Below, in pieces: positions 1 to 64,000 of a stretch of 64,000 nucleotides of DNA. The DNA lies in the IMG/VR virus record IMGVR_UViG_3300028559_000033, positions 4,613-68,612 of that record; one strand, given 5' to 3'. The position numbers and the translations under genes were made by a program. How positions within the stretch are numbered: the first letter of the stretch is position 1; each line of letters opens with the position of its first letter. The DNA comes from a virus. The notes beneath the pieces are model-generated. The model did no database searches and was not told the DNA's origin. It was given only the letters and a program-made list of their open reading frames with translations.

Positions 1-1
1 T

Positions 2-175
2 TCAATTCGAGAAGGATTTGAATTAGGAATTGACCCTAAAATTATATCCCATCCAGCAAATTGTCAACTAATGATACATTCAAAAAATATATCCAAACAT
101 AAAAAGTCTGACATATCTATAGAAGAACTGATGAATAAAATCCAAAAGTTCAATTTAAAATACTCCTATGAATAG
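2..175 (+). CDS. HNH-type homing endonuclease, C-terminal fragment (runs off window start)
   Basis: Frame 2 reads SIREGFELGIDPKIISHPANCQLMIHSKNISKHKK...YSYE*, matching the EGF..GI.P.II.HPANC.L....N..K tail of phage HNH endonucleases. It lies antisense within a tRNA cluster. Confidence 0.6.
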   Translation, partial: SIREGFELGIDPKIISHPANCQLMIHSKNISKHKKSDISIEELMNKIQKFNLKYSYE

Positions 176-181
176 GAGCAA

Positions 182-253
182 TGGAGCGTAAGGAAATCGA
201 ATCCTTATTTATGGTATGCAACACCATTGTAATTGCCGTTATACGAACGCCCC
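182..253 (-). tRNA. tRNA-Ala(UGC)
   Basis: Acceptor GGGGCGT/ACGCTCC with the G3:U70 Ala identity pair; anticodon arm ATGGT-GTTGCAT-ACCAT; TTCGATT T-loop; no encoded CCA. Confidence 0.9.
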
Positions 254-453
254 GTAAATATAGAGTGAACGGTCAACCCTGGCCAGGATGTTTACTATTT
301 GTGCCCGTTCCATTTCACATTCAGAAGGTGGTTACGTTCCCACTTCCCCATACTTTCTATACTCTATAGGTTTAAAGTTAATTGGTCAACCTTGTGCTAG
401 GTTTGAAGCACATTCCAGACTCAGTTTAACTCTAGATTTCTCATTTCTGAGAA

Positions 454-529
454 TAGGAACAATCAGATTTGAACTGATGGTCTCTCGGTTATCAGCCGAG
501 TGCATTAAACCAGGCTATGCTATGTTCCT
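454..529 (-). tRNA. tRNA-Ile(GAU)
   Basis: Acceptor AGGAACA/TGTTCCT; anticodon arm CTCGG-CTGATAA-CCGAG; TTCAAAT T-loop. Confidence 0.93.
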
Positions 530-617
530 GAGACCCTGGATTTCTCCAGGAATTACAACATTCTGCGAATCATCTCTGTGCGTTATGTTGTTGGTGGTTT
601 GAGAATTTGGTTCTCAA

Positions 618-692
618 TGATCGGTCTGAGAATCGAACTCAGTTCTTCAGTTCTTCAAACAGACGCTAAATCACCAGACTAGCTCACCGACC
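618..692 (-). tRNA. tRNA-Phe(GAA)
   Basis: Acceptor GGTCGGT/ACCGATC; anticodon loop TTGAAGA in a stem with one T-T mismatch; TTCGATT T-loop. Confidence 0.85.
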
Positions 693-798
693 AAAATAGA
701 TGTTCAACACACCGCCGACTTTTACGGCTTGAGGTATTAATACTCCGTATACTGAACTAAGGTATCTAATTACCTTTGAGAAGCTCGAATCTTCTCAA

Positions 799-870
799 TC
801 GGAATGGAGAATGTCGAAATCTCGGCCCCTAATTCCCAAAATTAGTGCTCTTCCTCTGAGCTACATTCCG
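799..870 (-). tRNA. tRNA-Pro(UGG)
   Basis: Acceptor CGGAATG/CATTCCG; D-arm TAGCTCAG; anticodon arm CTAAT-TTTGGGA-ATTAG. Confidence 0.92.
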
Positions 871-897
871 TTAAATTATTCTCAAATAAATGAGAAA

Positions 898-973
898 ATC
901 CGCAGACGGGATTCAAACCCGCAAAATAATAGGGTGAAAACCTACCGACTTTAATCAATTTGTCTACTGCGGA
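898..973 (-). tRNA. tRNA-Glu(UUC)
   Basis: Acceptor TCCGCAG/CTGCGGA; anticodon arm GTAGG-TTTTCAC-CCTAT; T-arm GCGGG-TTTGAAT-CCCGT. Confidence 0.88.
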
Positions 974-1031
974 ATGCACAGAACAATATAAAAGAGCGTA
1001 TATTGCCTGGAACATAGAGATAAATCTCTAA

Positions 1032-1104
1032 CGACCCATATCGGGGATGATCCGATATTACATATTAGACAGATATGCGTCCTAACCAATTAGACGAATG
1101 GGCC
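1032..1104 (-). tRNA. tRNA-Asp(GUC), non-canonical T-loop
   Basis: Acceptor GGCCCAT/ATGGGTC with G73; anticodon arm CATAT-CTGTCTA-ATATG; T-loop ATCATCC instead of TTCRANY. Confidence 0.82.
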
Positions 1105-1247
1105 AGGTTGATAGGGACCACCTATCTCGGGACTTTCCCCTTGGTCAGAGACACAATTTATCAGAATTTATCTCTTTAAACTGGACTAGAAAACAACGCG
1201 CACCAGACAACGCTGCTGAGTTTTGGTTAAGGGCTAAGCATACCCAA

Positions 1248-1324
1248 TACGTGGTAGAGGATTCGAACCCCTGATGAATAGTGGTGTTGGAAGCCACCGC
1301 AATCGTCCACTCTGCCAACCACGT
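1248..1324 (-). tRNA. tRNA-Trp(CCA) (alternative register Gly UCC)
   Basis: Acceptor ACGTGGT/ACCACGT; D-arm TGGCAGAGTGG; anticodon arm GTGGC-TTCCAAC-ACCAC with a C31-A39 mismatch; GTTCGAATCC T-arm. Confidence 0.7.
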
Positions 1325-1389
1325 AAGTAATATACCACGGTTTCCCGCAGCTTTCACGGAGAGTGTGACAGTTCAAAGACTGGCACAAG

Positions 1390-1461
1390 AGAGAAATATC
1401 GGATTTGAACCGATGACGACAATCTTGGCAGGATTGCATTCTACCGCTGAATTAATTTCTC
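1390..1461 (-). tRNA. tRNA-Gly(GCC)
   Basis: Acceptor GAGAAAT/ATTTCTC with U73; anticodon arm CAATC-CTGCCAA-GATTG; GGTTCAAATCC T-arm. Confidence 0.92.
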
Positions 1462-1579
1462 ATTTGGCGGCCATTTTGTTAAAGCAGTATAGCCGAACTG
1501 CATCAATGGAGAATGTTTGGACCATTCTCAAGTAAAATACCTTCTATGTCGTAATAACGATTAGTGTAGTATTTCAAAG

Positions 1580-1670
1580 TGGGAAAGAGAGGAATCGAAC
1601 CTCCGATGGTGCTAATGTAACAGTTTTACAGACTGCCGCCCCACATATTGCCGACAGGAGCCACTTTCCC
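1580..1670 (-). tRNA. tRNA-Tyr(GUA)
   Basis: Acceptor GGGAAAG/CTTTCCC; anticodon arm GCAGT-CTGTAAA-ACTGT; long variable arm; enlarged D-loop. Confidence 0.88.
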
Positions 1671-1731
1671 ATTAACTAGACGATGTTTTTTCTACCAAAA
1701 AGAAATTTTGTAGTTGCTGAATCGTCTAAAG

Positions 1732-2046
1732 TGGGACATCTGCGATTCGAACGCAGGACTAATCGGTTAACCTACTACTTCTACTCTCGTAGACCATCAA
1801 AGATGTTGTAGTCTGGACTATATCATCATCTACAGCATTATCCGTTTAGATGCCTTTCGTTTAGTCTCTGAGGCTCCCACTAACGGTTGCCTGCTGATTG
1901 CCCAATCTTTAGAATTATTACTACTTTACAGTGAGTATCTAAAGCTCTAAGGGTGTTCCAGCATACAGAAAGGTTCTACTTTACATATTTCGATGTAAGC
2001 ACTCCTAACAAAGCCGAATACTCTGACCAGACTGAGTTAATGTCCC
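1732..2046 (-). tRNA. tRNA-Lys(UUU) interrupted by a group I intron (exons 2046-2011 and 1770-1732)
   Basis: Joined exons give GGGACATTAACTCAGTCTGGTCAGAGTATTCGGCTT|TTAACCGATTAGTCCTGCGTTCGAATCGCAGATGTCCCA, a clean cloverleaf with loop CTTTTAA, G1-C72 and A73. Confidence 0.9.
1771..2010 (-). mobile_element. Group I self-splicing intron, 240 nt, no ORF
   Basis: Core motifs P (ATGCTGGAA), Q (AATCAGCAGG), R (TCAGAGACTAAA) and S (ATGATATAGTCC) occur in order. P1 pairs exon GCTT with intron GAGT, giving a U.G pair at the 5' splice site. The intron ends in G. Confidence 0.92.
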
Positions 2047-2065
2047 AAAAAAGATGTGTATTTAG

Positions 2066-2077
2066 TTGTCAAGGTTC
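2066..2077 (-). promoter_or_regulatory. rRNA-type boxA antitermination element upstream of the tRNA operon
   Basis: Minus strand GAACCTTGACAA(CTAAATA), about 20 nt before the first tRNA. Resembles the cyanobacterial rrn boxA GAACCTTGA(A/C)AA. Confidence 0.6.
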
Positions 2078-2212
2078 TGGTTGAAAAGCTGTGTTTCTCT
2101 CACCACCCAATCAATATACCACCTCTGGTCGTCCAGTGGGGACATAGTGTGCCAGTTCAGAAATTGGCCTTCGGGCGGTGCATATAATAAGGAACGCCTG
2201 CGCGTATCATTA

Positions 2213-2241
2213 AAAGTAACTCACATTGGCTGAGAAGTCAA
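2213..2241 (-). promoter_or_regulatory. sigma70-like promoter for the tRNA operon
   Basis: TTGACT-17 nt-TACTTT on the minus strand. Confidence 0.55.
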
Positions 2242-2277
2242 GAGTGAGGAGGACAGTGTGAAAAGTGGCTAAACTAC

Positions 2278-2313
2278 AAAAAAAGAGAGGTCTTTTTAGG
2301 TCCCTCTCTTTTT
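2278..2313. terminator. Bidirectional intrinsic terminator
   Basis: AAAAAAAGAGAGG...CCTCTCTTTTTT inverted repeat with A and T tracts on either side. Confidence 0.7.
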
Positions 2314-2473
2314 GTTGTTTGTATTTTTAGCTTTTCTTCTAACTATACAATTCAACAAAAAGAGACTCGCCCATAAACCAATCGGCTTTAGGGGAATAAT
2401 CTGTTTTTGGTTGAATATGTAGAGTCTTCATTGGAGGTTCAATTTGTCCTATAGTATATATACAAGTTTTTTC

Positions 2474-3232
2474 TTATTTTGTCAACTTTGAAGTTGAACT
2501 AAAAACCTTAACCTTTTTCTTCAGATACCTCTCAACTGCTGTTTTCGCTGGTGCATCAGGATTTTCTTTATACTTTTGTTGAATCTTTCTTAAATTTTCA
2601 ATCTCAGCACCCTCAACTCTCAATCCTGCTTTTCTATCACTTTCGGCTTTAGCTCTAAGAGTATCGGAATTTGCACGACCTAAAAGTTTTGCAGTTTTAG
2701 TTTGTCTCTTTTGTCTTGAAGAGCCTGGTTCTTTTTCTCTCAACTCATCACTTTTTCTTAGTGCTTTACCTGCTGGAGAAGAAACTCCTTTAGGATGATT
2801 ATAAGTAGCTGGACGAGGACTATAAAGATTTACTGCTCCTTCAAGAATACTTTCTCTCCAATCTTCACTCATTGCAGACATAATTGAATTTGCGGATTCT
2901 TCTGTATTCGCATATCCTTCATCAAGAAGATGAGTAAGAATGATATCATAGATGTCTAAATCTTCTTTTCTATACTTAGACTTAGCTTTGGCTGATTTTT
3001 TATTATGAGAATTTGCAATTTTTTCCATTTTATTGATGTGGTCAAATTGTTTCTGAGAAGCCTCAAATGGGTCTTCATTTCCCTTAGGGTCTATGTGCTC
3101 ATCTTCATATCCATGAGCATCTGAAGTCTTTCTAGAAGCCTGACGAATCATTTTACCAACAGGAAGCTTCTTATAACCTTCACAAACTTCTAAATAAGCT
3201 TCTTGTAAATTGTGAATATCAATATGGTCCAT
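2474..3232 (-). CDS. Hypothetical protein, possible internal head protein
   Basis: 252 aa, charged; carries LQEAYLEV and HLLDEGYA..EESA..IM.AMSEDWRESILE motifs typical of cyanomyovirus late proteins; TATAAATA at 3262-3269 upstream. Confidence 0.6.
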   Translation of the reverse strand: MDHIDIHNLQEAYLEVCEGYKKLPVGKMIRQASRKTSDAHGYEDEHIDPKGNEDPFEASQKQFDHINKMEKIANSHNKKSAKAKSKYRKEDLDIYDIILTHLLDEGYANTEESANSIMSAMSEDWRESILEGAVNLYSPRPATYNHPKGVSSPAGKALRKSDELREKEPGSSRQKRQTKTAKLLGRANSDTLRAKAESDRKAGLRVEGAEIENLRKIQQKYKENPDAPAKTAVERYLKKKVKVFSSTSKLTK

Positions 3233-3256
3233 ATTTTTAGATACTTTTAGATACTT

Positions 3257-3892
3257 TTAACTATTTATATTAGCCAATATATAGGCCCATAGGGTATGAG
3301 AAAAACTTTCAGCTTGGATAGGATGGAATGTTTTCCCAATTTTAGCTGAATATTGTCTTCCACTCCTTTCTCCCTCAACTCCAAATCCATGCTTTCTATA
3401 AATAGATGCTCTCGTATTCTTTTCTGGGTTTCTTCTATTCTCTGAAGCATAAGAAAAACTGTCAGGGTCATTAGACACTAAATGCCCCGCAGGAATTCTA
3501 TCTTTGATATGCTTATCCCACACTCTCTTGGCGTCTCTTGCGAGTTTAAATCTTTGCCCATGAGAAAGAGTGCTAGGAGGTATCCTACTATCATTACCCC
3601 AACTAACATGATGAGCAGGCTTATGTCCATGAGTTTTCACTTCATCAGAATGAATACGGCTATACCCGTGCTGAGAATTATAGCTTGGTTGATGATCTAT
3701 CTCATAAGAGATCCCCGACTTTTTATGCTTTATATAAGTATGACCTGACGGAGACTTATGTGGGGATGACCTAATATCAGAAGGTTTATCATAAGATAAT
3801 TCTAAATCCTTATGAGGAGTTCTATCAAAATCATAAGACTTATCATCAAATTTCTTTCTTTCTTCTAAAAATTGCTTAAAAGTTTTCATCAA
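3257..3892 (-). CDS. Putative internal head protein with capsid-targeting-like N-terminus
   Basis: Starts MKTFKQFLEE, resembling the T4 internal-protein capsid targeting sequence MKTYQEF..E; basic and His-rich. Confidence 0.6.
   Translation of the reverse strand: MMKTFKQFLEERKKFDDKSYDFDRTPHKDLELSYDKPSDIRSSPHKSPSGHTYIKHKKSGISYEIDHQPSYNSQHGYSRIHSDEVKTHGHKPAHHVSWGNDSRIPPSTLSHGQRFKLARDAKRVWDKHIKDRIPAGHLVSNDPDSFSYASENRRNPEKNTRASIYRKHGFGVEGERSGRQYSAKIGKTFHPIQAESFSHTLWAYILANINS
3262..3269 (-). promoter_or_regulatory. T4-type late promoter
   Basis: Exact TATAAATA on the minus strand, about 30 nt upstream of the start at 3232. Confidence 0.65.
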
Positions 3893-3912
3893 TAAACAGA
3901 AGTTTCTTCAAA

Positions 3913-4281
3913 CTATTTAGTCATCATAGAAAATCCCCAACCAGTTGTAATCCAAATTCTATCTGGCTTATATCCAAAATATCCTTGTAGCCAAGGACAC
4001 AACCAAACTTTCATTTGAGTTAAATTGTCAATATAAACCGTTCCATACTCATCTGTGAATTGAAATTTTAGAACAGTATCACAGATTTCAACATATTCTG
4101 TGTTCAAATCTATTCTTAGTATATCACCAGGAAATGCTTCTCTACCTGAACGTAAAGTGAAGAAGTGGTCAAGAACAAGTTCGGTTCCATTGCATAATAA
4201 TTCTTCTTTTGTATTGTGATGCTCGTGGTCAAAATGCCAAAGTGAATCGGCACGTTTCTGAGCTAAGATTGAGAGTTTCAT
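3913..4281 (-). CDS. Hypothetical protein (possibly DUF6717-like)
   Basis: 122 aa ORF with W.FD..., WLCP.L..YF...P..I motif. Confidence 0.55.
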   Translation of the reverse strand: MKLSILAQKRADSLWHFDHEHHNTKEELLCNGTELVLDHFFTLRSGREAFPGDILRIDLNTEYVEICDTVLKFQFTDEYGTVYIDNLTQMKVWLCPWLQGYFGYKPDRIWITTGWGFSMMTK

Positions 4282-4284
4282 AAT

Positions 4285-4572
4285 TTATCTCTTAGAATAA
4301 TGTGATTGGTAAAGGTCATAATACGGAGTTTTTGAGATTTTATCTATTGGTGGAATTTGTGGAGCAACTTTCCAAATTCTACTTGGATTATATCTCCAGA
4401 TTCTTGCAGCTTCAGCTACCGCAAGAGTTGCCTCCATAATATCCCAAGTATATTTGGGCAGTCTATGTCCACAAAAATATGAACCAACTGGAAATTGTGA
4501 GGGCGGTTGATATCTGCATGAAAAACATAATTCATTCACTCTTCTCCGTTTTAATGATTTCAAGAATTCCAT
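4285..4572 (-). CDS. Hypothetical protein
   Basis: ORF packed between neighbours in the operon; start uncertain. Confidence 0.5.
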   Translation of the reverse strand: MEFLKSLKRRRVNELCFSCRYQPPSQFPVGSYFCGHRLPKYTWDIMEATLAVAEAARIWRYNPSRIWKVAPQIPPIDKISKTPYYDLYQSHYSKR

Positions 4573-4780
4573 CTTTGCGAAGACTATGAATCAATTTACC
4601 CACACTCCCACCAGTAGTTTCGGCAATCATAATCTGGGATTTAGTATCTTCAATATTTTTACATTTGTAATTATACACTTTATCACTATTTGAAGTGAAG
4701 GCTACTCCTACAACACTTTCTTCAGTATCAAATATAATTTTAGAAATTGCAGACGAGTTTTGAATTTCAAGAGTTTCCAT
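4532..4780 (-). CDS. KTSC-domain-like protein
   Basis: SSAISKIIFD....VGVAF....YNY...SVGK pattern. Confidence 0.65.
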   Translation of the reverse strand: METLEIQNSSAISKIIFDTEESVVGVAFTSNSDKVYNYKCKNIEDTKSQIMIAETTGGSVGKLIHSLRKDGILEIIKTEKSE

Positions 4781-4871
4781 AATGATTCTCAGACACCTTT
4801 ATAGTCTATCACAGACTCAGGCTGTAAATGTCTTAAGTAGACAGTTGTTCAACTGACCACCAGTCTAGATT

Positions 4872-5591
4872 TTAGAGAAAATCAGAATTCAATCGTTCGG
4901 CTGCTCTAGACATTCTTGTTTGAGTATTTTTTCTTTTTGCGTTGAATCTTGCACCAGCATCATTCATACGTTCACGAGTTTCTTTTTGCTTGCGCTTTTT
5001 AGCAATTTCATTTTGAATCTTAGTAAAAGTTTTTGAAGCTTTATTGAAATTATCAGTATCTTTAACTTTAATCTCAGTTGAATAAAACATACCTCCTATT
5101 CTTGGAGAATTATTTCTTGCATTATATCTTGCTCGTTCTTTCGCATCTTGAATATGAAGCTCATATGGTTTAGTCTGTTCACTCTTCTTTTTTCCACGAT
5201 TAATTCCACCAGTTCCGTGTGGTTGAGGAGCATATCCCATCGTCATTCCTGTGGTGTATGAATTTCTATATGTTCTATGACCTTGCTTCAATCTTCCAAA
5301 ACTTACTTCAGGATTTACTGTTTTCTTAGAAACTGTTTCTCCACCAAGTTTTTTCCACTTATCTCCAGATTTTACTAACTTTTTTTTACTCGTTTGAGTA
5401 AGATTTATAAATTCTGGAGTTTTTTTCTTACCCTTAACTTTATCCTCCTTTCTCATTTCGGATAAATTTACAATAGAATATATCCAAGACTCAGACATAG
5501 CAGGAATAATAGAAACTGCCTCACTTAATGTATCAGAAAAACCATTTTCTAATAGATGTTCTACTACAATCTCCAAGTATTCCTGATACAT
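4872..5591 (-). CDS. Hypothetical basic protein, possible internal head protein
   Basis: N-terminal HLLENGFSDTLSEAVSIIPAMSESW motif shared with ORF 2474-3232, then a very Lys/Arg-rich body; TAAATA upstream near 5616. Confidence 0.6.
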   Translation of the reverse strand: MYQEYLEIVVEHLLENGFSDTLSEAVSIIPAMSESWIYSIVNLSEMRKEDKVKGKKKTPEFINLTQTSKKKLVKSGDKWKKLGGETVSKKTVNPEVSFGRLKQGHRTYRNSYTTGMTMGYAPQPHGTGGINRGKKKSEQTKPYELHIQDAKERARYNARNNSPRIGGMFYSTEIKVKDTDNFNKASKTFTKIQNEIAKKRKQKETRERMNDAGARFNAKRKNTQTRMSRAAERLNSDFL

Positions 5592-5629
5592 ATGAATAAA
5601 AATTTACTATATTTGTATTTAGGGTAAAT

Positions 5630-5773
5630 TTAATTTAAAGAAAACTCACATTGCATTAGCGACTTCACGAATAGTTCAGTATATCGCTCTTGTTTTTCTG
5701 GAACTACTGCTGAGGGATATTCAGAAATTGCTTTTCTTAATGCCTCTAGTTCATACAGTTCGTCGTTCGTCAT
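5630..5773 (-). CDS. Small hypothetical protein (47 aa)
   Basis: Read by hand: MTNDELYELEALRKAISEYPSAVVPEKQERYTELFVKSLMQCEFSLN*. Confidence 0.55.
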   Translation of the reverse strand: MTNDELYELEALRKAISEYPSAVVPEKQERYTELFVKSLMQCEFSLN

Positions 5774-5806
5774 TTGTATCAGCAATTGCACACAATTCAT
5801 AATTAT

Positions 5807-5950
5807 TTAGTCTGGAATTTCATCAATGTGAGTAGATTTAATAGGTTTTAATTTTTCCAAATGTTTCTTATATTGTAAATCTTGAAACTTTTCACTATCT
5901 ACAAGTTCTCCTGTAGAAACTTCTTTGGAGCAATTCGGTTTAATCTTCAT
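5807..5950 (-). CDS. Small hypothetical protein (47 aa)
   Basis: Read by hand: MKIKPNCSKEVSTGELVDSEKFQDLQYKKHLEKLKPIKSTHIDEIPD*; overlaps the end of the upstream gene. Confidence 0.45.
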   Translation of the reverse strand: MKIKPNCSKEVSTGELVDSEKFQDLQYKKHLEKLKPIKSTHIDEIPD

Positions 5951-6182
5951 CGTGAATGTCTCTAATTCTAGGTTTAGTTTGCTCTACTTTACAATCAACT
6001 TTTTTGAGTTTATTCTTTTGAATATACTTCTTCATATGTTCTACGCACGAGAAATAACAAGATTTTTTATCTTTTCCATCCTTATGATGTAAAGTATAAG
6101 GAAATCCAATATGAAGTGGTGGAACTACCAATAAATCTATCAGTTGTGCTTTTGTGAGTTTAGGCTTTATTTTTTTAGTCAT
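5940..6182 (-). CDS. Hypothetical protein
   Basis: 80 aa ORF, ATGA-coupled to the upstream gene. Confidence 0.65.
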   Translation of the reverse strand: MTKKIKPKLTKAQLIDLLVVPPLHIGFPYTLHHKDGKDKKSCYFSCVEHMKKYIQKNKLKKVDCKVEQTKPRIRDIHDED

Positions 6183-6472
6183 AGAATATTATGATACTCC
6201 AAAATTTCTTTCATTAATTTTGGTTCAATCATATAAAATTCAGCTATCATATCAATAGTCCAATGATTTGAATTCTTGAGTTGTGCTAATTCTCTCTGAC
6301 TAAAAGCTTCACATATAAAGTTCTCAGAACCAAAGCACGAAGTTCTAGTTTTCATACCCTCAAAAGATAGAATGTTTCTAAGTACGGTTTTTAATTTTTG
6401 AATAATAAAGTTCATAATGTTTTTAAGTAATTCACATAATATAAAGTAAAAATAAATTGGGAGCCCCCCCAC
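6179..6472 (-). CDS. Hypothetical protein (true start probably at MNFIIQ)
   Basis: ORF within the minus-strand operon. Confidence 0.55.
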   Translation of the reverse strand: MGGLPIYFYFILCELLKNIMNFIIQKLKTVLRNILSFEGMKTRTSCFGSENFICEAFSQRELAQLKNSNHWTIDMIAEFYMIEPKLMKEILEYHNIL

Positions 6473-6484
6473 GTATCATAAAAT

Positions 6485-6736
6485 TCAGTCGTCAGTTTCC
6501 AACAATCCAAATTCCTTACGAAGAAGTTTAGTTGACTTCTCTGCGTTACGATACGTTACAATTCTGAGAATTGGACTTTCTGGATGATACCTCAGCCAAA
6601 AGAAGAATCTACGAAACTTAATCTCAACTAAACTGGCCCACAAACTAATAAACACAGGTCCAAGTTCTTCCAAGAACAAAATATAAAGTGATATTCCAGT
6701 TAGAACTAGAAAAAGTATGTATTGTGGCTGCATCAT
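6485..6736 (-). CDS. Hypothetical membrane protein
   Basis: Hydrophobic N-terminus YILFLVLTGISLYILFL. Confidence 0.65.
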   Translation of the reverse strand: MMQPQYILFLVLTGISLYILFLEELGPVFISLWASLVEIKFRRFFFWLRYHPESPILRIVTYRNAEKSTKLLRKEFGLLETDD

Positions 6737-6933
6737 TTTAATCCAATCTCCCGAAGATAACTATGATAACGAAGAAAAGACCCCAAGCGAACTGGTCTTC
6801 CTAGACTCCAACAGCACTCTTGATAAGATAAAAATTCGTAATATGGCGTTGTGGGGTCTAAAACTGGAAACTCACTTGAAGTTCCCACATATTGTCTAAG
6901 ATTAAACATTTTCCCAATCTGGAACGAACACAT
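6733..6933 (-). CDS. Hypothetical protein
   Basis: 66 aa ORF coupled to neighbours. Confidence 0.55.
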   Translation of the reverse strand: MCSFQIGKMFNLRQYVGTSSEFPVLDPTTPYYEFLSYQECCWSLGRPVRLGSFLRYHSYLREIGLK

Positions 6934-7123
6934 CCCAAACTAGATGCTTATCCTCAAGATAATAGCACAAATCATCCTCATCTTCTGGAAGCAATTCAGA
7001 ACTCAAAAGTATGAAGTCTGTAATTCCGAGAAATGTGTCTCCAGATGAATCTTCAACAGTTGCAATAACCTCTACTTGTTGTTTGATTTGTGTTAATTGC
7101 TCAACTAATTTCACATAGGTCAA
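6902..7123 (-). CDS. Hypothetical acidic protein
   Basis: 73 aa ORF. Confidence 0.6.
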   Translation of the reverse strand: MTYVKLVEQLTQIKQQVEVIATVEDSSGDTFLGITDFILLSSELLPEDEDDLCYYLEDKHLVWDVFVPDWENV

Positions 7124-7317
7124 TTTGATGATTTCCTCAATTGTTTCTGTATAAAAGATTTTGCAGTTTGAAAAGACCGAGCCAAATGCACTTGAAATCC
7201 ATTGTGTATTACAATGTATTGCTTATCACCATATGGAATTGCCGCCCAAGCTAAGTCTTTTGTGACGTAAGATGGAAATTGCGGTTTCAATGTAGGTGAG
7301 AAGTTAACAAGCGTCAT
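7120..7317 (-). CDS. Hypothetical protein
   Basis: 65 aa ORF, ATGA-coupled; WAAIPYG...HNG motif. Confidence 0.65.
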   Translation of the reverse strand: MTLVNFSPTLKPQFPSYVTKDLAWAAIPYGDKQYIVIHNGFQVHLARSFQTAKSFIQKQLRKSSN

Positions 7318-7457
7318 TGAGAACAGTCATCAAATTCCAATTCAGACTGAACGTCCTCAAAATCTTCAGGGTCAATACCCAAATACTTCAAGAACTCATC
7401 GTAGTATCTAGCGTGAACCTCGTCAAGAATTTGTTGTTCAACAGAGTTAGTCATCAT
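7314..7457 (-). CDS. Small acidic hypothetical protein (47 aa)
   Basis: Read by hand: MMTNSVEQQILDEVHARYYDEFLKYLGIDPEDFEDVQSELEFDDCSQ*, with a GAGG ribosome binding site and ATGA overlap downstream. Confidence 0.6.
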   Translation of the reverse strand: MMTNSVEQQILDEVHARYYDEFLKYLGIDPEDFEDVQSELEFDDCSQ

Positions 7458-7463
7458 AATTCC

Positions 7464-7601
7464 TCAATACCCGTATCTAGAAATCATTTGCTCCATTCTA
7501 TCTTCACGATAGTCATCCTCTTCAAAATCATTACTCTGAACATCTTGCAGTTCTTCGTAAATCTCATCTGCAGTCATTTCATAGAATAAATCAGAAGCCA
7601 T
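7464..7601 (-). CDS. Small acidic hypothetical protein (45 aa)
   Basis: Read by hand: MASDLFYEMTADEIYEELQDVQSNDFEEDDYREDRMEQMISRYGY*, with a GGAGG ribosome binding site and TAAATA at 7625-7630. Confidence 0.6.
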   Translation of the reverse strand: MASDLFYEMTADEIYEELQDVQSNDFEEDDYREDRMEQMISRYGY

Positions 7602-7651
7602 AACTATCCTCCAAAATTATATTGTATTTAGTATACATATTTCTTAAAAAG

Positions 7652-7677
7652 AAAAAAGGCAGAGTTCCAAGTCTGCC
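7652..7677 (-). terminator. Intrinsic terminator
   Basis: GGCAGA-loop-TCTGCC followed by TTTTTT on the minus strand. Confidence 0.75.
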
Positions 7678-7747
7678 AAATATGTATAATCGCATATTAC
7701 CACCACTAGACGAGACCGAAATCTCGAAACTACAGAGACTTCAGGAC
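7652..7747 (-). ncRNA. Candidate ~95-nt small RNA
   Basis: Own promoter (7754-7782), a UUCG-loop hairpin (7711-7726), a second hairpin and an intrinsic terminator; no convincing ORF. Confidence 0.45.
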
Positions 7748-7753
7748 CTTTCT

Positions 7754-7782
7754 AATATAGGGCCTATGATACGAGAAGTCAA
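7754..7782 (-). promoter_or_regulatory. sigma70-like promoter
   Basis: TTGACT-17 nt-TATATT. Confidence 0.65.
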
Positions 7783-7803
7783 GTCTTAGGAATTATGTAA
7801 AAT

Positions 7804-7831
7804 TTGACAACTCTCTCAAACCCATTATAAT
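7804..7831 (+). promoter_or_regulatory. Consensus sigma70 promoter pointing antisense into late genes
   Basis: TTGACA-16 nt-TATAAT. Confidence 0.6.
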
Positions 7832-7863
7832 AAATCTGTTGATTTCAAGCCTATCTAGAACCT

Positions 7864-8016
7864 TTAGTCCTCTAGTTCAGATAGAGCCTGTAAAGCTCCT
7901 TCAAGACGAACAAATTCTTCTTTCTTCACATTGAAAGCTCTCTCCATTTCCAATAACTCATCTCGGAGTTTAGTTGCTCTCTCAGTGATAGTTTCAGTCA
8001 ATTGTTTTTTATTCAT
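7864..8016 (-). CDS. Small coiled-coil protein (50 aa) after the tail fibre gene
   Basis: Read by hand: MNKKQLTETITERATKLRDELLEMERAFNVKKEEFVRLEGALQALSELED*; exact TATAAATA at 8041-8048 upstream. Confidence 0.7.
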   Translation of the reverse strand: MNKKQLTETITERATKLRDELLEMERAFNVKKEEFVRLEGALQALSELED

Positions 8017-8051
8017 ATTGAATTTAAATAATTACGAATGTATTTATATGA

Positions 8052-11000
8052 TTAGTAACGAATAATAGGAATCATTTGTCCTGTATATGGACTCACTCCA
8101 CCTAAAGAACTTGGAGCAATTACAGGATAATATGCGAGTAAATTGGGTAGTTGTCCATTGCGACCATAAGTTCCACGTAAAAGAACTCGGAGTTCCTGTA
8201 ACAATATAGCATCAACTCCTTGACAAACTCCATTAATAGGAATATCCCCACCATTACAAATTAGATACCCTGGAGGTGCATATTGAATTACTGCAGAAAA
8301 TCCATAATCTCTTAAGTTTGCTCCTCCAGAAAATGGGCTGTATTCATAAGAGTTTGCCACATATCCAACTGAACCGAGAGGACCACCAGGAAAGTCCCAC
8401 TTAACTCCAGATGGTTGTGTACTATCCGCAGTTAAAATGTTTCTATTTGCACCTACAGTTAATCTAATTGCTGAGTTATCAGCAGAACCGATAAACAAAT
8501 CACCTTTAGCATTCCAATCCACATTTGAACTAATTGAACCTTGACCACCTAAAGCAATAATGAAGCAAGAAGTTGCTGCTAATGGAGCAACTGTGAATCG
8601 AATTATATTTGTATTATTCTGTCCAGTCATCACAATTACATAATCAGTTCCTGGTTGCTTAATTACTCCACCTAAAGATACTAATAAGTTTGCAGGTCCA
8701 CCAGCAGGAATAAAGTTTACACCATTAATTCTTAAATTGAAATCTGTAGAGCTATTATTAAATCCAGATGAAATATCATCACAAACCAATGAATTTCCAA
8801 CAGGAGCATCACCAGAAACAGAAGCAATGTTTGCAGGAATAAATCCCAATGCAGATGTGACTTCACGAGAGGTTACAAAATCTTGAGTTCCATCTGACCT
8901 GAGGAATTTATACGTCAGAATTGAATTTAACGTTCCACTTTGTGGAGATAGTGTTGTGAATTTCTGAGCAAATATACCACTCGCAGAAGAAACCGTAGTT
9001 ATTCCTGTAAGTACAGAATTACCAGAAATATTCAATCTACTTCCAGAAATTTCACCTCCAATAAATGAAGTTCCAGTAATTGCTCCAGCAGTTAGAGAAT
9101 TTGAGAACAAATTAAGAGTGGTATTATCAAATGTTGCACGAAGATTAGAACCATTTGTAAATAGATTAAATGCACCTTGACTACGAAGTGCTAATCCAGA
9201 GGCACTTCCAGAACCTAAGGCAGAACCTTGACCCAGATAACCAATAGTTCCTGTTCCAGTAACTGCAAATCTTAAATATGAAACTCCATTAGGTCCTTCA
9301 AAAGAACCATATGAATCACTTCCTAGAGAAAGAACGGACAACTTACCAAAATTAGAGCCACCAGAACTTGTGGTTCCTAATCCTAAAGTATTATTGATAT
9401 ATGAACTTCCACCAATACTCAGAGTATTATAAATTGAGGTAGCACCAGAAGGCTCAACTTTTATTTTGGTGTCTATATCAAAGTTTTCATTTCCGTATGG
9501 AACTATTGTAGTTGGAGAAGCTAATTTCCAAGAATACCCATCACTGGTATCAATTCCCGCATACCATCTACGATTTGCGTTCGCATTTGTAATGTCCCAA
9601 GACAGCACAACATCTCCAGTACCAGCCTGAGTAAGTCTTAGATGCCCACCCTTAGTATTGACGCCTGAACTATTTTGAAACACTGTAACGGTTCCTGAGC
9701 TTCCTACACGAACTCTTTCAGTGTTTCCAGTTAATAGTCGTATATCTGAACCATTATCAATAGTATTCAGATTTAGAGAACCTGACCCTCTATGAATTAG
9801 CTCGGAACCCACACTTCCAATTCCAGAATTACGAATCAATCTCAATCCAAAATCTGAGAAAACTCGGCTATCATTATTCAAATCAAGATATGAGTTTTGA
9901 TTTGTATTACCCACACCAAGACGAACGATACTCGCATTGGTAACATATGCTGTTGCAACTCCAGAAGACCTTATAGAAGTGATGGCTACATTACCACTGG
10001 ATAGACTTAAATCGGAAGAGAGTGTAAGATTTGAAGATACAAGAGTGTTATTATTATTGGAAGTTAAAACTAGACTTCCAAATTTTGTATCAATCGTATT
10101 TGAATTTGCCATTCCAACACGAATATTATTGGTCTCAATACTATTACTGAACAGAACAACATTGGGGTCATTTGGAAGTACCTTCTGAATAAACACATTA
10201 TTATTAAATGTAGATACTCCAACTACTTCTAGTTGATTTAATTTTGACGTTCCAGTTTGATGTATTTGACTATAATCTGTACTAACTCCAGAAAAATATG
10301 CAGTTTTATTAATATAAATATCCTCAAAATTAACATCACTCAAAGTGACTGCTTGAGAAAAAGAAACATTTCCAGTAACAACTAGATTATCAATTTGAGC
10401 AGACCCTACAACATTCAATCTAAATGAATTTGTTGGATTAACTCCAATTCCGAGTTTATCTACACGAAGACTTAATTGATTTGGTTCAATACTAATAGGT
10501 CCCCAGGGTCTCCAAGTATTACCTTTGTAAACATATCCAATATGATTTACATTAATTGGGTCTAATTCATATGAAACGTATCCAGATTTTGGATTTGCAA
10601 GAGTATTGGTGGTTGGTGTAGATATTCCAACGGTAAATAACTTATCGGTAGAATTCGAAACAGACCTCAAAGAAATATTTCTAGCCAATATTCCTTCTGA
10701 AGAAAGATTGGTTAGTCTTCTATTGAAACTTGCTGGTCCATAGAACTGAGAACTCTGGTCGTTATTCTCTCCACCCTCTACGGTAATTCTATTTCGTACT
10801 AATATCTCATCATACACTCCAGTCTGACGAGAGGAACTGGTACTATCTACGTCATCTCCAGTATATGTTAGAATTGGAGATTCAACGATGGTTTCTTTTC
10901 CTGTAGTAGATGAAACTTTTTTACCTCCAGTAAAACTATCTCCAGAATCATTAATACCATCATAAACAATCAAACCACCTTGTTCTTTTCTAGTCTGAGC

Positions 11001-14000
11001 TAAGAATACTTCAGTTTCACTTAATACTCTGTCCTGTCTTTGTGGTAGTGCAGTAGAATAATTTCCTGGTCCCCATCCGACATAATCAAAAGTATGACCA
11101 GAAGCAAATAGGAAGGATGGTCTTCTTAGTTCTGTGGGAATGACTTCTATCTTTTTAACTAGTGTACCTGAAATTGCATCTGTTCTAGGAGTTCCCAACT
11201 GACCACGAATTACATAAATTTGATTAGTATTCGGATATCTGGATACTCTAAGAATTTCATTGTTTATGGATATATAATCACCTTGTACAAATGTGGTAAA
11301 GTTAGTTACTGTAATCGTAGTTTCTAAATTCGTATTTTTTACTAATGCCGCACCTAAAGTTGTAACTGCTCCAGAATAGAATACATTTCCTCGTGAAACT
11401 AAATTCTCCTCAGACTTTCCAACAGGTAAATCGTTTGAAGAAACTGCATATTTTAATAATGTACCAGAAACTGGAGTTCTTGTGGTTGTTGCAACTCCAA
11501 CATTTATGGAGAACGTAGTAGTTCCAACTCCACTACTTACAACAAAATTCTTATTATCATAAAAACTCAAATCTGACCTAGTGAATTTGAATTTATTTCC
11601 AACTACAAATCCGTGTGAAGCTCTAGTGACCACTGTAGCCAGTCCAACACTTATATTGGATAAGGTCATAGAATTTATTCCAACTCCAGGACCACCAATA
11701 ACACCTATGGGAAGCTTTCCATTAGTATTTCTTGAATATGTAGAAATACCACTTGGAGAATATAGTACAATAGACTTCTTACTAGGAACACTTAGAATTT
11801 CGTATACGTCATTAATACTTGCTGGAGTTGCACCTAAGATTTGTAGAGAATCCCCGATATTATTATTGATGTCCGTAATTTCTAGCACAGCATTTGAAGG
11901 AATACCACCAAGAACTCCAAGTTGTTCTCCTACAGTATGACCAGTTCCTGCATCTACAAGTCTAAATGAACTTGGAATAATTTGACCACTTCCGTCAGTT
12001 GAAACTTTACAAGTAGGATTTTCTTCGCTAAACTTCAAGTCTAACAGTTCTCTAGAATAGAATGTACTGTTTATTCCATATCCCGCACCAACTGTAAGAA
12101 AGTTCACACTCTTAATGGAGTTTAACTTGTGTTCTACATCAGTAAAAAGTGTGAGAGTGGTATTACCCAAACCACTTAAGGTAATATTGGTAATTCCAAA
12201 TCCAACTTTAGTATTTTGAAGATAATCAATAAGAGATTCTAATGTAATAGAATTCTTTTTATTATCTGTTGCAACTTTACCAATAATGGATAAATCCGCA
12301 AAACTCACTGCAGGATTTGGGTCAGATACTGCATTGTCTCTATCTATTTGTGGATATAAATTGCGAATATCTTGAGAGAAATACTTATTAGATAATCCAT
12401 ATCCTACATTGGGAGAAATTCCAACTGAGGATTTGATAATGGTTAAATGATATACTCCGTCCTGTCCTTGAGTTCCAGGAATGTATGATTTAATTTCATC
12501 TATATCATAAATATAGAATTTTTCTTTATATGATTGACGAGAAACTGAAGGTATACCATCTCTTTGTTGTCTTGTGGTTCTAGAATCTACTAAATTTGTA
12601 AACGAACCTGGATTTATTTTCAGTCCGTCTAGTCTATATGTGAAAATTCTAGAAGATGGAGTGTCTAGAACAGAATAAGAACCATTGTAAGTACTTACAA
12701 TTCCAATTCCAGATGAGTTGTTGGTACTTCTAATATTATTTAATTTAACTATATCTCCGGGAACAAATCTGTGTGGTAATTCTGTAGTAACCGTAACCAA
12801 CTGAGAACCGCTCACAGTGCCTGCAGCACTTACTCCCACAATAACTCTATCATTTCTAAGTTCAGTAGAGTTTAAAATTGGACTTGCTTCAGATACGCTT
12901 GCCGTTGTGATTGCTACATTATCACTTTCTTGTATGATATATCCAAGTTGTGGTGGTCTTGCAGAAATGAATTCCTTTGGAATCACATAACGAAGTTTAT
13001 AGATACTATCGTCAATTGAACGAAGCTCAGAAATTCTATTAATGTATGTTACAGGAGTCTCATTTCCAAATGTACTTACATCATAGGTTAAAATCTTAGT
13101 GTATATTTCATTTATTGATGTAGAAGCAGTGTTCAGATACCACTGTAGATTTACAGAATCCCATTGAATTGGGTGTCCAAAATCTCCAGGAATTTTATCC
13201 GTAACTGAACTTACTATTGTAATAACTCCACCACTTCTGGTTAATCCAAGAATTGGAATATTAGATTGCGCATCAGACAAAGACAGTGCTAATTTAATCT
13301 GATTTGAAGATAATGTATTGTCTACTGTATTTGTAATTGCATAATATAAAGTATCGGAAGCAACTCCATCAAAAACTTGTCCAGTATCACTGAACAATCT
13401 AAGATTTTCTCCAGAAAATAGATTATGATTTTGAGTTAGTGTGATAATATTGCTTGTGGAAATATTATTTAAATTCCCACTTCTAGAGATTGTATATTCT
13501 TTTCTTGCAACCAGTCCTTCTTGACCATTTGGTGTGGCCATATAGATTGGAGATGAGTATGTAATCTGAGATTCGGTTAAAAATAATTTAGCTGAAACTC
13601 GGGCACCAATTTTATATCCTTCCAGTTTATAATTCGGAAGAACATTAATATCATTATATGAGTAGAGATATAATTTTTTAGCGTCTGCAACTGATTGAGT
13701 TTTAGGAATATCCAAAGATACCCAGGAGATTTGATTCTCAACTGAAGAGAGTTCTTTTGGAGGAATGATGTGAGTGATATATCCAGTATCATCTCTACTA
13801 AATGCTTCAGCTTTAAATCCAAGGCTACTTAATGCGTTTGCACCAAAGTTGGAATTAGCATTAGTAATTCGAATATCTCCACCACTTTCAGATACAAATT
13901 GCTCTGCATATCCAATAGCAAAAACTGAAACTGCCTGAACGAATGCATTATTCGTGACTTTAATATGAAAGTTTTCGTATTCTGGCTTGTATATCGCTCT

Positions 14001-15389
14001 TGAGTTTTGATATAATGGCCTCAATTTACTGGAACTAGGAAGAGTTATATTGTCGTAATACACACCATTATCATATATGAGATATGCATTGTCGTCATTT
14101 TGTAATGAAATTCCAGTATATTCCTTTACCACCATAGACCTAAATCCAGTGGCCTTAGAGCCATCGGCAATCATACCACACATTCCTTTTGTGGATTTTA
14201 GAGAACACTCAGCAACATATGGAGATGAGGACGAAACAGTATCACTTTCTACCGATACTGTAGCTATATCAAATGAACTTGGTGCTGGTAATACTTCTGC
14301 AGGTAATATGGTTGTGACGTAAGTGAAGGTGTTAATTCCAACAACTTCTCTTACAGTAAATGTTCCATTATATGCAGTTGTAGATTCAGTAATTCCACGA
14401 ATCGTAATCTGAGTATCTACTGAAAAATTATGAGGAATTTCAGATTTGGATTGTAAATCTGCAGTCGTAACGGTAATAATACTATTGTCTCCAGTACCAT
14501 TTCCATTACCTGCTCGGATACTAGAAATACCTATTAGATTGTCCTGAAGAGGTCCAACAATACGATATTCTTCTACACTGGGCTCAAAATCTAAATTAGA
14601 AGGATAATCTTCAATATTTCTACCTGATAGACTATTATAAGCTCTAGTCAGCTTATAATAGTACATTTGTAAATCTGTGAGATTAGTTTGAGTTGCTCCC
14701 AATCTAACTGGATTTACTCCATCTGCAAATACAGCAGTAACTAACTTGTGATGTGAATATGTAGGAACACTTCTACTGTCAGAATAATTTTTATATGAGA
14801 ACTTACTTATATCCGCATCAAAAAATGTAACCTTATTCAGATAACATCCACCAGTAAGATTAAATATACTTGAACTTTCTACAGTGGAATCTGTTGGGTC
14901 AGGAACATACAGTGGTCTAATTTTTGTTTTACGTGGGTCTATTGCTTTAATAGAAGTTCCTTTGGGTAGAATTAATCCACCATTGACTGAGTTATACTTG
15001 TATAAATCATTGTTTGAATCAAAACTATCGAAATTTGTATTTTCTCCAAACGGGTCTAAGGTAACAACTGTCCAAGTATCAGGCCCAGTTCTTTTCTTAA
15101 ATACTGCGGCTCCATTTATATTTTCAACACTAAATCCTGGTCTATTGTCTATATAATGAACCGCAGGAGCTAGGAGAATTGTTGTTCTATCGTTTCTATC
15201 GTTATTTCTTCCTGGTTGATAACTAAAGACGGCACTTTCTAAAACTGCTCTAGCAATTGAAATAAATGGTCGGTTTGGAGACGTTCCTCTATTTTCTACA
15301 CCATCAGTAGCATCAAAATTATTTGGGTCTACATAGAGCTTGGCTCCAGTTGGGTCATTATTCAGATTTGCTAATCTAGAAAGAGCCAT
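8052..15389 (-). CDS. Giant virion structural / tail fibre protein (2445 aa)
   Basis: N-terminus LYVDP..FDATD..EN.G.S..RPF..I.RA typical of cyanomyovirus fibres; Ser/Thr/Gly-rich beta-strand body; C-terminal tail-collar-like PPGYLICNG...LPNL; TAAATA upstream. Confidence 0.8.
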   Translation of the reverse strand: MALSRLANLNNDPTGAKLYVDPNNFDATDGVENRGTSPNRPFISIARAVLESAVFSYQPGRNNDRNDRTTILLAPAVHYIDNRPGFSVENINGAAVFKKRTGPDTWTVVTLDPFGENTNFDSFDSNNDLYKYNSVNGGLILPKGTSIKAIDPRKTKIRPLYVPDPTDSTVESSSIFNLTGGCYLNKVTFFDADISKFSYKNYSDSRSVPTYSHHKLVTAVFADGVNPVRLGATQTNLTDLQMYYYKLTRAYNSLSGRNIEDYPSNLDFEPSVEEYRIVGPLQDNLIGISSIRAGNGNGTGDNSIITVTTADLQSKSEIPHNFSVDTQITIRGITESTTAYNGTFTVREVVGINTFTYVTTILPAEVLPAPSSFDIATVSVESDTVSSSSPYVAECSLKSTKGMCGMIADGSKATGFRSMVVKEYTGISLQNDDNAYLIYDNGVYYDNITLPSSSKLRPLYQNSRAIYKPEYENFHIKVTNNAFVQAVSVFAIGYAEQFVSESGGDIRITNANSNFGANALSSLGFKAEAFSRDDTGYITHIIPPKELSSVENQISWVSLDIPKTQSVADAKKLYLYSYNDINVLPNYKLEGYKIGARVSAKLFLTESQITYSSPIYMATPNGQEGLVARKEYTISRSGNLNNISTSNIITLTQNHNLFSGENLRLFSDTGQVFDGVASDTLYYAITNTVDNTLSSNQIKLALSLSDAQSNIPILGLTRSGGVITIVSSVTDKIPGDFGHPIQWDSVNLQWYLNTASTSINEIYTKILTYDVSTFGNETPVTYINRISELRSIDDSIYKLRYVIPKEFISARPPQLGYIIQESDNVAITTASVSEASPILNSTELRNDRVIVGVSAAGTVSGSQLVTVTTELPHRFVPGDIVKLNNIRSTNNSSGIGIVSTYNGSYSVLDTPSSRIFTYRLDGLKINPGSFTNLVDSRTTRQQRDGIPSVSRQSYKEKFYIYDIDEIKSYIPGTQGQDGVYHLTIIKSSVGISPNVGYGLSNKYFSQDIRNLYPQIDRDNAVSDPNPAVSFADLSIIGKVATDNKKNSITLESLIDYLQNTKVGFGITNITLSGLGNTTLTLFTDVEHKLNSIKSVNFLTVGAGYGINSTFYSRELLDLKFSEENPTCKVSTDGSGQIIPSSFRLVDAGTGHTVGEQLGVLGGIPSNAVLEITDINNNIGDSLQILGATPASINDVYEILSVPSKKSIVLYSPSGISTYSRNTNGKLPIGVIGGPGVGINSMTLSNISVGLATVVTRASHGFVVGNKFKFTRSDLSFYDNKNFVVSSGVGTTTFSINVGVATTTRTPVSGTLLKYAVSSNDLPVGKSEENLVSRGNVFYSGAVTTLGAALVKNTNLETTITVTNFTTFVQGDYISINNEILRVSRYPNTNQIYVIRGQLGTPRTDAISGTLVKKIEVIPTELRRPSFLFASGHTFDYVGWGPGNYSTALPQRQDRVLSETEVFLAQTRKEQGGLIVYDGINDSGDSFTGGKKVSSTTGKETIVESPILTYTGDDVDSTSSSRQTGVYDEILVRNRITVEGGENNDQSSQFYGPASFNRRLTNLSSEGILARNISLRSVSNSTDKLFTVGISTPTTNTLANPKSGYVSYELDPINVNHIGYVYKGNTWRPWGPISIEPNQLSLRVDKLGIGVNPTNSFRLNVVGSAQIDNLVVTGNVSFSQAVTLSDVNFEDIYINKTAYFSGVSTDYSQIHQTGTSKLNQLEVVGVSTFNNNVFIQKVLPNDPNVVLFSNSIETNNIRVGMANSNTIDTKFGSLVLTSNNNNTLVSSNLTLSSDLSLSSGNVAITSIRSSGVATAYVTNASIVRLGVGNTNQNSYLDLNNDSRVFSDFGLRLIRNSGIGSVGSELIHRGSGSLNLNTIDNGSDIRLLTGNTERVRVGSSGTVTVFQNSSGVNTKGGHLRLTQAGTGDVVLSWDITNANANRRWYAGIDTSDGYSWKLASPTTIVPYGNENFDIDTKIKVEPSGATSIYNTLSIGGSSYINNTLGLGTTSSGGSNFGKLSVLSLGSDSYGSFEGPNGVSYLRFAVTGTGTIGYLGQGSALGSGSASGLALRSQGAFNLFTNGSNLRATFDNTTLNLFSNSLTAGAITGTSFIGGEISGSRLNISGNSVLTGITTVSSASGIFAQKFTTLSPQSGTLNSILTYKFLRSDGTQDFVTSREVTSALGFIPANIASVSGDAPVGNSLVCDDISSGFNNSSTDFNLRINGVNFIPAGGPANLLVSLGGVIKQPGTDYVIVMTGQNNTNIIRFTVAPLAATSCFIIALGGQGSISSNVDWNAKGDLFIGSADNSAIRLTVGANRNILTADSTQPSGVKWDFPGGPLGSVGYVANSYEYSPFSGGANLRDYGFSAVIQYAPPGYLICNGGDIPINGVCQGVDAILLQELRVLLRGTYGRNGQLPNLLAYYPVIAPSSLGGVSPYTGQMIPIIRY

Positions 15390-15464
15390 CTACAATATAA
15401 CTATACTATACTCCTTATTTAGGAAAACGAAAGAAGTGTAATATAGTTATATGATTAACTAAAA

Positions 15465-15626
15465 TTAGTGAAATGCTCCTCGTAGTTCAGCTAATTTTGC
15501 GGTTGCTAAACTTTCAACTATAGTCCAATACGTTTCTCCACTTACTCGGTTTTCATCAGTAAAGTATTCAGCAGTATCTTCTTGAAGTTCTGTTAGGTCA
15601 ACAAATAAATCTGGGTCTAGGTGCAT
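15465..15626 (-). CDS. Small hypothetical protein (53 aa)
   Basis: Read by hand: MHLDPDLFVDLTELQEDTAEYFTDENRVSGETYWTIVESLATAKLAELRGAFH*. Confidence 0.65.
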   Translation of the reverse strand: MHLDPDLFVDLTELQEDTAEYFTDENRVSGETYWTIVESLATAKLAELRGAFH

Positions 15627-15651
15627 AAGTGTTCATACAGGGTACATATCT

Positions 15652-15680
15652 ATGTTATCACAGTTCAAATCCAATGTCAA
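15652..15680 (-). promoter_or_regulatory. sigma70-like promoter
   Basis: TTGACA-17 nt-TAACAT, directly upstream of the 53-aa ORF. Confidence 0.6.
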
Positions 15681-15684
15681 ATAT

Positions 15685-16335
15685 TTAGCATACACCATAT
15701 TTTTTAATGAGTTCTTGGTCTTCCTCTTCTTTTGTGAGAAATCCAGAAATCCTTGCCCAAGTTACAATTGAAAATCTTTCTCCAGATTTAACAGGATTTA
15801 CTCCGTGAACATAATTTTGGTCGGATGGAAATGCTACTAATAATCCAGGCTTAGGTTTAACTTGAATATGTAAGTCAGGAAATATAAGTTCTCCACCTTC
15901 AAAATCGTCATTCAAATATAATACAAACGTTAAATCTCTATCGGTAGATTTTCTCCAAATCTTATCTCCAGTAGGAGAAAGCCAGAGAGACCTTCCATCG
16001 ATATGAGGGCTATAATGACCACCCACGCCATATCTCAAACATTGTGGAAATTCACTGTCTCTTAATTTAACATCATAAAATGGATTAACAATATGAGAAA
16101 CAATATTTTTAAATAAATCTTCAATTTTGGGAACCAAATCATCAAATGGAATCATTTGAGTATCTCTAACTTTCTTATCTACCTCCCAAGAAGTTTTCCC
16201 AGTAGTATTCGTCTTCTCCGGGTCAAAGACTGATAAATCCTCATACGTAGAAGTTTTACAATGAGTTAACAATTCATCAATTGCTTCTGAAGTTAATACA
16301 TCTGATTCAATTAAAATATTAGACAATAAATTCAT
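15685..16335 (-). CDS. 2OG-Fe(II) oxygenase, prolyl 4-hydroxylase-like
   Basis: RY..GGHY.PHID, LYLNDDFEGGEL.F, HGV.PV.SGERFS: HxD...H facial triad plus the 2OG-binding Arg. Confidence 0.92.
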   Translation of the reverse strand: MNLLSNILIESDVLTSEAIDELLTHCKTSTYEDLSVFDPEKTNTTGKTSWEVDKKVRDTQMIPFDDLVPKIEDLFKNIVSHIVNPFYDVKLRDSEFPQCLRYGVGGHYSPHIDGRSLWLSPTGDKIWRKSTDRDLTFVLYLNDDFEGGELIFPDLHIQVKPKPGLLVAFPSDQNYVHGVNPVKSGERFSIVTWARISGFLTKEEEDQELIKKYGVC

Positions 16336-16362
16336 AGTATGAAATAAATACTAAGTTATATA

Positions 16363-18339
16363 TTAGGAATTTCTACCATTTGTTAAACCTCTAGAAAACC
16401 AATAATTTACGGTACTATTTCCTCTTCTACTTGTAGTGGCTACGTCATTTGAATAATCTAATCTATCTGTAGAACTGATGATATTATCTCCCGCCGTTCT
16501 TCCTCCCATAGAGAAGTATCCAAAGTTAGAATTTCCAGTATTTGCAACTCGAAATGTATCTAAATTAATCCGAACACTGGCTACATTGGTATCATTAGAG
16601 TAATCAATTCTTTCGATAAATGTTATTTGTATTGGAGATACTCCTCTAGCGGCTCCGATATATCCAAAATTATTGTTCCCGACAGCAGTAGACTCAGATT
16701 TAGCAAAAATTAACTTACCCTTATTTAAAGTAGTTGAAGTATCATTTGAAAATTGGAATCTATCAATATTTGAACGAGCATTTCCTCCACCAATATCACC
16801 ACCGCCAGAATAATATGCAAAGTTTGAGTTTTGAGAAATTGCATAATGATTTGAGCCTACAACTCGGTTTCCCCGAACTACAGTGGTTACACTATCATCA
16901 GAATAGCTTAATCTACTAATACTCGTATACTGATTAAAATATGCAAAAGAACTTGATGTGCAACCTCTTGTATAGTACGAAGCAGAACTTAATGGCCCTC
17001 TATCTATTGAACCTGAAATGTCATTTGCATAATCTACTCTGTCTACGGTAGTAATAATTGCGGAAGGTATGTCAACTCTTCCTCCCGCAATATATCCAAA
17101 ATTTGAATTTCCTGTTGTTTGATGCTGCCATCTATTCTGAGAAAGAGGTCCTCTATTAGTAGAAACTACTGAATCATTTGAAAATTGTATACGAGTATTT
17201 GTAGAAAATATAGTAGGTCCATTCGTTCCGCCCACAAAATATCCAAAACTTCCTAAAGCTCTTTTTTGTGGAACGGTTGAAGCATTAGATAAATTATAGT
17301 TTATATTATTTTGAATTTGTGTAGGTAGAGTTGTGATATTGGAAGTGTTTGGAGCACCACCAAAGTATGAAGATGAATGTGCAACTCTCCCACTCGTAGA
17401 TGAAGTAGGAAAAACTGAGCGTGTGGGCGTTACAATAGTATCATTTGAATAATCTATTCTTAATATGTTACTAGTACTAATACTTTGAAAGCTAACATCA
17501 CCAAGCCAACCGAAATTTGAATTTCCTTCTCCACTATATTGTGCGAAAAGTTTAGATATAAATCCTCTTGATGAAAATCCAGAAGTATCATTTGAAAAAT
17601 CATTACGAGAAATTTGAGTAAAACTAATATAAGTAATCCAACCATATATAGAATTCCCCACACCTCCACCAACATCAGTACGAGATAGAGTTCCTCTAAA
17701 AGATACTAAATTGGTGTCATTTGCATAGGAACTTCTATTAAAAGTGGTAGTCCCCAAGGAAGTTGCAGTAAATTTACCATAATTACGACAATAATTGATA
17801 TCTCCACAAGAAAGTCCTTGATACGAGGGTATATTTAAATTTCCTCTAGATATTGCTGCATTGCTATCATTAGCATAATTAATTCTAGAGATTGATGAAG
17901 ATGCCATTGCAGCTGGTATGTCAGATCCACCCAAAACATATCCAAAATTCGAATTTCCAGCGGAAGTAGCCCATCTACCAATACTATGAGCAAGTGAACC
18001 ACGAATTGTAGCTATGGTTATATCTGACTTGTAGTCTATACGATATACACTTGAAATTAGTTTACCAGCACAATAGTATCCAAAATTTAAATTGCTACAC
18101 GCAGTTCCATCTCTAACATTAGCAGGAATTCCTGAACGTTGGGAAACTCCTCGAGTATCATTAGAGTGGTCAAATCTAAATATTGTAGATATTCTCGAAA
18201 AAGTTCGAAGTACATATCCACCAGAAAAATATCCATACTCACTATAAGATTCTCTAGTTCTAGATGAAATTCTATTATCTAAGGAACGACTTCTATGTTG
18301 CCCTAGCGAAAATATTCCTTGTGTATTAATTTCCGCCAT
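16363..18339 (-). CDS. Kelch-like beta-propeller repeat protein, 12 repeats (paralogue 3)
   Basis: Twelve ~48-aa units GNSNFGY..GG....I.R.DYSNDT....RG.L in two groups of six joined by an FGGAP Thr/Asn linker; N-terminal GIFSL. Confidence 0.8.
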   Translation of the reverse strand: MAEINTQGIFSLGQHRSRSLDNRISSRTRESYSEYGYFSGGYVLRTFSRISTIFRFDHSNDTRGVSQRSGIPANVRDGTACSNLNFGYYCAGKLISSVYRIDYKSDITIATIRGSLAHSIGRWATSAGNSNFGYVLGGSDIPAAMASSSISRINYANDSNAAISRGNLNIPSYQGLSCGDINYCRNYGKFTATSLGTTTFNRSSYANDTNLVSFRGTLSRTDVGGGVGNSIYGWITYISFTQISRNDFSNDTSGFSSRGFISKLFAQYSGEGNSNFGWLGDVSFQSISTSNILRIDYSNDTIVTPTRSVFPTSSTSGRVAHSSSYFGGAPNTSNITTLPTQIQNNINYNLSNASTVPQKRALGSFGYFVGGTNGPTIFSTNTRIQFSNDSVVSTNRGPLSQNRWQHQTTGNSNFGYIAGGRVDIPSAIITTVDRVDYANDISGSIDRGPLSSASYYTRGCTSSSFAYFNQYTSISRLSYSDDSVTTVVRGNRVVGSNHYAISQNSNFAYYSGGGDIGGGNARSNIDRFQFSNDTSTTLNKGKLIFAKSESTAVGNNNFGYIGAARGVSPIQITFIERIDYSNDTNVASVRINLDTFRVANTGNSNFGYFSMGGRTAGDNIISSTDRLDYSNDVATTSRRGNSTVNYWFSRGLTNGRNS

Positions 18340-18364
18340 AAAATTATTGATACTTTTTTAGTAT

Positions 18365-19213
18365 TTAGGCCTTTAAGTAATGATTGAACTTTATATCTCT
18401 CCAGAATTCCAAATTATTATACTTATTCAAAACATAATCACTCAATACCTCTTCTGGAGCGTTACTTATTTTTTCAATTTTTCTTCTAACAGAGTGCATT
18501 CCCGCAAGATTATAATAAAAGATATCATCCTCAGGAAATTCATTCTCTAAATTATTCAATGAATACTCATATCTTTCAAGATTTAAAAAATCATGAATTT
18601 CATTTAAAATTTCAACTGGAGTTTTCACCAAGTCATCATACTCATAGACATATAAGCAATTCTGCTCACCAGTCTTATATGCTCTAGAGAGAGCCCATAG
18701 AGATTCATCTACAATTCCAATTCCAGGACTCATTAAGTAATCACACCGATTATCATCCGTTAATTCAAGATTTTTTTCTTTTAAATACTGGTCTATAAAA
18801 GAGACTGAATCTGAATTTTTATGAATCAGAGTAATAAAACTGGTAAGAATATCCAAGACTCCTCTCACTGGGCAAATGATTTTAATATCTTCAGTTACAT
18901 ATTGACGAAATCTTTCAATATTATTTGGAATTGCCCGATTATGGTCCAAAATAATAGACTTACCATTTTGATTCATTATAGGCTCATAAAAATTATTCAC
19001 AATTTGAGAAAGAACATTATAACAACTTTCTGGTCTTGGATAAGACTTCATCATTTCACTATGATTATCAAAATAACTCTGAGTGTAATAGAGTAATTCA
19101 ACTGATGGTGAAATTGGTCCTGCGTAAATTTCTGAATGAGTATTTAAAATTGTTCTGGTTAATGTGGACCCACTTCTTGGAAGTCCAGCCATAAATCTAT
19201 AAGTATATTTCAT
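18365..19213 (-). CDS. PAPS-dependent sulfotransferase
   Basis: 5'-PSB motif GLPRSGSTL, 3'-PB-like motif CPVRGVLDILTS, and YDDLV..P. Confidence 0.9.
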   Translation of the reverse strand: MKYTYRFMAGLPRSGSTLTRTILNTHSEIYAGPISPSVELLYYTQSYFDNHSEMMKSYPRPESCYNVLSQIVNNFYEPIMNQNGKSIILDHNRAIPNNIERFRQYVTEDIKIICPVRGVLDILTSFITLIHKNSDSVSFIDQYLKEKNLELTDDNRCDYLMSPGIGIVDESLWALSRAYKTGEQNCLYVYEYDDLVKTPVEILNEIHDFLNLERYEYSLNNLENEFPEDDIFYYNLAGMHSVRRKIEKISNAPEEVLSDYVLNKYNNLEFWRDIKFNHYLKA

Positions 19214-19232
19214 AATTTAAAATTTTCAATTA

Positions 19233-21236
19233 TTATAGCATAGAATTGGTAGTTGCAGCGTGACTATTTACACCAAAACTCAATGGTCCTCTTATGGATG
19301 GTGAATTTGTATCATTCGCATAATCAATTCTTTCAACTCTAGTCAAAAGTCCATCAAGAACTCCTCTTCCTCCAGAAAAATATCCGAAATTAGAAGTTCC
19401 TGTTGCAGCTGACGCATATGTACTTCCACTCAATGTTCCTCTAGTGATAGAAATTGTAGTATCATTTGAATAATCTATACGGTCAATAGTTGAATGATTA
19501 CTCCCAGAAGTACCACCTGCAACATAACCAAAATTTAAATTCCCAGAAGCTCCAGACAATCTTCTCGCTAAAGTTATATTTCCACGAACTGATGCCGTTG
19601 CTAAATCATTTGAATAATTGATTCTATCAACTATAGAATAATACGAAGCAGAGTTTCCTCCAACAGTGTATCCAAAATTTAAAATTCCTAATCCACACGC
19701 ACTATTACGCAAAATCGAGCCATTTCCTCTTTGAGTAGAGTTTAAATTATCATTAGAGTAATTATATCTTTCTATAGTTGTAGTATTAGTTCCACTCATT
19801 ATATACGAAAACTGATTAGAACCAGTTGCAATACAATTATGACGAATAGTCACTAACTTAGCTCTATCTACCGAACCTAAAGTATCATTTGAATATTGAA
19901 TTCTGTCGATATTTGATATTAGTGTAGCTGGCTCCGCGAATCCACCATAATGATACCCAAAATTTTTATTTGAAGAAGAAGCTAAATTTCTTCGCCCAAG
20001 TGCAATTGACGACCGAATGGGTATGTTTAATGTATCTGTGGAGTATTGTAATCTTGATATACAACTAGTGTTTGTAACACTTGGAGTATATGCCGTAAGT
20101 CCTCCTCCAAAGTATCCATAAGAAAGTAAAGCATTTTTTCTGACGCTATATGATGTGGTATCTGAAGGCGACTTCATTCTCTGATTATCAAAGAAACTTT
20201 GCCTTCCTGCTCCAGAATATTGTGAGACTGACGCACCACCAAATGAACCTTTAGTTATATTAGCTTGAGTGGAATTTCTATTTTGAAATAATGGCCCACG
20301 AATACTCATAATATTAGTATCATTTGAGTAATCCAATCTCTCTACGATTGAATTGTCTACACCACCATTAATTTGAACCCCACCAGAATAATATCCAAAA
20401 CTAGAAGTACCTGAAGCAGACAAATATCCACGAGCAGCACTCAACGAACCTCTTATAACTGGAAACACTAAATCATTTACATATGTAATTCTACCCGTGG
20501 TTGATATTATAGCAAATGGGGGAATATACTGTCCACCCGAAACGTATCCAAAATTCTCATTTCCTGTAGTTGCATTCAATCTACAGGCAAATAAGAATGA
20601 ACCACGTGAACTAACTGTAGCTAAATCATTGCTATAATTGAATCTTCTTATAGTACTGGTTGCGAATCCACCACCACCACTAAGGCTTGCAGTATCTCCA
20701 CCAATACTCCAAGCATAGTTTATATTTTGCCCACTAGTACCACGAATTCCCCAGACTAAATCATTTCCACGAATGAGAGTAGGAACAGTGTCATCTGAAT
20801 AATTAATACGACTGATTTTTGATGTAGCTCCAGCAATAAACCACCCATAATCTTTAGTTCCTCCTACGTTTCCACCACGCCTGTTTAAAATAGAATCCAC
20901 ACATCTGAATTGAACCGAAGCAGTATCGTTTAAATAATTTAATCTATATATTCTACTGAACCCATAATCATCCGAATGATATGCAAAATTGGAATTTCCA
21001 ACCACAGAGGTATATATAGAAGGTGCAAGTATAAATCCCCTGTTAGAATTAGTTGTTGTATCAGTACTATAATCCTTTCTTTCAATATTGGTTGGAAAGA
21101 AATTCGCCAGCCGATTCCGACCAGAAAATAAATACCCATACTCACTATAAGATTCTCTAGTTCTAGATGAAATATCTAAACTTAAATTTTTATTATAATG
21201 AGTACTTAGGGAGAAAATCCCAGCATTATTAGGCAT
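19233..21236 (-). CDS. Kelch-like beta-propeller repeat protein, 12 repeats (paralogue 2)
   Basis: Same repeat, 6+6 units; N-terminal GIFSL...ISSRTRESYSEYGY; TAAATA upstream near 21262. Confidence 0.8.
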   Translation of the reverse strand: MPNNAGIFSLSTHYNKNLSLDISSRTRESYSEYGYLFSGRNRLANFFPTNIERKDYSTDTTTNSNRGFILAPSIYTSVVGNSNFAYHSDDYGFSRIYRLNYLNDTASVQFRCVDSILNRRGGNVGGTKDYGWFIAGATSKISRINYSDDTVPTLIRGNDLVWGIRGTSGQNINYAWSIGGDTASLSGGGGFATSTIRRFNYSNDLATVSSRGSFLFACRLNATTGNENFGYVSGGQYIPPFAIISTTGRITYVNDLVFPVIRGSLSAARGYLSASGTSSFGYYSGGVQINGGVDNSIVERLDYSNDTNIMSIRGPLFQNRNSTQANITKGSFGGASVSQYSGAGRQSFFDNQRMKSPSDTTSYSVRKNALLSYGYFGGGLTAYTPSVTNTSCISRLQYSTDTLNIPIRSSIALGRRNLASSSNKNFGYHYGGFAEPATLISNIDRIQYSNDTLGSVDRAKLVTIRHNCIATGSNQFSYIMSGTNTTTIERYNYSNDNLNSTQRGNGSILRNSACGLGILNFGYTVGGNSASYYSIVDRINYSNDLATASVRGNITLARRLSGASGNLNFGYVAGGTSGSNHSTIDRIDYSNDTTISITRGTLSGSTYASAATGTSNFGYFSGGRGVLDGLLTRVERIDYANDTNSPSIRGPLSFGVNSHAATTNSML

Positions 21237-21275
21237 TATTCCCCATAAGAACTATAATAAGTATTTATTTCCTTA

Positions 21276-22208
21276 TCATTCTTTCACAACCTCAGTGGAA
21301 TCTTCTAGTTGTGGAACTTCTTCAACGGAACCCGAGAGTGAAAGTTCACGAAATGCTTTCATTCGTTCTTGAATAAGTTGCGCTCTTTCCTCAGTAGGTA
21401 GAAAATTACCCGCACCCAGATTTACTCCCATTACATCTTCATAACCTTGAATTACATTCTTCTCTAGTTCACTTACGAACTTCATACGACCTTCTGTGGA
21501 AGTTAATGCTTCTCCTAGAGATGGGAATCCATTGTTGAATTGATTTCTCTTATCCACCAAAGCAGGAGCAGTAGACCTACGAACACTGTGAATGTTACCA
21601 ATACTACATCCAAGTTGAGAACCAAGAATTTCGTCTAACATCTGTTCACTAAATCTACCCTTCCAGTAATTCTCTTCATTCGCAAGGAATTGTTCTCTAG
21701 ATACGGGATTTCCTCCATTACGTTCAGTAAGTTCCGCAAGCATTTTATCCAAATGTTCAATTTGATAAAGCCTATCTCTCACTTCTAGTTCACTAGAGCG
21801 TAGAAAATGTTCCAATTGCATTTGGTCCAAATCATACCAACACAACTTCTTTCCACCGCCTCCCATTGCGCTATATTCCCATTGAATAGGTTCAGAATGG
21901 CTCTGGTCTTTCCACTTATATTCAAATTCTCTGACCTTTTCTTGCATTTCAAGAAGTTTACTCATCAATCCTTCCGCCATCTGACGACGAGATTTGAGAA
22001 CACTTTCATATGCACTTTCTAAAGTGTAGGTTTCTAGAAGTGCAAACTTTTCTAATTGGAAATTAGTTCTACCTTGAGCAAGCTCCTTATCAATCTCGTG
22101 GTATCTATAAACATTTTCAAATGCTTTTTTGAGATATTCACCAGATTTATCTCCAACTGCTTCTTCAACTGTTCTAAATCCTAAACTATTTTCAGGTAAT
22201 ATGGACAT
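21276..22208 (-). CDS. Hypothetical helical / coiled-coil protein (310 aa)
   Basis: Glu/Leu-rich helical sequence, GRTNFQLEKF segment; no recognisable catalytic motif. Confidence 0.7.
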   Translation of the reverse strand: MSILPENSLGFRTVEEAVGDKSGEYLKKAFENVYRYHEIDKELAQGRTNFQLEKFALLETYTLESAYESVLKSRRQMAEGLMSKLLEMQEKVREFEYKWKDQSHSEPIQWEYSAMGGGGKKLCWYDLDQMQLEHFLRSSELEVRDRLYQIEHLDKMLAELTERNGGNPVSREQFLANEENYWKGRFSEQMLDEILGSQLGCSIGNIHSVRRSTAPALVDKRNQFNNGFPSLGEALTSTEGRMKFVSELEKNVIQGYEDVMGVNLGAGNFLPTEERAQLIQERMKAFRELSLSGSVEEVPQLEDSTEVVKE

Positions 22209-22239
22209 AAAAATTCAACTCCAATAAAATTCAAACGAT

Positions 22240-23292
22240 TTAACTACCGTATTTAGCAAAGTTAAAATAACTTATACTGGGTTTAGTCACACTTGGTGAT
22301 GTAAATACTACATCTTCTGTATAAGTCTGACTCAATCTACTTGATGACTTTAATATTTTATTTCCAAATCCTACGCCAGAGGATTTATTTTGCAATTTAT
22401 GAATTAAGTTTTCCCAAGTTTTTGCGATATTCTTCCAATCATAAGATTTTTCAATCCAATCACTACAAGACTGAGATACTTGATTATAGATTTCTTTTTC
22501 ATTATCAAAATAATCCAAAGCCATACAAGTTGCCTCTACAAAGTTGGAGATAAACTTCTCTGTAACTTCATAACCTTTTGGTGTTCGGGTTCCTTCAATT
22601 GGAACTACTGTCGCTAAATTTGGACCTGCAATTTCCTCTAAAGCTCCAATATCAGTAATAATGGGATATGCTCCACATCTCATTGCTTCACACATTGAAA
22701 CTCCAAAAGTTTCTTCCCAAATACAAGGACTTATAAAAAATGCAGACTCTTGATAATGAAAAATCAATAATTCTCTATCTATTGCTCGGGAATATTTCAC
22801 ATTTGGAAGTGCTTTGAGTTTTTCGTATAATTCAATATATGAATCAATTTGTGGACCATATAAAGACATAGATGAAAATATTCTAAAGATTGCGTCTGGA
22901 TGTCTTTGATGAACTAATGGAATAATCTGAGCAAGAATGGGAAGTGCTTTATAAGGAATAGAGGTATATATGAGTTGCTTTTGTTTCTGATTTGAATATG
23001 TGTAAATTGAATCCACTCCATTTGGAATGACTGTAATTTTATTTTCTGGAACTTTATGATATTTTTGAAGAGTTTCCTTTGCCCAATATGATGGAGTAAC
23101 AATATGAGTTATATCATCGTGAGTAAAATTATGATAAACCTGCTGGTCATATGCGTGATGAGCCCAGAGAATTTTAATTGAAGAGGATTTACTTTTAAGT
23201 TTCTGTGGTAAATGTGAAACTAAAACATTCTCTGGAAATTGATAATATTGTGAAAGATACGTATACGCAGTCTCAGTAGCACCAGAAATCAT
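22240..23292 (-). CDS. Glycosyltransferase, GT-B fold (GT4-like)
   Basis: GATE N-terminus, VIPNG, LIYTS.P.K.L, and EETFGVSMCEAMRCG (E-x7-E signature). Confidence 0.9.
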   Translation of the reverse strand: MISGATETAYTYLSQYYQFPENVLVSHLPQKLKSKSSSIKILWAHHAYDQQVYHNFTHDDITHIVTPSYWAKETLQKYHKVPENKITVIPNGVDSIYTYSNQKQKQLIYTSIPYKALPILAQIIPLVHQRHPDAIFRIFSSMSLYGPQIDSYIELYEKLKALPNVKYSRAIDRELLIFHYQESAFFISPCIWEETFGVSMCEAMRCGAYPIITDIGALEEIAGPNLATVVPIEGTRTPKGYEVTEKFISNFVEATCMALDYFDNEKEIYNQVSQSCSDWIEKSYDWKNIAKTWENLIHKLQNKSSGVGFGNKILKSSSRLSQTYTEDVVFTSPSVTKPSISYFNFAKYGS

Positions 23293-23321
23293 TGTGAATT
23301 ATAATATAAGTATAGTATATA

Positions 23322-26231
23322 TTAGGAATTTCTTGCATTTGTGGTTGCAACAAAATCAGAACCAGATAATAGTATTGGGCCTCTAATTGATGCCAATAAA
23401 GTATCATTAGAATAATTTATACGGTCGGTTCTTGTACTAACTGAAGCAAACCATCCAAAATTGGAATTTCCAGTCGCTACCAATGCATTAATACTTTGTG
23501 TTAATGGACCTCTTGGTAATAATATTTGTAGGTCATTGGAATAATCTATACGTTCCAATGAAGATAGCGTACTTACTCCATTATTTCCACCACCAAAATA
23601 CCCAAAATTGGAGTTTCCTGCGGCCCCAAATGTTGTAATAAAGTTAAGATTTCTTACAGACAATAAATTTGCTCTTATATTTGGGACAACCCCATCATTA
23701 GAATAACTCAATCTTTCTATCATCGTAGTTCTAACGTTGCTGACATTTAAAACCCCTCCCCCATAATACCCAAAATTTATATTTCCAACAGGGCTCATTA
23801 CACATTTACTTTGTATTAAATTTGTGCGGAGAGTGCCGATAGAAGTATCATTAGAAAAAGTTAGTCTAGCTATATTTGTTCTAGTAGTTCCAAGAGCAAT
23901 ACCTCCAGCAAAATACCCAAAGTTAGTTCCACATAATCCAGACCTAAATCTAAAAGAAGACTCCAATGGACCCCTAGTATTAACTATATTGTCATTAGTG
24001 TAATTTAATCTCTCTACAGTAGATACTCCCGATGTGTCTGAAAGATACCCACCACCAAAGTAGCCATAATTTCTATTTCCAATTGCACTAATATTCTGTC
24101 TAACCAACGATAAGAAACTTCTGGGTGATGCAGCAACCAAATCATTTGAGAAATCCAATCTTTGTTGCCCAGAATTTGATGTAGTACCAACAAAGTATCC
24201 AAAACTACCTAAAACTCTTTTTTGAGGAACGATTAATGCATTATTCGGGTCTCTATTCAACATAGAATTAATATATGTCGGAATAGGACTGGTAGTGGTA
24301 CTCGGGGCACCTCCATAAGATTGAGACGATGTAGATGCAATATATTCCCGAGTTACAGTAAGAGGCCCACGTATTGTAGAAATCTGAGTATCAGAAGAGT
24401 AGTCAATCTTATCTATCGTACTATATCTTCCAATAGAATTAAATCCTCCAGCAAAATATCCAGAATTTGAATTTCCAGTAGCTCCCATTGCGGACCTATC
24501 ATTAGAAATTGTGCCTACTCTCAATAAACTTGCAGTATCATTTGCATAATTTATTTTTTCAGTGAGTAAAATATTTGTGGGACTTGTGGTTGTACCATTT
24601 ACAACATAGCCAAAGTTTTCATTTCCAGTAGCACTGGATGAAAATCTTTGAGTAGAAACATTTCGGACTTGATTTACACTGGTATCATTTGAGTAATCTA
24701 ATCTACTTAAAATCGTAGTAGATGCCGAAGCTCCACCAGTAAAGTATCCATAATTTATATTACTCAATCCAATCAAATCCTGTCTTCCCACATTCAATGG
24801 ACCACGAGTAATTGCAGCAACTAAATCACTGGAGTATGAGACTCTATCAATAGAGGAGATTCCATTAGACCCAGCAAAATACCCAAAGTTTGAAGTTCCA
24901 GTCGCAGCAAATCTTGTTCGGACAATAGAGAGTGGTCCTCTTAAACTTGTAGTATTGGTATCTGTGAGATAATCTAAACGAGAGATACTTGAAACAGTTG
25001 GAGAACCTCCTCCCGCAAACCAACCAAAACTTGAATTTCCAGTGGAAGCCATTGAATTTAATGCTGAGAATAGCGTTCCACGTAGAGCAGCATTTTCAGT
25101 ATCATTTGCATAATCAATTCTACCCATATGAGAATAAATAGTAGAAATAGAGCCATCTATACCTCCACCAAAATATCCATATGGAGCGGTAGAAATCCAA
25201 GATTTTCCAAGATATGATTGGGGAGCACCACCAAATGAGTATGCTCCAACAGCAGCAAATCTACCCCAAGAAGAAGAAACCTTATTAATATCTCGATATA
25301 CGGGAGTATTTGTATCATTTGAATAATCTATTCTATTTGATTGCGTATTATTATTAGATTGATATACTGAATTATGAGATAAAGCATAATTTGAATTTCC
25401 ACTAGAAGCTACCACTCCACCAGCAGCATATGGTAATGGCCCACGAATTTGTGGAGTAACTAAATCATTGGAGTAATTTAAACGAGCGACTGTGGACAAG
25501 GATGAATAACTCACTTGTTGACCACTAATTATCCAACCAAAATTTGAGTTCCCAGCTCCTTGTGCAAACCGATGTATCGTAGGTAGAAAACTTCGGACTC
25601 TAGCAACATTCATATCATTCGCATATGTAATTCTAGATATTTTTGAGATGCTGATAGGAGATGAAATTCCTCCTCCTCCTGTTACCCAACCGAAATCTGA
25701 AGTACTATATGAACCTTGAAGTGCTATAGCTTGCTCTAATGGTCCTCTCATTGTTGGAGAAACTACATCATTTGCGTAATTGAGTCTCTCAACATTTGAT
25801 ATTAATTGCGGATTTTCATTCCATCCTCCAGAAAAATATCCGAAATTTATATTTCCAAAACCTGATCTACCTCTGCGAAGAAAAGTTGGAATCAAAGAAA
25901 CAGACCTAAATTGTGAAGCAATTAAATCATTTGAATAAGATATTCTTTGGAATGTAGTTTCAGGGTTTATATCTAAATATGCAAAATTTAAATTTGAACT
26001 GATTGCGCCAAGCCGCCAAGCAAGTGTACCTCTCCTAATTGTTCGGGTATCATTTGAAAAGTCAATTCGAAATGATGAAGACACGCCAATAGTAGGAACA
26101 CCATTGATGGCTCCTCCCACAAGATATTGATAGTTTCTATATGCTTCTCTGCTAGTATTCACCCAAAATCCTTCCTTCTGAAGTTCATAAACCTCACTTA
26201 AACTAAAAATATTAGTTCTTAGGTCAGACAT
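23322..26231 (-). CDS. Kelch-like beta-propeller repeat protein, 18 repeats (paralogue 1)
   Basis: Same repeat, 6+6+6 units with FGGAP/YGGAP linkers; N-terminal NIFSLSEVYELQKEGFW. Confidence 0.8.
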   Translation of the reverse strand: MSDLRTNIFSLSEVYELQKEGFWVNTSREAYRNYQYLVGGAINGVPTIGVSSSFRIDFSNDTRTIRRGTLAWRLGAISSNLNFAYLDINPETTFQRISYSNDLIASQFRSVSLIPTFLRRGRSGFGNINFGYFSGGWNENPQLISNVERLNYANDVVSPTMRGPLEQAIALQGSYSTSDFGWVTGGGGISSPISISKISRITYANDMNVARVRSFLPTIHRFAQGAGNSNFGWIISGQQVSYSSLSTVARLNYSNDLVTPQIRGPLPYAAGGVVASSGNSNYALSHNSVYQSNNNTQSNRIDYSNDTNTPVYRDINKVSSSWGRFAAVGAYSFGGAPQSYLGKSWISTAPYGYFGGGIDGSISTIYSHMGRIDYANDTENAALRGTLFSALNSMASTGNSSFGWFAGGGSPTVSSISRLDYLTDTNTTSLRGPLSIVRTRFAATGTSNFGYFAGSNGISSIDRVSYSSDLVAAITRGPLNVGRQDLIGLSNINYGYFTGGASASTTILSRLDYSNDTSVNQVRNVSTQRFSSSATGNENFGYVVNGTTTSPTNILLTEKINYANDTASLLRVGTISNDRSAMGATGNSNSGYFAGGFNSIGRYSTIDKIDYSSDTQISTIRGPLTVTREYIASTSSQSYGGAPSTTTSPIPTYINSMLNRDPNNALIVPQKRVLGSFGYFVGTTSNSGQQRLDFSNDLVAASPRSFLSLVRQNISAIGNRNYGYFGGGYLSDTSGVSTVERLNYTNDNIVNTRGPLESSFRFRSGLCGTNFGYFAGGIALGTTRTNIARLTFSNDTSIGTLRTNLIQSKCVMSPVGNINFGYYGGGVLNVSNVRTTMIERLSYSNDGVVPNIRANLLSVRNLNFITTFGAAGNSNFGYFGGGNNGVSTLSSLERIDYSNDLQILLPRGPLTQSINALVATGNSNFGWFASVSTRTDRINYSNDTLLASIRGPILLSGSDFVATTNARNS

Positions 26232-26234
26232 TCA

Positions 26235-26888
26235 TTATTCTCCAAAAATATGTGAACCAGTATGTGAAAGAGAAATACTCTTGTCTAACCAACAATCATA
26301 ACCTAAACTACGAGCCCGAAAGAAGAAACTAATATCTTCGGCCATATAATTTGGTCCATATTTATATTCTAGAAAGTAGTGATATGAATTATGATATTCG
26401 GCTTCAGTGGGCCTCACATTACTATCTTCAAGAGATGGATAATATTTTAATTCTGGATAAGCACTCGCAATTGTATAAAATACTCTGCGATGAATCATCA
26501 CGAATCCCATTCCATTATGCTCAATTTTAATTAAATCTCCTTGAGTTTCTTCTGGCTCTAAAATTTTATAATTATATCTTAGAGGTATAGACTTCATTGG
26601 ATATGGAGCGGCAATAACATCTTTATCGTGCCTTAAGAGTTGAAGAACAGATGTTGGGTCAAATCCAATATCACTATCTAGAAAGAATAGATATTCGTGC
26701 TCAGTATTATTTAAAAAGAAATTTGCAATTTTACTTCTTCCCTGAGAAATCAAAGATGAATTTGCAACTGTGAATAGTCCGTGAGGCACACCTTCTCTTA
26801 CTAATAATTTTCCCAGATTAAACAGACTCATTGTAGTCTTTTCACAAACTAATCCACCGTAGCAAGGTAAAGCAATAAAAATACTCAT
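26235..26888 (-). CDS. Glycosyltransferase, GT-A fold (GT2-like)
   Basis: IFIALPCYGG, SSLISQGR, YLFFLDSD (DxD), GMGFVMIHR, AEDISF, LSHTG. Confidence 0.85.
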   Translation of the reverse strand: MSIFIALPCYGGLVCEKTTMSLFNLGKLLVREGVPHGLFTVANSSLISQGRSKIANFFLNNTEHEYLFFLDSDIGFDPTSVLQLLRHDKDVIAAPYPMKSIPLRYNYKILEPEETQGDLIKIEHNGMGFVMIHRRVFYTIASAYPELKYYPSLEDSNVRPTEAEYHNSYHYFLEYKYGPNYMAEDISFFFRARSLGYDCWLDKSISLSHTGSHIFGE

Positions 26889-26897
26889 AATAATTCC

Positions 26898-28406
26898 TCA
26901 GAATGTAATTGTTCTACCAGATAATTGAATATCTATGGTTTGTGGTAGATTGTCGTCAACTCCAACAGTTTCGTTATCTAACAATAGCTGGTCTCCAATT
27001 TGCAATCTTCTTGGAGTTTCACACAATTCAACCGAAGAAAATGCTGGAAGCATCAAATTTCTCACTAGATAAAATGTCTGTCCAACTCCAGTCACAACTT
27101 TTACTGAAATATCATAATCTCCCACAAACTCAGTATTTGTAAATCTCAATGATTCTACCAAAATTGGACGAGTTGTAGCAGAAATAATTCCCACATTTAG
27201 AATTGCCGTTCCCAGACCAGAATTAACTCCAGTAATGGTTCCAAATCCAATAAAATTAAGATTTGTAGTTTCTTCATAAGAGATACACACATCAATTGCA
27301 TTAGACAATCCAGAACCATCAAAATCAATTCCCCGAAGTTGAATAATATCATTTGGATTTAAGACTGCTGGCTTCTTGAGAATCTCCACAGACCCACCAA
27401 TGGGAATAGGAACGTCAAAAGCTAGATAACTCTCAACCGTAGTTCCTCCTCCAACTGGAAATCTATCAATTCTTACATCTACTCCTACTTCAGTCTTAGC
27501 CAATCCTGGAAGAGAAATATAAACCTCATTCTCTTCATTATTTCCTAAAACATTCAATCTAGAATATCCATATCCTCTCTCAGTCACGGCTAAATTTAAA
27601 AGCTTTCCATCAGAATCTACTTGTGGAATGATAGTCGCAAAGGTTCCTGTTCCAGAAAGAATTGAAACCACAGGAGGCTCTACATAGCCTGTTCCTGGAG
27701 TAGTAAGAAATGCCGACACTACTTCACCGTATGTAACTGTCGCCACTCCTGTAGCCTGTGTACCACCTCCCACAGGAGGACGAATAGTTACGATTGGAAT
27801 ATTCGTATACCCAAATCCACCATAAGTAATTGCAACTCCTGTAATAGCTCCTCCAGAAACCGCAGTAATAATACCGATTGCACTCGTAACTCCGATATAT
27901 TCTGGGTCTCCTACAGTTCCTAGTCCAATAAATGTAGTCGTCGCAAAAGAAATCAATCCTGGAACTAAATTCTGAGCATTCGTTGTACCAAATCCAACAA
28001 ATGTATCTGCAGAAGTATATCCAGTTCCTGCACCAGTAAGAGTTAAGAACGTAACTGCTCCCGTTGCGGTAGAAATGGATACCGTAGCTCCAGCTCCTTG
28101 AGGTTGAAATCTTGCCTTATTTGCTACATTAATTGAGTGTATAATATATCTTCTATTCGGAGTAGGTGAGAATTGCAATACTGGAGTCATAATTCCAGAT
28201 GGAGAGGCATAGGTAGAACTCGTGACTCCAGAATAAAATGGATATGCATTATAGTTGTCGCCAGAGAATGCTGAAGATGTGATTACACCAACAACGTTTA
28301 CATCACCAAGTACAGAAAGCTTTGATATTGGATTTGTTGTTCCAATTCCAACTTTACCATCGGTTAATGTAAATTGTGAACTAAACCCAATCCGATATTT
28401 AGCCAT
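26898..28406 (-). CDS. Virion structural / tail fibre-associated protein
   Basis: VGIGTTNP motif and several GxGY..P.V beta repeats. Confidence 0.7.
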   Translation of the reverse strand: MAKYRIGFSSQFTLTDGKVGIGTTNPISKLSVLGDVNVVGVITSSAFSGDNYNAYPFYSGVTSSTYASPSGIMTPVLQFSPTPNRRYIIHSINVANKARFQPQGAGATVSISTATGAVTFLTLTGAGTGYTSADTFVGFGTTNAQNLVPGLISFATTTFIGLGTVGDPEYIGVTSAIGIITAVSGGAITGVAITYGGFGYTNIPIVTIRPPVGGGTQATGVATVTYGEVVSAFLTTPGTGYVEPPVVSILSGTGTFATIIPQVDSDGKLLNLAVTERGYGYSRLNVLGNNEENEVYISLPGLAKTEVGVDVRIDRFPVGGGTTVESYLAFDVPIPIGGSVEILKKPAVLNPNDIIQLRGIDFDGSGLSNAIDVCISYEETTNLNFIGFGTITGVNSGLGTAILNVGIISATTRPILVESLRFTNTEFVGDYDISVKVVTGVGQTFYLVRNLMLPAFSSVELCETPRRLQIGDQLLLDNETVGVDDNLPQTIDIQLSGRTITF

Positions 28407-28432
28407 ATTATAAAATAAACTCCGTATATTAT

Positions 28433-31400
28433 TTAGATAGTTATTGTAGTTCTAGACAATTTAACTGTATTATTGTTGTATTTAGGCGTTGCCTTTAATC
28501 TCGCAGTTGTACCAGATAAATCAGAATCAAATTCCAGTAAATCGTTCAAATTTGAAATCCCTATACTTTCTGCAATATCCACACTTGTATTTGCCGAGCC
28601 TACAGATTGTAACATCATAATATCACTGGTTTGATAATTTTGAATTACTCTAGATACAGTACCACTAAATCCTGTTCCTACATAAGAAACGAAAGTATTT
28701 CCTATTCCAGCAGAAGTTATACCCAAAATATTTCCAACTGAATATCCAGACCCATCAGAAGTCACGGTAACGCCAGTTACTCTACCACCAATATATCCAA
28801 TCGGATTGCCCAGAGTTGAAATTCCAATAACAATAGGAGAAGTTAGTGCCGCATCACGATATAATCTGAATGAATTTGAATTAACTGGAGAAATATAATA
28901 TACAAAAGTTGAGCCATAACCAGGACCAGCATAAAGACTAGATTCTGGTCCAAATTGTGCTAAACTAGAACTTAGTGCCGCTCCAACTCCACCAATCAAT
29001 AATGACGAAATTCCTACAGTTACTGTCGGGGCAAAACTATATCCAAGACCAGGATTTGAAATATTAAATGACTCCAATCTCATACCAACATTAGCACTTA
29101 GTGTATTATTACTAAATGTAGCAGCAATAGGTAAATTACCAACAGTATATCCTGAACCAGAATTTGCAACAAATATTCCAGTTAAACATATAGTATCAAC
29201 TTGTGCCTGAGCTGGAATTGATGGAATATTTCCACCATCTGAAAATGTAAATGTTGGATTACTTCCAGAATACGTTCCAGGAGAAGTAATGGACAATCTA
29301 GAAACTCCAATTCCAACGACAGCAGTTGGAGCTTGTCCTCCAACATTTGGAGGAGTAATCAATATATTAGGAATTGTAGCAGTATATATTCCTGGATTTG
29401 TGATAGAGAAACAGTTTGTAGAAATTCCCAAAGAATTTACGACAACCGAAGCTCCAACACCTGCACCACTAATTGTTATGGTAGGAATCGCAGTATATCC
29501 AGCTCCAGAAGCATTATTCCAAACAGAAACCTGACCCACTCCCATCAATGCCGTGCCGTCTAATCCAAATCCCGATATTGCTGTAATATCTGAGAATGTA
29601 AACGAGGAAGTAGAAATTGAAGAGTTTATAGAAAATTTATCTAAATTCACTCTTCCGTTAGATATAGAGCTTACATTTGTATTTGTAGTTAAAACTCCAA
29701 TATTTGTAACTCGTTGTCCAACTACAACTCCACTGGTAGTAATACCAGAGATGAAGTTAGCTGTGATGCTTCCTGGAGTGGTTTGATTTGTTCCAAAACT
29801 AAATACTGAAGTTTGAATTCCAGAATTTAAAGTTGATGTTGAAATGAATACTTGACTATTTCCAATAGCAGTAACTATTGTTCCATTTATTGTCGGATTG
29901 ATGTTAGTTCCAGAAACACCCTGGCCAACAATAATACGAGAAGATAGAGTATCGGAGATAAAGAATGTTAGGCCAAATCCAACTTCAGAGTTCGTCATAG
30001 ACCTAGATAATCCAACTGTTCCTCCTCCACTAGATGATATAGAGTTAATTAGAGTATTTGATTGAACATTTGTTCCTGTAATTCCAAATCCAACTATAAT
30101 TGAAGTAGTATCTATTCCAGAAATGGATGTAGCATTAATTGCGGACAAGTCTCCATTTCTTTGTAGAATTATGGTTGCGAATGTGGATATTCCACTAATA
30201 ATTGTAGTAGAAGCGATAGATAAAGTTCCCTGAGATGAAAATATTACTGAATTTACAACGGAGGTGGTAGCAAATCCAACAGTTCCAGTTTTTGTTGAAT
30301 TGAAATCAATAAATTCTGCAGTTGTTCCAGGAAAAGAAATAGGAACAACAGTGGACACTCCATATCCAGGATTTGTGACCACATAGGACAATCCGAGCAT
30401 AGAACGAATAGTTGCGGCAGCAGAAACACTAGGTCCACCACCACTGAAATTGATTATTGGAGGAGTGCTATATCCAGACCCAACATTTGTAATGGTGATA
30501 GTGTCTACCTGACCTCCAACATTAATATTTGCGTTTGCAGCAGCTCCAGTTCCAATTCCTCCGACTGCAGTAAAACTTACTGATGGAGGACTCACATATC
30601 CAACTCCACCAAAAATACGTAAACCAAAACTACTCACTCCCATCGCAACATAACCAGCAAATCCAATTAATGATGGGTTAATATTAGGACCAAGAGATAT
30701 ATTAGGAGAAACAGAATATCCAAATCCTGGACTTGTGATAATTACTGAAGATATACCTAAAGTTGAGGTTAATATTCCAACCTCAGACCCAACATTTGGA
30801 GAACTTACCGTAAAATTTGGAGGAGTTGTATAATTAAATCCTGGAGTCACAATAGTATATCCAAGAGGTGAGGATGGTAAACTGAAGTTTGTATTTGCCG
30901 CTGCTGCATTACCAGAGCTAAATACCACTACTTTATTCAACTCTCCAACAGTATATCCAAATCCTGAGCTTGTAGTAAATATTTTAGTTATAATTACACT
31001 TGATACTCCCACCACAAGAGGAGTTTGTGGGAATTGAACAGTGGGAGTAACAACAGGAATACCCCGATATCCCGACCCAGGATTTGTAACTAATATTGAA
31101 GATACTCCAAATGAAACTGTAGCAATTGCAGTAGTTCCGATTCCACTAGAAGAACTTACAGTTATTGTTGGAATACTAGAAGTTATAACTCCAATACTAT
31201 TCAAGTTAATATTGGAGACATTTCCAGTAAGAACACTTACAATAGCAGTAGAGCCTACTCCAACTCCCTCAATCGAATTACCTGAAATGATTGGACTACT
31301 TAAAGTTAACGAAGGAAATTGCGTATATCCAATTCCAGGATCTATGATATTAATAGTTGTAACTTTACTATTTTCAAATTGACTTGGAGAAATTGTCCTA

Positions 31401-33388
31401 TCAAATACTATAAATTGCGAGGACACTATTCCTGTTATATTTGCACTTGTGCTTAGTATTCCGACATTAGACCTTACAATCTCAGTCGTGACTTCTGGAG
31501 AAACTGTAACTTGTGCAACAGCATCTGAACCTATTCCAGTTAACCTATTCAATGGAATATTTGAATATACTCCTGGATAATAATTTCTACCAGAAGAAGA
31601 AATACCTACAGAAACATCACTATTGAGCACAAGTTGACCAATACTATTGACTTGAACCGTATACCTAGCACTACGAAATTGAGAAGTATCTAAGATATCC
31701 AAAATAACTTCATTTTTATTTGTGGTCGTGACGACACCAACGGTTTGTCTATTTAATCCAGTTAATTGAATGTCGTTCACCACGAGCGAATTCACACTCA
31801 ATTGGTCTTTAAATGGATTATATAAAATTGCACCAGAACTATCTAAGAAAATACTCTGATTTCCTGAAGTATTTTGAACGAAAGTTACATAATAATCTCT
31901 ATCAATTCCATTTCGGTCCACAGTAGAAACAGCAGTTGCAGAACCTGTATTTACTTGATCGGAACTTCCCCATCTTGGAGGTAGTGCAGCTCCTTGTGAA
32001 AGTAGAACCTCACCTACTGCTCCAGGATTATACTCTTGAAGATCAGTATCATATAAAATTAAACCATTAAGTAGTCTGGTGGTTCCATTTACATCTAAAT
32101 TATACCTAGCAACAGTAGTTCCAATTCCGATAGATGCGCCAACACTTATATTAGCAATCGTAGCCATTCCAACTACGTTCAAATTCCGAGTTGTAGTTAA
32201 TCCAGAAACTCCTAAAGTATTTACTGTAGCAATACCCAATACATTCAAATTCTGAGTGGTTGTTAATCCAGAAACACCCAGAGAACTAATGGTAGCAAAT
32301 CCAACAACTCTTAGGTTTGAAACCTGTAGAGAACTAATCGTAGCAATTCCCGTAACATTAAAATCTTTGGTTGTAGCAATTCCAGTAATCAGAACGGTAG
32401 ATAATGTGGTTAACCCGACTACAGCTAAATCGTCAAATGAATTCGGAGTAGTACGAATTGCTAAATCGATTGTATTTTTTGTGACTGAATCTATAGATGT
32501 GATATTTTGAAGCTGTCTATCTGAACTGAATACTTGAGTATTTCCAATACTTATGGAACCAAAGCTAGAGGCAGAGGATACTACAATATTTTGCGAAAAT
32601 AATCTAGGTATTGTAGAAATTCCACCAATTGAAACGTCTCCACTAATTATAGCACTACCGATTACATCTAGATTGGACCTAGCTAAAGTAGTTCCGATAC
32701 CAATAGTATCGGATGAAAATGATGAAAATGCAGTTTCATCAATAGTTAATTTACCGACTCTAAATTCTTTTGAAAATAACCGATTAGTCGTTAATATTCC
32801 AGAAACCGTAGCATCACCACTTACATCCAGTAATTGAGTTGGAAGAGATGTTCCAATTCCAACTCTACTTGTAGATGGATTATAATAAAAATTAGGTGCT
32901 GCTTGAGCTAATTTAGTATTGTCTCTATAAATGACTGAATTTGTATTTCCAGAATTGACCGAAACATCACTAACAGAAATACTAATATCAACAGAACTGA
33001 GTCCAGCTCCAGAAAAAGACCCTGGACTTACAATGGTTACTCCAGAACCAATAAAGTTTAAATCCGTAATTTGATTAGCCAGTCCTTTAATAACTCCAGT
33101 ATCTCGTATGGTAACAGAACCAGGACTAACTACTCCTCCACTAATAATATTTTGTTGATTTAACCAGTATCTTTTTCCATTATTGCTATCATCAGATACT
33201 AAAATATATGCATCTTGAATTAGGCCAGTATATGGATTTGCACCAACAGAAGAAGGACCTACATTCGGGTCTCCCAAATCTGGTTCAGCTTGGTCCAACC
33301 CCAAAAATTGGTATCTATCTGAACGTATTCCAGATTGTGGTATTCTCTTAACTCTTTTACTAGAATATCTTGAGGGTGAATTGCTCAT
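28433..33388 (-). CDS. Tail fibre-like protein (1651 aa)
   Basis: VGIGT motifs, 22-aa VxGIATxxxLxVxGLTT repeats, many NPGxGY..P.V units. Confidence 0.75.
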   Translation of the reverse strand: MSNSPSRYSSKRVKRIPQSGIRSDRYQFLGLDQAEPDLGDPNVGPSSVGANPYTGLIQDAYILVSDDSNNGKRYWLNQQNIISGGVVSPGSVTIRDTGVIKGLANQITDLNFIGSGVTIVSPGSFSGAGLSSVDISISVSDVSVNSGNTNSVIYRDNTKLAQAAPNFYYNPSTSRVGIGTSLPTQLLDVSGDATVSGILTTNRLFSKEFRVGKLTIDETAFSSFSSDTIGIGTTLARSNLDVIGSAIISGDVSIGGISTIPRLFSQNIVVSSASSFGSISIGNTQVFSSDRQLQNITSIDSVTKNTIDLAIRTTPNSFDDLAVVGLTTLSTVLITGIATTKDFNVTGIATISSLQVSNLRVVGFATISSLGVSGLTTTQNLNVLGIATVNTLGVSGLTTTRNLNVVGMATIANISVGASIGIGTTVARYNLDVNGTTRLLNGLILYDTDLQEYNPGAVGEVLLSQGAALPPRWGSSDQVNTGSATAVSTVDRNGIDRDYYVTFVQNTSGNQSIFLDSSGAILYNPFKDQLSVNSLVVNDIQLTGLNRQTVGVVTTTNKNEVILDILDTSQFRSARYTVQVNSIGQLVLNSDVSVGISSSGRNYYPGVYSNIPLNRLTGIGSDAVAQVTVSPEVTTEIVRSNVGILSTSANITGIVSSQFIVFDRTISPSQFENSKVTTINIIDPGIGYTQFPSLTLSSPIISGNSIEGVGVGSTAIVSVLTGNVSNINLNSIGVITSSIPTITVSSSSGIGTTAIATVSFGVSSILVTNPGSGYRGIPVVTPTVQFPQTPLVVGVSSVIITKIFTTSSGFGYTVGELNKVVVFSSGNAAAANTNFSLPSSPLGYTIVTPGFNYTTPPNFTVSSPNVGSEVGILTSTLGISSVIITSPGFGYSVSPNISLGPNINPSLIGFAGYVAMGVSSFGLRIFGGVGYVSPPSVSFTAVGGIGTGAAANANINVGGQVDTITITNVGSGYSTPPIINFSGGGPSVSAAATIRSMLGLSYVVTNPGYGVSTVVPISFPGTTAEFIDFNSTKTGTVGFATTSVVNSVIFSSQGTLSIASTTIISGISTFATIILQRNGDLSAINATSISGIDTTSIIVGFGITGTNVQSNTLINSISSSGGGTVGLSRSMTNSEVGFGLTFFISDTLSSRIIVGQGVSGTNINPTINGTIVTAIGNSQVFISTSTLNSGIQTSVFSFGTNQTTPGSITANFISGITTSGVVVGQRVTNIGVLTTNTNVSSISNGRVNLDKFSINSSISTSSFTFSDITAISGFGLDGTALMGVGQVSVWNNASGAGYTAIPTITISGAGVGASVVVNSLGISTNCFSITNPGIYTATIPNILITPPNVGGQAPTAVVGIGVSRLSITSPGTYSGSNPTFTFSDGGNIPSIPAQAQVDTICLTGIFVANSGSGYTVGNLPIAATFSNNTLSANVGMRLESFNISNPGLGYSFAPTVTVGISSLLIGGVGAALSSSLAQFGPESSLYAGPGYGSTFVYYISPVNSNSFRLYRDAALTSPIVIGISTLGNPIGYIGGRVTGVTVTSDGSGYSVGNILGITSAGIGNTFVSYVGTGFSGTVSRVIQNYQTSDIMMLQSVGSANTSVDIAESIGISNLNDLLEFDSDLSGTTARLKATPKYNNNTVKLSRTTITI
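32160..32400 (-). repeat. Imperfect ~66-nt (22-aa) coding tandem repeat
   Basis: GFATISSLGVSGLTTTQNLNVL / GIATVNTLGVSGLTTTRNLNVV; boundaries approximate. Confidence 0.6.
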
Positions 33389-33415
33389 ATCTGGCTATCT
33401 ATATTTTATGTAGTA

Positions 33416-33769
33416 TTAGTTTGAAGTTTCAATGACGGAACACAAAAACTTCAAAGTTGAGTTTGTATTCGCATTTATAGTAACGAAATCATCAGTTTCT
33501 AGAACCAATTTTCCAGATAGCAGATTTGCAGTATCTTTAGTTGGAATATCAAAATCCTTTACAATTTCAGTAGTTATAGTTCCAATTCCAGAGACAACTC
33601 TATTATGATAAAAGCTAACTTGTTGTGTATCTGCACTAATGTTTACACATTGAGCCATCAAAAATACTCCAACGTATCCAATAGGAGCACGATAGACCTC
33701 ATCTACAGTAGTGGTAACTACCTTAGAAACTGTTCTAAAATTATTAACTGCGGCTGCGGCAATAGCCAT
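33416..33769 (-). CDS. Small virion-associated hypothetical protein
   Basis: 117 aa beta-rich ORF with LLSGKLVLET motif, within the structural operon. Confidence 0.7.
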   Translation of the reverse strand: MAIAAAAVNNFRTVSKVVTTTVDEVYRAPIGYVGVFLMAQCVNISADTQQVSFYHNRVVSGIGTITTEIVKDFDIPTKDTANLLSGKLVLETDDFVTINANTNSTLKFLCSVIETSN

Positions 33770-33783
33770 TTAATTAAACCTCC

Positions 33784-36700
33784 TTAATCGGATAATGCAA
33801 GAATGAGTGGAGTCATTGTGGTGAACAATGCTTTAGTGAAATCTCTTCCAGTAATTTGACCTGTAGCTTGATTGATAATAATACCATCACCAATTTTAAA
33901 GTTACCAGCTTGATTGGTTGAAGTGTATATGACTATGCCTCCGTCTTTTTGAACGGTTTCATTTTCGGGAACAGTGACTCCTCCAAGAGCTGGCTTTGCT
34001 CTATTTATATCATTTCCAGAGCCCACCCATTCAAAAGAGTGAGAACAAACAATTTGCTGACTTACTCTTGAAAAATACACAGTAGTTCCAACACTAATTG
34101 TATTGTTAAAGGATTGTAAAAAGGATACTGTAGAAATTCCAGAAGATGGAAGTGTTGCACTATCTACTTTATAGTAAATTGGCTGCATACTACTCACTGT
34201 AGCCGTGGCCTGTGTTCCACCAACAAATGGTGGTGCAATAGTAATGATGGGTGGAGTTCTATATTGAGAACCAGAATTTAGAATATTTACGGAAATAACA
34301 CTTCCATTTTGTATTGTGGTTGTAGCTTGAACCGTGATTCCATTTTGACCTTCTGGTGCAGAAACCGTAACTCTTGGTGCCGTAGTATAATTAGACCCAC
34401 CATTTGTAACACTAATTGTCTCAACAAAGAAGAATTTCTCACCAAAATAGCAAACTTGACCATCATATGGACGATAATTTCCAATTCCAGAGACAGTCAA
34501 AACATTTGTTCTCGCCAATGCTTCAACTTCTACAACTCCTGTAGAATGATAGGTAGACCCAGTAGTAGCATCACCAATACCATTCGCATACAAACCAAGT
34601 CGTCCAAATGAAGAGTTAGAGTTAACAATATCACATTGTCCGCCTGAACCCGTAAAAATTGCAATATCATCACAAATGGTGAAGATTGAAACTAGCTGAG
34701 CATAGGCACCATTTGTAATAGAAACTCCAATACCTCCTTGATTAAATTGTGTATAACTATCTACACTCATTGTTCCCGTCACGCCAATATCATCCTTATC
34801 TCCAGGTTCGGCATCAAATCCATTCACTTTCATTCCGATTGAGCCAGAAATAAAGTTAGTACAGTTCTTTACATATGGACCTTGTGGAGTAATTCCAACT
34901 CCACGAGAGAATGGAGGAATAGCAACTCCTCCTGAAACATAACTATGAGTTATTGTAGATGGACCAACTTGAATAGTAAAAGTATTACCTGCAGTTTGAG
35001 TTCTACCAATGGCTACTCCACCAGACACATAAGTATGACTAATTGTAGATGGCCCTACGTTTACAGTAAATGTAGACCCAACTGAAGTTAATACTCTAAA
35101 TCTAGTTCCATTTTTTCCTGATGGGAAGAGTAGATTTGGAGGACTTCCTGGGCAACTAAATTCTAAATTCTGAAGTTCTACTAAATCATTAACCGTAATT
35201 CCAATTCCAGGAGCTGTAATATTTGCAATTCCAGTAGTATTATTATATGTTGCTTGAGTTACCGCTCTAGGCTTATCCGAAACTATATCCAATACTTTAA
35301 ATCTATATCCCTGACTACCAGTAGGATAAATTGTAGTCGTTCCACCACCACTACTGCAGGAGAAGTTTAGATTACGAATTGTAACTAGGTCTCCAGTTTT
35401 TATAGATAATCCGCTTGCGGTTATTGTTACAATTCCAGTAGTATTTTGATAAGATGCCGTAGAAACCGAAACTGTTCTCTCCACAACAACTCCTCCACCC
35501 ACGTAAGTATGAGGAAGTGTGGACGCTCCTACATAAACTTGAATTGCTCCATTTGAGTTAGTCTTAATAATTGGAAAATCGTATCCATAAACTCCAGAAG
35601 GAAAGATTTGTGTCGTACTACCACTTCCAGAATTACAACTAAAAGTCAAATCTCTCAATTCAATCGTTTCTCCAACAATAGCTCTTAATCCTGGAGCCAG
35701 AACTGTGGTAATTCCACTAGTATTATCATAGGTTGCAGAAGTAACTCTTACGTGTGAGGTAAATCCAATTCCACTATTTCCTGGATACGTAGTACGAATA
35801 CCAACTACAGTAAATGCAGAAGACCCAAGACCCACTATATTGGTCACAATTCCCACACAGGAGCGAATTGCAGAAATTACATTTGAACAACCAGTAATAC
35901 CATTATTAAATCCAGTCAATGGGTCGTTTGGTAGCTGTAAATCTTTAACTTGATAGAAATCATTCTGAATATTGGTATATCTTTGAACCGTTCCACCTGA
36001 AACATAAGTATGAGGTAAAGTAGATTGTCCAACCACGGAAGAGAAAGTATTTACACCAATCACATTATGAACATTGAAAATACTTCCCTGACTTCCAGTA
36101 GGATAAACTAATGTTCCAATACCAGAAGGACAAGTAAATCCGAGTCCGACTATTCTCACGGAACTATCTTTAACTAATCCGTGATTTGTTGCAGTAATTG
36201 TAACAATTCCAGAAGTTGCATCATATACGGCATCTGATACATTAATTCCAAGTCCAACTGGAAATCCACCCCAGGTTACATTATTAACAATTGCTCTGGC
36301 TACATTGAAGGAATAATCCACAGCAGAAACTGTCTGGGCTCTTTCTTGTGGGTTTTTTAGTATTCCTGGCTTTAAATTCCAATTAGAATCATAATATATT
36401 CTACCAGAATCTATAGACCTTGAATTTCCACCCCGAGTAATATCGTGAATAATACATTTCCAAATATCTTTAACATCACTCACACATTTATCACTCTCTA
36501 ACATTACTCCAAATCTTAAAGCTGGAACGCTATTGGTATTTCCAATTCCAATTGAAGTGGTAACTATTCCAACTAACTGTCTGATAGTTGTCGCAACCGC
36601 CACACATCCTCCCACAACAGGTACAACTGAAGGAATTAAAGTTTGGCGAATACTTCCAATTCCAGATTGATATGAAATTGGAGGAGAAACATTATTAATT

Positions 36701-38961
36701 ACAGACTGAGCAATTCCTATAGAGTATTGTACTGCGTTAACTGTAGCCTGACTTACTCCAATTCCAGTAATATATTGAAGCGCACCAGATGAATTAAAAT
36801 AAGTTGATGCAGCACCAATAGTTTTTCTATTACTATTAGCCTTCAAATCATACAATACAGAATTATAAATATCCCGAATATCATCAAAGCAATCTAAAGT
36901 TGTTCCTGGTCCAGGAACACTAAAATTCAATCCAGATACGGAGGTTAAGAACCCAACTGTTTCTGCTGCGATATAGCTTAAATTATTCTCTAAAAGCCTA
37001 GCCGCATCTTGTTCTCTGTGATTTCCCGCAAATCCACTAAATCCACTAGTTAGAAATCCAACAGATTCTTTTGCAATATAATCTAAATTTGTGCGAATTA
37101 GATTTGCAGCATCAAAAAATCTATTTACCGCAACTCCTAGAAGTGGCTGAAATGCGACTACTGCAGCACCATCAGTCATACTCTGAGCCTGATTCTCTCT
37201 AAAGCTCATATCTGCAATATGACAACCGTTATTAACTTGATATAAATCAAGATTTGGATATTTTGGCGCAACTACAACGTTTCTAAGTTCTCCCCCCTCA
37301 ACTGAGACTGTAGGCTTCAATACAATTGGGTTTTCTTCAACGTAAAATCCAGGAAATACCTTAATAGTATCACCAAAAACTGCTATAGCAGCCGCTGCTT
37401 TAATTGTTTTCTTTGCGTGATTCTCCGCCAATCCAGTATTATTATCATCTCCAGCTTGAGTAACAAATATAGTCTTGCCATTAGGCTTATATGCATCTAC
37501 TCTAACTCTACCTTTACCATTAGCTGGGTCAAGTACAACTCCAATTCCAGAAGTAATGTGTGTTACAATTCCAGTTAGATTAACACCATCTCCAAATAGA
37601 GTAGTTGCGACAAGAATATCGGCATTTACATCATTTAATAGAGAATCTCCAGAAACTTCCAATGTCTGAACATCTGCAATCCCACCAATCACATCAATAG
37701 CTGTTGAGGCAATACCAGTTAAATTTCCAATAAATCTTGGAGATTCAACAGAACCCGAAACGGCTAATCTATTACTAGTAGAATTGAAGGTTAAGTCTGC
37801 TGTATCAGTTTTCAACTGTACTTGAGAAGATGGGTTCTCCGCTAATACTAATTTATACTCTACATTATTATTCGCTTCTGAAACTTCTACCGTGATTGAG
37901 GCTACAGCATCTGCCCAAACAGGAGGTAGTGTGTCTCCTCTAGAAGTTAGGACTTGAGTTGTGGCTCCCGTTCCAACTCTAGGTCCTCTATCAAATCGTA
38001 TTGTTCTACTTTCCGAACCACCAACTAAATGATTTTTAGTAAGAACAACAAACCCACCTCCAATAGATTGAATATATGTATCGTTAGGGATTCTCAGTTG
38101 AGGAGAATCAACAACAAAATCTCCAGGTAATAGTGAACTTGTGTCTATACTTATAATATTGGGAGTAGCTCCAGATAGAGTTCCAGTTGCAAACTTTACT
38201 AAGCCAGGTAGGACTGGAGCATATAGATACCCATCAAATGCAATATCACCACGAACATCTAAATTATATTCAGGTAAACTAGTGTTGATTCCAAGTCTTC
38301 CAGTACTTGGTATAGCTGAAAATTTTGATGAACTCGCATTTAATTGAACCGTTCCAATTCCTGGAGCAAGAGCTGGATAAAATGTTGATGCTGAGTTAGT
38401 ATCAACAATTGTAACATCCCGAGTTGTAGTTGATGCGCCAGAAACATTAGAATAATTTGACGTTCCCGCTACCGAAATATCATATGTTCTTGAAGGTATG
38501 TCTAATGCGAATGAAGAAATTCCAGAGATATCAATATTATACAGTCCAGATAATCTGGCTGCATCTACTGTACCACCTACTATATTTTCTGCAAATGGTA
38601 AATAGATTGCAGTCTGAGCAATACCAAGAATATTGATATCATAATTTCCAGAAAGTCTATCTGGAGATATAATACCATCTAATATATTTTCCGCATTTTG
38701 TAAATTTTCGGCTGTTGTAACGCCAATATAATATCTACCAGAAAGTCTTTCTGTACTTATTGTTCCTGTTAATATATTCTTCGCATCCGTTAAGGTGATT
38801 GCATATCCTGCTGTTCCTTCCAAATCACCAACGAATAATTCCGAGGTAATCGTAGTCGCTCCAACAATACCACTATTTTCTAAGTTTAAATTATCACCAG
38901 TTGCTAATTCTTCAATCCTACTTGTAGTAGAATTAGCTATAAGTGGATATCTATCAGACAT
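33784..38961 (-). CDS. Large baseplate / tail structural protein (1725 aa)
   Basis: IFVTQAGDDNNTG....AKKTIKAA motif, helical DAA.L...N..YIA.E / KC..D...GGN repeats, about four ~80-aa ATYDNTTG...FSC...HTYVSGG repeats. Confidence 0.75.
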   Translation of the reverse strand: MSDRYPLIANSTTSRIEELATGDNLNLENSGIVGATTITSELFVGDLEGTAGYAITLTDAKNILTGTISTERLSGRYYIGVTTAENLQNAENILDGIISPDRLSGNYDINILGIAQTAIYLPFAENIVGGTVDAARLSGLYNIDISGISSFALDIPSRTYDISVAGTSNYSNVSGASTTTRDVTIVDTNSASTFYPALAPGIGTVQLNASSSKFSAIPSTGRLGINTSLPEYNLDVRGDIAFDGYLYAPVLPGLVKFATGTLSGATPNIISIDTSSLLPGDFVVDSPQLRIPNDTYIQSIGGGFVVLTKNHLVGGSESRTIRFDRGPRVGTGATTQVLTSRGDTLPPVWADAVASITVEVSEANNNVEYKLVLAENPSSQVQLKTDTADLTFNSTSNRLAVSGSVESPRFIGNLTGIASTAIDVIGGIADVQTLEVSGDSLLNDVNADILVATTLFGDGVNLTGIVTHITSGIGVVLDPANGKGRVRVDAYKPNGKTIFVTQAGDDNNTGLAENHAKKTIKAAAAIAVFGDTIKVFPGFYVEENPIVLKPTVSVEGGELRNVVVAPKYPNLDLYQVNNGCHIADMSFRENQAQSMTDGAAVVAFQPLLGVAVNRFFDAANLIRTNLDYIAKESVGFLTSGFSGFAGNHREQDAARLLENNLSYIAAETVGFLTSVSGLNFSVPGPGTTLDCFDDIRDIYNSVLYDLKANSNRKTIGAASTYFNSSGALQYITGIGVSQATVNAVQYSIGIAQSVINNVSPPISYQSGIGSIRQTLIPSVVPVVGGCVAVATTIRQLVGIVTTSIGIGNTNSVPALRFGVMLESDKCVSDVKDIWKCIIHDITRGGNSRSIDSGRIYYDSNWNLKPGILKNPQERAQTVSAVDYSFNVARAIVNNVTWGGFPVGLGINVSDAVYDATSGIVTITATNHGLVKDSSVRIVGLGFTCPSGIGTLVYPTGSQGSIFNVHNVIGVNTFSSVVGQSTLPHTYVSGGTVQRYTNIQNDFYQVKDLQLPNDPLTGFNNGITGCSNVISAIRSCVGIVTNIVGLGSSAFTVVGIRTTYPGNSGIGFTSHVRVTSATYDNTSGITTVLAPGLRAIVGETIELRDLTFSCNSGSGSTTQIFPSGVYGYDFPIIKTNSNGAIQVYVGASTLPHTYVGGGVVVERTVSVSTASYQNTTGIVTITASGLSIKTGDLVTIRNLNFSCSSGGGTTTIYPTGSQGYRFKVLDIVSDKPRAVTQATYNNTTGIANITAPGIGITVNDLVELQNLEFSCPGSPPNLLFPSGKNGTRFRVLTSVGSTFTVNVGPSTISHTYVSGGVAIGRTQTAGNTFTIQVGPSTITHSYVSGGVAIPPFSRGVGITPQGPYVKNCTNFISGSIGMKVNGFDAEPGDKDDIGVTGTMSVDSYTQFNQGGIGVSITNGAYAQLVSIFTICDDIAIFTGSGGQCDIVNSNSSFGRLGLYANGIGDATTGSTYHSTGVVEVEALARTNVLTVSGIGNYRPYDGQVCYFGEKFFFVETISVTNGGSNYTTAPRVTVSAPEGQNGITVQATTTIQNGSVISVNILNSGSQYRTPPIITIAPPFVGGTQATATVSSMQPIYYKVDSATLPSSGISTVSFLQSFNNTISVGTTVYFSRVSQQIVCSHSFEWVGSGNDINRAKPALGGVTVPENETVQKDGGIVIYTSTNQAGNFKIGDGIIINQATGQITGRDFTKALFTTMTPLILALSD

Positions 38962-39018
38962 TATGTATATGAATTGATTTATGTTCTTAAGATATTTATC
39001 AACTTTATAAACCCAATA

Positions 39019-40650
39019 TTATTCCGTTTCATATGAAGTAAAGTCAATTCTCTCCAACTCATCAATATCTTGTTCTAAAGTTGAAATATTTTCAGTTAAT
39101 CCACCAATTCCTTGAAGAACTGACCAAGCTTCCAGTTGTTTTCTGTCTCTATCTCTACGAAGTGCATTCGTAGACCCAATTAATGGTTCCAAAATTGGAG
39201 AATTTTGAGCCAAAATAACAGTTAGAGTTGATAATGCATCATCAATATTTTGTTGCAATTGATTACAAGAAACTCCATCAGTAGCAATACCTATATTACT
39301 CGTATAAGCCAATCCAACAGCAGAATATTGAGTAGTAGAACCAATTCCTGTTGTAATGATACTAGTAGTGATAGCTACTGTTCCTTCAGGAGCAATGGAC
39401 GATGCACATCCAATTAACAATATATCAGAACAATCTCTAAATATTGGCCAGGAAAATGTACCAAAATAAAATTCAGCTCTACCTGCTCCAACGGAAGGTT
39501 CTGGATTTACTATAGCCGAAATTGATTCGTCAAAATAAGACTGACTTGGACTCCAAGTTTGAGTTGGAGTTGGACTTCCAGAAGAATCTAAATATGCGCT
39601 ATATCCTACACCTAAAGTTTCCGAAGAAACCACTCCAATTGATAGTGGTTCAAACGGATTTTGAGTATAATCAAAATCAAGTTGAACCGTATTTTGTCGT
39701 ATTGCGGAAAAATTTGTATTTTCGGTAGAGGTATTGGCCACCGTAGAAATAAAAATTGCGGGATACTTCGCAACAATTCCAACAGTAAACTCTGCCTCAC
39801 TAATATTCTGTGAAGCTGGAGAATCTAAAATTAAACTATTGCATTGTAATGAACTCGTGGAATATCCACCAATGGTGTTTAAATAAGTGATGTTAACCGA
39901 AGTTGTTCCAAATCCAACAATTGAAGAATTAATTAAATTTTGGTATTGAAATCTCATACCTGTAATAATGCCCACGGACGAGACTCCAGAACCATAATGT
40001 TGAAAAATGGTTGAGCCAGAAGAAATTCCACCAACTAAAGTGGTCACGAGACCCACTCGTTCGGTTACTCCAAAACCAATAACAGTAGGCAAGGGTATTA
40101 TTGGAATAGCACTAGGAGTTCCTAAGGTATCTACAATTAAATCTCCAGTAGAGATATTATTAATCAGATTTTCATTGAAAGTTACGGCAATTACATTGCT
40201 ATTAGTATCAATTGCTCCAGAAAATCCAGCTACAATATTTGACCCGTATTCTCTGTCCAATGGTTTTTTATAATATTTGATTCCTCTATATGGAATATAA
40301 GAATAGGTATTGATATTCTTTTTAACCTCATACTTATAATATGTTAAACTCTCTGTTGGACTAACCGAAAACTCAGAATTCGGTGCCCAAGATTCAATAA
40401 AAACCCAAACTAAATCACTTCTACAGCCCGCAGAAATTCGTGCATCGTATGCAAGCTTTACTTGCACAATGTAATCGTTAATAATTTTTATTGTCTTCTT
40501 AGCATCTTCATCAATTTTACTGACTAAATTTGTATACTTATCTAAGTCTATATCCAACAGAGTTAACCTACTAATAAGAGAATCTCTTTGATTTCTCTTG
40601 TTTAGTAGCTCCTGCTGTAAATTAGCTATAATTTCCTTAGATGAAGACAT
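39019..40650 (-). CDS. Virion structural hypothetical protein
   Basis: 543 aa with coiled-coil ends and a beta-rich middle; last gene of the gp5 operon. Confidence 0.7.
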   Translation of the reverse strand: MSSSKEIIANLQQELLNKRNQRDSLISRLTLLDIDLDKYTNLVSKIDEDAKKTIKIINDYIVQVKLAYDARISAGCRSDLVWVFIESWAPNSEFSVSPTESLTYYKYEVKKNINTYSYIPYRGIKYYKKPLDREYGSNIVAGFSGAIDTNSNVIAVTFNENLINNISTGDLIVDTLGTPSAIPIIPLPTVIGFGVTERVGLVTTLVGGISSGSTIFQHYGSGVSSVGIITGMRFQYQNLINSSIVGFGTTSVNITYLNTIGGYSTSSLQCNSLILDSPASQNISEAEFTVGIVAKYPAIFISTVANTSTENTNFSAIRQNTVQLDFDYTQNPFEPLSIGVVSSETLGVGYSAYLDSSGSPTPTQTWSPSQSYFDESISAIVNPEPSVGAGRAEFYFGTFSWPIFRDCSDILLIGCASSIAPEGTVAITTSIITTGIGSTTQYSAVGLAYTSNIGIATDGVSCNQLQQNIDDALSTLTVILAQNSPILEPLIGSTNALRRDRDRKQLEAWSVLQGIGGLTENISTLEQDIDELERIDFTSYETE

Positions 40651-41483
40651 TATATCATTTCCTCACTTGTGTATTCAACTTCTAACTTATTTACATCAAT
40701 TCTCTCAGCATACACTATGTAACTACAATCTATTGAATTAAATGAATGATTTGAAATAACTATAGAATTATTATTGCGTTCCATACCCAAAACATATAAT
40801 TTTTGAAATTTATTGTGTGATGTTAGATGAACGGTTATAGTATCATAATTTACCAATCCTCGCCAATACTCAGGAAGGTCAATTACATCATTTCCCAATA
40901 ATCTTCCTCTACAATATACCCCAATTTCTGGTCCTTCCAAACAGGCGTGTCTTAATCTCATTCCCGACTTATTTGGATGCGGAATATCAAATTTTTTAAA
41001 TGGGGCAGCAACAGAGGAAAATGCTCCATATGCTGCAATAATTTTTGGAGTAGTTATAATTTGTGTGACATTCAATGGTCCATTTATATTAACTGGGCCA
41101 TTAGCGATTGAATTTGAATTTGAGATATTTTGTGAATTCTTCAAATCCAATCCATTCTTAATTGCAATTGCATTTACTGTAATCGTTCCAGTAAAATTAC
41201 TCACTGCTGCAACATTTAGATTTCCCAGAACATTTGTTACTCCATTTATATTTGAGATTCCTAATACTTCTAAAGATGCAGGAAGAGCCAATCCAGGAAG
41301 TGGTGGCCCAATCATACAAGTAGCTCTAGCAACTCCAATTTGCGGTGTTGCTCCAATATAAACTGGTCCATTTAAAACCACAGTTCCAGGAGTCACTCTA
41401 GAAGTTCCAGTTAAAAATGAGGTATCAACTTGACCAACAACTAATTTGTCACCAACATTGGCGATTGAAGCAATATGGGCCAT
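40650..41483 (-). CDS. Tail spike / fibre-tip protein with C-terminal chaperone-like domain
   Basis: KKFDIPHP...RLRHACLEGPE.GVY.RG...LPEYW, a C-terminal module common on cyanophage fibres. Confidence 0.7.
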   Translation of the reverse strand: MAHIASIANVGDKLVVGQVDTSFLTGTSRVTPGTVVLNGPVYIGATPQIGVARATCMIGPPLPGLALPASLEVLGISNINGVTNVLGNLNVAAVSNFTGTITVNAIAIKNGLDLKNSQNISNSNSIANGPVNINGPLNVTQIITTPKIIAAYGAFSSVAAPFKKFDIPHPNKSGMRLRHACLEGPEIGVYCRGRLLGNDVIDLPEYWRGLVNYDTITVHLTSHNKFQKLYVLGMERNNNSIVISNHSFNSIDCSYIVYAERIDVNKLEVEYTSEEMI

Positions 41484-42053
41484 TTAACTCAATGTACCAT
41501 TCTGAAAGAATTTCTTAAGAGATTGCAATCCACTTAAGATTTGACCAAAAAAACTACCCTGCAATAAATCCGTCGCACTAGAATCTGCATTTAGAATTTG
41601 TGCAGATGAAGATTTGGTTCCAGCCAAAGTTTCTAGATTTCCAGTAGCAGTTACTGTAATATTTGTACCATTTTCTTTAATGTATGGAGCACGAATATCA
41701 ATAATTTTTCCAGAATTAATGGTAATTTCACCACTTCCATCTTCAGCAACAATACGAATATTTCTAGCTTTCAGTATAATATCACCATTTTGAGCTTCTA
41801 GATGAAGATTTCCATTCTCTACAAGAATCACCTTACCAGGCTCTCCCACATTACATTGTTTGCCTACATATTCACACGAAGTACTTGGAACAACTTCAAT
41901 TCTCTTCCCATCTTTCTGCATCAATTGAACATTCCCACCATCAGTGGTCAAGCCATATTCTATAACATTTCCATCTTGTGAAACATTACTATAAACTTTA
42001 GCTGCAGCTAGAGTTTCAATATCATAACCTTCATTATTCTGCGTCATACACAA
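41484..42053 (-). CDS. gp5 C-terminal beta-helix-like protein
   Basis: ENGNLHLEAQNGDIILKARNIRI beta-helix pattern, directly after gp5. Confidence 0.6.
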   Translation of the reverse strand: MCMTQNNEGYDIETLAAAKVYSNVSQDGNVIEYGLTTDGGNVQLMQKDGKRIEVVPSTSCEYVGKQCNVGEPGKVILVENGNLHLEAQNGDIILKARNIRIVAEDGSGEITINSGKIIDIRAPYIKENGTNITVTATGNLETLAGTKSSSAQILNADSSATDLLQGSFFGQILSGLQSLKKFFQNGTLS

Positions 42054-44494
42054 TCCACCACATCTATAACTCCGAGTTGATTTAATATAATTCCAGGAGT
42101 ATTAGTTTTTGGAATATATTGTAAGACAGGATAGAATTCAAGTCCTTCTCCAGTCTTACTATCTATACCATAATTAGGAATCTCCGTAAATTCTTTGGTA
42201 TTAGGTATAGAAGTTACTCCAACAATTGCACCAATTGGACTTACAATTGGAGTAACTGAAACACCACCAATATCAATTACGTCTCCAGAAGTATATCCAA
42301 TTCCAGGAGATATAATCACAACTGAAGTTATAATTCCAACAGGAGATGAAAATTCTGCTGAATTTGGAGGAAAATACGTAGAGACTCCCAATAGTGGAGG
42401 CTTAGTTAAAGTAGGTTGTACTATTGGAGAAAGTTTATCGTTAATTAAGATTTTCGCTCTTGCAACAATATTTTGGTCAGAATCCAATAGGTCAAATACA
42501 AGTTCCTCCAACTGCTCATTTAGAGTATCTTGTGAAATTGTTATGGGAACAATTGCTTGATTATTAAAAATTAAAACATTCCCAACTAAATCATTAACTA
42601 CATCATCACTTGAAATATCTCCTCCCAATGAATATGTTAATATAGTTCCATCTAAAACATTTTCTGTAAATATTGAAAATTCACAAGTTTCTCCTTCATA
42701 TAAAGAATACCGATTTGGAATAATTACATAGTACGGAATCCGAATAATATTGTTTAAATTGGTCTCACAATACCCTGAACCCGCAGAAGTAAGGTAAATT
42801 TGAGATATTTTTCCATTTTCAAGAATAGCATTTGCCTTTGCACCTGAACCATAATTAGTGTTATCAATAATGTTAATATTTGGTAGGACTGAATATCCGT
42901 AACCAGAATTGATAAGCTCTATAGATAAAATTGACCCATTTGTTCCCACTACAGGAATTGCATAGGCACCAAATCCATCTCCATAAATTTCTACCTCAGG
43001 AGGCAAACAATTTACGTATAGAGTATTATTGCTTACTAAATCTGACTGAGATTGTGGAGAATTTACTCTCTGATAACATTCGTTGAAAAGTCCCGCATCA
43101 GAACCATACCCATATATGGATAGTGAATTTATAGATACATTCAGATTTTCACCGAATCCATCAATAATGTTCATCTTACTCACTACTCGGTTCCAATTAT
43201 CATATTGACCTGCACTAGGCCCAGAATTCAAGGACCATTCAGATGGAGCTTCGCACTTTAAATTATCACATCCAATTAAGTTAAAAATCTGAGTTGCAAT
43301 TGAACTCGCTTGAGATAATATACTAGAAATCTGAGATGCTCCACTCATTAACCAATCCAATCCACTCACAACAGGACCTAACAGTTCATCAATGATACTT
43401 AAGACTTGACTTAAAATTGCTGCAATAAATTCTTCAATTGCACATAATGGAGCATTTATAACATTTCCAACCAATCTGCTGAGTAAATCTTCAATAAACG
43501 GTGAAGCAATATCTAGAATATTCTCAAATAAACAGAAGATAATATTGATAATATTTTTTGCCGCCTCACCAACAATTGGTTGTTGAGGAATGGGAACTAC
43601 TAGTCCAACAAATTGTGAAAATAGATTTCCCACAATTTTCATCAAAACATTTCTCATATTATTGATAAGAAACTTCATTGCTCCAACAATAATTCTGGTA
43701 GTATTCCGAATTTCATTTTGAATATCTACAAAAACATTCAAAACTGGGTCAATATAAGTATTCAAATAACTCTGAAGCCCTGTAACTGTTGCAATAAAAT
43801 TTTGAATTGCAGATGTAATTTTTCCAATGATATTATCATTGCAGCCATTCTCCGAGAGTATCTTTTTTGACCCCACAGTAGCATATGCTACCTGTAGAGC
43901 CTTATCATTTGGAAAGAATTTATCTGAGGCATTCTTAACATTTGATACAGTTGATGAAATGGGAGAATTGGTATTTGAACTAATACCAGAAGCTGGATTG
44001 GGCGGAGAAAGTTGTGTACTTACATTGAGTTGTTTAGTAGGACCTTGAGTAATTCGGGAATTCGCTCCAGTTCCAGGGAATGGTTTAAACGCAATATCAT
44101 CTATTGGAAAATTTTGAACATTTGAATTACGATATAAAACTCCAGAAATTACGGGTTGTTGAGCATCGTCACCATCTAGAAAAAATCCAAATACTGTTTC
44201 TCCTCCAACTAACTTATGTGTCTTTCCATATCCACCCTGAGCATTCCCATCAGTTGGTCCCATCATAATATGTGCCCAAGGCAAATCATTATCTGAAAGC
44301 TCATTTCTATCATAAGTATGATATCCAATGATTCTCACTTTACATCTAGCAGCCCAGGCTTTCTCATTCTCTACGAAATTGATACTAACTTTACTTGGAA
44401 TATCCCAAACTTCTGGTGGTGCTACTTGTCCTAACCACCAAATAAATCCATCCTTACCTAGAAAGTTTGATTTAAATAAAGTCTCTTCAATCAT
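42044..44494 (-). CDS. gp5: Baseplate hub / central spike protein gp5
   Basis: GKDGFIWWLGQV, RCKVRIIGYH, LPWA, VFGFFLDGDDAQQPVI: gp5 N-terminal OB domain. Confidence 0.9.
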   Translation of the reverse strand: MIEETLFKSNFLGKDGFIWWLGQVAPPEVWDIPSKVSINFVENEKAWAARCKVRIIGYHTYDRNELSDNDLPWAHIMMGPTDGNAQGGYGKTHKLVGGETVFGFFLDGDDAQQPVISGVLYRNSNVQNFPIDDIAFKPFPGTGANSRITQGPTKQLNVSTQLSPPNPASGISSNTNSPISSTVSNVKNASDKFFPNDKALQVAYATVGSKKILSENGCNDNIIGKITSAIQNFIATVTGLQSYLNTYIDPVLNVFVDIQNEIRNTTRIIVGAMKFLINNMRNVLMKIVGNLFSQFVGLVVPIPQQPIVGEAAKNIINIIFCLFENILDIASPFIEDLLSRLVGNVINAPLCAIEEFIAAILSQVLSIIDELLGPVVSGLDWLMSGASQISSILSQASSIATQIFNLIGCDNLKCEAPSEWSLNSGPSAGQYDNWNRVVSKMNIIDGFGENLNVSINSLSIYGYGSDAGLFNECYQRVNSPQSQSDLVSNNTLYVNCLPPEVEIYGDGFGAYAIPVVGTNGSILSIELINSGYGYSVLPNINIIDNTNYGSGAKANAILENGKISQIYLTSAGSGYCETNLNNIIRIPYYVIIPNRYSLYEGETCEFSIFTENVLDGTILTYSLGGDISSDDVVNDLVGNVLIFNNQAIVPITISQDTLNEQLEELVFDLLDSDQNIVARAKILINDKLSPIVQPTLTKPPLLGVSTYFPPNSAEFSSPVGIITSVVIISPGIGYTSGDVIDIGGVSVTPIVSPIGAIVGVTSIPNTKEFTEIPNYGIDSKTGEGLEFYPVLQYIPKTNTPGIILNQLGVIDVVDCV

Positions 44495-44496
44495 AA

Positions 44497-44706
44497 TTAC
44501 ACATCATATTGTCTGCATTCTGGAGCTTCTGGATTACTATCGCAGTAAATTTCAAGTGAACTCGGCACATCAACAGCATCTGGATGATGAGTTTGATACG
44601 TTACCAGTTCATCCAAATAGTTTTCTAAATATCTTCGTCTTTGACTACCTAGATTGGATGATTCTAAGGTAATTGTAATTTCGGAAATTGCGTGTTGAAT
44701 TTTCAT
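44497..44706 (-). CDS. cp12: CP12 Calvin-cycle inhibitor (cyanophage type)
   Basis: C-terminal LEIYCDSNPEAPECRQYD with the Cys pair; QRRRYLE helix typical of phage CP12. Confidence 0.9.
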   Translation of the reverse strand: MKIQHAISEITITLESSNLGSQRRRYLENYLDELVTYQTHHPDAVDVPSSLEIYCDSNPEAPECRQYDV

Positions 44707-44708
44707 AG

Positions 44709-46046
44709 TTAATTAGTGTTAGATGAGCCATATAGACCATAGCTATCTCGTATTAGTTTTAAACTAGTTAGGCACATAGCAGGTTCAATGTGATGTCTAA
44801 GTTCCTTAATGAGATAATTTCCACTTTGTTGGTCGTCAGCCTCGAATTTATCTCCAATTTGGATTCGTGGAAATTCGGCATAAATTATATTACCAACAGT
44901 CAAATTTATATTCATTGGAACTGTCATATTTAGTGATTGAGTAAATAATAAATTATATCTAGATATGGATTTGGACATATCTGCAATGTCTCTCATAGGA
45001 GTGGTATCAGTAATTCCATCAGTTGTACTAGAATTATCCATCACTCCAATATCAGAAGTCCGAACCATAATTCTTGAAATTGAATCTCCAAGACCATCGG
45101 ATAATGCAACATTTGCATCCTGACCTAAAATTGAAGAATTTTTCAATTCGGTTTTCAAATTATACTTATATATTGAAAATTGATTTGAGTATAGATTGTA
45201 GAAATATGTAGCATTAGAATACATACCCACTCGTAAATTTTTAAGCAAGTCTGTATTTTTATCAAATCCATAGCTCAGAATTCTATATTCATTTAGTGGA
45301 GAATTTGCAGTTGTAATCTGAGAATAGTAATATTTGTAGATAATCTTTGAATTTGACGTTCCTGGTTGAGTGTTTTTAACTAATCCTTCTACACTCTTAA
45401 AATTAAATCCATCTTTATTTTCATAAAATAAAAATCCAGCAACACCCTTTGCTGCTCCAGATAAACTGTCACCACTAGTATTTGTAGCCGAAGTTCCTTG
45501 AGGAATAGACTTTGGGCCTAACCAAGTTAAAATATGAAATGGTTTCTTCTGATTACTAATGAACGAATAGCTATTTGCAGTCTTTTCAATATTCTCTTCT
45601 AAATAACGAGAAGTTTTCAATACATCTTTAAGTATTGACGTTACAGATTGGTCTATAGTTCCATCATATCTTCGTCTACATCTAATAGTTTCATTCGTAA
45701 TTCCCTCTCTTGAAATGAGATTGAGTGCAAATGTTTCTGCATTGGTATCTTGTGAGATATTGGAAACCTTATATACATACAACGAACGGTCTCCTTGACA
45801 ATCAAACTCACCAAATGGAGTTTCTATCAATAATTCCACCGATTCTCCTCCACGAATAGGAAGAGTGTTCAACATTGAAGTTGAACATAGTATTCTAGCA
45901 GTTATGGTAATTGCTGGAGACAGTAAATCCTCATAATAATCTAAAAATAGGAGTGAAGACGACCCCATTAAATCTACAGTAATGCCACCGTCTAATGTGG
46001 TTATTGTAAATAACTTCGGTTCAAATGAGGTTACTGAATCAGACAT
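44709..46046 (-). CDS. Baseplate hub protein (gp27-like)
   Basis: YYEDLLSP, GFLFYENKDGFNFKS, SGNYLIKELRH; located next to gp5. Confidence 0.7.
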   Translation of the reverse strand: MSDSVTSFEPKLFTITTLDGGITVDLMGSSSLLFLDYYEDLLSPAITITARILCSTSMLNTLPIRGGESVELLIETPFGEFDCQGDRSLYVYKVSNISQDTNAETFALNLISREGITNETIRCRRRYDGTIDQSVTSILKDVLKTSRYLEENIEKTANSYSFISNQKKPFHILTWLGPKSIPQGTSATNTSGDSLSGAAKGVAGFLFYENKDGFNFKSVEGLVKNTQPGTSNSKIIYKYYYSQITTANSPLNEYRILSYGFDKNTDLLKNLRVGMYSNATYFYNLYSNQFSIYKYNLKTELKNSSILGQDANVALSDGLGDSISRIMVRTSDIGVMDNSSTTDGITDTTPMRDIADMSKSISRYNLLFTQSLNMTVPMNINLTVGNIIYAEFPRIQIGDKFEADDQQSGNYLIKELRHHIEPAMCLTSLKLIRDSYGLYGSSNTN

Positions 46047-47870
46047 TTATGTGGAAGATAGGCTTGTGAGCAAAATACTTTTCATCACACTATTTAACAC
46101 CTGAGCACCACCGTCCGCTACTACAACTACAGAATCTCCAGAACCACCACCCCCACCTACTGGAACAATAGCAGGAGCAGACCTACCTCCACCACCACTT
46201 GTAGCAGATATGATAGACTGTTTCTCTATAATGTAAGTCTTTCCTTCCGAGTATATCGGATACTTTTCTATTTTAGGAAGTGGTCTAGGCGCAGAAGCCA
46301 TCACATTTTGTGGTAATATTGAAGATTGTAGCTGATTTGAAGTTGATTTGATAGGTGTTGACCTAACAGGTTGACTTCTTGAAGCTGGCTGTGATGAAGC
46401 AACAGTTGGAGGTTTCTGTGATTCATTCATTTTGGGAAGATGAATATCAACTCCTGCTCCTTGAGTTTTATTTTCCTTATTATTCTTATCACTATTTTGC
46501 TTCGCCTTATCCTTAGCTAAAGGAGAAGGTAATCTTATTGCACTTCCTCCAGGACCAATCCCTGCGTTTAGCGGATTTATAGCAGAGTTACCCTTAATCA
46601 CTTCAAAGTGTAAATGTGTGGCACGTCCTGCAGGAACTAACTTAGCTATTTGTTGGCCACCATATACTATATCACCAACTCCTACAAGAGGAGTTATATG
46701 AAAATATCTAGTTCTTGTTCCATCTCCGTGATCTATTGCCATTCCTGTGTCATGACCTTTTCCTGTAATATAAATAACTTTTCCTGTTTTATATGCAACA
46801 ACAGGAGCATCTAGAGCACCTTTCTGATTCGTCATATCCAAACCTTGATGTGGCCCGTGCCATCTAGGAGCACCAAAAGCCTGCCCCTTACCTACTATTC
46901 CATTAGTTCCAACATCTCCCCCAGGAAGAGGAAAAAATGTAGTTCCATCAACTGGACCACCATAACCCTCTTCAGGAGAAATTTCTGGGTCTTCTGGGTA
47001 TTCTGCAGGCTCATCATATGGATTATTCTCATCTACTCCCATAAGTGAGCCAATATTTTCGACAAAATCCACAAATTTAGAAACAGATTGCTCAAAATTT
47101 TTCAGTATCATATCAAATGAATTGTCCATGATACTTGTGGACGAAGTTCTATTGAGTTTAGATCTACTTGCATTCTGAAGTTTTTCTTTCTGCTTCTGTT
47201 CTACTCTTCCAGCTCCAGATATAGAATCATAGATTCTATCACCAGTCCATCCTCCTAGAAACCCTCCCGCAGTTCCTAATGCGGCACCTAATACAAAGCC
47301 TAAGCCTGGAACTGGAACTAACGCCTGTCCAATAGCACCCGCAAGTAGAGTTCCTGCAAGTCCACCCGCAACTCCCCCTACTAATGACCCAGCAGCACCA
47401 GAACCAGCTTTTCCAACACTTTCTCCTGAAGAAATTCCCTGGGCAAAATCAATGCCCGCAAATAATGTATTAATGATTCCTAAGCCGCGAATTCCACCAA
47501 GCTTAAGTTTGTTTCCAGTTAATTTTGGTTTAGGTTGCGCCCCGCCAGATTTTGGTGGCTTTCCTATTTTCTCACCTTTACCTGGGAAAAATCCAGAAAT
47601 AAGTCCACCAATATCTAATGCACCATTAAATAAACTGGATAATAATCCTCCAATAGACCCAAAGGTATTCACAATATTCAAATTACCAAGCTCTTTCACC
47701 TTCCTCTTACTTGGAAGTTTAACTTGCTCTAACTCAATCTTACGAATACTCAAAAATGAAGAGAAATCATCAAAATCCTTCTGCATTTTAGGTAAGACTC
47801 CCTTAGAACTTACACCGAAGTTTACAATATTATTTGCAGCAGAACCTAAAAGAGAAGAAGTAATAGCCAT
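46047..47870 (-). CDS. Tail / tape-measure-like protein with M23 peptidase domain
   Basis: Gly/Ala-rich hydrophobic segment plus HQGLD, TRYFH and HLHFEV M23 motifs. Confidence 0.8.
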   Translation of the reverse strand: MAITSSLLGSAANNIVNFGVSSKGVLPKMQKDFDDFSSFLSIRKIELEQVKLPSKRKVKELGNLNIVNTFGSIGGLLSSLFNGALDIGGLISGFFPGKGEKIGKPPKSGGAQPKPKLTGNKLKLGGIRGLGIINTLFAGIDFAQGISSGESVGKAGSGAAGSLVGGVAGGLAGTLLAGAIGQALVPVPGLGFVLGAALGTAGGFLGGWTGDRIYDSISGAGRVEQKQKEKLQNASRSKLNRTSSTSIMDNSFDMILKNFEQSVSKFVDFVENIGSLMGVDENNPYDEPAEYPEDPEISPEEGYGGPVDGTTFFPLPGGDVGTNGIVGKGQAFGAPRWHGPHQGLDMTNQKGALDAPVVAYKTGKVIYITGKGHDTGMAIDHGDGTRTRYFHITPLVGVGDIVYGGQQIAKLVPAGRATHLHFEVIKGNSAINPLNAGIGPGGSAIRLPSPLAKDKAKQNSDKNNKENKTQGAGVDIHLPKMNESQKPPTVASSQPASRSQPVRSTPIKSTSNQLQSSILPQNVMASAPRPLPKIEKYPIYSEGKTYIIEKQSIISATSGGGGRSAPAIVPVGGGGGSGDSVVVVADGGAQVLNSVMKSILLTSLSST

Positions 47871-49771
47871 TATCCGTCAACTATATTATACACAATGCGA
47901 GAATACATTGTTAGAAAATTATCTGGATTTCCAGTTGGTAATGCTGGTAAGTCTAGAGTTCCACCATCATCATTTGAAGGAGGACTGACAATTCCTCCAG
48001 GACTGGCCTGAGACTGTTCTTGACCTCCACCAATGTTGACCACATTAGGGGGTAGTGTAATGGTTGTAGGTGTCTGCTGAGCTGGCTTAGAGATAGTTTG
48101 GGCTCTTGCGGCTTGTCTAGTTGCTGTTGATTTTGGAGTGGTTATTGCTGAAGTTTGAGTTGCTGTTGATTTTGGAGTGGTTATTGTTGAAGTTTGAGTT
48201 GGAGTTGGTATTGTTGAAGTTTGAGTAACTTTTCCAGTTGGTTGTGAACCTAAGGTTCCTACTGGACCAGTAAAGTTATAAAAATAATTTCCACCAGCTC
48301 TGATATTAACGTCTCCTGGTTTTGCAATAGATTTGGCTCCAAAATTTAAAGCACCCTTAACATTTTTTCTTGAGGCTTCCAAATACTTAGGGTCATTCAA
48401 TATTGTTCCGGCAACATTAGGTGAACCTCCACCAAGAATTTTCTGAAGTCTATTGAATCCATCTGGTTTTTCTGCCTCTTGCTGCAGATATTTAAATTTT
48501 TCATTCGGAGTGTTTCCAGGTATTTTTGATGCAATTGGACCATATTTTGCTCTAGCATCTGGGTCTTCGCTGTTTCCAAAAATTGCAGCAGAAATTGGAG
48601 AAAATTGGTCAAATCCAGATAAAACTCCTGCTAACCCTTTACCATATTTTCCAGATGCTGAACGATTTAGCATTACTTGCAACGCATCGGCAGCATTTTC
48701 TGGAGAAGACGCCTCCATAGATGCGACAAATGCTGCTAGTTTTTCATCTCTTGGAGCAGAACTTACTGCGGTTAACTCACCTTCACCACTAGGACTAGGA
48801 CCTCTACCCTTGCTTCTACTCCCAGAACCACCTCCACCTCTACTATTAGAAGAAGATTTAGAACCTTTTATCAGTCCTTCAATTGCAGATGAGAATTTAT
48901 CAATAATACTCATCATAGAATTTACAAATCCTTCTGGTATACTTTGCTCTGATGGAGCAGCATCAACTCTTGAACTCAACAATTCATCCTGATATTGTTG
49001 AGCTTTAGCTGCTCCAGAAGACATCATACCTGCCGCTGTTGTTCCTGCGCCTAATAACCCAAGTCCAGCCATTGCCCCATAATTTGCTCCTCTGGAAACA
49101 TTACGAACAGCAGAACCACCAGCTTTTTTTAGATTTGCTCCTGGAATATTTACATCAAGATTCAATCCTCCAGAATTTGGAGAAGCACTAGGAAGATTGG
49201 ATAACTGCTTTACAATCTTTACAATAGTTTCACGTAAAACTTTGGCGATATCAAAAGTTTCAGTAAAAATTTCTCTCAAAGAGCGTAAACTATTACGAAC
49301 TACTTCAATATTTTTCTTATTACCAAAATAATTGATAAATTCAATATTAGTTTTATACGAATCTAAAGATTTTCTTAAGCTTGTGCTCTGTATCTGAGAA
49401 ACTGGTGAATTTGAACTTACAACAGAATTGAGAGATTTACCAGAAGACGCTCCAGATTCAAGTGTAGCTAGTCTAGACTCAAGTTCTTTTCTTAGATTTT
49501 GAATTTGCCCGTCATAATCATTTTTTGTAAAATTTACTGCAGTCTGCAAAGTACTATCTACTTGACTGAGTATATTCTTAGAAATATTTGATATTAATTG
49601 ACTAAGATTACTGGAAGAAGCGGATACTCCTGACCTAGAAAAATTAACTATCTTATTTGCCGCATCTTCAACACTAGATGAAGAATTTTGACCCAACATA
49701 AATCTACCAAAGTCACCAGAAGATGACTTCTTATTGATAATATTATTCGGATTTAATGTGCTTGTAAGCAT
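47870..49771 (-). CDS. Tail / tape-measure-like protein with SleB/CwlJ-like cell wall hydrolase domain
   Basis: VASMEA....ADALQVMLNR...VLSG..QFSP motif. Confidence 0.7.
   Translation of the reverse strand: MLTSTLNPNNIINKKSSSGDFGRFMLGQNSSSSVEDAANKIVNFSRSGVSASSSNLSQLISNISKNILSQVDSTLQTAVNFTKNDYDGQIQNLRKELESRLATLESGASSGKSLNSVVSSNSPVSQIQSTSLRKSLDSYKTNIEFINYFGNKKNIEVVRNSLRSLREIFTETFDIAKVLRETIVKIVKQLSNLPSASPNSGGLNLDVNIPGANLKKAGGSAVRNVSRGANYGAMAGLGLLGAGTTAAGMMSSGAAKAQQYQDELLSSRVDAAPSEQSIPEGFVNSMMSIIDKFSSAIEGLIKGSKSSSNSRGGGGSGSRSKGRGPSPSGEGELTAVSSAPRDEKLAAFVASMEASSPENAADALQVMLNRSASGKYGKGLAGVLSGFDQFSPISAAIFGNSEDPDARAKYGPIASKIPGNTPNEKFKYLQQEAEKPDGFNRLQKILGGGSPNVAGTILNDPKYLEASRKNVKGALNFGAKSIAKPGDVNIRAGGNYFYNFTGPVGTLGSQPTGKVTQTSTIPTPTQTSTITTPKSTATQTSAITTPKSTATRQAARAQTISKPAQQTPTTITLPPNVVNIGGGQEQSQASPGGIVSPPSNDDGGTLDLPALPTGNPDNFLTMYSRIVYNIVDG
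48120..48226 (-). repeat. 39-nt coding tandem repeat (TQTS.ITTPKSTA)
   Basis: GTTGCTGTTGATTTTGGAGTGGTTATTG(C/T)TGAAGTTTGA twice plus a partial copy. Confidence 0.8.
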
Positions 49772-49777
49772 TTGAAT

Positions 49778-49939
49778 TTACTTTTTGTTGGATTCATCTT
49801 CTATATGTTGCTCTAGAAGTCCTAAATATATCTCTCTTTCCCAGGGAACAATATCATCAAGTTCACTAATTGGCCATTTGTGAAACTGTCTCACAGCAAA
49901 ATTAATCTTAAACACACTTTCAAGGTCAATATAACTCAT
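49778..49939 (-). CDS. gp51: Baseplate hub assembly protein gp51 (short cyanophage type)
   Basis: Read by hand: MSYIDLESVFKINFAVRQFHKWPISELDDIVPWEREIYLGLLEQHIEDESNKK*; PWEREIY signature, directly after gp26. Confidence 0.8.
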   Translation of the reverse strand: MSYIDLESVFKINFAVRQFHKWPISELDDIVPWEREIYLGLLEQHIEDESNKK

Positions 49940-49941
49940 AC

Positions 49942-50670
49942 TCAAGTAAAAAAACTGGTCAGTCCCTTTAACTGAACTGCATTTTTAACTTTAGTTTTGG
50001 GATTCACTACCTCAAACTCATAGGAAAGAACAGGCATTGTTTGAAAAAAGTTTTCAATGGCTGAAAACTGACTATTCGTCATAGTTTCAATGTAATCCAT
50101 CAGTTCCTTCTTTGAACAATCCTTGGCGCTCCAGCTCTCATCTTCACTGAAAACTACGTCCATACAAGAGGATATAATTTCAAGAGACCTATCAATATTT
50201 GCAACTGAATTTTCCTGAGTAAATTCAAAATTGTTGTTTATAAATTCTTCTAATGAGGGATATTTCATTCTCAATATTAAATCCGAACCCAAAGATATAT
50301 CTTGAGTATGATTAGGATTTTTTACAACCTGAATTTGGTCGATAAAAATTGTGACTGGAACTTGAGTTTCACCATCATCTGCACAAGTTACAATCAAATC
50401 AATACTTTCACCAACAGACTTACCTCTCACATTTAGAAAAATATATTCAATATCAAATGTTGGAAGTTCTTCAACTTTTATATTCCGAGTTAGAATACAA
50501 GCTTTCAGAATTTGCTTAATAGCAGAAGTAATTTGCTTCACATCCTTACTCTCTAATGCAATTAAAAGAATTTTCTCTTCTTTCACTAGAAATGGACGAT
50601 ATTTTATACTTTTTCCAGTAGACGGAAGCTCTAATGAAAACTCTTGAGTCACAATTTTTGGTAAAGGCAC
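49942..50670 (-). CDS. gp26: Baseplate hub subunit gp26
   Basis: LELPSTG..IKYRPFLVKEEKILL, DIEYIFL..RGKSVGE. Confidence 0.92.
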   Translation of the reverse strand: MPLPKIVTQEFSLELPSTGKSIKYRPFLVKEEKILLIALESKDVKQITSAIKQILKACILTRNIKVEELPTFDIEYIFLNVRGKSVGESIDLIVTCADDGETQVPVTIFIDQIQVVKNPNHTQDISLGSDLILRMKYPSLEEFINNNFEFTQENSVANIDRSLEIISSCMDVVFSEDESWSAKDCSKKELMDYIETMTNSQFSAIENFFQTMPVLSYEFEVVNPKTKVKNAVQLKGLTSFFT

Positions 50671-50700
50671 TTTAATAATCTAATACACTTACGTTATTTA

Positions 50701-51492
50701 TTAAGGTGGTAGCTCCCGTCGATTTCTCTCAATCACATATCTAGAATATTTAAATTCAATAATAGATTTTGTTACTATACTACCTTGATATGTAACAGGT
50801 ATAGATGCAATATTTGATGGAAATGCATCAATCATACGATATGTAATGGAAGTTTGCCTATTTGCGCCCGTTCCTAATATACCCAGAGACTTAGACTTAT
50901 CTATGAAAAAATCTCGTTCAAACTTAGTTACCGAAATGATTCTTTTATATTCATTTGGGTATCTTAATCTGAAAAAATCTGACCTATTCTTAGCACCCCC
51001 ATATCCAGACCCAATAGAATTAGGAGTTGCCTCGCCAGCAGAAGTATAAATTGGATTGATAAAATTCATCCACTCTTCAAATAGCCGAATCATACGATAT
51101 TCACTATCTACATAAAACTCCATACTAAATGGAGGAAACTCTCTTCTTGCTGGAAACGTCTCCTTAACTCCCTGACGACTTCCAATTTCATCAAATGTAT
51201 TAAATGCTGCTCCAGGAAGACTGGTATCCGAGCACATAAAGTCATATGATGTAACTTTATCCGAATTATCTAATAATCCATCTTTCGCTAACCAACTCTC
51301 CAAATCGGAGATTCCATTTGGAGATAAATGTAGAGAAACTTTAAATTGACTGGTGACGGAAATTTCACCAATCATATCCAATGCCGATTTCAACAGAGCA
51401 CGGTCAGACCTAACCTTCCCAGAAATTGGTGTATAAAATAATCCAACTGAAGGTTGTCCTGAACTTACCAACTGGTCTTTTTGAGCGGGCAT
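50701..51492 (-). CDS. Tail tube initiator / tube-fold protein (gp54-like)
   Basis: CSDTSLPG, FYVD.....IRLFEEW.NFI, DAFP...F.Y tube-fold motifs; divergent from gp4. Confidence 0.7.
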   Translation of the reverse strand: MPAQKDQLVSSGQPSVGLFYTPISGKVRSDRALLKSALDMIGEISVTSQFKVSLHLSPNGISDLESWLAKDGLLDNSDKVTSYDFMCSDTSLPGAAFNTFDEIGSRQGVKETFPARREFPPFSMEFYVDSEYRMIRLFEEWMNFINPIYTSAGEATPNSIGSGYGGAKNRSDFFRLRYPNEYKRIISVTKFERDFFIDKSKSLGILGTGANRQTSITYRMIDAFPSNIASIPVTYQGSIVTKSIIEFKYSRYVIERNRRELPP

Positions 51493-51520
51493 CTAAATAC
51501 TATGAAGCTTCTTTATATTT

Positions 51521-51967
51521 ATGGTGTCTTATCGTCAGGGTAAATTTAAACCCAAGAATCCAGATAAGTATGGTGGAGACCCAACAAATATAGTTTTTAG
51601 AAGTTCATATGAACTTAAGATGTTTGAATACTGTGATTTAACAGAAAGTGTTAAATCTTGGGGAAGTGAAGAAAAATTTATAGTCTATCTTGACCCAGTA
51701 TCTGGAAAATATAAGAGATACTTTCCCGACATTTTTATGAAATATATAGACGCAGAAGGAAAACTAAAGAAATTGGTAGTAGAAATTAAGCCAAAAAAAG
51801 ATTTGATTGAGCCAGAAAAAAATCCAAAACGAAAAACTAAATCTTGGGTATATCAAGTTCAAATGTGGGCAAGAAATCAGGCAAAATGGTCTGCGGCAAA
51901 AGAATGGTGTAAACATAATGACCACGAATTCAGAATTTTCAGCGAATATCAGTTGGGAATAAAATGA
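51521..51967 (+). CDS. gp4: Head completion nuclease gp4
   Basis: GKFKPKNP.KY.GDPTNIV.RSS.E, WGSEE, RYFPD, VEIKP, NQAKW.AA. Confidence 0.95.
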   Translation: MVSYRQGKFKPKNPDKYGGDPTNIVFRSSYELKMFEYCDLTESVKSWGSEEKFIVYLDPVSGKYKRYFPDIFMKYIDAEGKLKKLVVEIKPKKDLIEPEKNPKRKTKSWVYQVQMWARNQAKWSAAKEWCKHNDHEFRIFSEYQLGIK

Positions 51968-52485
51968 ACATCTACGAAGAAATACGAAAAAGTGCAGGGA
52001 AATCTGGGTATAAGTCGTCGGATTGGTATACCAATTCTCTAATGAATTCTCTAAAAGACTATCAGAAAAAGAATATCAATCAAGCAGACACCTTCTTTAT
52101 TGACCCAGGAGACTTCGTATTTTTTCTATACTCAGCAAAATACCCACAAAAATATAAATTTTGGGACCAACATCCATTGGTCTATATTATAGAAATTAAT
52201 CCAAGACAAGGAATATTCCTAGGGTCCAATGTTCACTATTTAAATCCAAGCTATCGCAAGGGAGTAGCTGAATCATACCTAAATAAGAAAGGCCAAGTTA
52301 ATGCTCCAAGAAAAACTTTGAAGAATTATCTCTTCGGAAATGTAATTACTGATTTCTTCAAAGTTCCAGACAATCAATGGGGAGATATTTCACTACTACC
52401 AACTGAAAAATTTGTAAATTCTTTAGGACAATCTGTTCCAAAATATAAAGTATGGGATTACCCAGATAGCCTATCCTCACCATAA
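51964..52485 (+). CDS. gp2: DNA end protector gp2-like protein
   Basis: FFLY.AK.....WDQHPLV...G.FLG.N.HYL and LLPTEKFV; follows gp4. Confidence 0.7.
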   Translation: MNIYEEIRKSAGKSGYKSSDWYTNSLMNSLKDYQKKNINQADTFFIDPGDFVFFLYSAKYPQKYKFWDQHPLVYIIEINPRQGIFLGSNVHYLNPSYRKGVAESYLNKKGQVNAPRKTLKNYLFGNVITDFFKVPDNQWGDISLLPTEKFVNSLGQSVPKYKVWDYPDSLSSP

Positions 52486-53991
52486 ATGTCATATATCACG
52501 ATAAACGAAAATTTTTATAGGTGCGAAACTTGTGGTCCTGGAGGATTGAAGCTTGCATTGCAATATGACCCAACAACGGGAGTGCATAGGCTTATTGAAA
52601 AAAATGCATTTGGTATAGGCCCTGCAGTGTTTTATCAAAATGGAACATATTATTCAGATGCAGTTCAAGACCCAAATCTATTCACAAATAAAGACCCTAC
52701 TAAACTGACTCCAGCAGGACAGGAGCTAAGTGATAAAATACGAACAACAGTATATTCCACATATACAACTTTAGGTGGGCAGACTAAAGGTAATGTAACA
52801 GATGATAGTACAAAGCCACCCAATCAATCAGGTACACCAAAAGTTACAAATGCTGCAGTAGGCACTTCTCCTGGAATTGCGGGAAATGCTCCAGGATTAT
52901 CAAATCCACCAGGACAAGGAAATTTAGTTGACATAATATCTCCACTAGAGCCTCTCAAACCATTCAACTATGCACAAAGCCCATCGTCAAGAAAACAAGA
53001 AATAATATCATATCCAGATGGATTGCTTAAAAATAATCAAGATACACTCAAAATTCAAGAAATAATTTATAAGCCACCCAATGAAAATCTATTCACTGGG
53101 ACGACTACAAATATTAAAGATTTACTCAGTAAAGGATTAACTCGTGGAACTACAATTGCAGATACTGGAGCCACAATTTATCTACCTATTCCAAATAATG
53201 CTAGAGATAGTAATAATGTGAGTTGGGGAGATGATAATATGAATTCTACGACCGCTGCTGCTGCTTCATTGGTATCTCAAAAACCCGCAGACTTCACAGC
53301 AGGACTCGTAGGAGCAGAAGGACTTCAATCAATATTAAATCAAGCTGGACTTGGTGGATTAGCAGAATTAGCGGGAAGAATTCCACAGGCAGCAATGCTT
53401 GGTATGTTAGCAAGTAATGCAGTAGGAAGTAATGATGGCTTAAATCTACTCAAAACCTCTCTACAGTCATTAATTTTGAGTAAATATGGATTTGATGTTT
53501 CTCCAGAAAGCATACTCGCCAGAGGATTTGGAGTAGTGCCCAATACTAATTTACAACTACTATTTAATAATGTAACTCTCAGGTCATTTACTTTTCCATA
53601 TATTATGAGTCCAAGAACTAAAGACGAATCCATAAAAGTGAATAAAATTCTAAGAGTATTTAAGCAAGGAATGGCCGCAAAAAAGAGAATAGCTCAAGCT
53701 GGAGGGCCTTCATTATTTCTAGGAACACCCAATGTATACAAATTGGAATATTTGACAACAGGAGGAAGCTCAATCAAAGGAATAAATAAATTTAAAATAT
53801 GTGCGTTAACTTCATTTAATGTAAATTATACTCCAACAAATGAATGGTTAGCATATAATGAAGGACAACCAGCTTCCGTAATTATGGAATTAACCTTCAA
53901 AGAAATTGAGCCCATCTTTGATAATGATTATCAAGAAAATCCTGAACTAAAAGATTTGGCTTCTGTACCAGACGACCATATAGGATATTGA
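52486..53991 (+). CDS. gp48: Baseplate tail tube cap gp48
   Basis: IYLPIP...D.N.VSW, NLQLLF....LRSFTF...PR, CALTS..VNYTP, LTFKEIEP. Confidence 0.9.
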   Translation: MSYITINENFYRCETCGPGGLKLALQYDPTTGVHRLIEKNAFGIGPAVFYQNGTYYSDAVQDPNLFTNKDPTKLTPAGQELSDKIRTTVYSTYTTLGGQTKGNVTDDSTKPPNQSGTPKVTNAAVGTSPGIAGNAPGLSNPPGQGNLVDIISPLEPLKPFNYAQSPSSRKQEIISYPDGLLKNNQDTLKIQEIIYKPPNENLFTGTTTNIKDLLSKGLTRGTTIADTGATIYLPIPNNARDSNNVSWGDDNMNSTTAAAASLVSQKPADFTAGLVGAEGLQSILNQAGLGGLAELAGRIPQAAMLGMLASNAVGSNDGLNLLKTSLQSLILSKYGFDVSPESILARGFGVVPNTNLQLLFNNVTLRSFTFPYIMSPRTKDESIKVNKILRVFKQGMAAKKRIAQAGGPSLFLGTPNVYKLEYLTTGGSSIKGINKFKICALTSFNVNYTPTNEWLAYNEGQPASVIMELTFKEIEPIFDNDYQENPELKDLASVPDDHIGY

Positions 53992-53992
53992 T

Positions 53993-54853
53993 ATGGCTTA
54001 TTTTAAAGAGCTTCCAGCTATAAAAATTAAATCTCAAGTTATAGATAAAACTTCGTCAGAAGAATATGCTACAATTAAAAACTTCTGGAGAAGAGCTAAA
54101 CTTCGTGAAGATATTGGAAATTTTAGTGATATTTTTGCGCCTTATCAAATTAGTGAAAACGAACGCCCAGACCAAATTGCGGAGAAGTTCTATGGAGATT
54201 CGGAATTAGATTGGGTAATTCTAACCACCAATAATATTATAAATTTAAACAATGAATGGCCATTAGATAATAACACTCTATATGAGTATTTGTTGGAAAA
54301 ATATGGAAGTGAATCTGCACTTCTAGCTACTCATCACGTAGAAACTAATGAACTCCGAGATAACTTTAACCGAATTGTATTACCAAAAGGTCTTCAAGTA
54401 GACCCAGCACAAAACATTCCTACATCCGTAACTACAGAAGATGGTAAGACTAGTTATGAATTAGATGCATATCCACCACAAGACAATTTAACGACAATTG
54501 AAATTAATTTAATTCAAGTTCTGCCCGTTCTTCAGAGAGAAGAAGGTATTGTTCTTTATCCCATTCCTGATATAAATATAGAAACATCAAAACTTAAAGT
54601 ATATCCTAGAATAAATCCAATTATTGATGTGAATATAGATAATGATTTAGCAACATTCTGGCCATCTGGTTGGGGAGGGTCCTTTGAGGTATATGGTAGA
54701 GATGAAAACAAACTAATTATTGTGGAGGACTCCATCAATACCATATACAAAATTACATTAACGAATAGGCTATATGAAATTGTTGAAGTATTAGACCCCA
54801 TTACTCAAAAAATGATTCCTACATTCCGATTCAGATACCTACCACCTAGCTAA
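53993..54853 (+). CDS. gp53: Baseplate wedge gp53, N-terminal part with extra C-terminal domain
   Basis: MAYFKELP, ERPDQIAEKFYGD.ELDWVIL..NNI....EWP, KYG, HHVET. Confidence 0.88.
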   Translation: MAYFKELPAIKIKSQVIDKTSSEEYATIKNFWRRAKLREDIGNFSDIFAPYQISENERPDQIAEKFYGDSELDWVILTTNNIINLNNEWPLDNNTLYEYLLEKYGSESALLATHHVETNELRDNFNRIVLPKGLQVDPAQNIPTSVTTEDGKTSYELDAYPPQDNLTTIEINLIQVLPVLQREEGIVLYPIPDINIETSKLKVYPRINPIIDVNIDNDLATFWPSGWGGSFEVYGRDENKLIIVEDSINTIYKITLTNRLYEIVEVLDPITQKMIPTFRFRYLPPS

Positions 54854-54854
54854 T

Positions 54855-55118
54855 ATGATTGGACCATTACCAAACATTCAAATTGATTTTACCGTTGAAG
54901 ATTTTGGAGTAAACATCTCTGGGTCTGGAGGTGCAAGCAGATATTCTGGATTAACTTCAGTAACAAATTATGACTATGAAGTACAAAAAAATGAGGGTAA
55001 GAGAACTATCCTCATTCTTAAGCCCGAATTTCTCGGAGTATTCATATCTGATTTAAAAAATGTAATGAAGTACGATAAATCTTCTCAATTTGAAGATAGC
55101 ACAACAAAGAAAGTTTAA
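54855..55118 (+). CDS. gp53 C-terminal fragment as a separate ORF
   Basis: VTNYDYE...NE.KR.I.ILKP.FL..F..D....M.Y is the usual gp53 C-terminus. Confidence 0.75.
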   Translation: MIGPLPNIQIDFTVEDFGVNISGSGGASRYSGLTSVTNYDYEVQKNEGKRTILILKPEFLGVFISDLKNVMKYDKSSQFEDSTTKKV

Positions 55119-55119
55119 C

Positions 55120-56037
55120 TTACATTGCAGCTAACTTTGAGAAATAATCCAGTGCTGAATCAGCATCCTCGTCATCCTCATCATCAGAAACTTTAGCTGA
55201 AGCGGACTTGTTTACAGAATCATATTCCTGTTGAATTTCTTCTTGAAGTTCAGAATCAACTTTCTTTCTAGAAGCAGGAGCAGAGGTATTACCTAATACT
55301 AGGTCCAATCTTTGTTGAAGTGTATCATAGTCCTTGAAGTTAGTTTCTGCAACCAACTCAGTAATATTATGAAGCTGAGAATAAATTTTCTTCAATTCTG
55401 CCTCATCTCCACCTAGAAGTTCAGTGGAGGGTGCAAATTCAGAACTATCATAATTCCAATAACCATCCTTCTTCAAAACTTTAAGCTTGAAGTCTGCACC
55501 AGTCCAAAAATCAAATGGATTTAATGGAGTTTCGTCTTGAAATTTAGGACGAAGTGCAGCATCAATCTTTTCAAAGATTTTTTTACCAAACTTATAGATT
55601 TTAACTGTTCCTTCATTTTCTGGAGAATCCGAGTCCTTAAGAACTAGAATATTTGCATAATAGGAGAGTTTACGCTTACGTTCTCTCACGATATTCTGTT
55701 TTTGCTTGTCCCCTGTTGCCCAATCTACGGAATTGTTCGCACAAATCGCACATTTGCGACCAATGCTTGTGGGACAATTTTCAATTAACCATTGGCCACC
55801 AGGACCCTGAAATGCGTGACTAAACATTTGCACGTATTCATCTTCCCAATCAGCTCCTGCTGGAAGAAAACGAATCACGGCATAGCCAGTTTCGGTTTTC
55901 TTGCTTAGAGTAGGTTTCCAGAATCTCTCGTCATCCCTAATTTCTCCCGAGCCACTATTTAGTTTTTCAACTTGTTTAATGAGCTTCTCAGTCAGTGAGC
56001 CCATTTTTGATTTCTTTTTAAGTTCTTGAAAGTTCAT
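55120..56037 (-). CDS. gp32: Single-stranded DNA-binding protein gp32
   Basis: DERFWKP, GYAVIRFLP, HAFQGPGG.W.IENC, KFGKKIF, NYDSSEF, acidic tail. Confidence 0.97.
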   Translation of the reverse strand: MNFQELKKKSKMGSLTEKLIKQVEKLNSGSGEIRDDERFWKPTLSKKTETGYAVIRFLPAGADWEDEYVQMFSHAFQGPGGQWLIENCPTSIGRKCAICANNSVDWATGDKQKQNIVRERKRKLSYYANILVLKDSDSPENEGTVKIYKFGKKIFEKIDAALRPKFQDETPLNPFDFWTGADFKLKVLKKDGYWNYDSSEFAPSTELLGGDEAELKKIYSQLHNITELVAETNFKDYDTLQQRLDLVLGNTSAPASRKKVDSELQEEIQQEYDSVNKSASAKVSDDEDDEDADSALDYFSKLAAM

Positions 56038-56113
56038 TGTGTTTAATGTTCGTATAAATTGTATATGGCCTGTTGGATTAGCTTTAAGTGGATTTCCTAG
56101 CCACGATATTATT

Positions 56114-56455
56114 TTAGTCTAAGGTTATCAATTTAGCAAGTTCTGTTATAGTCTTCTCAAGAGATTTAAATAAATCTTCAGTATTATCTTCTTCAATAAT
56201 TCCAAGAATTTTAGCTTGTTTAATAATCAACTCCTTCACTTCTTTAGCTTCCTCGTCATCAGATAGTGTGAGCCTAAAGAAGAACAATTTCTGCTTCTCT
56301 AAAAATTCTTTCATTAAATTTATATATGCTACTCTAGTTTCTTTTGTCTCCATCGGAGACGTGAACATCTTCACTAACAATTCTTCCTGCATATCCGCCA
56401 ATTCTACCATTGCAGCCGCGACTACTTCAGAGTCAAAAAACTTATTCACAAACAA
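56114..56455 (-). CDS. DUF1825-like cyanophage protein
   Basis: FFDSEVV...EKQK.F.FRL.LSDD.EA motif, between gp59 and gp32. Confidence 0.75.
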   Translation of the reverse strand: MFVNKFFDSEVVAAAMVELADMQEELLVKMFTSPMETKETRVAYINLMKEFLEKQKLFFFRLTLSDDEEAKEVKELIIKQAKILGIIEEDNTEDLFKSLEKTITELAKLITLD

Positions 56456-57035
56456 TTTCCCTCATAATTTCTAGGTATATATCTCTATTTATACTCAAAA
56501 ATGGAGAGTATTTTTTAACTTTTAGACTTACTATCTCCCAAATTGGGTCAGTTAATATTTTATCATAGGAACTCACAAAATTTAATAGCTTATCAATAAT
56601 AACTAAAGTTTCAAGTGATATTGCAGAGGAAATATATTTTCTGAGCAATGGAGAATGTTGGCCAGGTTCGCATTTCATAAATTCGTTTAGATTTCTATGA
56701 GAGATAAAAACCTCTAATTCAGTTTTAAACAAATAGGATAAACTCTGAATATTCCTTTTCCATTTTAAATATGTTTCCTCACCTTCCCGAATCAAGTCTG
56801 GAATATAAACACCCCTCGCATTTTGCGAATATGCAAAATTTGATACAAAGAAATCCTTTATTTCCTGTTCATTTTTCTGTCGGGAGAGCTTCTCGAAAAA
56901 ATATCTGTCTTTTCTGACATTATAGGATTTGATAGATGCCCGAGTTTTCCAATTATATTTAAAAATATCATAACTGGGTTTAGTAAAGTGCTGCTTCACA
57001 CATAAAAAGGCACAAAAAACCTCAAATGGAGTCAT
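56442..57035 (-). CDS. gp59: Helicase loader gp59
   Basis: K.HFT...YD.FKY, RKDRYFFEKLSR, ISLETLVI, KY.PFL. Confidence 0.92.
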   Translation of the reverse strand: MTPFEVFCAFLCVKQHFTKPSYDIFKYNWKTRASIKSYNVRKDRYFFEKLSRQKNEQEIKDFFVSNFAYSQNARGVYIPDLIREGEETYLKWKRNIQSLSYLFKTELEVFISHRNLNEFMKCEPGQHSPLLRKYISSAISLETLVIIDKLLNFVSSYDKILTDPIWEIVSLKVKKYSPFLSINRDIYLEIMREIVCE

Positions 57036-57301
57036 AGAACAGATTTTGTCTTTGTCTTTGTAGTTTTCTTCAGATAGTTCAGTTTATCAGCATTAAACTT
57101 GATTCGTTCTTTGAGTGGTTTAGAGATTAACTTTGGAACTGTCTCCAATTCAATACTATTATCATCACAATAAGCGATGATAGCTTCAATATAATCACAA
57201 TGATTATCTCTCACATAAGTTTCAATATCTAAAGAAAATTTTTCTGAGGATAAGAATTTAGATTCAAGTACATTTTCTATCGCCGTGGTAGTATCAGTCA
57301 T
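57032..57301 (-). CDS. gp33: Late promoter transcription accessory protein gp33
   Basis: YIEAI..YC..N.IE.ETVPKLISKPLKE.I...A..LNYLK. Confidence 0.92.
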   Translation of the reverse strand: MTDTTTAIENVLESKFLSSEKFSLDIETYVRDNHCDYIEAIIAYCDDNSIELETVPKLISKPLKERIKFNADKLNYLKKTTKTKTKSVL

Positions 57302-57962
57302 TTACATTTTCATTCACGTAGGTTTTGATATATTTTACCAGAAGCTTAATGTATTTTGCAAGGTCTTTTTCCTCGTAAATAATCAATTCTCCATTTTCAC
57401 AAGACATAATGATGACCAATCTCTTAACCTCTATTCCCGTCATTTCCTTCAACATAAAGGCATAAGCACAACACTGAACAAAATAATGCTCTAACCAAGC
57501 TCTAGGCTTGGGTTTCACCGAAGTTTTATAATCGATGATTGCTAAATCTCCATCATATTCTGCAACCAAATCACAAGTTCCAGCGATACCGAGATAATCG
57601 CTATACATTGTTAACTCAATGCCGAGTATTCTTCCAATTCGGTCTAGAGCTGGCTTATTGAGTTTAAATAATTTAAGTGCTAGTTCTGTCGTTTCTGGAA
57701 ATTCTATTCCTTGAAGATAACACTCATTTAATGTGTGTAAATTTGTACCTCTTGTAGTAGAGGCTTTGATAACTCTATCCGCCTCCACATTTCCAACTTT
57801 CTTTCTCCAGTTTACAAAAATATCACGATTGAAAAAACTTGTGACCGTAGTGACGGAAATATAAGTTTTATTCTCATCATCAGGTTTGAAGTATAATCTT
57901 TTCTCTCCAATATGCTTTCTCTCAAGCTTAGGTAACTCTAATGGACAATAATCAAATTTCAT
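57294..57962 (-). CDS. PD-(D/E)XK exonuclease
   Basis: SVTTV, RGT..H, IE..., AGTCDLVAEYDG.LAIIDYKTS, YFVQ..AY. Confidence 0.88.
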   Translation of the reverse strand: MKFDYCPLELPKLERKHIGEKRLYFKPDDENKTYISVTTVTSFFNRDIFVNWRKKVGNVEADRVIKASTTRGTNLHTLNECYLQGIEFPETTELALKLFKLNKPALDRIGRILGIELTMYSDYLGIAGTCDLVAEYDGDLAIIDYKTSVKPKPRAWLEHYFVQCCAYAFMLKEMTGIEVKRLVIIMSCENGELIIYEEKDLAKYIKLLVKYIKTYVNENVND

Positions 57963-58685
57963 AATTTTAATCTTCCTTTAGTATATCCACACCGTATCTA
58001 TTCGCCAACGACAATTAGGTTTTCTATAATACCATTATTGACCCAAATTCTCTTAGGGCGAAGTTTTGCTTTTTGACTTAGTTTTGTAATAGTTTCAGGT
58101 GAATGTTTTTTCCCATACATTGGATTATTTTTTCCACTAACATTGTGGTGGTTTCTACTTATCCGTTTTCTAGTCTCATAACTAAGTTTTTTCCCCAAAT
58201 GTTTAGCTCTTATTTTTTCTTTAGTCTCATCCAACATACTTCTACCAATTAACCAAGGTTTGGGCTTCCCCCTAACTGCCTCACTCATTCGCTTCTTTGT
58301 TTCATCACTATGTAATTTACCGTACATTCCAGTTCTACGTTCCTTATGTAATTGTTTGGAACGTATAGAACATTTTTGTCGGTATTCCTTAGTTCTTTCC
58401 CACCCAAAAACCATATCTCCACCATCAGTTAAATTGTATCCATGTGGAACTTTACTATTATATTTTTTAATATAATACTGTTCCAACTCATACGCCTTTT
58501 CTATAGCATTAACATCTTCAATTAAATTAATATGAAAATTGCCCATACCATATTTTTTAATTGCTTTAGTTAAAAGAAATCCCCCTATAAGTATGTTGGC
58601 AAAATCTCTTGACAATATCAAATTTTGTCATCCCAACATAATGTTTTCTATTATTCAAATTAGTAATTAAGTAAATATTGTACAC
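57959..58685 (-). pseudogene. Degenerate GIY-YIG (Seg-like) homing endonuclease with NUMOD3-like repeats
   Basis: GTG start at 58685 gives MYNIYLITNLNNRKHYVGMT..KRF..H; frameshift in the G5 run at 58581-58585; in-frame TAG at 57998-58000 followed by IRCGYTKGRLKL* ending in an ATGA overlap with the next gene. Confidence 0.8.
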
Positions 58686-58686
58686 G

Positions 58687-59448
58687 TTAAAGATTTAAAG
58701 TTTCTTTAGCAATTAGGAATTCTTTAACTAGCCCAGACCTTACTATGTCATCAATACCGAACTCAATAATATCAAAAGAAGGCATAATTTGCAAAATTCT
58801 CATAAAGTCCACCGTACCCATTCTTTCGGTAACATTAGTTAAATCAGATTGAGCTGCATCTCCTGCAAATACAATCCTACAATTTTCACCTACTCTGGTG
58901 ATGATGGAACATAATTCGTGAAAATTTAGGTTGGAGAATTCTTCAACAATTATCACACAATTATCAAAAGTTAATCCACGTAAAAATGATGTATTATAAA
59001 ATTTAATTGACTTCTGATTTTTAAGATTATCATAAAGCATATCAAAGTCTGCATCATTTGAGAGCTTAAACATATACTTAACCATATTGCGATATGGTGT
59101 TTCAAAATATCCACTCTTTTCATCCGAACGGCCAGGCATAAAGCCAATTGAACGAGTTTGAACCAATGAACGAATAATGTATATCGTATCCTTCTCACTA
59201 AACTCATCAAATATTTCTTTTATAGCGTTGTATAGTGCTATAAAAGTTTTACCCGTTCCTGGTGTTCCATGTGCGACAAGATGTTTTCCTTTGGAATAAC
59301 TATCAAAGAATCTTCTCTGGTTTTCCGTCATTGGGTCTATATCTAACAAAAAGTCTTTACCAATTGCTGGTTTTCTTTTTGCAGATTTTGTAACTAAAGT
59401 ATTCGTACCATATGGTACTTGAGAACTAGAAGATTTTCTACGAGCCAT
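58687..59448 (-). CDS. phoH: PhoH-family ATPase
   Basis: GTPGTGKT Walker A, IGFMPG, TSFLRGLTFD, GDAAQSDL, DIVRSGLVK. Confidence 0.95.
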   Translation of the reverse strand: MARRKSSSSQVPYGTNTLVTKSAKRKPAIGKDFLLDIDPMTENQRRFFDSYSKGKHLVAHGTPGTGKTFIALYNAIKEIFDEFSEKDTIYIIRSLVQTRSIGFMPGRSDEKSGYFETPYRNMVKYMFKLSNDADFDMLYDNLKNQKSIKFYNTSFLRGLTFDNCVIIVEEFSNLNFHELCSIITRVGENCRIVFAGDAAQSDLTNVTERMGTVDFMRILQIMPSFDIIEFGIDDIVRSGLVKEFLIAKETLNL

Positions 59449-59454
59449 ATGAGT

Positions 59455-59703
59455 TTAGAGTGGTTTTACGATTGAGCCTGGAACAGTTCCAGCTTTCTTT
59501 AGGACCTCATTCCAGGAAGGATGATTGGAGGATAGCTTATCCTGCCAAAATCCTGCTTCTCCTGGGCTTGCGCAGCCTTGGCTCCAATCTCTATCCCAAC
59601 CATTCTTGAAATTTTCCGATTTCCATTTCTCCCAATCTGAAATGGTCATCTCCAATTCCTGAGTTTCTCCTGTCGCTTTATTGATAACTGGGTATATCGG
59701 CAA
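59455..59703 (-). CDS. Conserved cyanophage hypothetical protein
   Basis: MP.YPVINK.TGE..EL.M, WNEVL.K...PGS; upstream of phoH. Confidence 0.75.
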   Translation of the reverse strand: MPIYPVINKATGETQELEMTISDWEKWKSENFKNGWDRDWSQGCASPGEAGFWQDKLSSNHPSWNEVLKKAGTVPGSIVKPL

Positions 59704-59733
59704 AATCTTATCTCCTAATTTGTAATATGGTAT

Positions 59734-59985
59734 TCAGTCAAACCAACTTCCTTTTAAGGTTTTATAAGATTGTCTTAAAGTTTTATGTAGTTGTTTGACC
59801 TGTGTGTAAGCTTCCTCCGTAGTCATTTTTCCATTACTTGCAAGTGCGGAAATATATCCTACGTGAGTTGCAAAAATAGAAAGATTATTTTGAGATGCGA
59901 TATCTAAAAAGTCACCATTTCCACTCGGAACACTAAAAATGAATTTTTCAATTTCATTTTTTTTATTTAGTTCAGAATCATCCAT
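59734..59985 (-). CDS. Hypothetical protein
   Basis: QNNL..FA..V.YISAL..NGK.T.EEAY..K.L motif resembling small cyanobacterial hypotheticals. Confidence 0.7.
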   Translation of the reverse strand: MDDSELNKKNEIEKFIFSVPSGNGDFLDIASQNNLSIFATHVGYISALASNGKMTTEEAYTQVKQLHKTLRQSYKTLKGSWFD

Positions 59986-59991
59986 AATATT

Positions 59992-60744
59992 TCAAGGAGA
60001 TAATTTAGCTCTATGTAATCTCTTCGTTGCATAATACTCCCAAACATTCGGAGCCCAACGTTGAATATGAGGAGTAATTGCCTCAACTAAGGCTTGAATC
60101 TCCAATTGTGCGTCTAATTTAGCACGAAGGTCCATAAAGTGAAGAACAGAACGAAGATTAAAAGAGACTACAAAATTTTGACGAATTGCTTGAGGTAGAT
60201 AATCTCTAGCGTGTTCCTCTGCTACTCCGTTCTTACGAAGAATGTCATAGCGCACACAAGCCTCGTAGATGTGTTCTAGTTCTCTTTTATAGTCTTCCTC
60301 TGTCCAATCGTACTTAGCACCCTTACGGTTGACGTAGAAGCCTGGTGGGCGCACATAAAATACATCCTCGGGAGTAAGTTCTCCTGTAACTACTCTTTGA
60401 ACTCTTCTGCCCGTATATCGTTGACTTTGAACATCGAAACTAACTGAAATGCGATGAGTTCTTGCTTGAACCATTACATTATGAACAAATCCAGAAGTAG
60501 ATATAGTAAGTCCTGGATGTTCTAGGGGTCCCCAATGATGGCGGTCATTGGCCAACAGATTATCAACTATCCATTTACCACATTCACTAGGAGATGGAGG
60601 CTGAACCTCGTGAATTGGAATCTCTGAGTAATCACCTTTCGCTGCCTGCCAAACTACTTGTTCTGGAATCGGATAACACTGTAGTAATACTACCTGAAGT
60701 CTTGGGTCTAATTGCAATAATTCTGATGCTGTGGTGGGTCTCAT
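59992..60744 (-). CDS. thyX: Flavin-dependent thymidylate synthase
   Basis: HWGPLEH, RTHRISVSFDVQSQRY ThyX motif, EHARDYLP, NLRS..HF.DLR...AQ.EI. Confidence 0.95.
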   Translation of the reverse strand: MRPTTASELLQLDPRLQVVLLQCYPIPEQVVWQAAKGDYSEIPIHEVQPPSPSECGKWIVDNLLANDRHHWGPLEHPGLTISTSGFVHNVMVQARTHRISVSFDVQSQRYTGRRVQRVVTGELTPEDVFYVRPPGFYVNRKGAKYDWTEEDYKRELEHIYEACVRYDILRKNGVAEEHARDYLPQAIRQNFVVSFNLRSVLHFMDLRAKLDAQLEIQALVEAITPHIQRWAPNVWEYYATKRLHRAKLSP

Positions 60745-60911
60745 TTTTTTCCAAATCCTCTATATTGTGTGGCTTCAATTTGTGAAATATGTGATTTCAA
60801 AATTCTAATTTGAGAATTCATTTCATCAATCTTCTCTTCGGCAAATAAGTGTTGGTTCTTCATTAGTCTATTCATTAACTTCAATAGCTTCTTCGCTCTA
60901 GTCGTTATCAT
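60741..60911 (-). CDS. Small hypothetical protein (56 aa)
   Basis: Read by hand: MITTRAKKLLKLMNRLMKNQHLF...RGFGKK*; ATGA-coupled on both sides. Confidence 0.7.
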   Translation of the reverse strand: MITTRAKKLLKLMNRLMKNQHLFAEEKIDEMNSQIRILKSHISQIEATQYRGFGKK

Positions 60912-61087
60912 TCCTCATCCTCAAATACTTCATCATAATCCGTCAGTTCTCTCGGAACAAGTTGTATAGGTACGATTGATTCCTCTAGTTCAATGCGCTC
61001 AATTGCTAATTCAATCTGTAATTTGAGTTCGTGTACAGTTTGTTCAGCAACTCTAACAAGATTAAGAATGGTTTCTCTATTTTTCAT
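60908..61087 (-). CDS. Small hypothetical protein (59 aa)
   Basis: Read by hand: MKNRETILNLVRVAEQTV...DYDEVFEDEE*. Confidence 0.7.
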   Translation of the reverse strand: MKNRETILNLVRVAEQTVHELKLQIELAIERIELEESIVPIQLVPRELTDYDEVFEDEE

Positions 61088-61108
61088 ACCTTTAGCTCAT
61101 CAATCTTA

Positions 61109-61137
61109 AGTATAGAATGAACCTAATCATAAGTCAA
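61109..61137 (-). promoter_or_regulatory. sigma70-like promoter for the thyX/phoH operon
   Basis: TTGACT-17 nt-TATACT. Confidence 0.75.
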
Positions 61138-61141
61138 CATT

Positions 61142-61163
61142 AAAAAAGGACCTTCTCGGTCCT
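61142..61163 (-). terminator. Intrinsic terminator
   Basis: AGGACC-GAGAA-GGTCCT followed by TTTTT. Confidence 0.75.
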
Positions 61164-61168
61164 CATTA

Positions 61169-61420
61169 TTATCTTCTTTTTTTATTTGCTAGTTTTGGAA
61201 TATAATTAAATGTCTTGGGAGAAATATTCCCACTTGTCCAATCTATTCCATTCACATTCTTATACTTATCATAATAATGGTCAAAAACCTCAACTAGAAA
61301 TCCCTGAACAATATCATACTTCAACTCATCATCTATTTTATAAGAGACCAAATAACTATCACTAGGTAATTCCTTACTTTCTGCAGCTATGGGGTCGCAA
61401 TCACAAGTCAACACAATCAC
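61169..61420 (-). CDS. Hypothetical protein
   Basis: DCDP.....LP.DSYLV.Y...YDIV...FD.YYD motif. Confidence 0.75.
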   Translation of the reverse strand: MIVLTCDCDPIAAESKELPSDSYLVSYKIDDELKYDIVQGFLVEVFDHYYDKYKNVNGIDWTSGNISPKTFNYIPKLANKKRR

Positions 61421-62109
61421 CTATTCACCTCCCAAACAATATCTGGATATGCTTCTGAAACTAATTCTTTCGTAATATGATACTTATCCGTAAGCCTCTT
61501 ATCTTTAACCAGGCACATAATTTCAGCATCCAGTGGATGAATTCCCTGAAGCATTTCAATAAACATACTTTCTCTTCTGAGTGAAGTTATATTTGAATTT
61601 CCAGGAACACCAGAAGAAGACATCACAAAATTAATAAACTTTTCATACTCCTTTCTTAAAGTACTATGCCCAGTTCGGATTTTTTCAGTATAGCCCACGG
61701 AATTATTATCATAAAATTCCATCTTCTCAACTTCTTTCTGAATCGTTTGAGAAACTGTTCCAGTTTTTACCATATCCTCACCCACAGTAGAATATGGAAC
61801 CTCACCTGAAGGAAGCATAGAAAGTACATTATTATCAAAATTCCAAATAAAGATGGTCTTCAGTGAATCGTGCTCATTTTCCTTCAGAATTTTAATCTTA
61901 GTTTCAGAATCTGGAACGCGATTTATGAGTTGTAAAATCTCAAAAACAAAAGGATTTCTTGGAAGACTCAAATCAATCGGCTCAGAAGAAGCGACCTGAA
62001 CAACTTTTGGTTTAGTTGCTGTAGTTCTTGTGGGAACTTTAGTTGTTCTCGGTTTAGTAGTTCTTTTAGCTGGTGTTGCTTTAACAATAGTATCTGTTGA
62101 ATTTGTCAT
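61417..62109 (-). CDS. Conserved T4-like hypothetical protein (DUF6433-like)
   Basis: WNFD.....LP.GEVPY, RRESMFI.ML.G.HP..AE...LVKDK.L. Confidence 0.75.
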   Translation of the reverse strand: MTNSTDTIVKATPAKRTTKPRTTKVPTRTTATKPKVVQVASSEPIDLSLPRNPFVFEILQLINRVPDSETKIKILKENEHDSLKTIFIWNFDNNVLSMLPSGEVPYSTVGEDMVKTGTVSQTIQKEVEKMEFYDNNSVGYTEKIRTGHSTLRKEYEKFINFVMSSSGVPGNSNITSLRRESMFIEMLQGIHPLDAEIMCLVKDKRLTDKYHITKELVSEAYPDIVWEVNR

Positions 62110-62143
62110 ATCAAAATAAAAGTTTTATATATGTAGGCAATTA

Positions 62144-62425
62144 TCATTCATTAACTGGTGTTCCATCTTCATCGGAATCATCATCTTCAAATAAAGATTT
62201 ATACTCATCATTAAAATCTTCATACATTCCAGGATGAATTGTAAGTGCAAGAACTTCATCTGGAACAAGGTCTCCATTACTATCAAAAAATTCTGGATGC
62301 AATGGTTTAGCTTTGGGTATCATCATATTGTCTAAATATGATTTAATTGTCCATCCTAAACTCACTCCCACAAGTAAAAATAATATCATCAATATACTAA
62401 AGATTGTAAGTGCTATTGCTATCAT
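62144..62425 (-). CDS. Hypothetical membrane protein
   Basis: N-terminal hydrophobic helix, HPEFFD.NG motif, acidic tail. Confidence 0.7.
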   Translation of the reverse strand: MIAIALTIFSILMILFLLVGVSLGWTIKSYLDNMMIPKAKPLHPEFFDSNGDLVPDEVLALTIHPGMYEDFNDEYKSLFEDDDSDEDGTPVNE

Positions 62426-62426
62426 T

Positions 62427-62591
62427 TTATCTCCTTGCTGTGGGGAAAATACTTAAACTTAGCTTAAGATTAAATTCTTTTCGGAATAATTTCAATGTTT
62501 TATCAAAATTATATGAAAATAATTTTGGATTAACTCTATTCGGAGAATGTAGTAAAACCTCGGTTCCGAGATTACGAGTATTCTCATTCAT
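62427..62591 (-). CDS. Small hypothetical protein (54 aa)
   Basis: Read by hand: MNENTRNLGTEVLLHSPNRVNPKLFSYNFDKTLKLFRKEFNLKLSLSIFPTARR*. Confidence 0.55.
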   Translation of the reverse strand: MNENTRNLGTEVLLHSPNRVNPKLFSYNFDKTLKLFRKEFNLKLSLSIFPTARR

Positions 62592-62602
62592 ATTTAGGTT
62601 GC

Positions 62603-62851
62603 TCAAATTAAGTTATGTTGTTGTAGATACTTAATCGTATCTACACAACCCCCAATATTTTTATCATTAACCACTACTTGTGGGAAAGTACTACCTTTCC
62701 CAAATTTGGAAATAAATTCTTCCCGAGTAAAATTTGTTTCTAATTCTTCAATTATCACAGGAAATCCCTTCGTAATTGAAAGTTGTTCTAGTACTTGTTT
62801 AACTTTTTCACACCAGGGGCACAATCGTTTGCTATAAATTTTAAAGTTCAT
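62603..62851 (-). CDS. nrdC: Glutaredoxin
   Basis: CPWC active site, TFPQV, IGGC.D. Confidence 0.92.
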   Translation of the reverse strand: MNFKIYSKRLCPWCEKVKQVLEQLSITKGFPVIIEELETNFTREEFISKFGKGSTFPQVVVNDKNIGGCVDTIKYLQQHNLI

Positions 62852-63213
62852 TATATTTTTCTAGGTCTATAGACTACCAATTCATCATCAGCAATGAATT
62901 TTTGCCATTCTATAATAGCGGATAGTCGTTCAGTTGTAAAGAAATCTTGTTGAAGATACCATTCTGACCAATAAGTGTGTCCTTTGTCTAGATTACAACT
63001 CTCACACGCACATATCAGGTTCGTAACTCTATCAGTTCCACCTTTAACTTTAGGTGTGATGTGGTCTAGAGTCAAATTTATATCACTTCCACAATACGCA
63101 CACTTATTGCCCCAATGGTCTTTGATTAACTGTTTCCATAATTTCGTTGCTTGAGATGAAGATGTTGCATACAAATTAAAGAGATAGTCTTGAGGGCAAT
63201 CGTAGAGTTTCAT
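62851..63213 (-). CDS. HNH endonuclease
   Basis: CAYCG....LTLDHI.P..KGG.D...NLI.AC..CN..K. Confidence 0.92.
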   Translation of the reverse strand: MKLYDCPQDYLFNLYATSSSQATKLWKQLIKDHWGNKCAYCGSDINLTLDHITPKVKGGTDRVTNLICACESCNLDKGHTYWSEWYLQQDFFTTERLSAIIEWQKFIADDELVVYRPRKI

Positions 63214-63249
63214 AGTATGAAACGAACTACATCTATTTATTTGAATATC

Positions 63250-63519
63250 TTATCCAAATGTTGGTGTAAGTTGAACCCATTGTACTGAATCTCCATCATT
63301 TACATAGCGATACGTGATTAATTTTGATGTACTGGTATCTGTCCACTCATCTCCAGCTAGAGGGTTTGATGGTTTTATATTAGAATAAGTATGCGTATAA
63401 CCAATAGGACTAGAAGCTATAGACTCAGGAATTATTTCCCATTTGTTTGTTGTAATACTCCACTTCCATCTTGGAGATGAATTTGGGTCTTCTGGCCAAA
63501 ATTGCTCAGAAACACTCAT
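63250..63519 (-). CDS. Small virion-associated hypothetical protein
   Basis: Trp-rich; PSNP..GD.W.D...Y.ND...QWV pattern seen in fibre-associated proteins. Confidence 0.65.
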   Translation of the reverse strand: MSVSEQFWPEDPNSSPRWKWSITTNKWEIIPESIASSPIGYTHTYSNIKPSNPLAGDEWTDTSTSKLITYRYVNDGDSVQWVQLTPTFG

Positions 63520-63999
63520 TTATAGTCCATCCTCTATCCAAAGTACAGTGTCTGGTGTGGAAGTATCCCACCAAATATATTTAGTAGCCCCATTCAGTTG
63601 AACTGGTGATGGCTCAGTATGCCCAATAAACACTGGAGATGAGGAAGTCACAATATTATCAATTTTAAGTTTATCCGTATTAGAAAGTAATCCACTTTGA
63701 GTCGTAGAAGCTATAGACGTAAGAGGTTGATAAGTTCCTAAACCAGTAATAGTAGAGGTTGGTTGAGTTCCAGTATGATTAGTTCGGTTTAGATAGAAGC
63801 TTGAAGCACTTAGTCCAATACCAGTTAGATTAGTACTAAGAGGTTGATAAGTTGTAGAGGCTATAGAAATACTTAAGTAAGTACTCAAACCAGTAATAGT
63901 AGAGGTTGGTTGAGTTCCAGTATGATTAGTTCTAGACAAATAGAAGCTTGAAGCACTTAGTCCAATACCAGTTAGATTAGTACTAAGAGGTTGATAAGT
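63520..63999 (-). CDS. Repeat-containing fibre-like protein, C-terminal part (continues beyond window)
   Basis: Frame is open to the window edge; RTNHTGTQPTSTITGL repeats and GLLS.TDK.K.D motif. Confidence 0.75.
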   Translation of the reverse strand, partial: TYQPLSTNLTGIGLSASSFYLSRTNHTGTQPTSTITGLSTYLSISIASTTYQPLSTNLTGIGLSASSFYLNRTNHTGTQPTSTITGLGTYQPLTSIASTTQSGLLSNTDKLKIDNIVTSSSPVFIGHTEPSPVQLNGATKYIWWDTSTPDTVLWIEDGL

Positions 64000-64000
64000 T
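63741..64000 (-). repeat. 147-nt (49-aa) near-identical coding direct repeat
   Basis: AACCAGTAATAGTAGAGGTTGGTTGAGTTCCAGTATGATTAGTTC... starts at both 63741 and 63888. Confidence 0.85.

Follow-up and report, generated by a model that had tools for sequence, protein, structure and literature searches.

A Group I Intron Splitting the Anticodon of a Phage tRNA-Lys(UUU) Gene

Introduction

Four classical bacterial tRNA settings of group I introns, all IC3, are recognized by Williams (2020), who raised the known total from 4 to 21. According to the review by Hausner et al. (2014), all phage introns then known lay in protein-coding genes, despite the many tRNA genes that phages carry. A locus in a viral record, at one end of a 64,000-nt stretch (hereafter "the window", the whole of the DNA analyzed), raises the question of whether a phage tRNA gene can be interrupted within its anticodon by such an intron, which tRNA would be restored by its removal, and why the intron is there. 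An earlier reading made from the sequence alone (the sequence-only reading) had proposed a 240-nt group I intron after U34 of a tRNA-Lys(UUU).

The analysis reported here confirms that the locus is a tRNA gene carrying a 240-nt group I intron. It is very probably a functional, ORF-less, self-splicing intron of the small bacterial tRNA type, inserted between U34 and U35 of a phage tRNA-Lys(UUU) and likely to be a selfish passenger that spreads laterally. Judged from sequence comparisons, the element would add to the known small self-splicing tRNA introns, and its setting, in phage tRNA genes and in Lys(UUU), appears to be under-reported. A literature search, with most subscription journals outside its scope, returned no report of a phage tRNA or tRNA-Lys group I intron, including after 2014; the Lys.3Ug setting may already be among the 17 new settings of Williams (2020).

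Results and Discussion

The Split Gene and Its Phage

The record containing the window is about 32% complete according to CheckV, which implies a genome of about 200 kb, and most of the window encodes a tail and baseplate module. Among cultured phages, those that best match its tail protein are T4-like cyanomyoviruses, at no more than 42% identity, and 422 of the 481 records matching this protein are named Synechococcus, Cyanophage or Prochlorococcus; these matches make a cyanobacterial host plausible. We regard the phage as a lake-water myovirus of about 200 kb, distantly related to the T4-like cyanophages. Its split tRNA-Lys gene heads an array of at least 23 tRNA genes, and the fragment carries 22 ordinary tRNAs, including a tRNA-Lys(CUU) and an intronless tRNA-Leu(UAA).

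The Rfam group I model RF00028 (Intron_gpI) matches positions 2020..1793 over its entire length (model positions 1-253 of 253) with 75.2 bits, well above its gathering score of 50 bits, and an E-value of 2.8e-17; this is the sole group I match within the 68.6-kb viral record. The 5' exon (2046..2011, minus strand) terminates in CUU, with U34 at 2011, and the 3' exon (1770..1732) begins with UUAA and ends with a discriminator A at 1732, its variable loop being 5 nt long. Both the joining of the exons in silico and the alignment with an intronless ortholog in a kin phage (G010, see below) place the insertion in the anticodon loop, between nucleotides 34 and 35. The proposed size and position of the intron are thus borne out by the full-length RF00028 match, which also supplies the covariance-model check that had been suggested, and by the join 2011|1770, which ARAGORN accepts as a clean 76-nt tRNA-Lys(ttt). 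The intron was also rightly described as lacking an ORF: none of at least 40 aa lies within it on its own strand, and on the other strand only two, of 42 and 43 aa, extend over its edges. The coordinates are collected in table 1.

Table 1. Coordinates of the split tRNA gene and of the structural elements modeled in its intron (window positions)
Feature	Position	Strand	Basis or remark
Split tRNA-Lys(UUU) gene, first acceptor base to discriminator A1732	1732..2046	−	ARAGORN intron-mode ends and scripted join
5' exon: acceptor, D arm, 5' anticodon stem, C32 U33 U34	2011..2046	−	Read directly, joins tested
Group I intron, 240 nt, ORF-less, ending in ωG1771	1771..2010	−	RF00028
3' exon: U35 U36 A37 A38, 3' anticodon stem, variable loop, T arm, acceptor, A73	1732..1770	−	
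P1: exon GCUU (2014-2011) / guide GAGU (2004-2001), wobble U2011·G2004 at splice site	2001..2014	−	
P10 guide half UUAG, pairing with 3' exon UUAA 1770-1767	2005..2008	−	4-5 pairs
P2 hairpin, 1998-1993/1986-1981	1981..1998	−	6/6 pairs change on both sides
P3 5' strand, pairing with 1858-1853	1968..1973	−	5/6 pairs change on both sides; 100% of cells paired
P4-P5-P5a-P5b domain	1892..1963	−	Structural model
P4; P5	P4 1963-1958/1897-1892; P5 1953-1951/1903-1901	−	P4 invariant
P5a; P5b	P5a 1944-1938/1913-1907; P5b 1937-1934/1922-1919	−	P5a: 7/7 pairs change on both sides
P6 hairpin	1872..1891	−	Structural model and alignment
P7 5' strand (1866-1862), then P3 3' strand (1858-1853); pseudoknot core	1853..1866	−	
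P8 hairpin	1827..1852	−	Structural model and alignment
P7 3' strand, within family motif J8/7-P7-P9	1816..1820	−	17-nt motif common to viral tRNA-Leu(UAA) introns
P9 three-way junction	1774..1812	−	Followed by two bases and ωG1771
P9; P9a; P9b (GAGA loop)	P9 1812-1808/1778-1774; P9a 1805-1802/1798-1795; P9b 1793-1789/1784-1780	−	

Structure, Covariation, and Predicted Splicing

The structure was modeled by hand with 73 pairs, comprising P1, P10, P2 to P9, P5a/b, and P9a/b, with P7 as a pseudoknot, and was compared with an alignment of ten Lys(UUU) introns of at most 300 nt (nine distinct rows). In this model 91.5% of the cells are paired, against 34-44% when the partners are slid by one to three columns, and both partners have changed in 34 of the 73 pairs (5-12 in the slid controls); because the model derives from the window's own sequence, the first of these figures is inflated and the second less so. 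The covariation score was reached by none of 500 shuffles. The compensating changes are concentrated in P2, P3, P5a, P9a (4/4 pairs changed on both sides), and P9b (5/5). All five pairs of P7 are invariant in the nine distinct rows, and P4 and P7, being invariant, testify to conservation and provide no covariation evidence. The pair at the 5' splice site is U·G in seven of the nine distinct rows and U-A in the other two, the terminal ωG (G1771) is invariant in all ten aligned introns, and P10 is paired in 75% of cells across the alignment. Taken together, these comparisons over ten related introns lend strong support to the predicted P1-P10 structure. The ordered P, Q, R, and S motifs noted earlier correspond to P4 (1963-1958/1897-1892) and P7 (1866-1862/1820-1816), the U·G pair claimed for P1 is U2011·G2004 in a helix of 4 bp, and the terminal G is G1771.

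Catalysis is inferred from this structure and its conservation. Folding of the precursor would pair the exon bases G-C-U-U (2014-2011) with the guide G-A-G-U (2004-2001), and free guanosine would attack after U2011, held in the U·G wobble. ωG1771 would then occupy the G-site in P7, the adjacent guide bases would align the 3' exon UUAA by forming P10, and ligation of the exons would produce the loop CUU+UUAA. Until the intron is removed, the tRNA would not be in working form. None of the 18 runs listed for the locus is RNA, which is not evidence of absence.

Different Affinities of Intron and Exons

With a co-occurring phage (L228) the intron shares 92.5% identity and the tRNA-Lys exons only 73-75%, all stems except the D stem differing by compensating changes. 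The orthologous site is polymorphic, since it contains the intron in the window and lacks it in the syntenic G010; a search for an intronless allele in relatives, as suggested by the sequence-only reading, thus found one that is syntenic, 88% identical, and reads UUU. The two histories are therefore incongruent: the intron is nearest to that of L228, whereas the exons are 88% identical to the intronless gene of G010 and 74.7% identical to those of L228. Four lake metagenome runs contain an L228-type allele, whose coverage across the intron is several-fold that of the window's flanks and which then continues into its own exons. Six further metagenome contigs are all of the L228 type, with introns 97-100% and 3' exons 87-100% identical. 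Within this type, substitutions in the exon stems are compensated on the pairing strand, a sign that the tRNA is selected to work.

The contrast between high intron and low exon identity suggests lateral, DNA-level spread between co-infecting phages, and faster evolution of the exons could alternatively cause the higher identity of the intron. A recent hop from the Leu(UAA) intron of a kin phage was rejected, because the window's intron falls in a separate Lys set (see below). An intronless joint of the window's own phage was not seen in the contigs of the four lake runs, which is not evidence of absence. Exact-match scans, from which records of the phage's own genome may be excluded, returned no hit to a 26-nt stretch of the 5' exon in viral or metagenome contigs, and none to a 25-nt stretch of the core in viral contigs.

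An ORF-less intron would need an endonuclease supplied in trans to be mobile by homing, and Hausner et al. (2014) describe collaborative homing as the pairing of an ORF-less intron with a free-standing endonuclease. The present locus resembles that arrangement in having an ORF-less intron and a free-standing HNH gene in the same array, and differs from the phage introns treated there in that its host gene encodes a tRNA. Pfam found no endonuclease domain in the eight ORFs beside the locus. The HNH gene (247 aa; L002/G000 2048-2791, plus strand) lies just outside the window, about 3.6 kb from the intron, within the tRNA array and in the opposite orientation, and matches phrog_10822 (E-value 4e-39) and Pfam HNH (22 bits). 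Homologs of its HNH core occur about 0.3-0.4 kb from the split tRNA-Lys genes of L221 and L222 and also in the tRNA array of G011; they were not found on L228 or in G010, most of these records being fragments. This gene is a candidate helper for intron mobility, a role that its distribution neither supports nor excludes.

Two other segments of the window may be mentioned here. A weak match to a GIY-YIG endonuclease (23.2 bits), interrupted by two TAA stops, lies on the minus strand at 58536-58682 (G000 63148-63294) and may be a decayed homing endonuclease. A segment of about 120-130 nt (~2837-2956), inside an ORF at 2474-3232 (minus strand), occurs in two copies in L228 (79% identity). In each of the four lake runs its depth exceeds that of the flanks several-fold, and loose ends are numerous; it represents a repeated or mobile module, or else a domain with a wide distribution.

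Function, Selfishness, or Decay

Selfishness is the most likely explanation: the intron would be a passenger spreading laterally among co-infecting lake phages. That it is instead kept for a function is unlikely, even if several functions can be imagined: it might delay the supply of tRNA-Lys(UUU), shield the gene or its precursor RNA against an anticodon nuclease or the endonuclease of a rival phage, or release a useful excised RNA. In favor of a function, tRNA-Lys(UUU) is the cleavage target of PrrC and tRNA arrays are contested by homing endonucleases such as SegB, and the intron is more conserved than the exons in seven comparisons. The predicted mature loop is, on the other hand, the ordinary CUUUUAA, so that the spliced tRNA would gain no visible protection; G010 manages with an intronless tRNA-Lys gene; and such introns are patchily distributed (in Lys in the window, in Leu in G010 and G033), as selfish elements usually are. 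PrrC, which the sequence-only reading had brought up, is background only: no observation ties the intron to anticodon nucleases.

Somewhat less probable still is that the intron is a decayed, non-splicing relic and the locus a tRNA pseudogene. The phage also has a tRNA-Lys(CUU), its host supplies its own Lys tRNAs, and splicing is a prediction, all of which would fit such a loss. Decay is nevertheless hard to reconcile with core helices that are all intact in the window, with a full-length RF00028 match well above threshold, with compensating changes in P2, P3, and P9b between close relatives, or with the persistence of a near-identical intron in phages that co-occur in abundance and have retained the tRNA stems of their exons.

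Which tRNA Is Restored

In a scripted series of 30 joins, ARAGORN accepted not only 2011|1770 but also 2012|1771, as a 76-nt tRNA-Asn(gtt); this join shifts both splice sites upstream by one base (cleavage after U2012, ωG at G1772), and the 22 ordinary tRNAs of the fragment include no other tRNA-Asn. Ranking the joins by P1 and P10 with a free 3' splice site failed, spurious joins winning even in textbook Leu introns, and the 3' site was therefore fixed by homology, using the rule of the family that two bases separate the P9 3' strand from ωG (P9-NN-ωG). Under this rule the Lys(UUU) join, which forms four pairs in P1 and four to five in P10, is the only valid one in the window, and all 15 other members with the same 3' end are Lys(ttt).

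The kin phage G010, whose tail protein is 55% identical to that of the window, provides the second argument. It carries an uninterrupted, syntenic tRNA-Lys(UUU), 88% identical to the spliced tRNA (66 identical bases over 76 aligned columns), which reads directly from the end of the window's 5' exon into the start of its 3' exon; the acceptor stem and the variable loop are identical in the two genes, and the same unusual Tyr-like tRNA gene comes directly after both. With the tRNA-Asn of G010, the window's tRNA shares just 67% identity. The P9-to-ωG spacing and the UUU of this intact ortholog exclude the Asn junction, which the sequence-only reading had named as the result that would count against it, and we consider a tRNA-Asn(GUU) highly improbable. 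Three independent lines, namely the P1/P10 geometry, the homology of the 3' end, and the intronless ortholog, thus select Lys at the level of sequence. The discriminator is A73, and in Escherichia coli A73 suits Lys and G73 suits Asn. Comparison of the spliced tRNA with the phage's own tRNAs does not discriminate (identities of 0.671 with Ile and 0.667 with Lys(CUU)), and RNAfold, run without constraints, gives the spliced RNA a minimum-energy structure that is not a cloverleaf, a result judged uninformative for an unmodified tRNA.

Standard tRNA finders miss or mislabel the gene. In default mode ARAGORN reports eight tRNAs in the window and none at 1732..2046, and the Rfam tRNA model reports no match at the split gene, as had been anticipated for routine tRNA scans. 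ARAGORN in intron mode, which had been proposed as a check, gives the correct gene ends and fails on the identity: it forces a 37/38 intron of 221 nt and labels the gene Ser(UGA). A protein-spliced, archaeal-type intron in a tRNA-Ser(UGA) has a negligible probability, as this reading takes 19 nt of the intron's 3' end for a long variable arm and comes from a program that tries fixed loop positions only (it likewise mislabels known Leu(UAA) introns as "Tyr(ata)"), and it is ruled out by the match of the insert to a full group I ribozyme in RF00028, by the join with a fixed 3' site, and by the G010 ortholog.

Related Introns in Viral and Bacterial tRNA Genes

Group I matches were present in 7 of 50 kin records, and two of the nine matched loci are tRNA-Leu(UAA) genes with a classical intron. 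A 17-nt motif common to these kin Leu introns and to the window's intron was found in at least 119 viral stretches. We examined 83 segments, made up of the motif matches listed, the two kin loci, and the window, some of them possibly duplicates; among the matches listed, 55 of the 83 lie in tRNA genes and 53 could be joined into a tRNA by fixed rules. Within the same listed set, 32 of the joined rows are Leu(UAA) and seven more, labeled "Tyr(ata)", have a Leu(UAA) alternative join. The other 14 listed rows comprise three with anticodon UCA, three Arg(UCU), two Thr(UGT), and single cases of Asn, Met, Phe(AAA), anticodon CUA, a doubtful Lys-labeled row (L163), and the window itself; three of the 14 were judged unreliable, the Thr(UGT) row L145 and L163 being Leu-like and the Phe(AAA) row L159 having no P1.

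Several of these split genes deserve mention in their own right. Four are suppressor-like, three with anticodon UCA (L094, L113, and L154), which would read UGA, and one with CUA (L155), which would read UAG. Introns of the same family also occur in L092 and L126 (Arg(UCU), after U33), L117 (Asn), L129 (Met), and L164 (Thr), and other loop positions of viral tRNAs are occupied too. L123, L143, L145, and L170 have the anticodon UAA in tRNAs of 73-77 nt that lack the long variable arm expected of tRNA-Leu.

A separate census of tRNA-Lys, based on a pattern tied to the UUAA 3' exon, found a tRNA-Lys(UUU) split after nucleotide 34 in nine of ten bacterial MAG contigs (six Poribacteria, Patescibacteria, Berkelbacteria, and one unclassified) and in six of eight further viral contigs. 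In a tree of 51 introns, which left out introns longer than 300 nt, exact duplicates, and one doubtful row, and in which mislabeled Leu rows were relabeled, the window's intron belongs to a seven-member Lys set (support 100/100) on a long branch (0.88), consisting of four viral introns and three from MAGs of candidate-phyla type. A second Lys group of two or three members (L222, L224, and L227) nests among Leu introns, which implies that Lys was colonized at least twice, with two label changes. The earlier description of the host tRNA and genome type as unusual is fair to the classical literature and overstated in view of the data, given the 21 settings of Williams (2020), the 15 further Lys(UUU) cases, and the dozens of viral tRNA introns.

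The window's intron resembles the tRNA-Leu(UAA) introns in its insertion between nucleotides 34 and 35, in the pairing of exon CUU with guide GAG, in the 17-nt J8/7-P7-P9 motif and the P9-NN-ωG ending, and in being ORF-less and of about 200-250 nt. It differs from them by an extended P5a/P5b arm, by its place in a separate long-branch set, and by its P10 guide, which is UUAG rather than AUU because the host tRNA is Lys. With the other Lys(UUU) introns of MAGs and viruses, L228 being the nearest, it shares the tRNA, position, P1, and ωG context, whereas exon identities are only 60-75% and the Poribacteria introns are longer (323-378 nt). The introns of Azoarcus tRNA-Ile(CAU) and Agrobacterium tRNA-Arg(CCU), which are "5Ug" settings, are likewise small and ORF-less, lie in the anticodon loop, and have a P1 of 3-4 bp, but they follow the third anticodon base and reside in bacterial chromosomes.

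Unannotated tRNA introns are also present in GenBank phages, namely a cultured jumbo phage of Agrobacterium, Atu_ph07 (NC_042013; L270 696-1057), and three metagenomic genomes of huge phages. In Atu_ph07, ARAGORN in intron mode finds a tRNA-Leu(UAA) with a 278-nt intron of this family, over whose 3' exon a "hypothetical protein" CDS (gp154) is annotated. Rfam at its gathering threshold gave no match on this locus, although ARAGORN in intron mode and the family motifs show the intron. Split tRNAs of this kind recur in phages and in some bacteria, for the most part without annotation.

Implications for Phage tRNA Repertoires

A broader reading, which we put forward tentatively and hold to be possible rather than probable, is that group I introns are common and overlooked in phage tRNA genes, that the Lys lineage is now moving between co-infecting phages, maybe mobilized in trans, and that annotation pipelines undercount such genes. 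If so, one Lys(UUU) lineage would be common to candidate-phyla bacteria and lake phages and would move between phages at the DNA level, free-standing endonucleases of phage tRNA arrays might mobilize introns in trans, and standard pipelines would undercount phage tRNA repertoires, suppressor-like tRNAs included. Default finders miss or mislabel split tRNAs, and this biases inventories of phage tRNAs, arguments from codon usage, and the search for suppressor tRNAs. The textbook view of four bacterial tRNA settings and of phage introns confined to protein genes is out of date. The locus also offers a natural experiment, with intron-plus and intron-minus orthologs and the same intron in a diverged tRNA in the same lakes. 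Its compact, 240-nt predicted ribozyme, with the same CUU target as the Anabaena intron and another P10, would suit comparisons of splice-site selection.

Atypical tRNAs Near the Split Gene

Two further observations concern the array itself. Directly downstream of the split tRNA-Lys, at 1582-1671 (minus strand), a type II tRNA-Tyr(GUA) with a 16-nt D-loop can be folded by hand; it is missed by ARAGORN and gives a weak tRNA-Sec match in Rfam (31.6 bits). At L002 3173-3256 (minus strand), between two tRNA-Ser genes, a tRNA-like match below threshold (25.2 bits) may represent one more atypical tRNA. The Tyr-like gene is conserved with compensating changes after the tRNA-Lys of G010 and is 80% identical to an unannotated stretch in Synechococcus phages B3 and B23.
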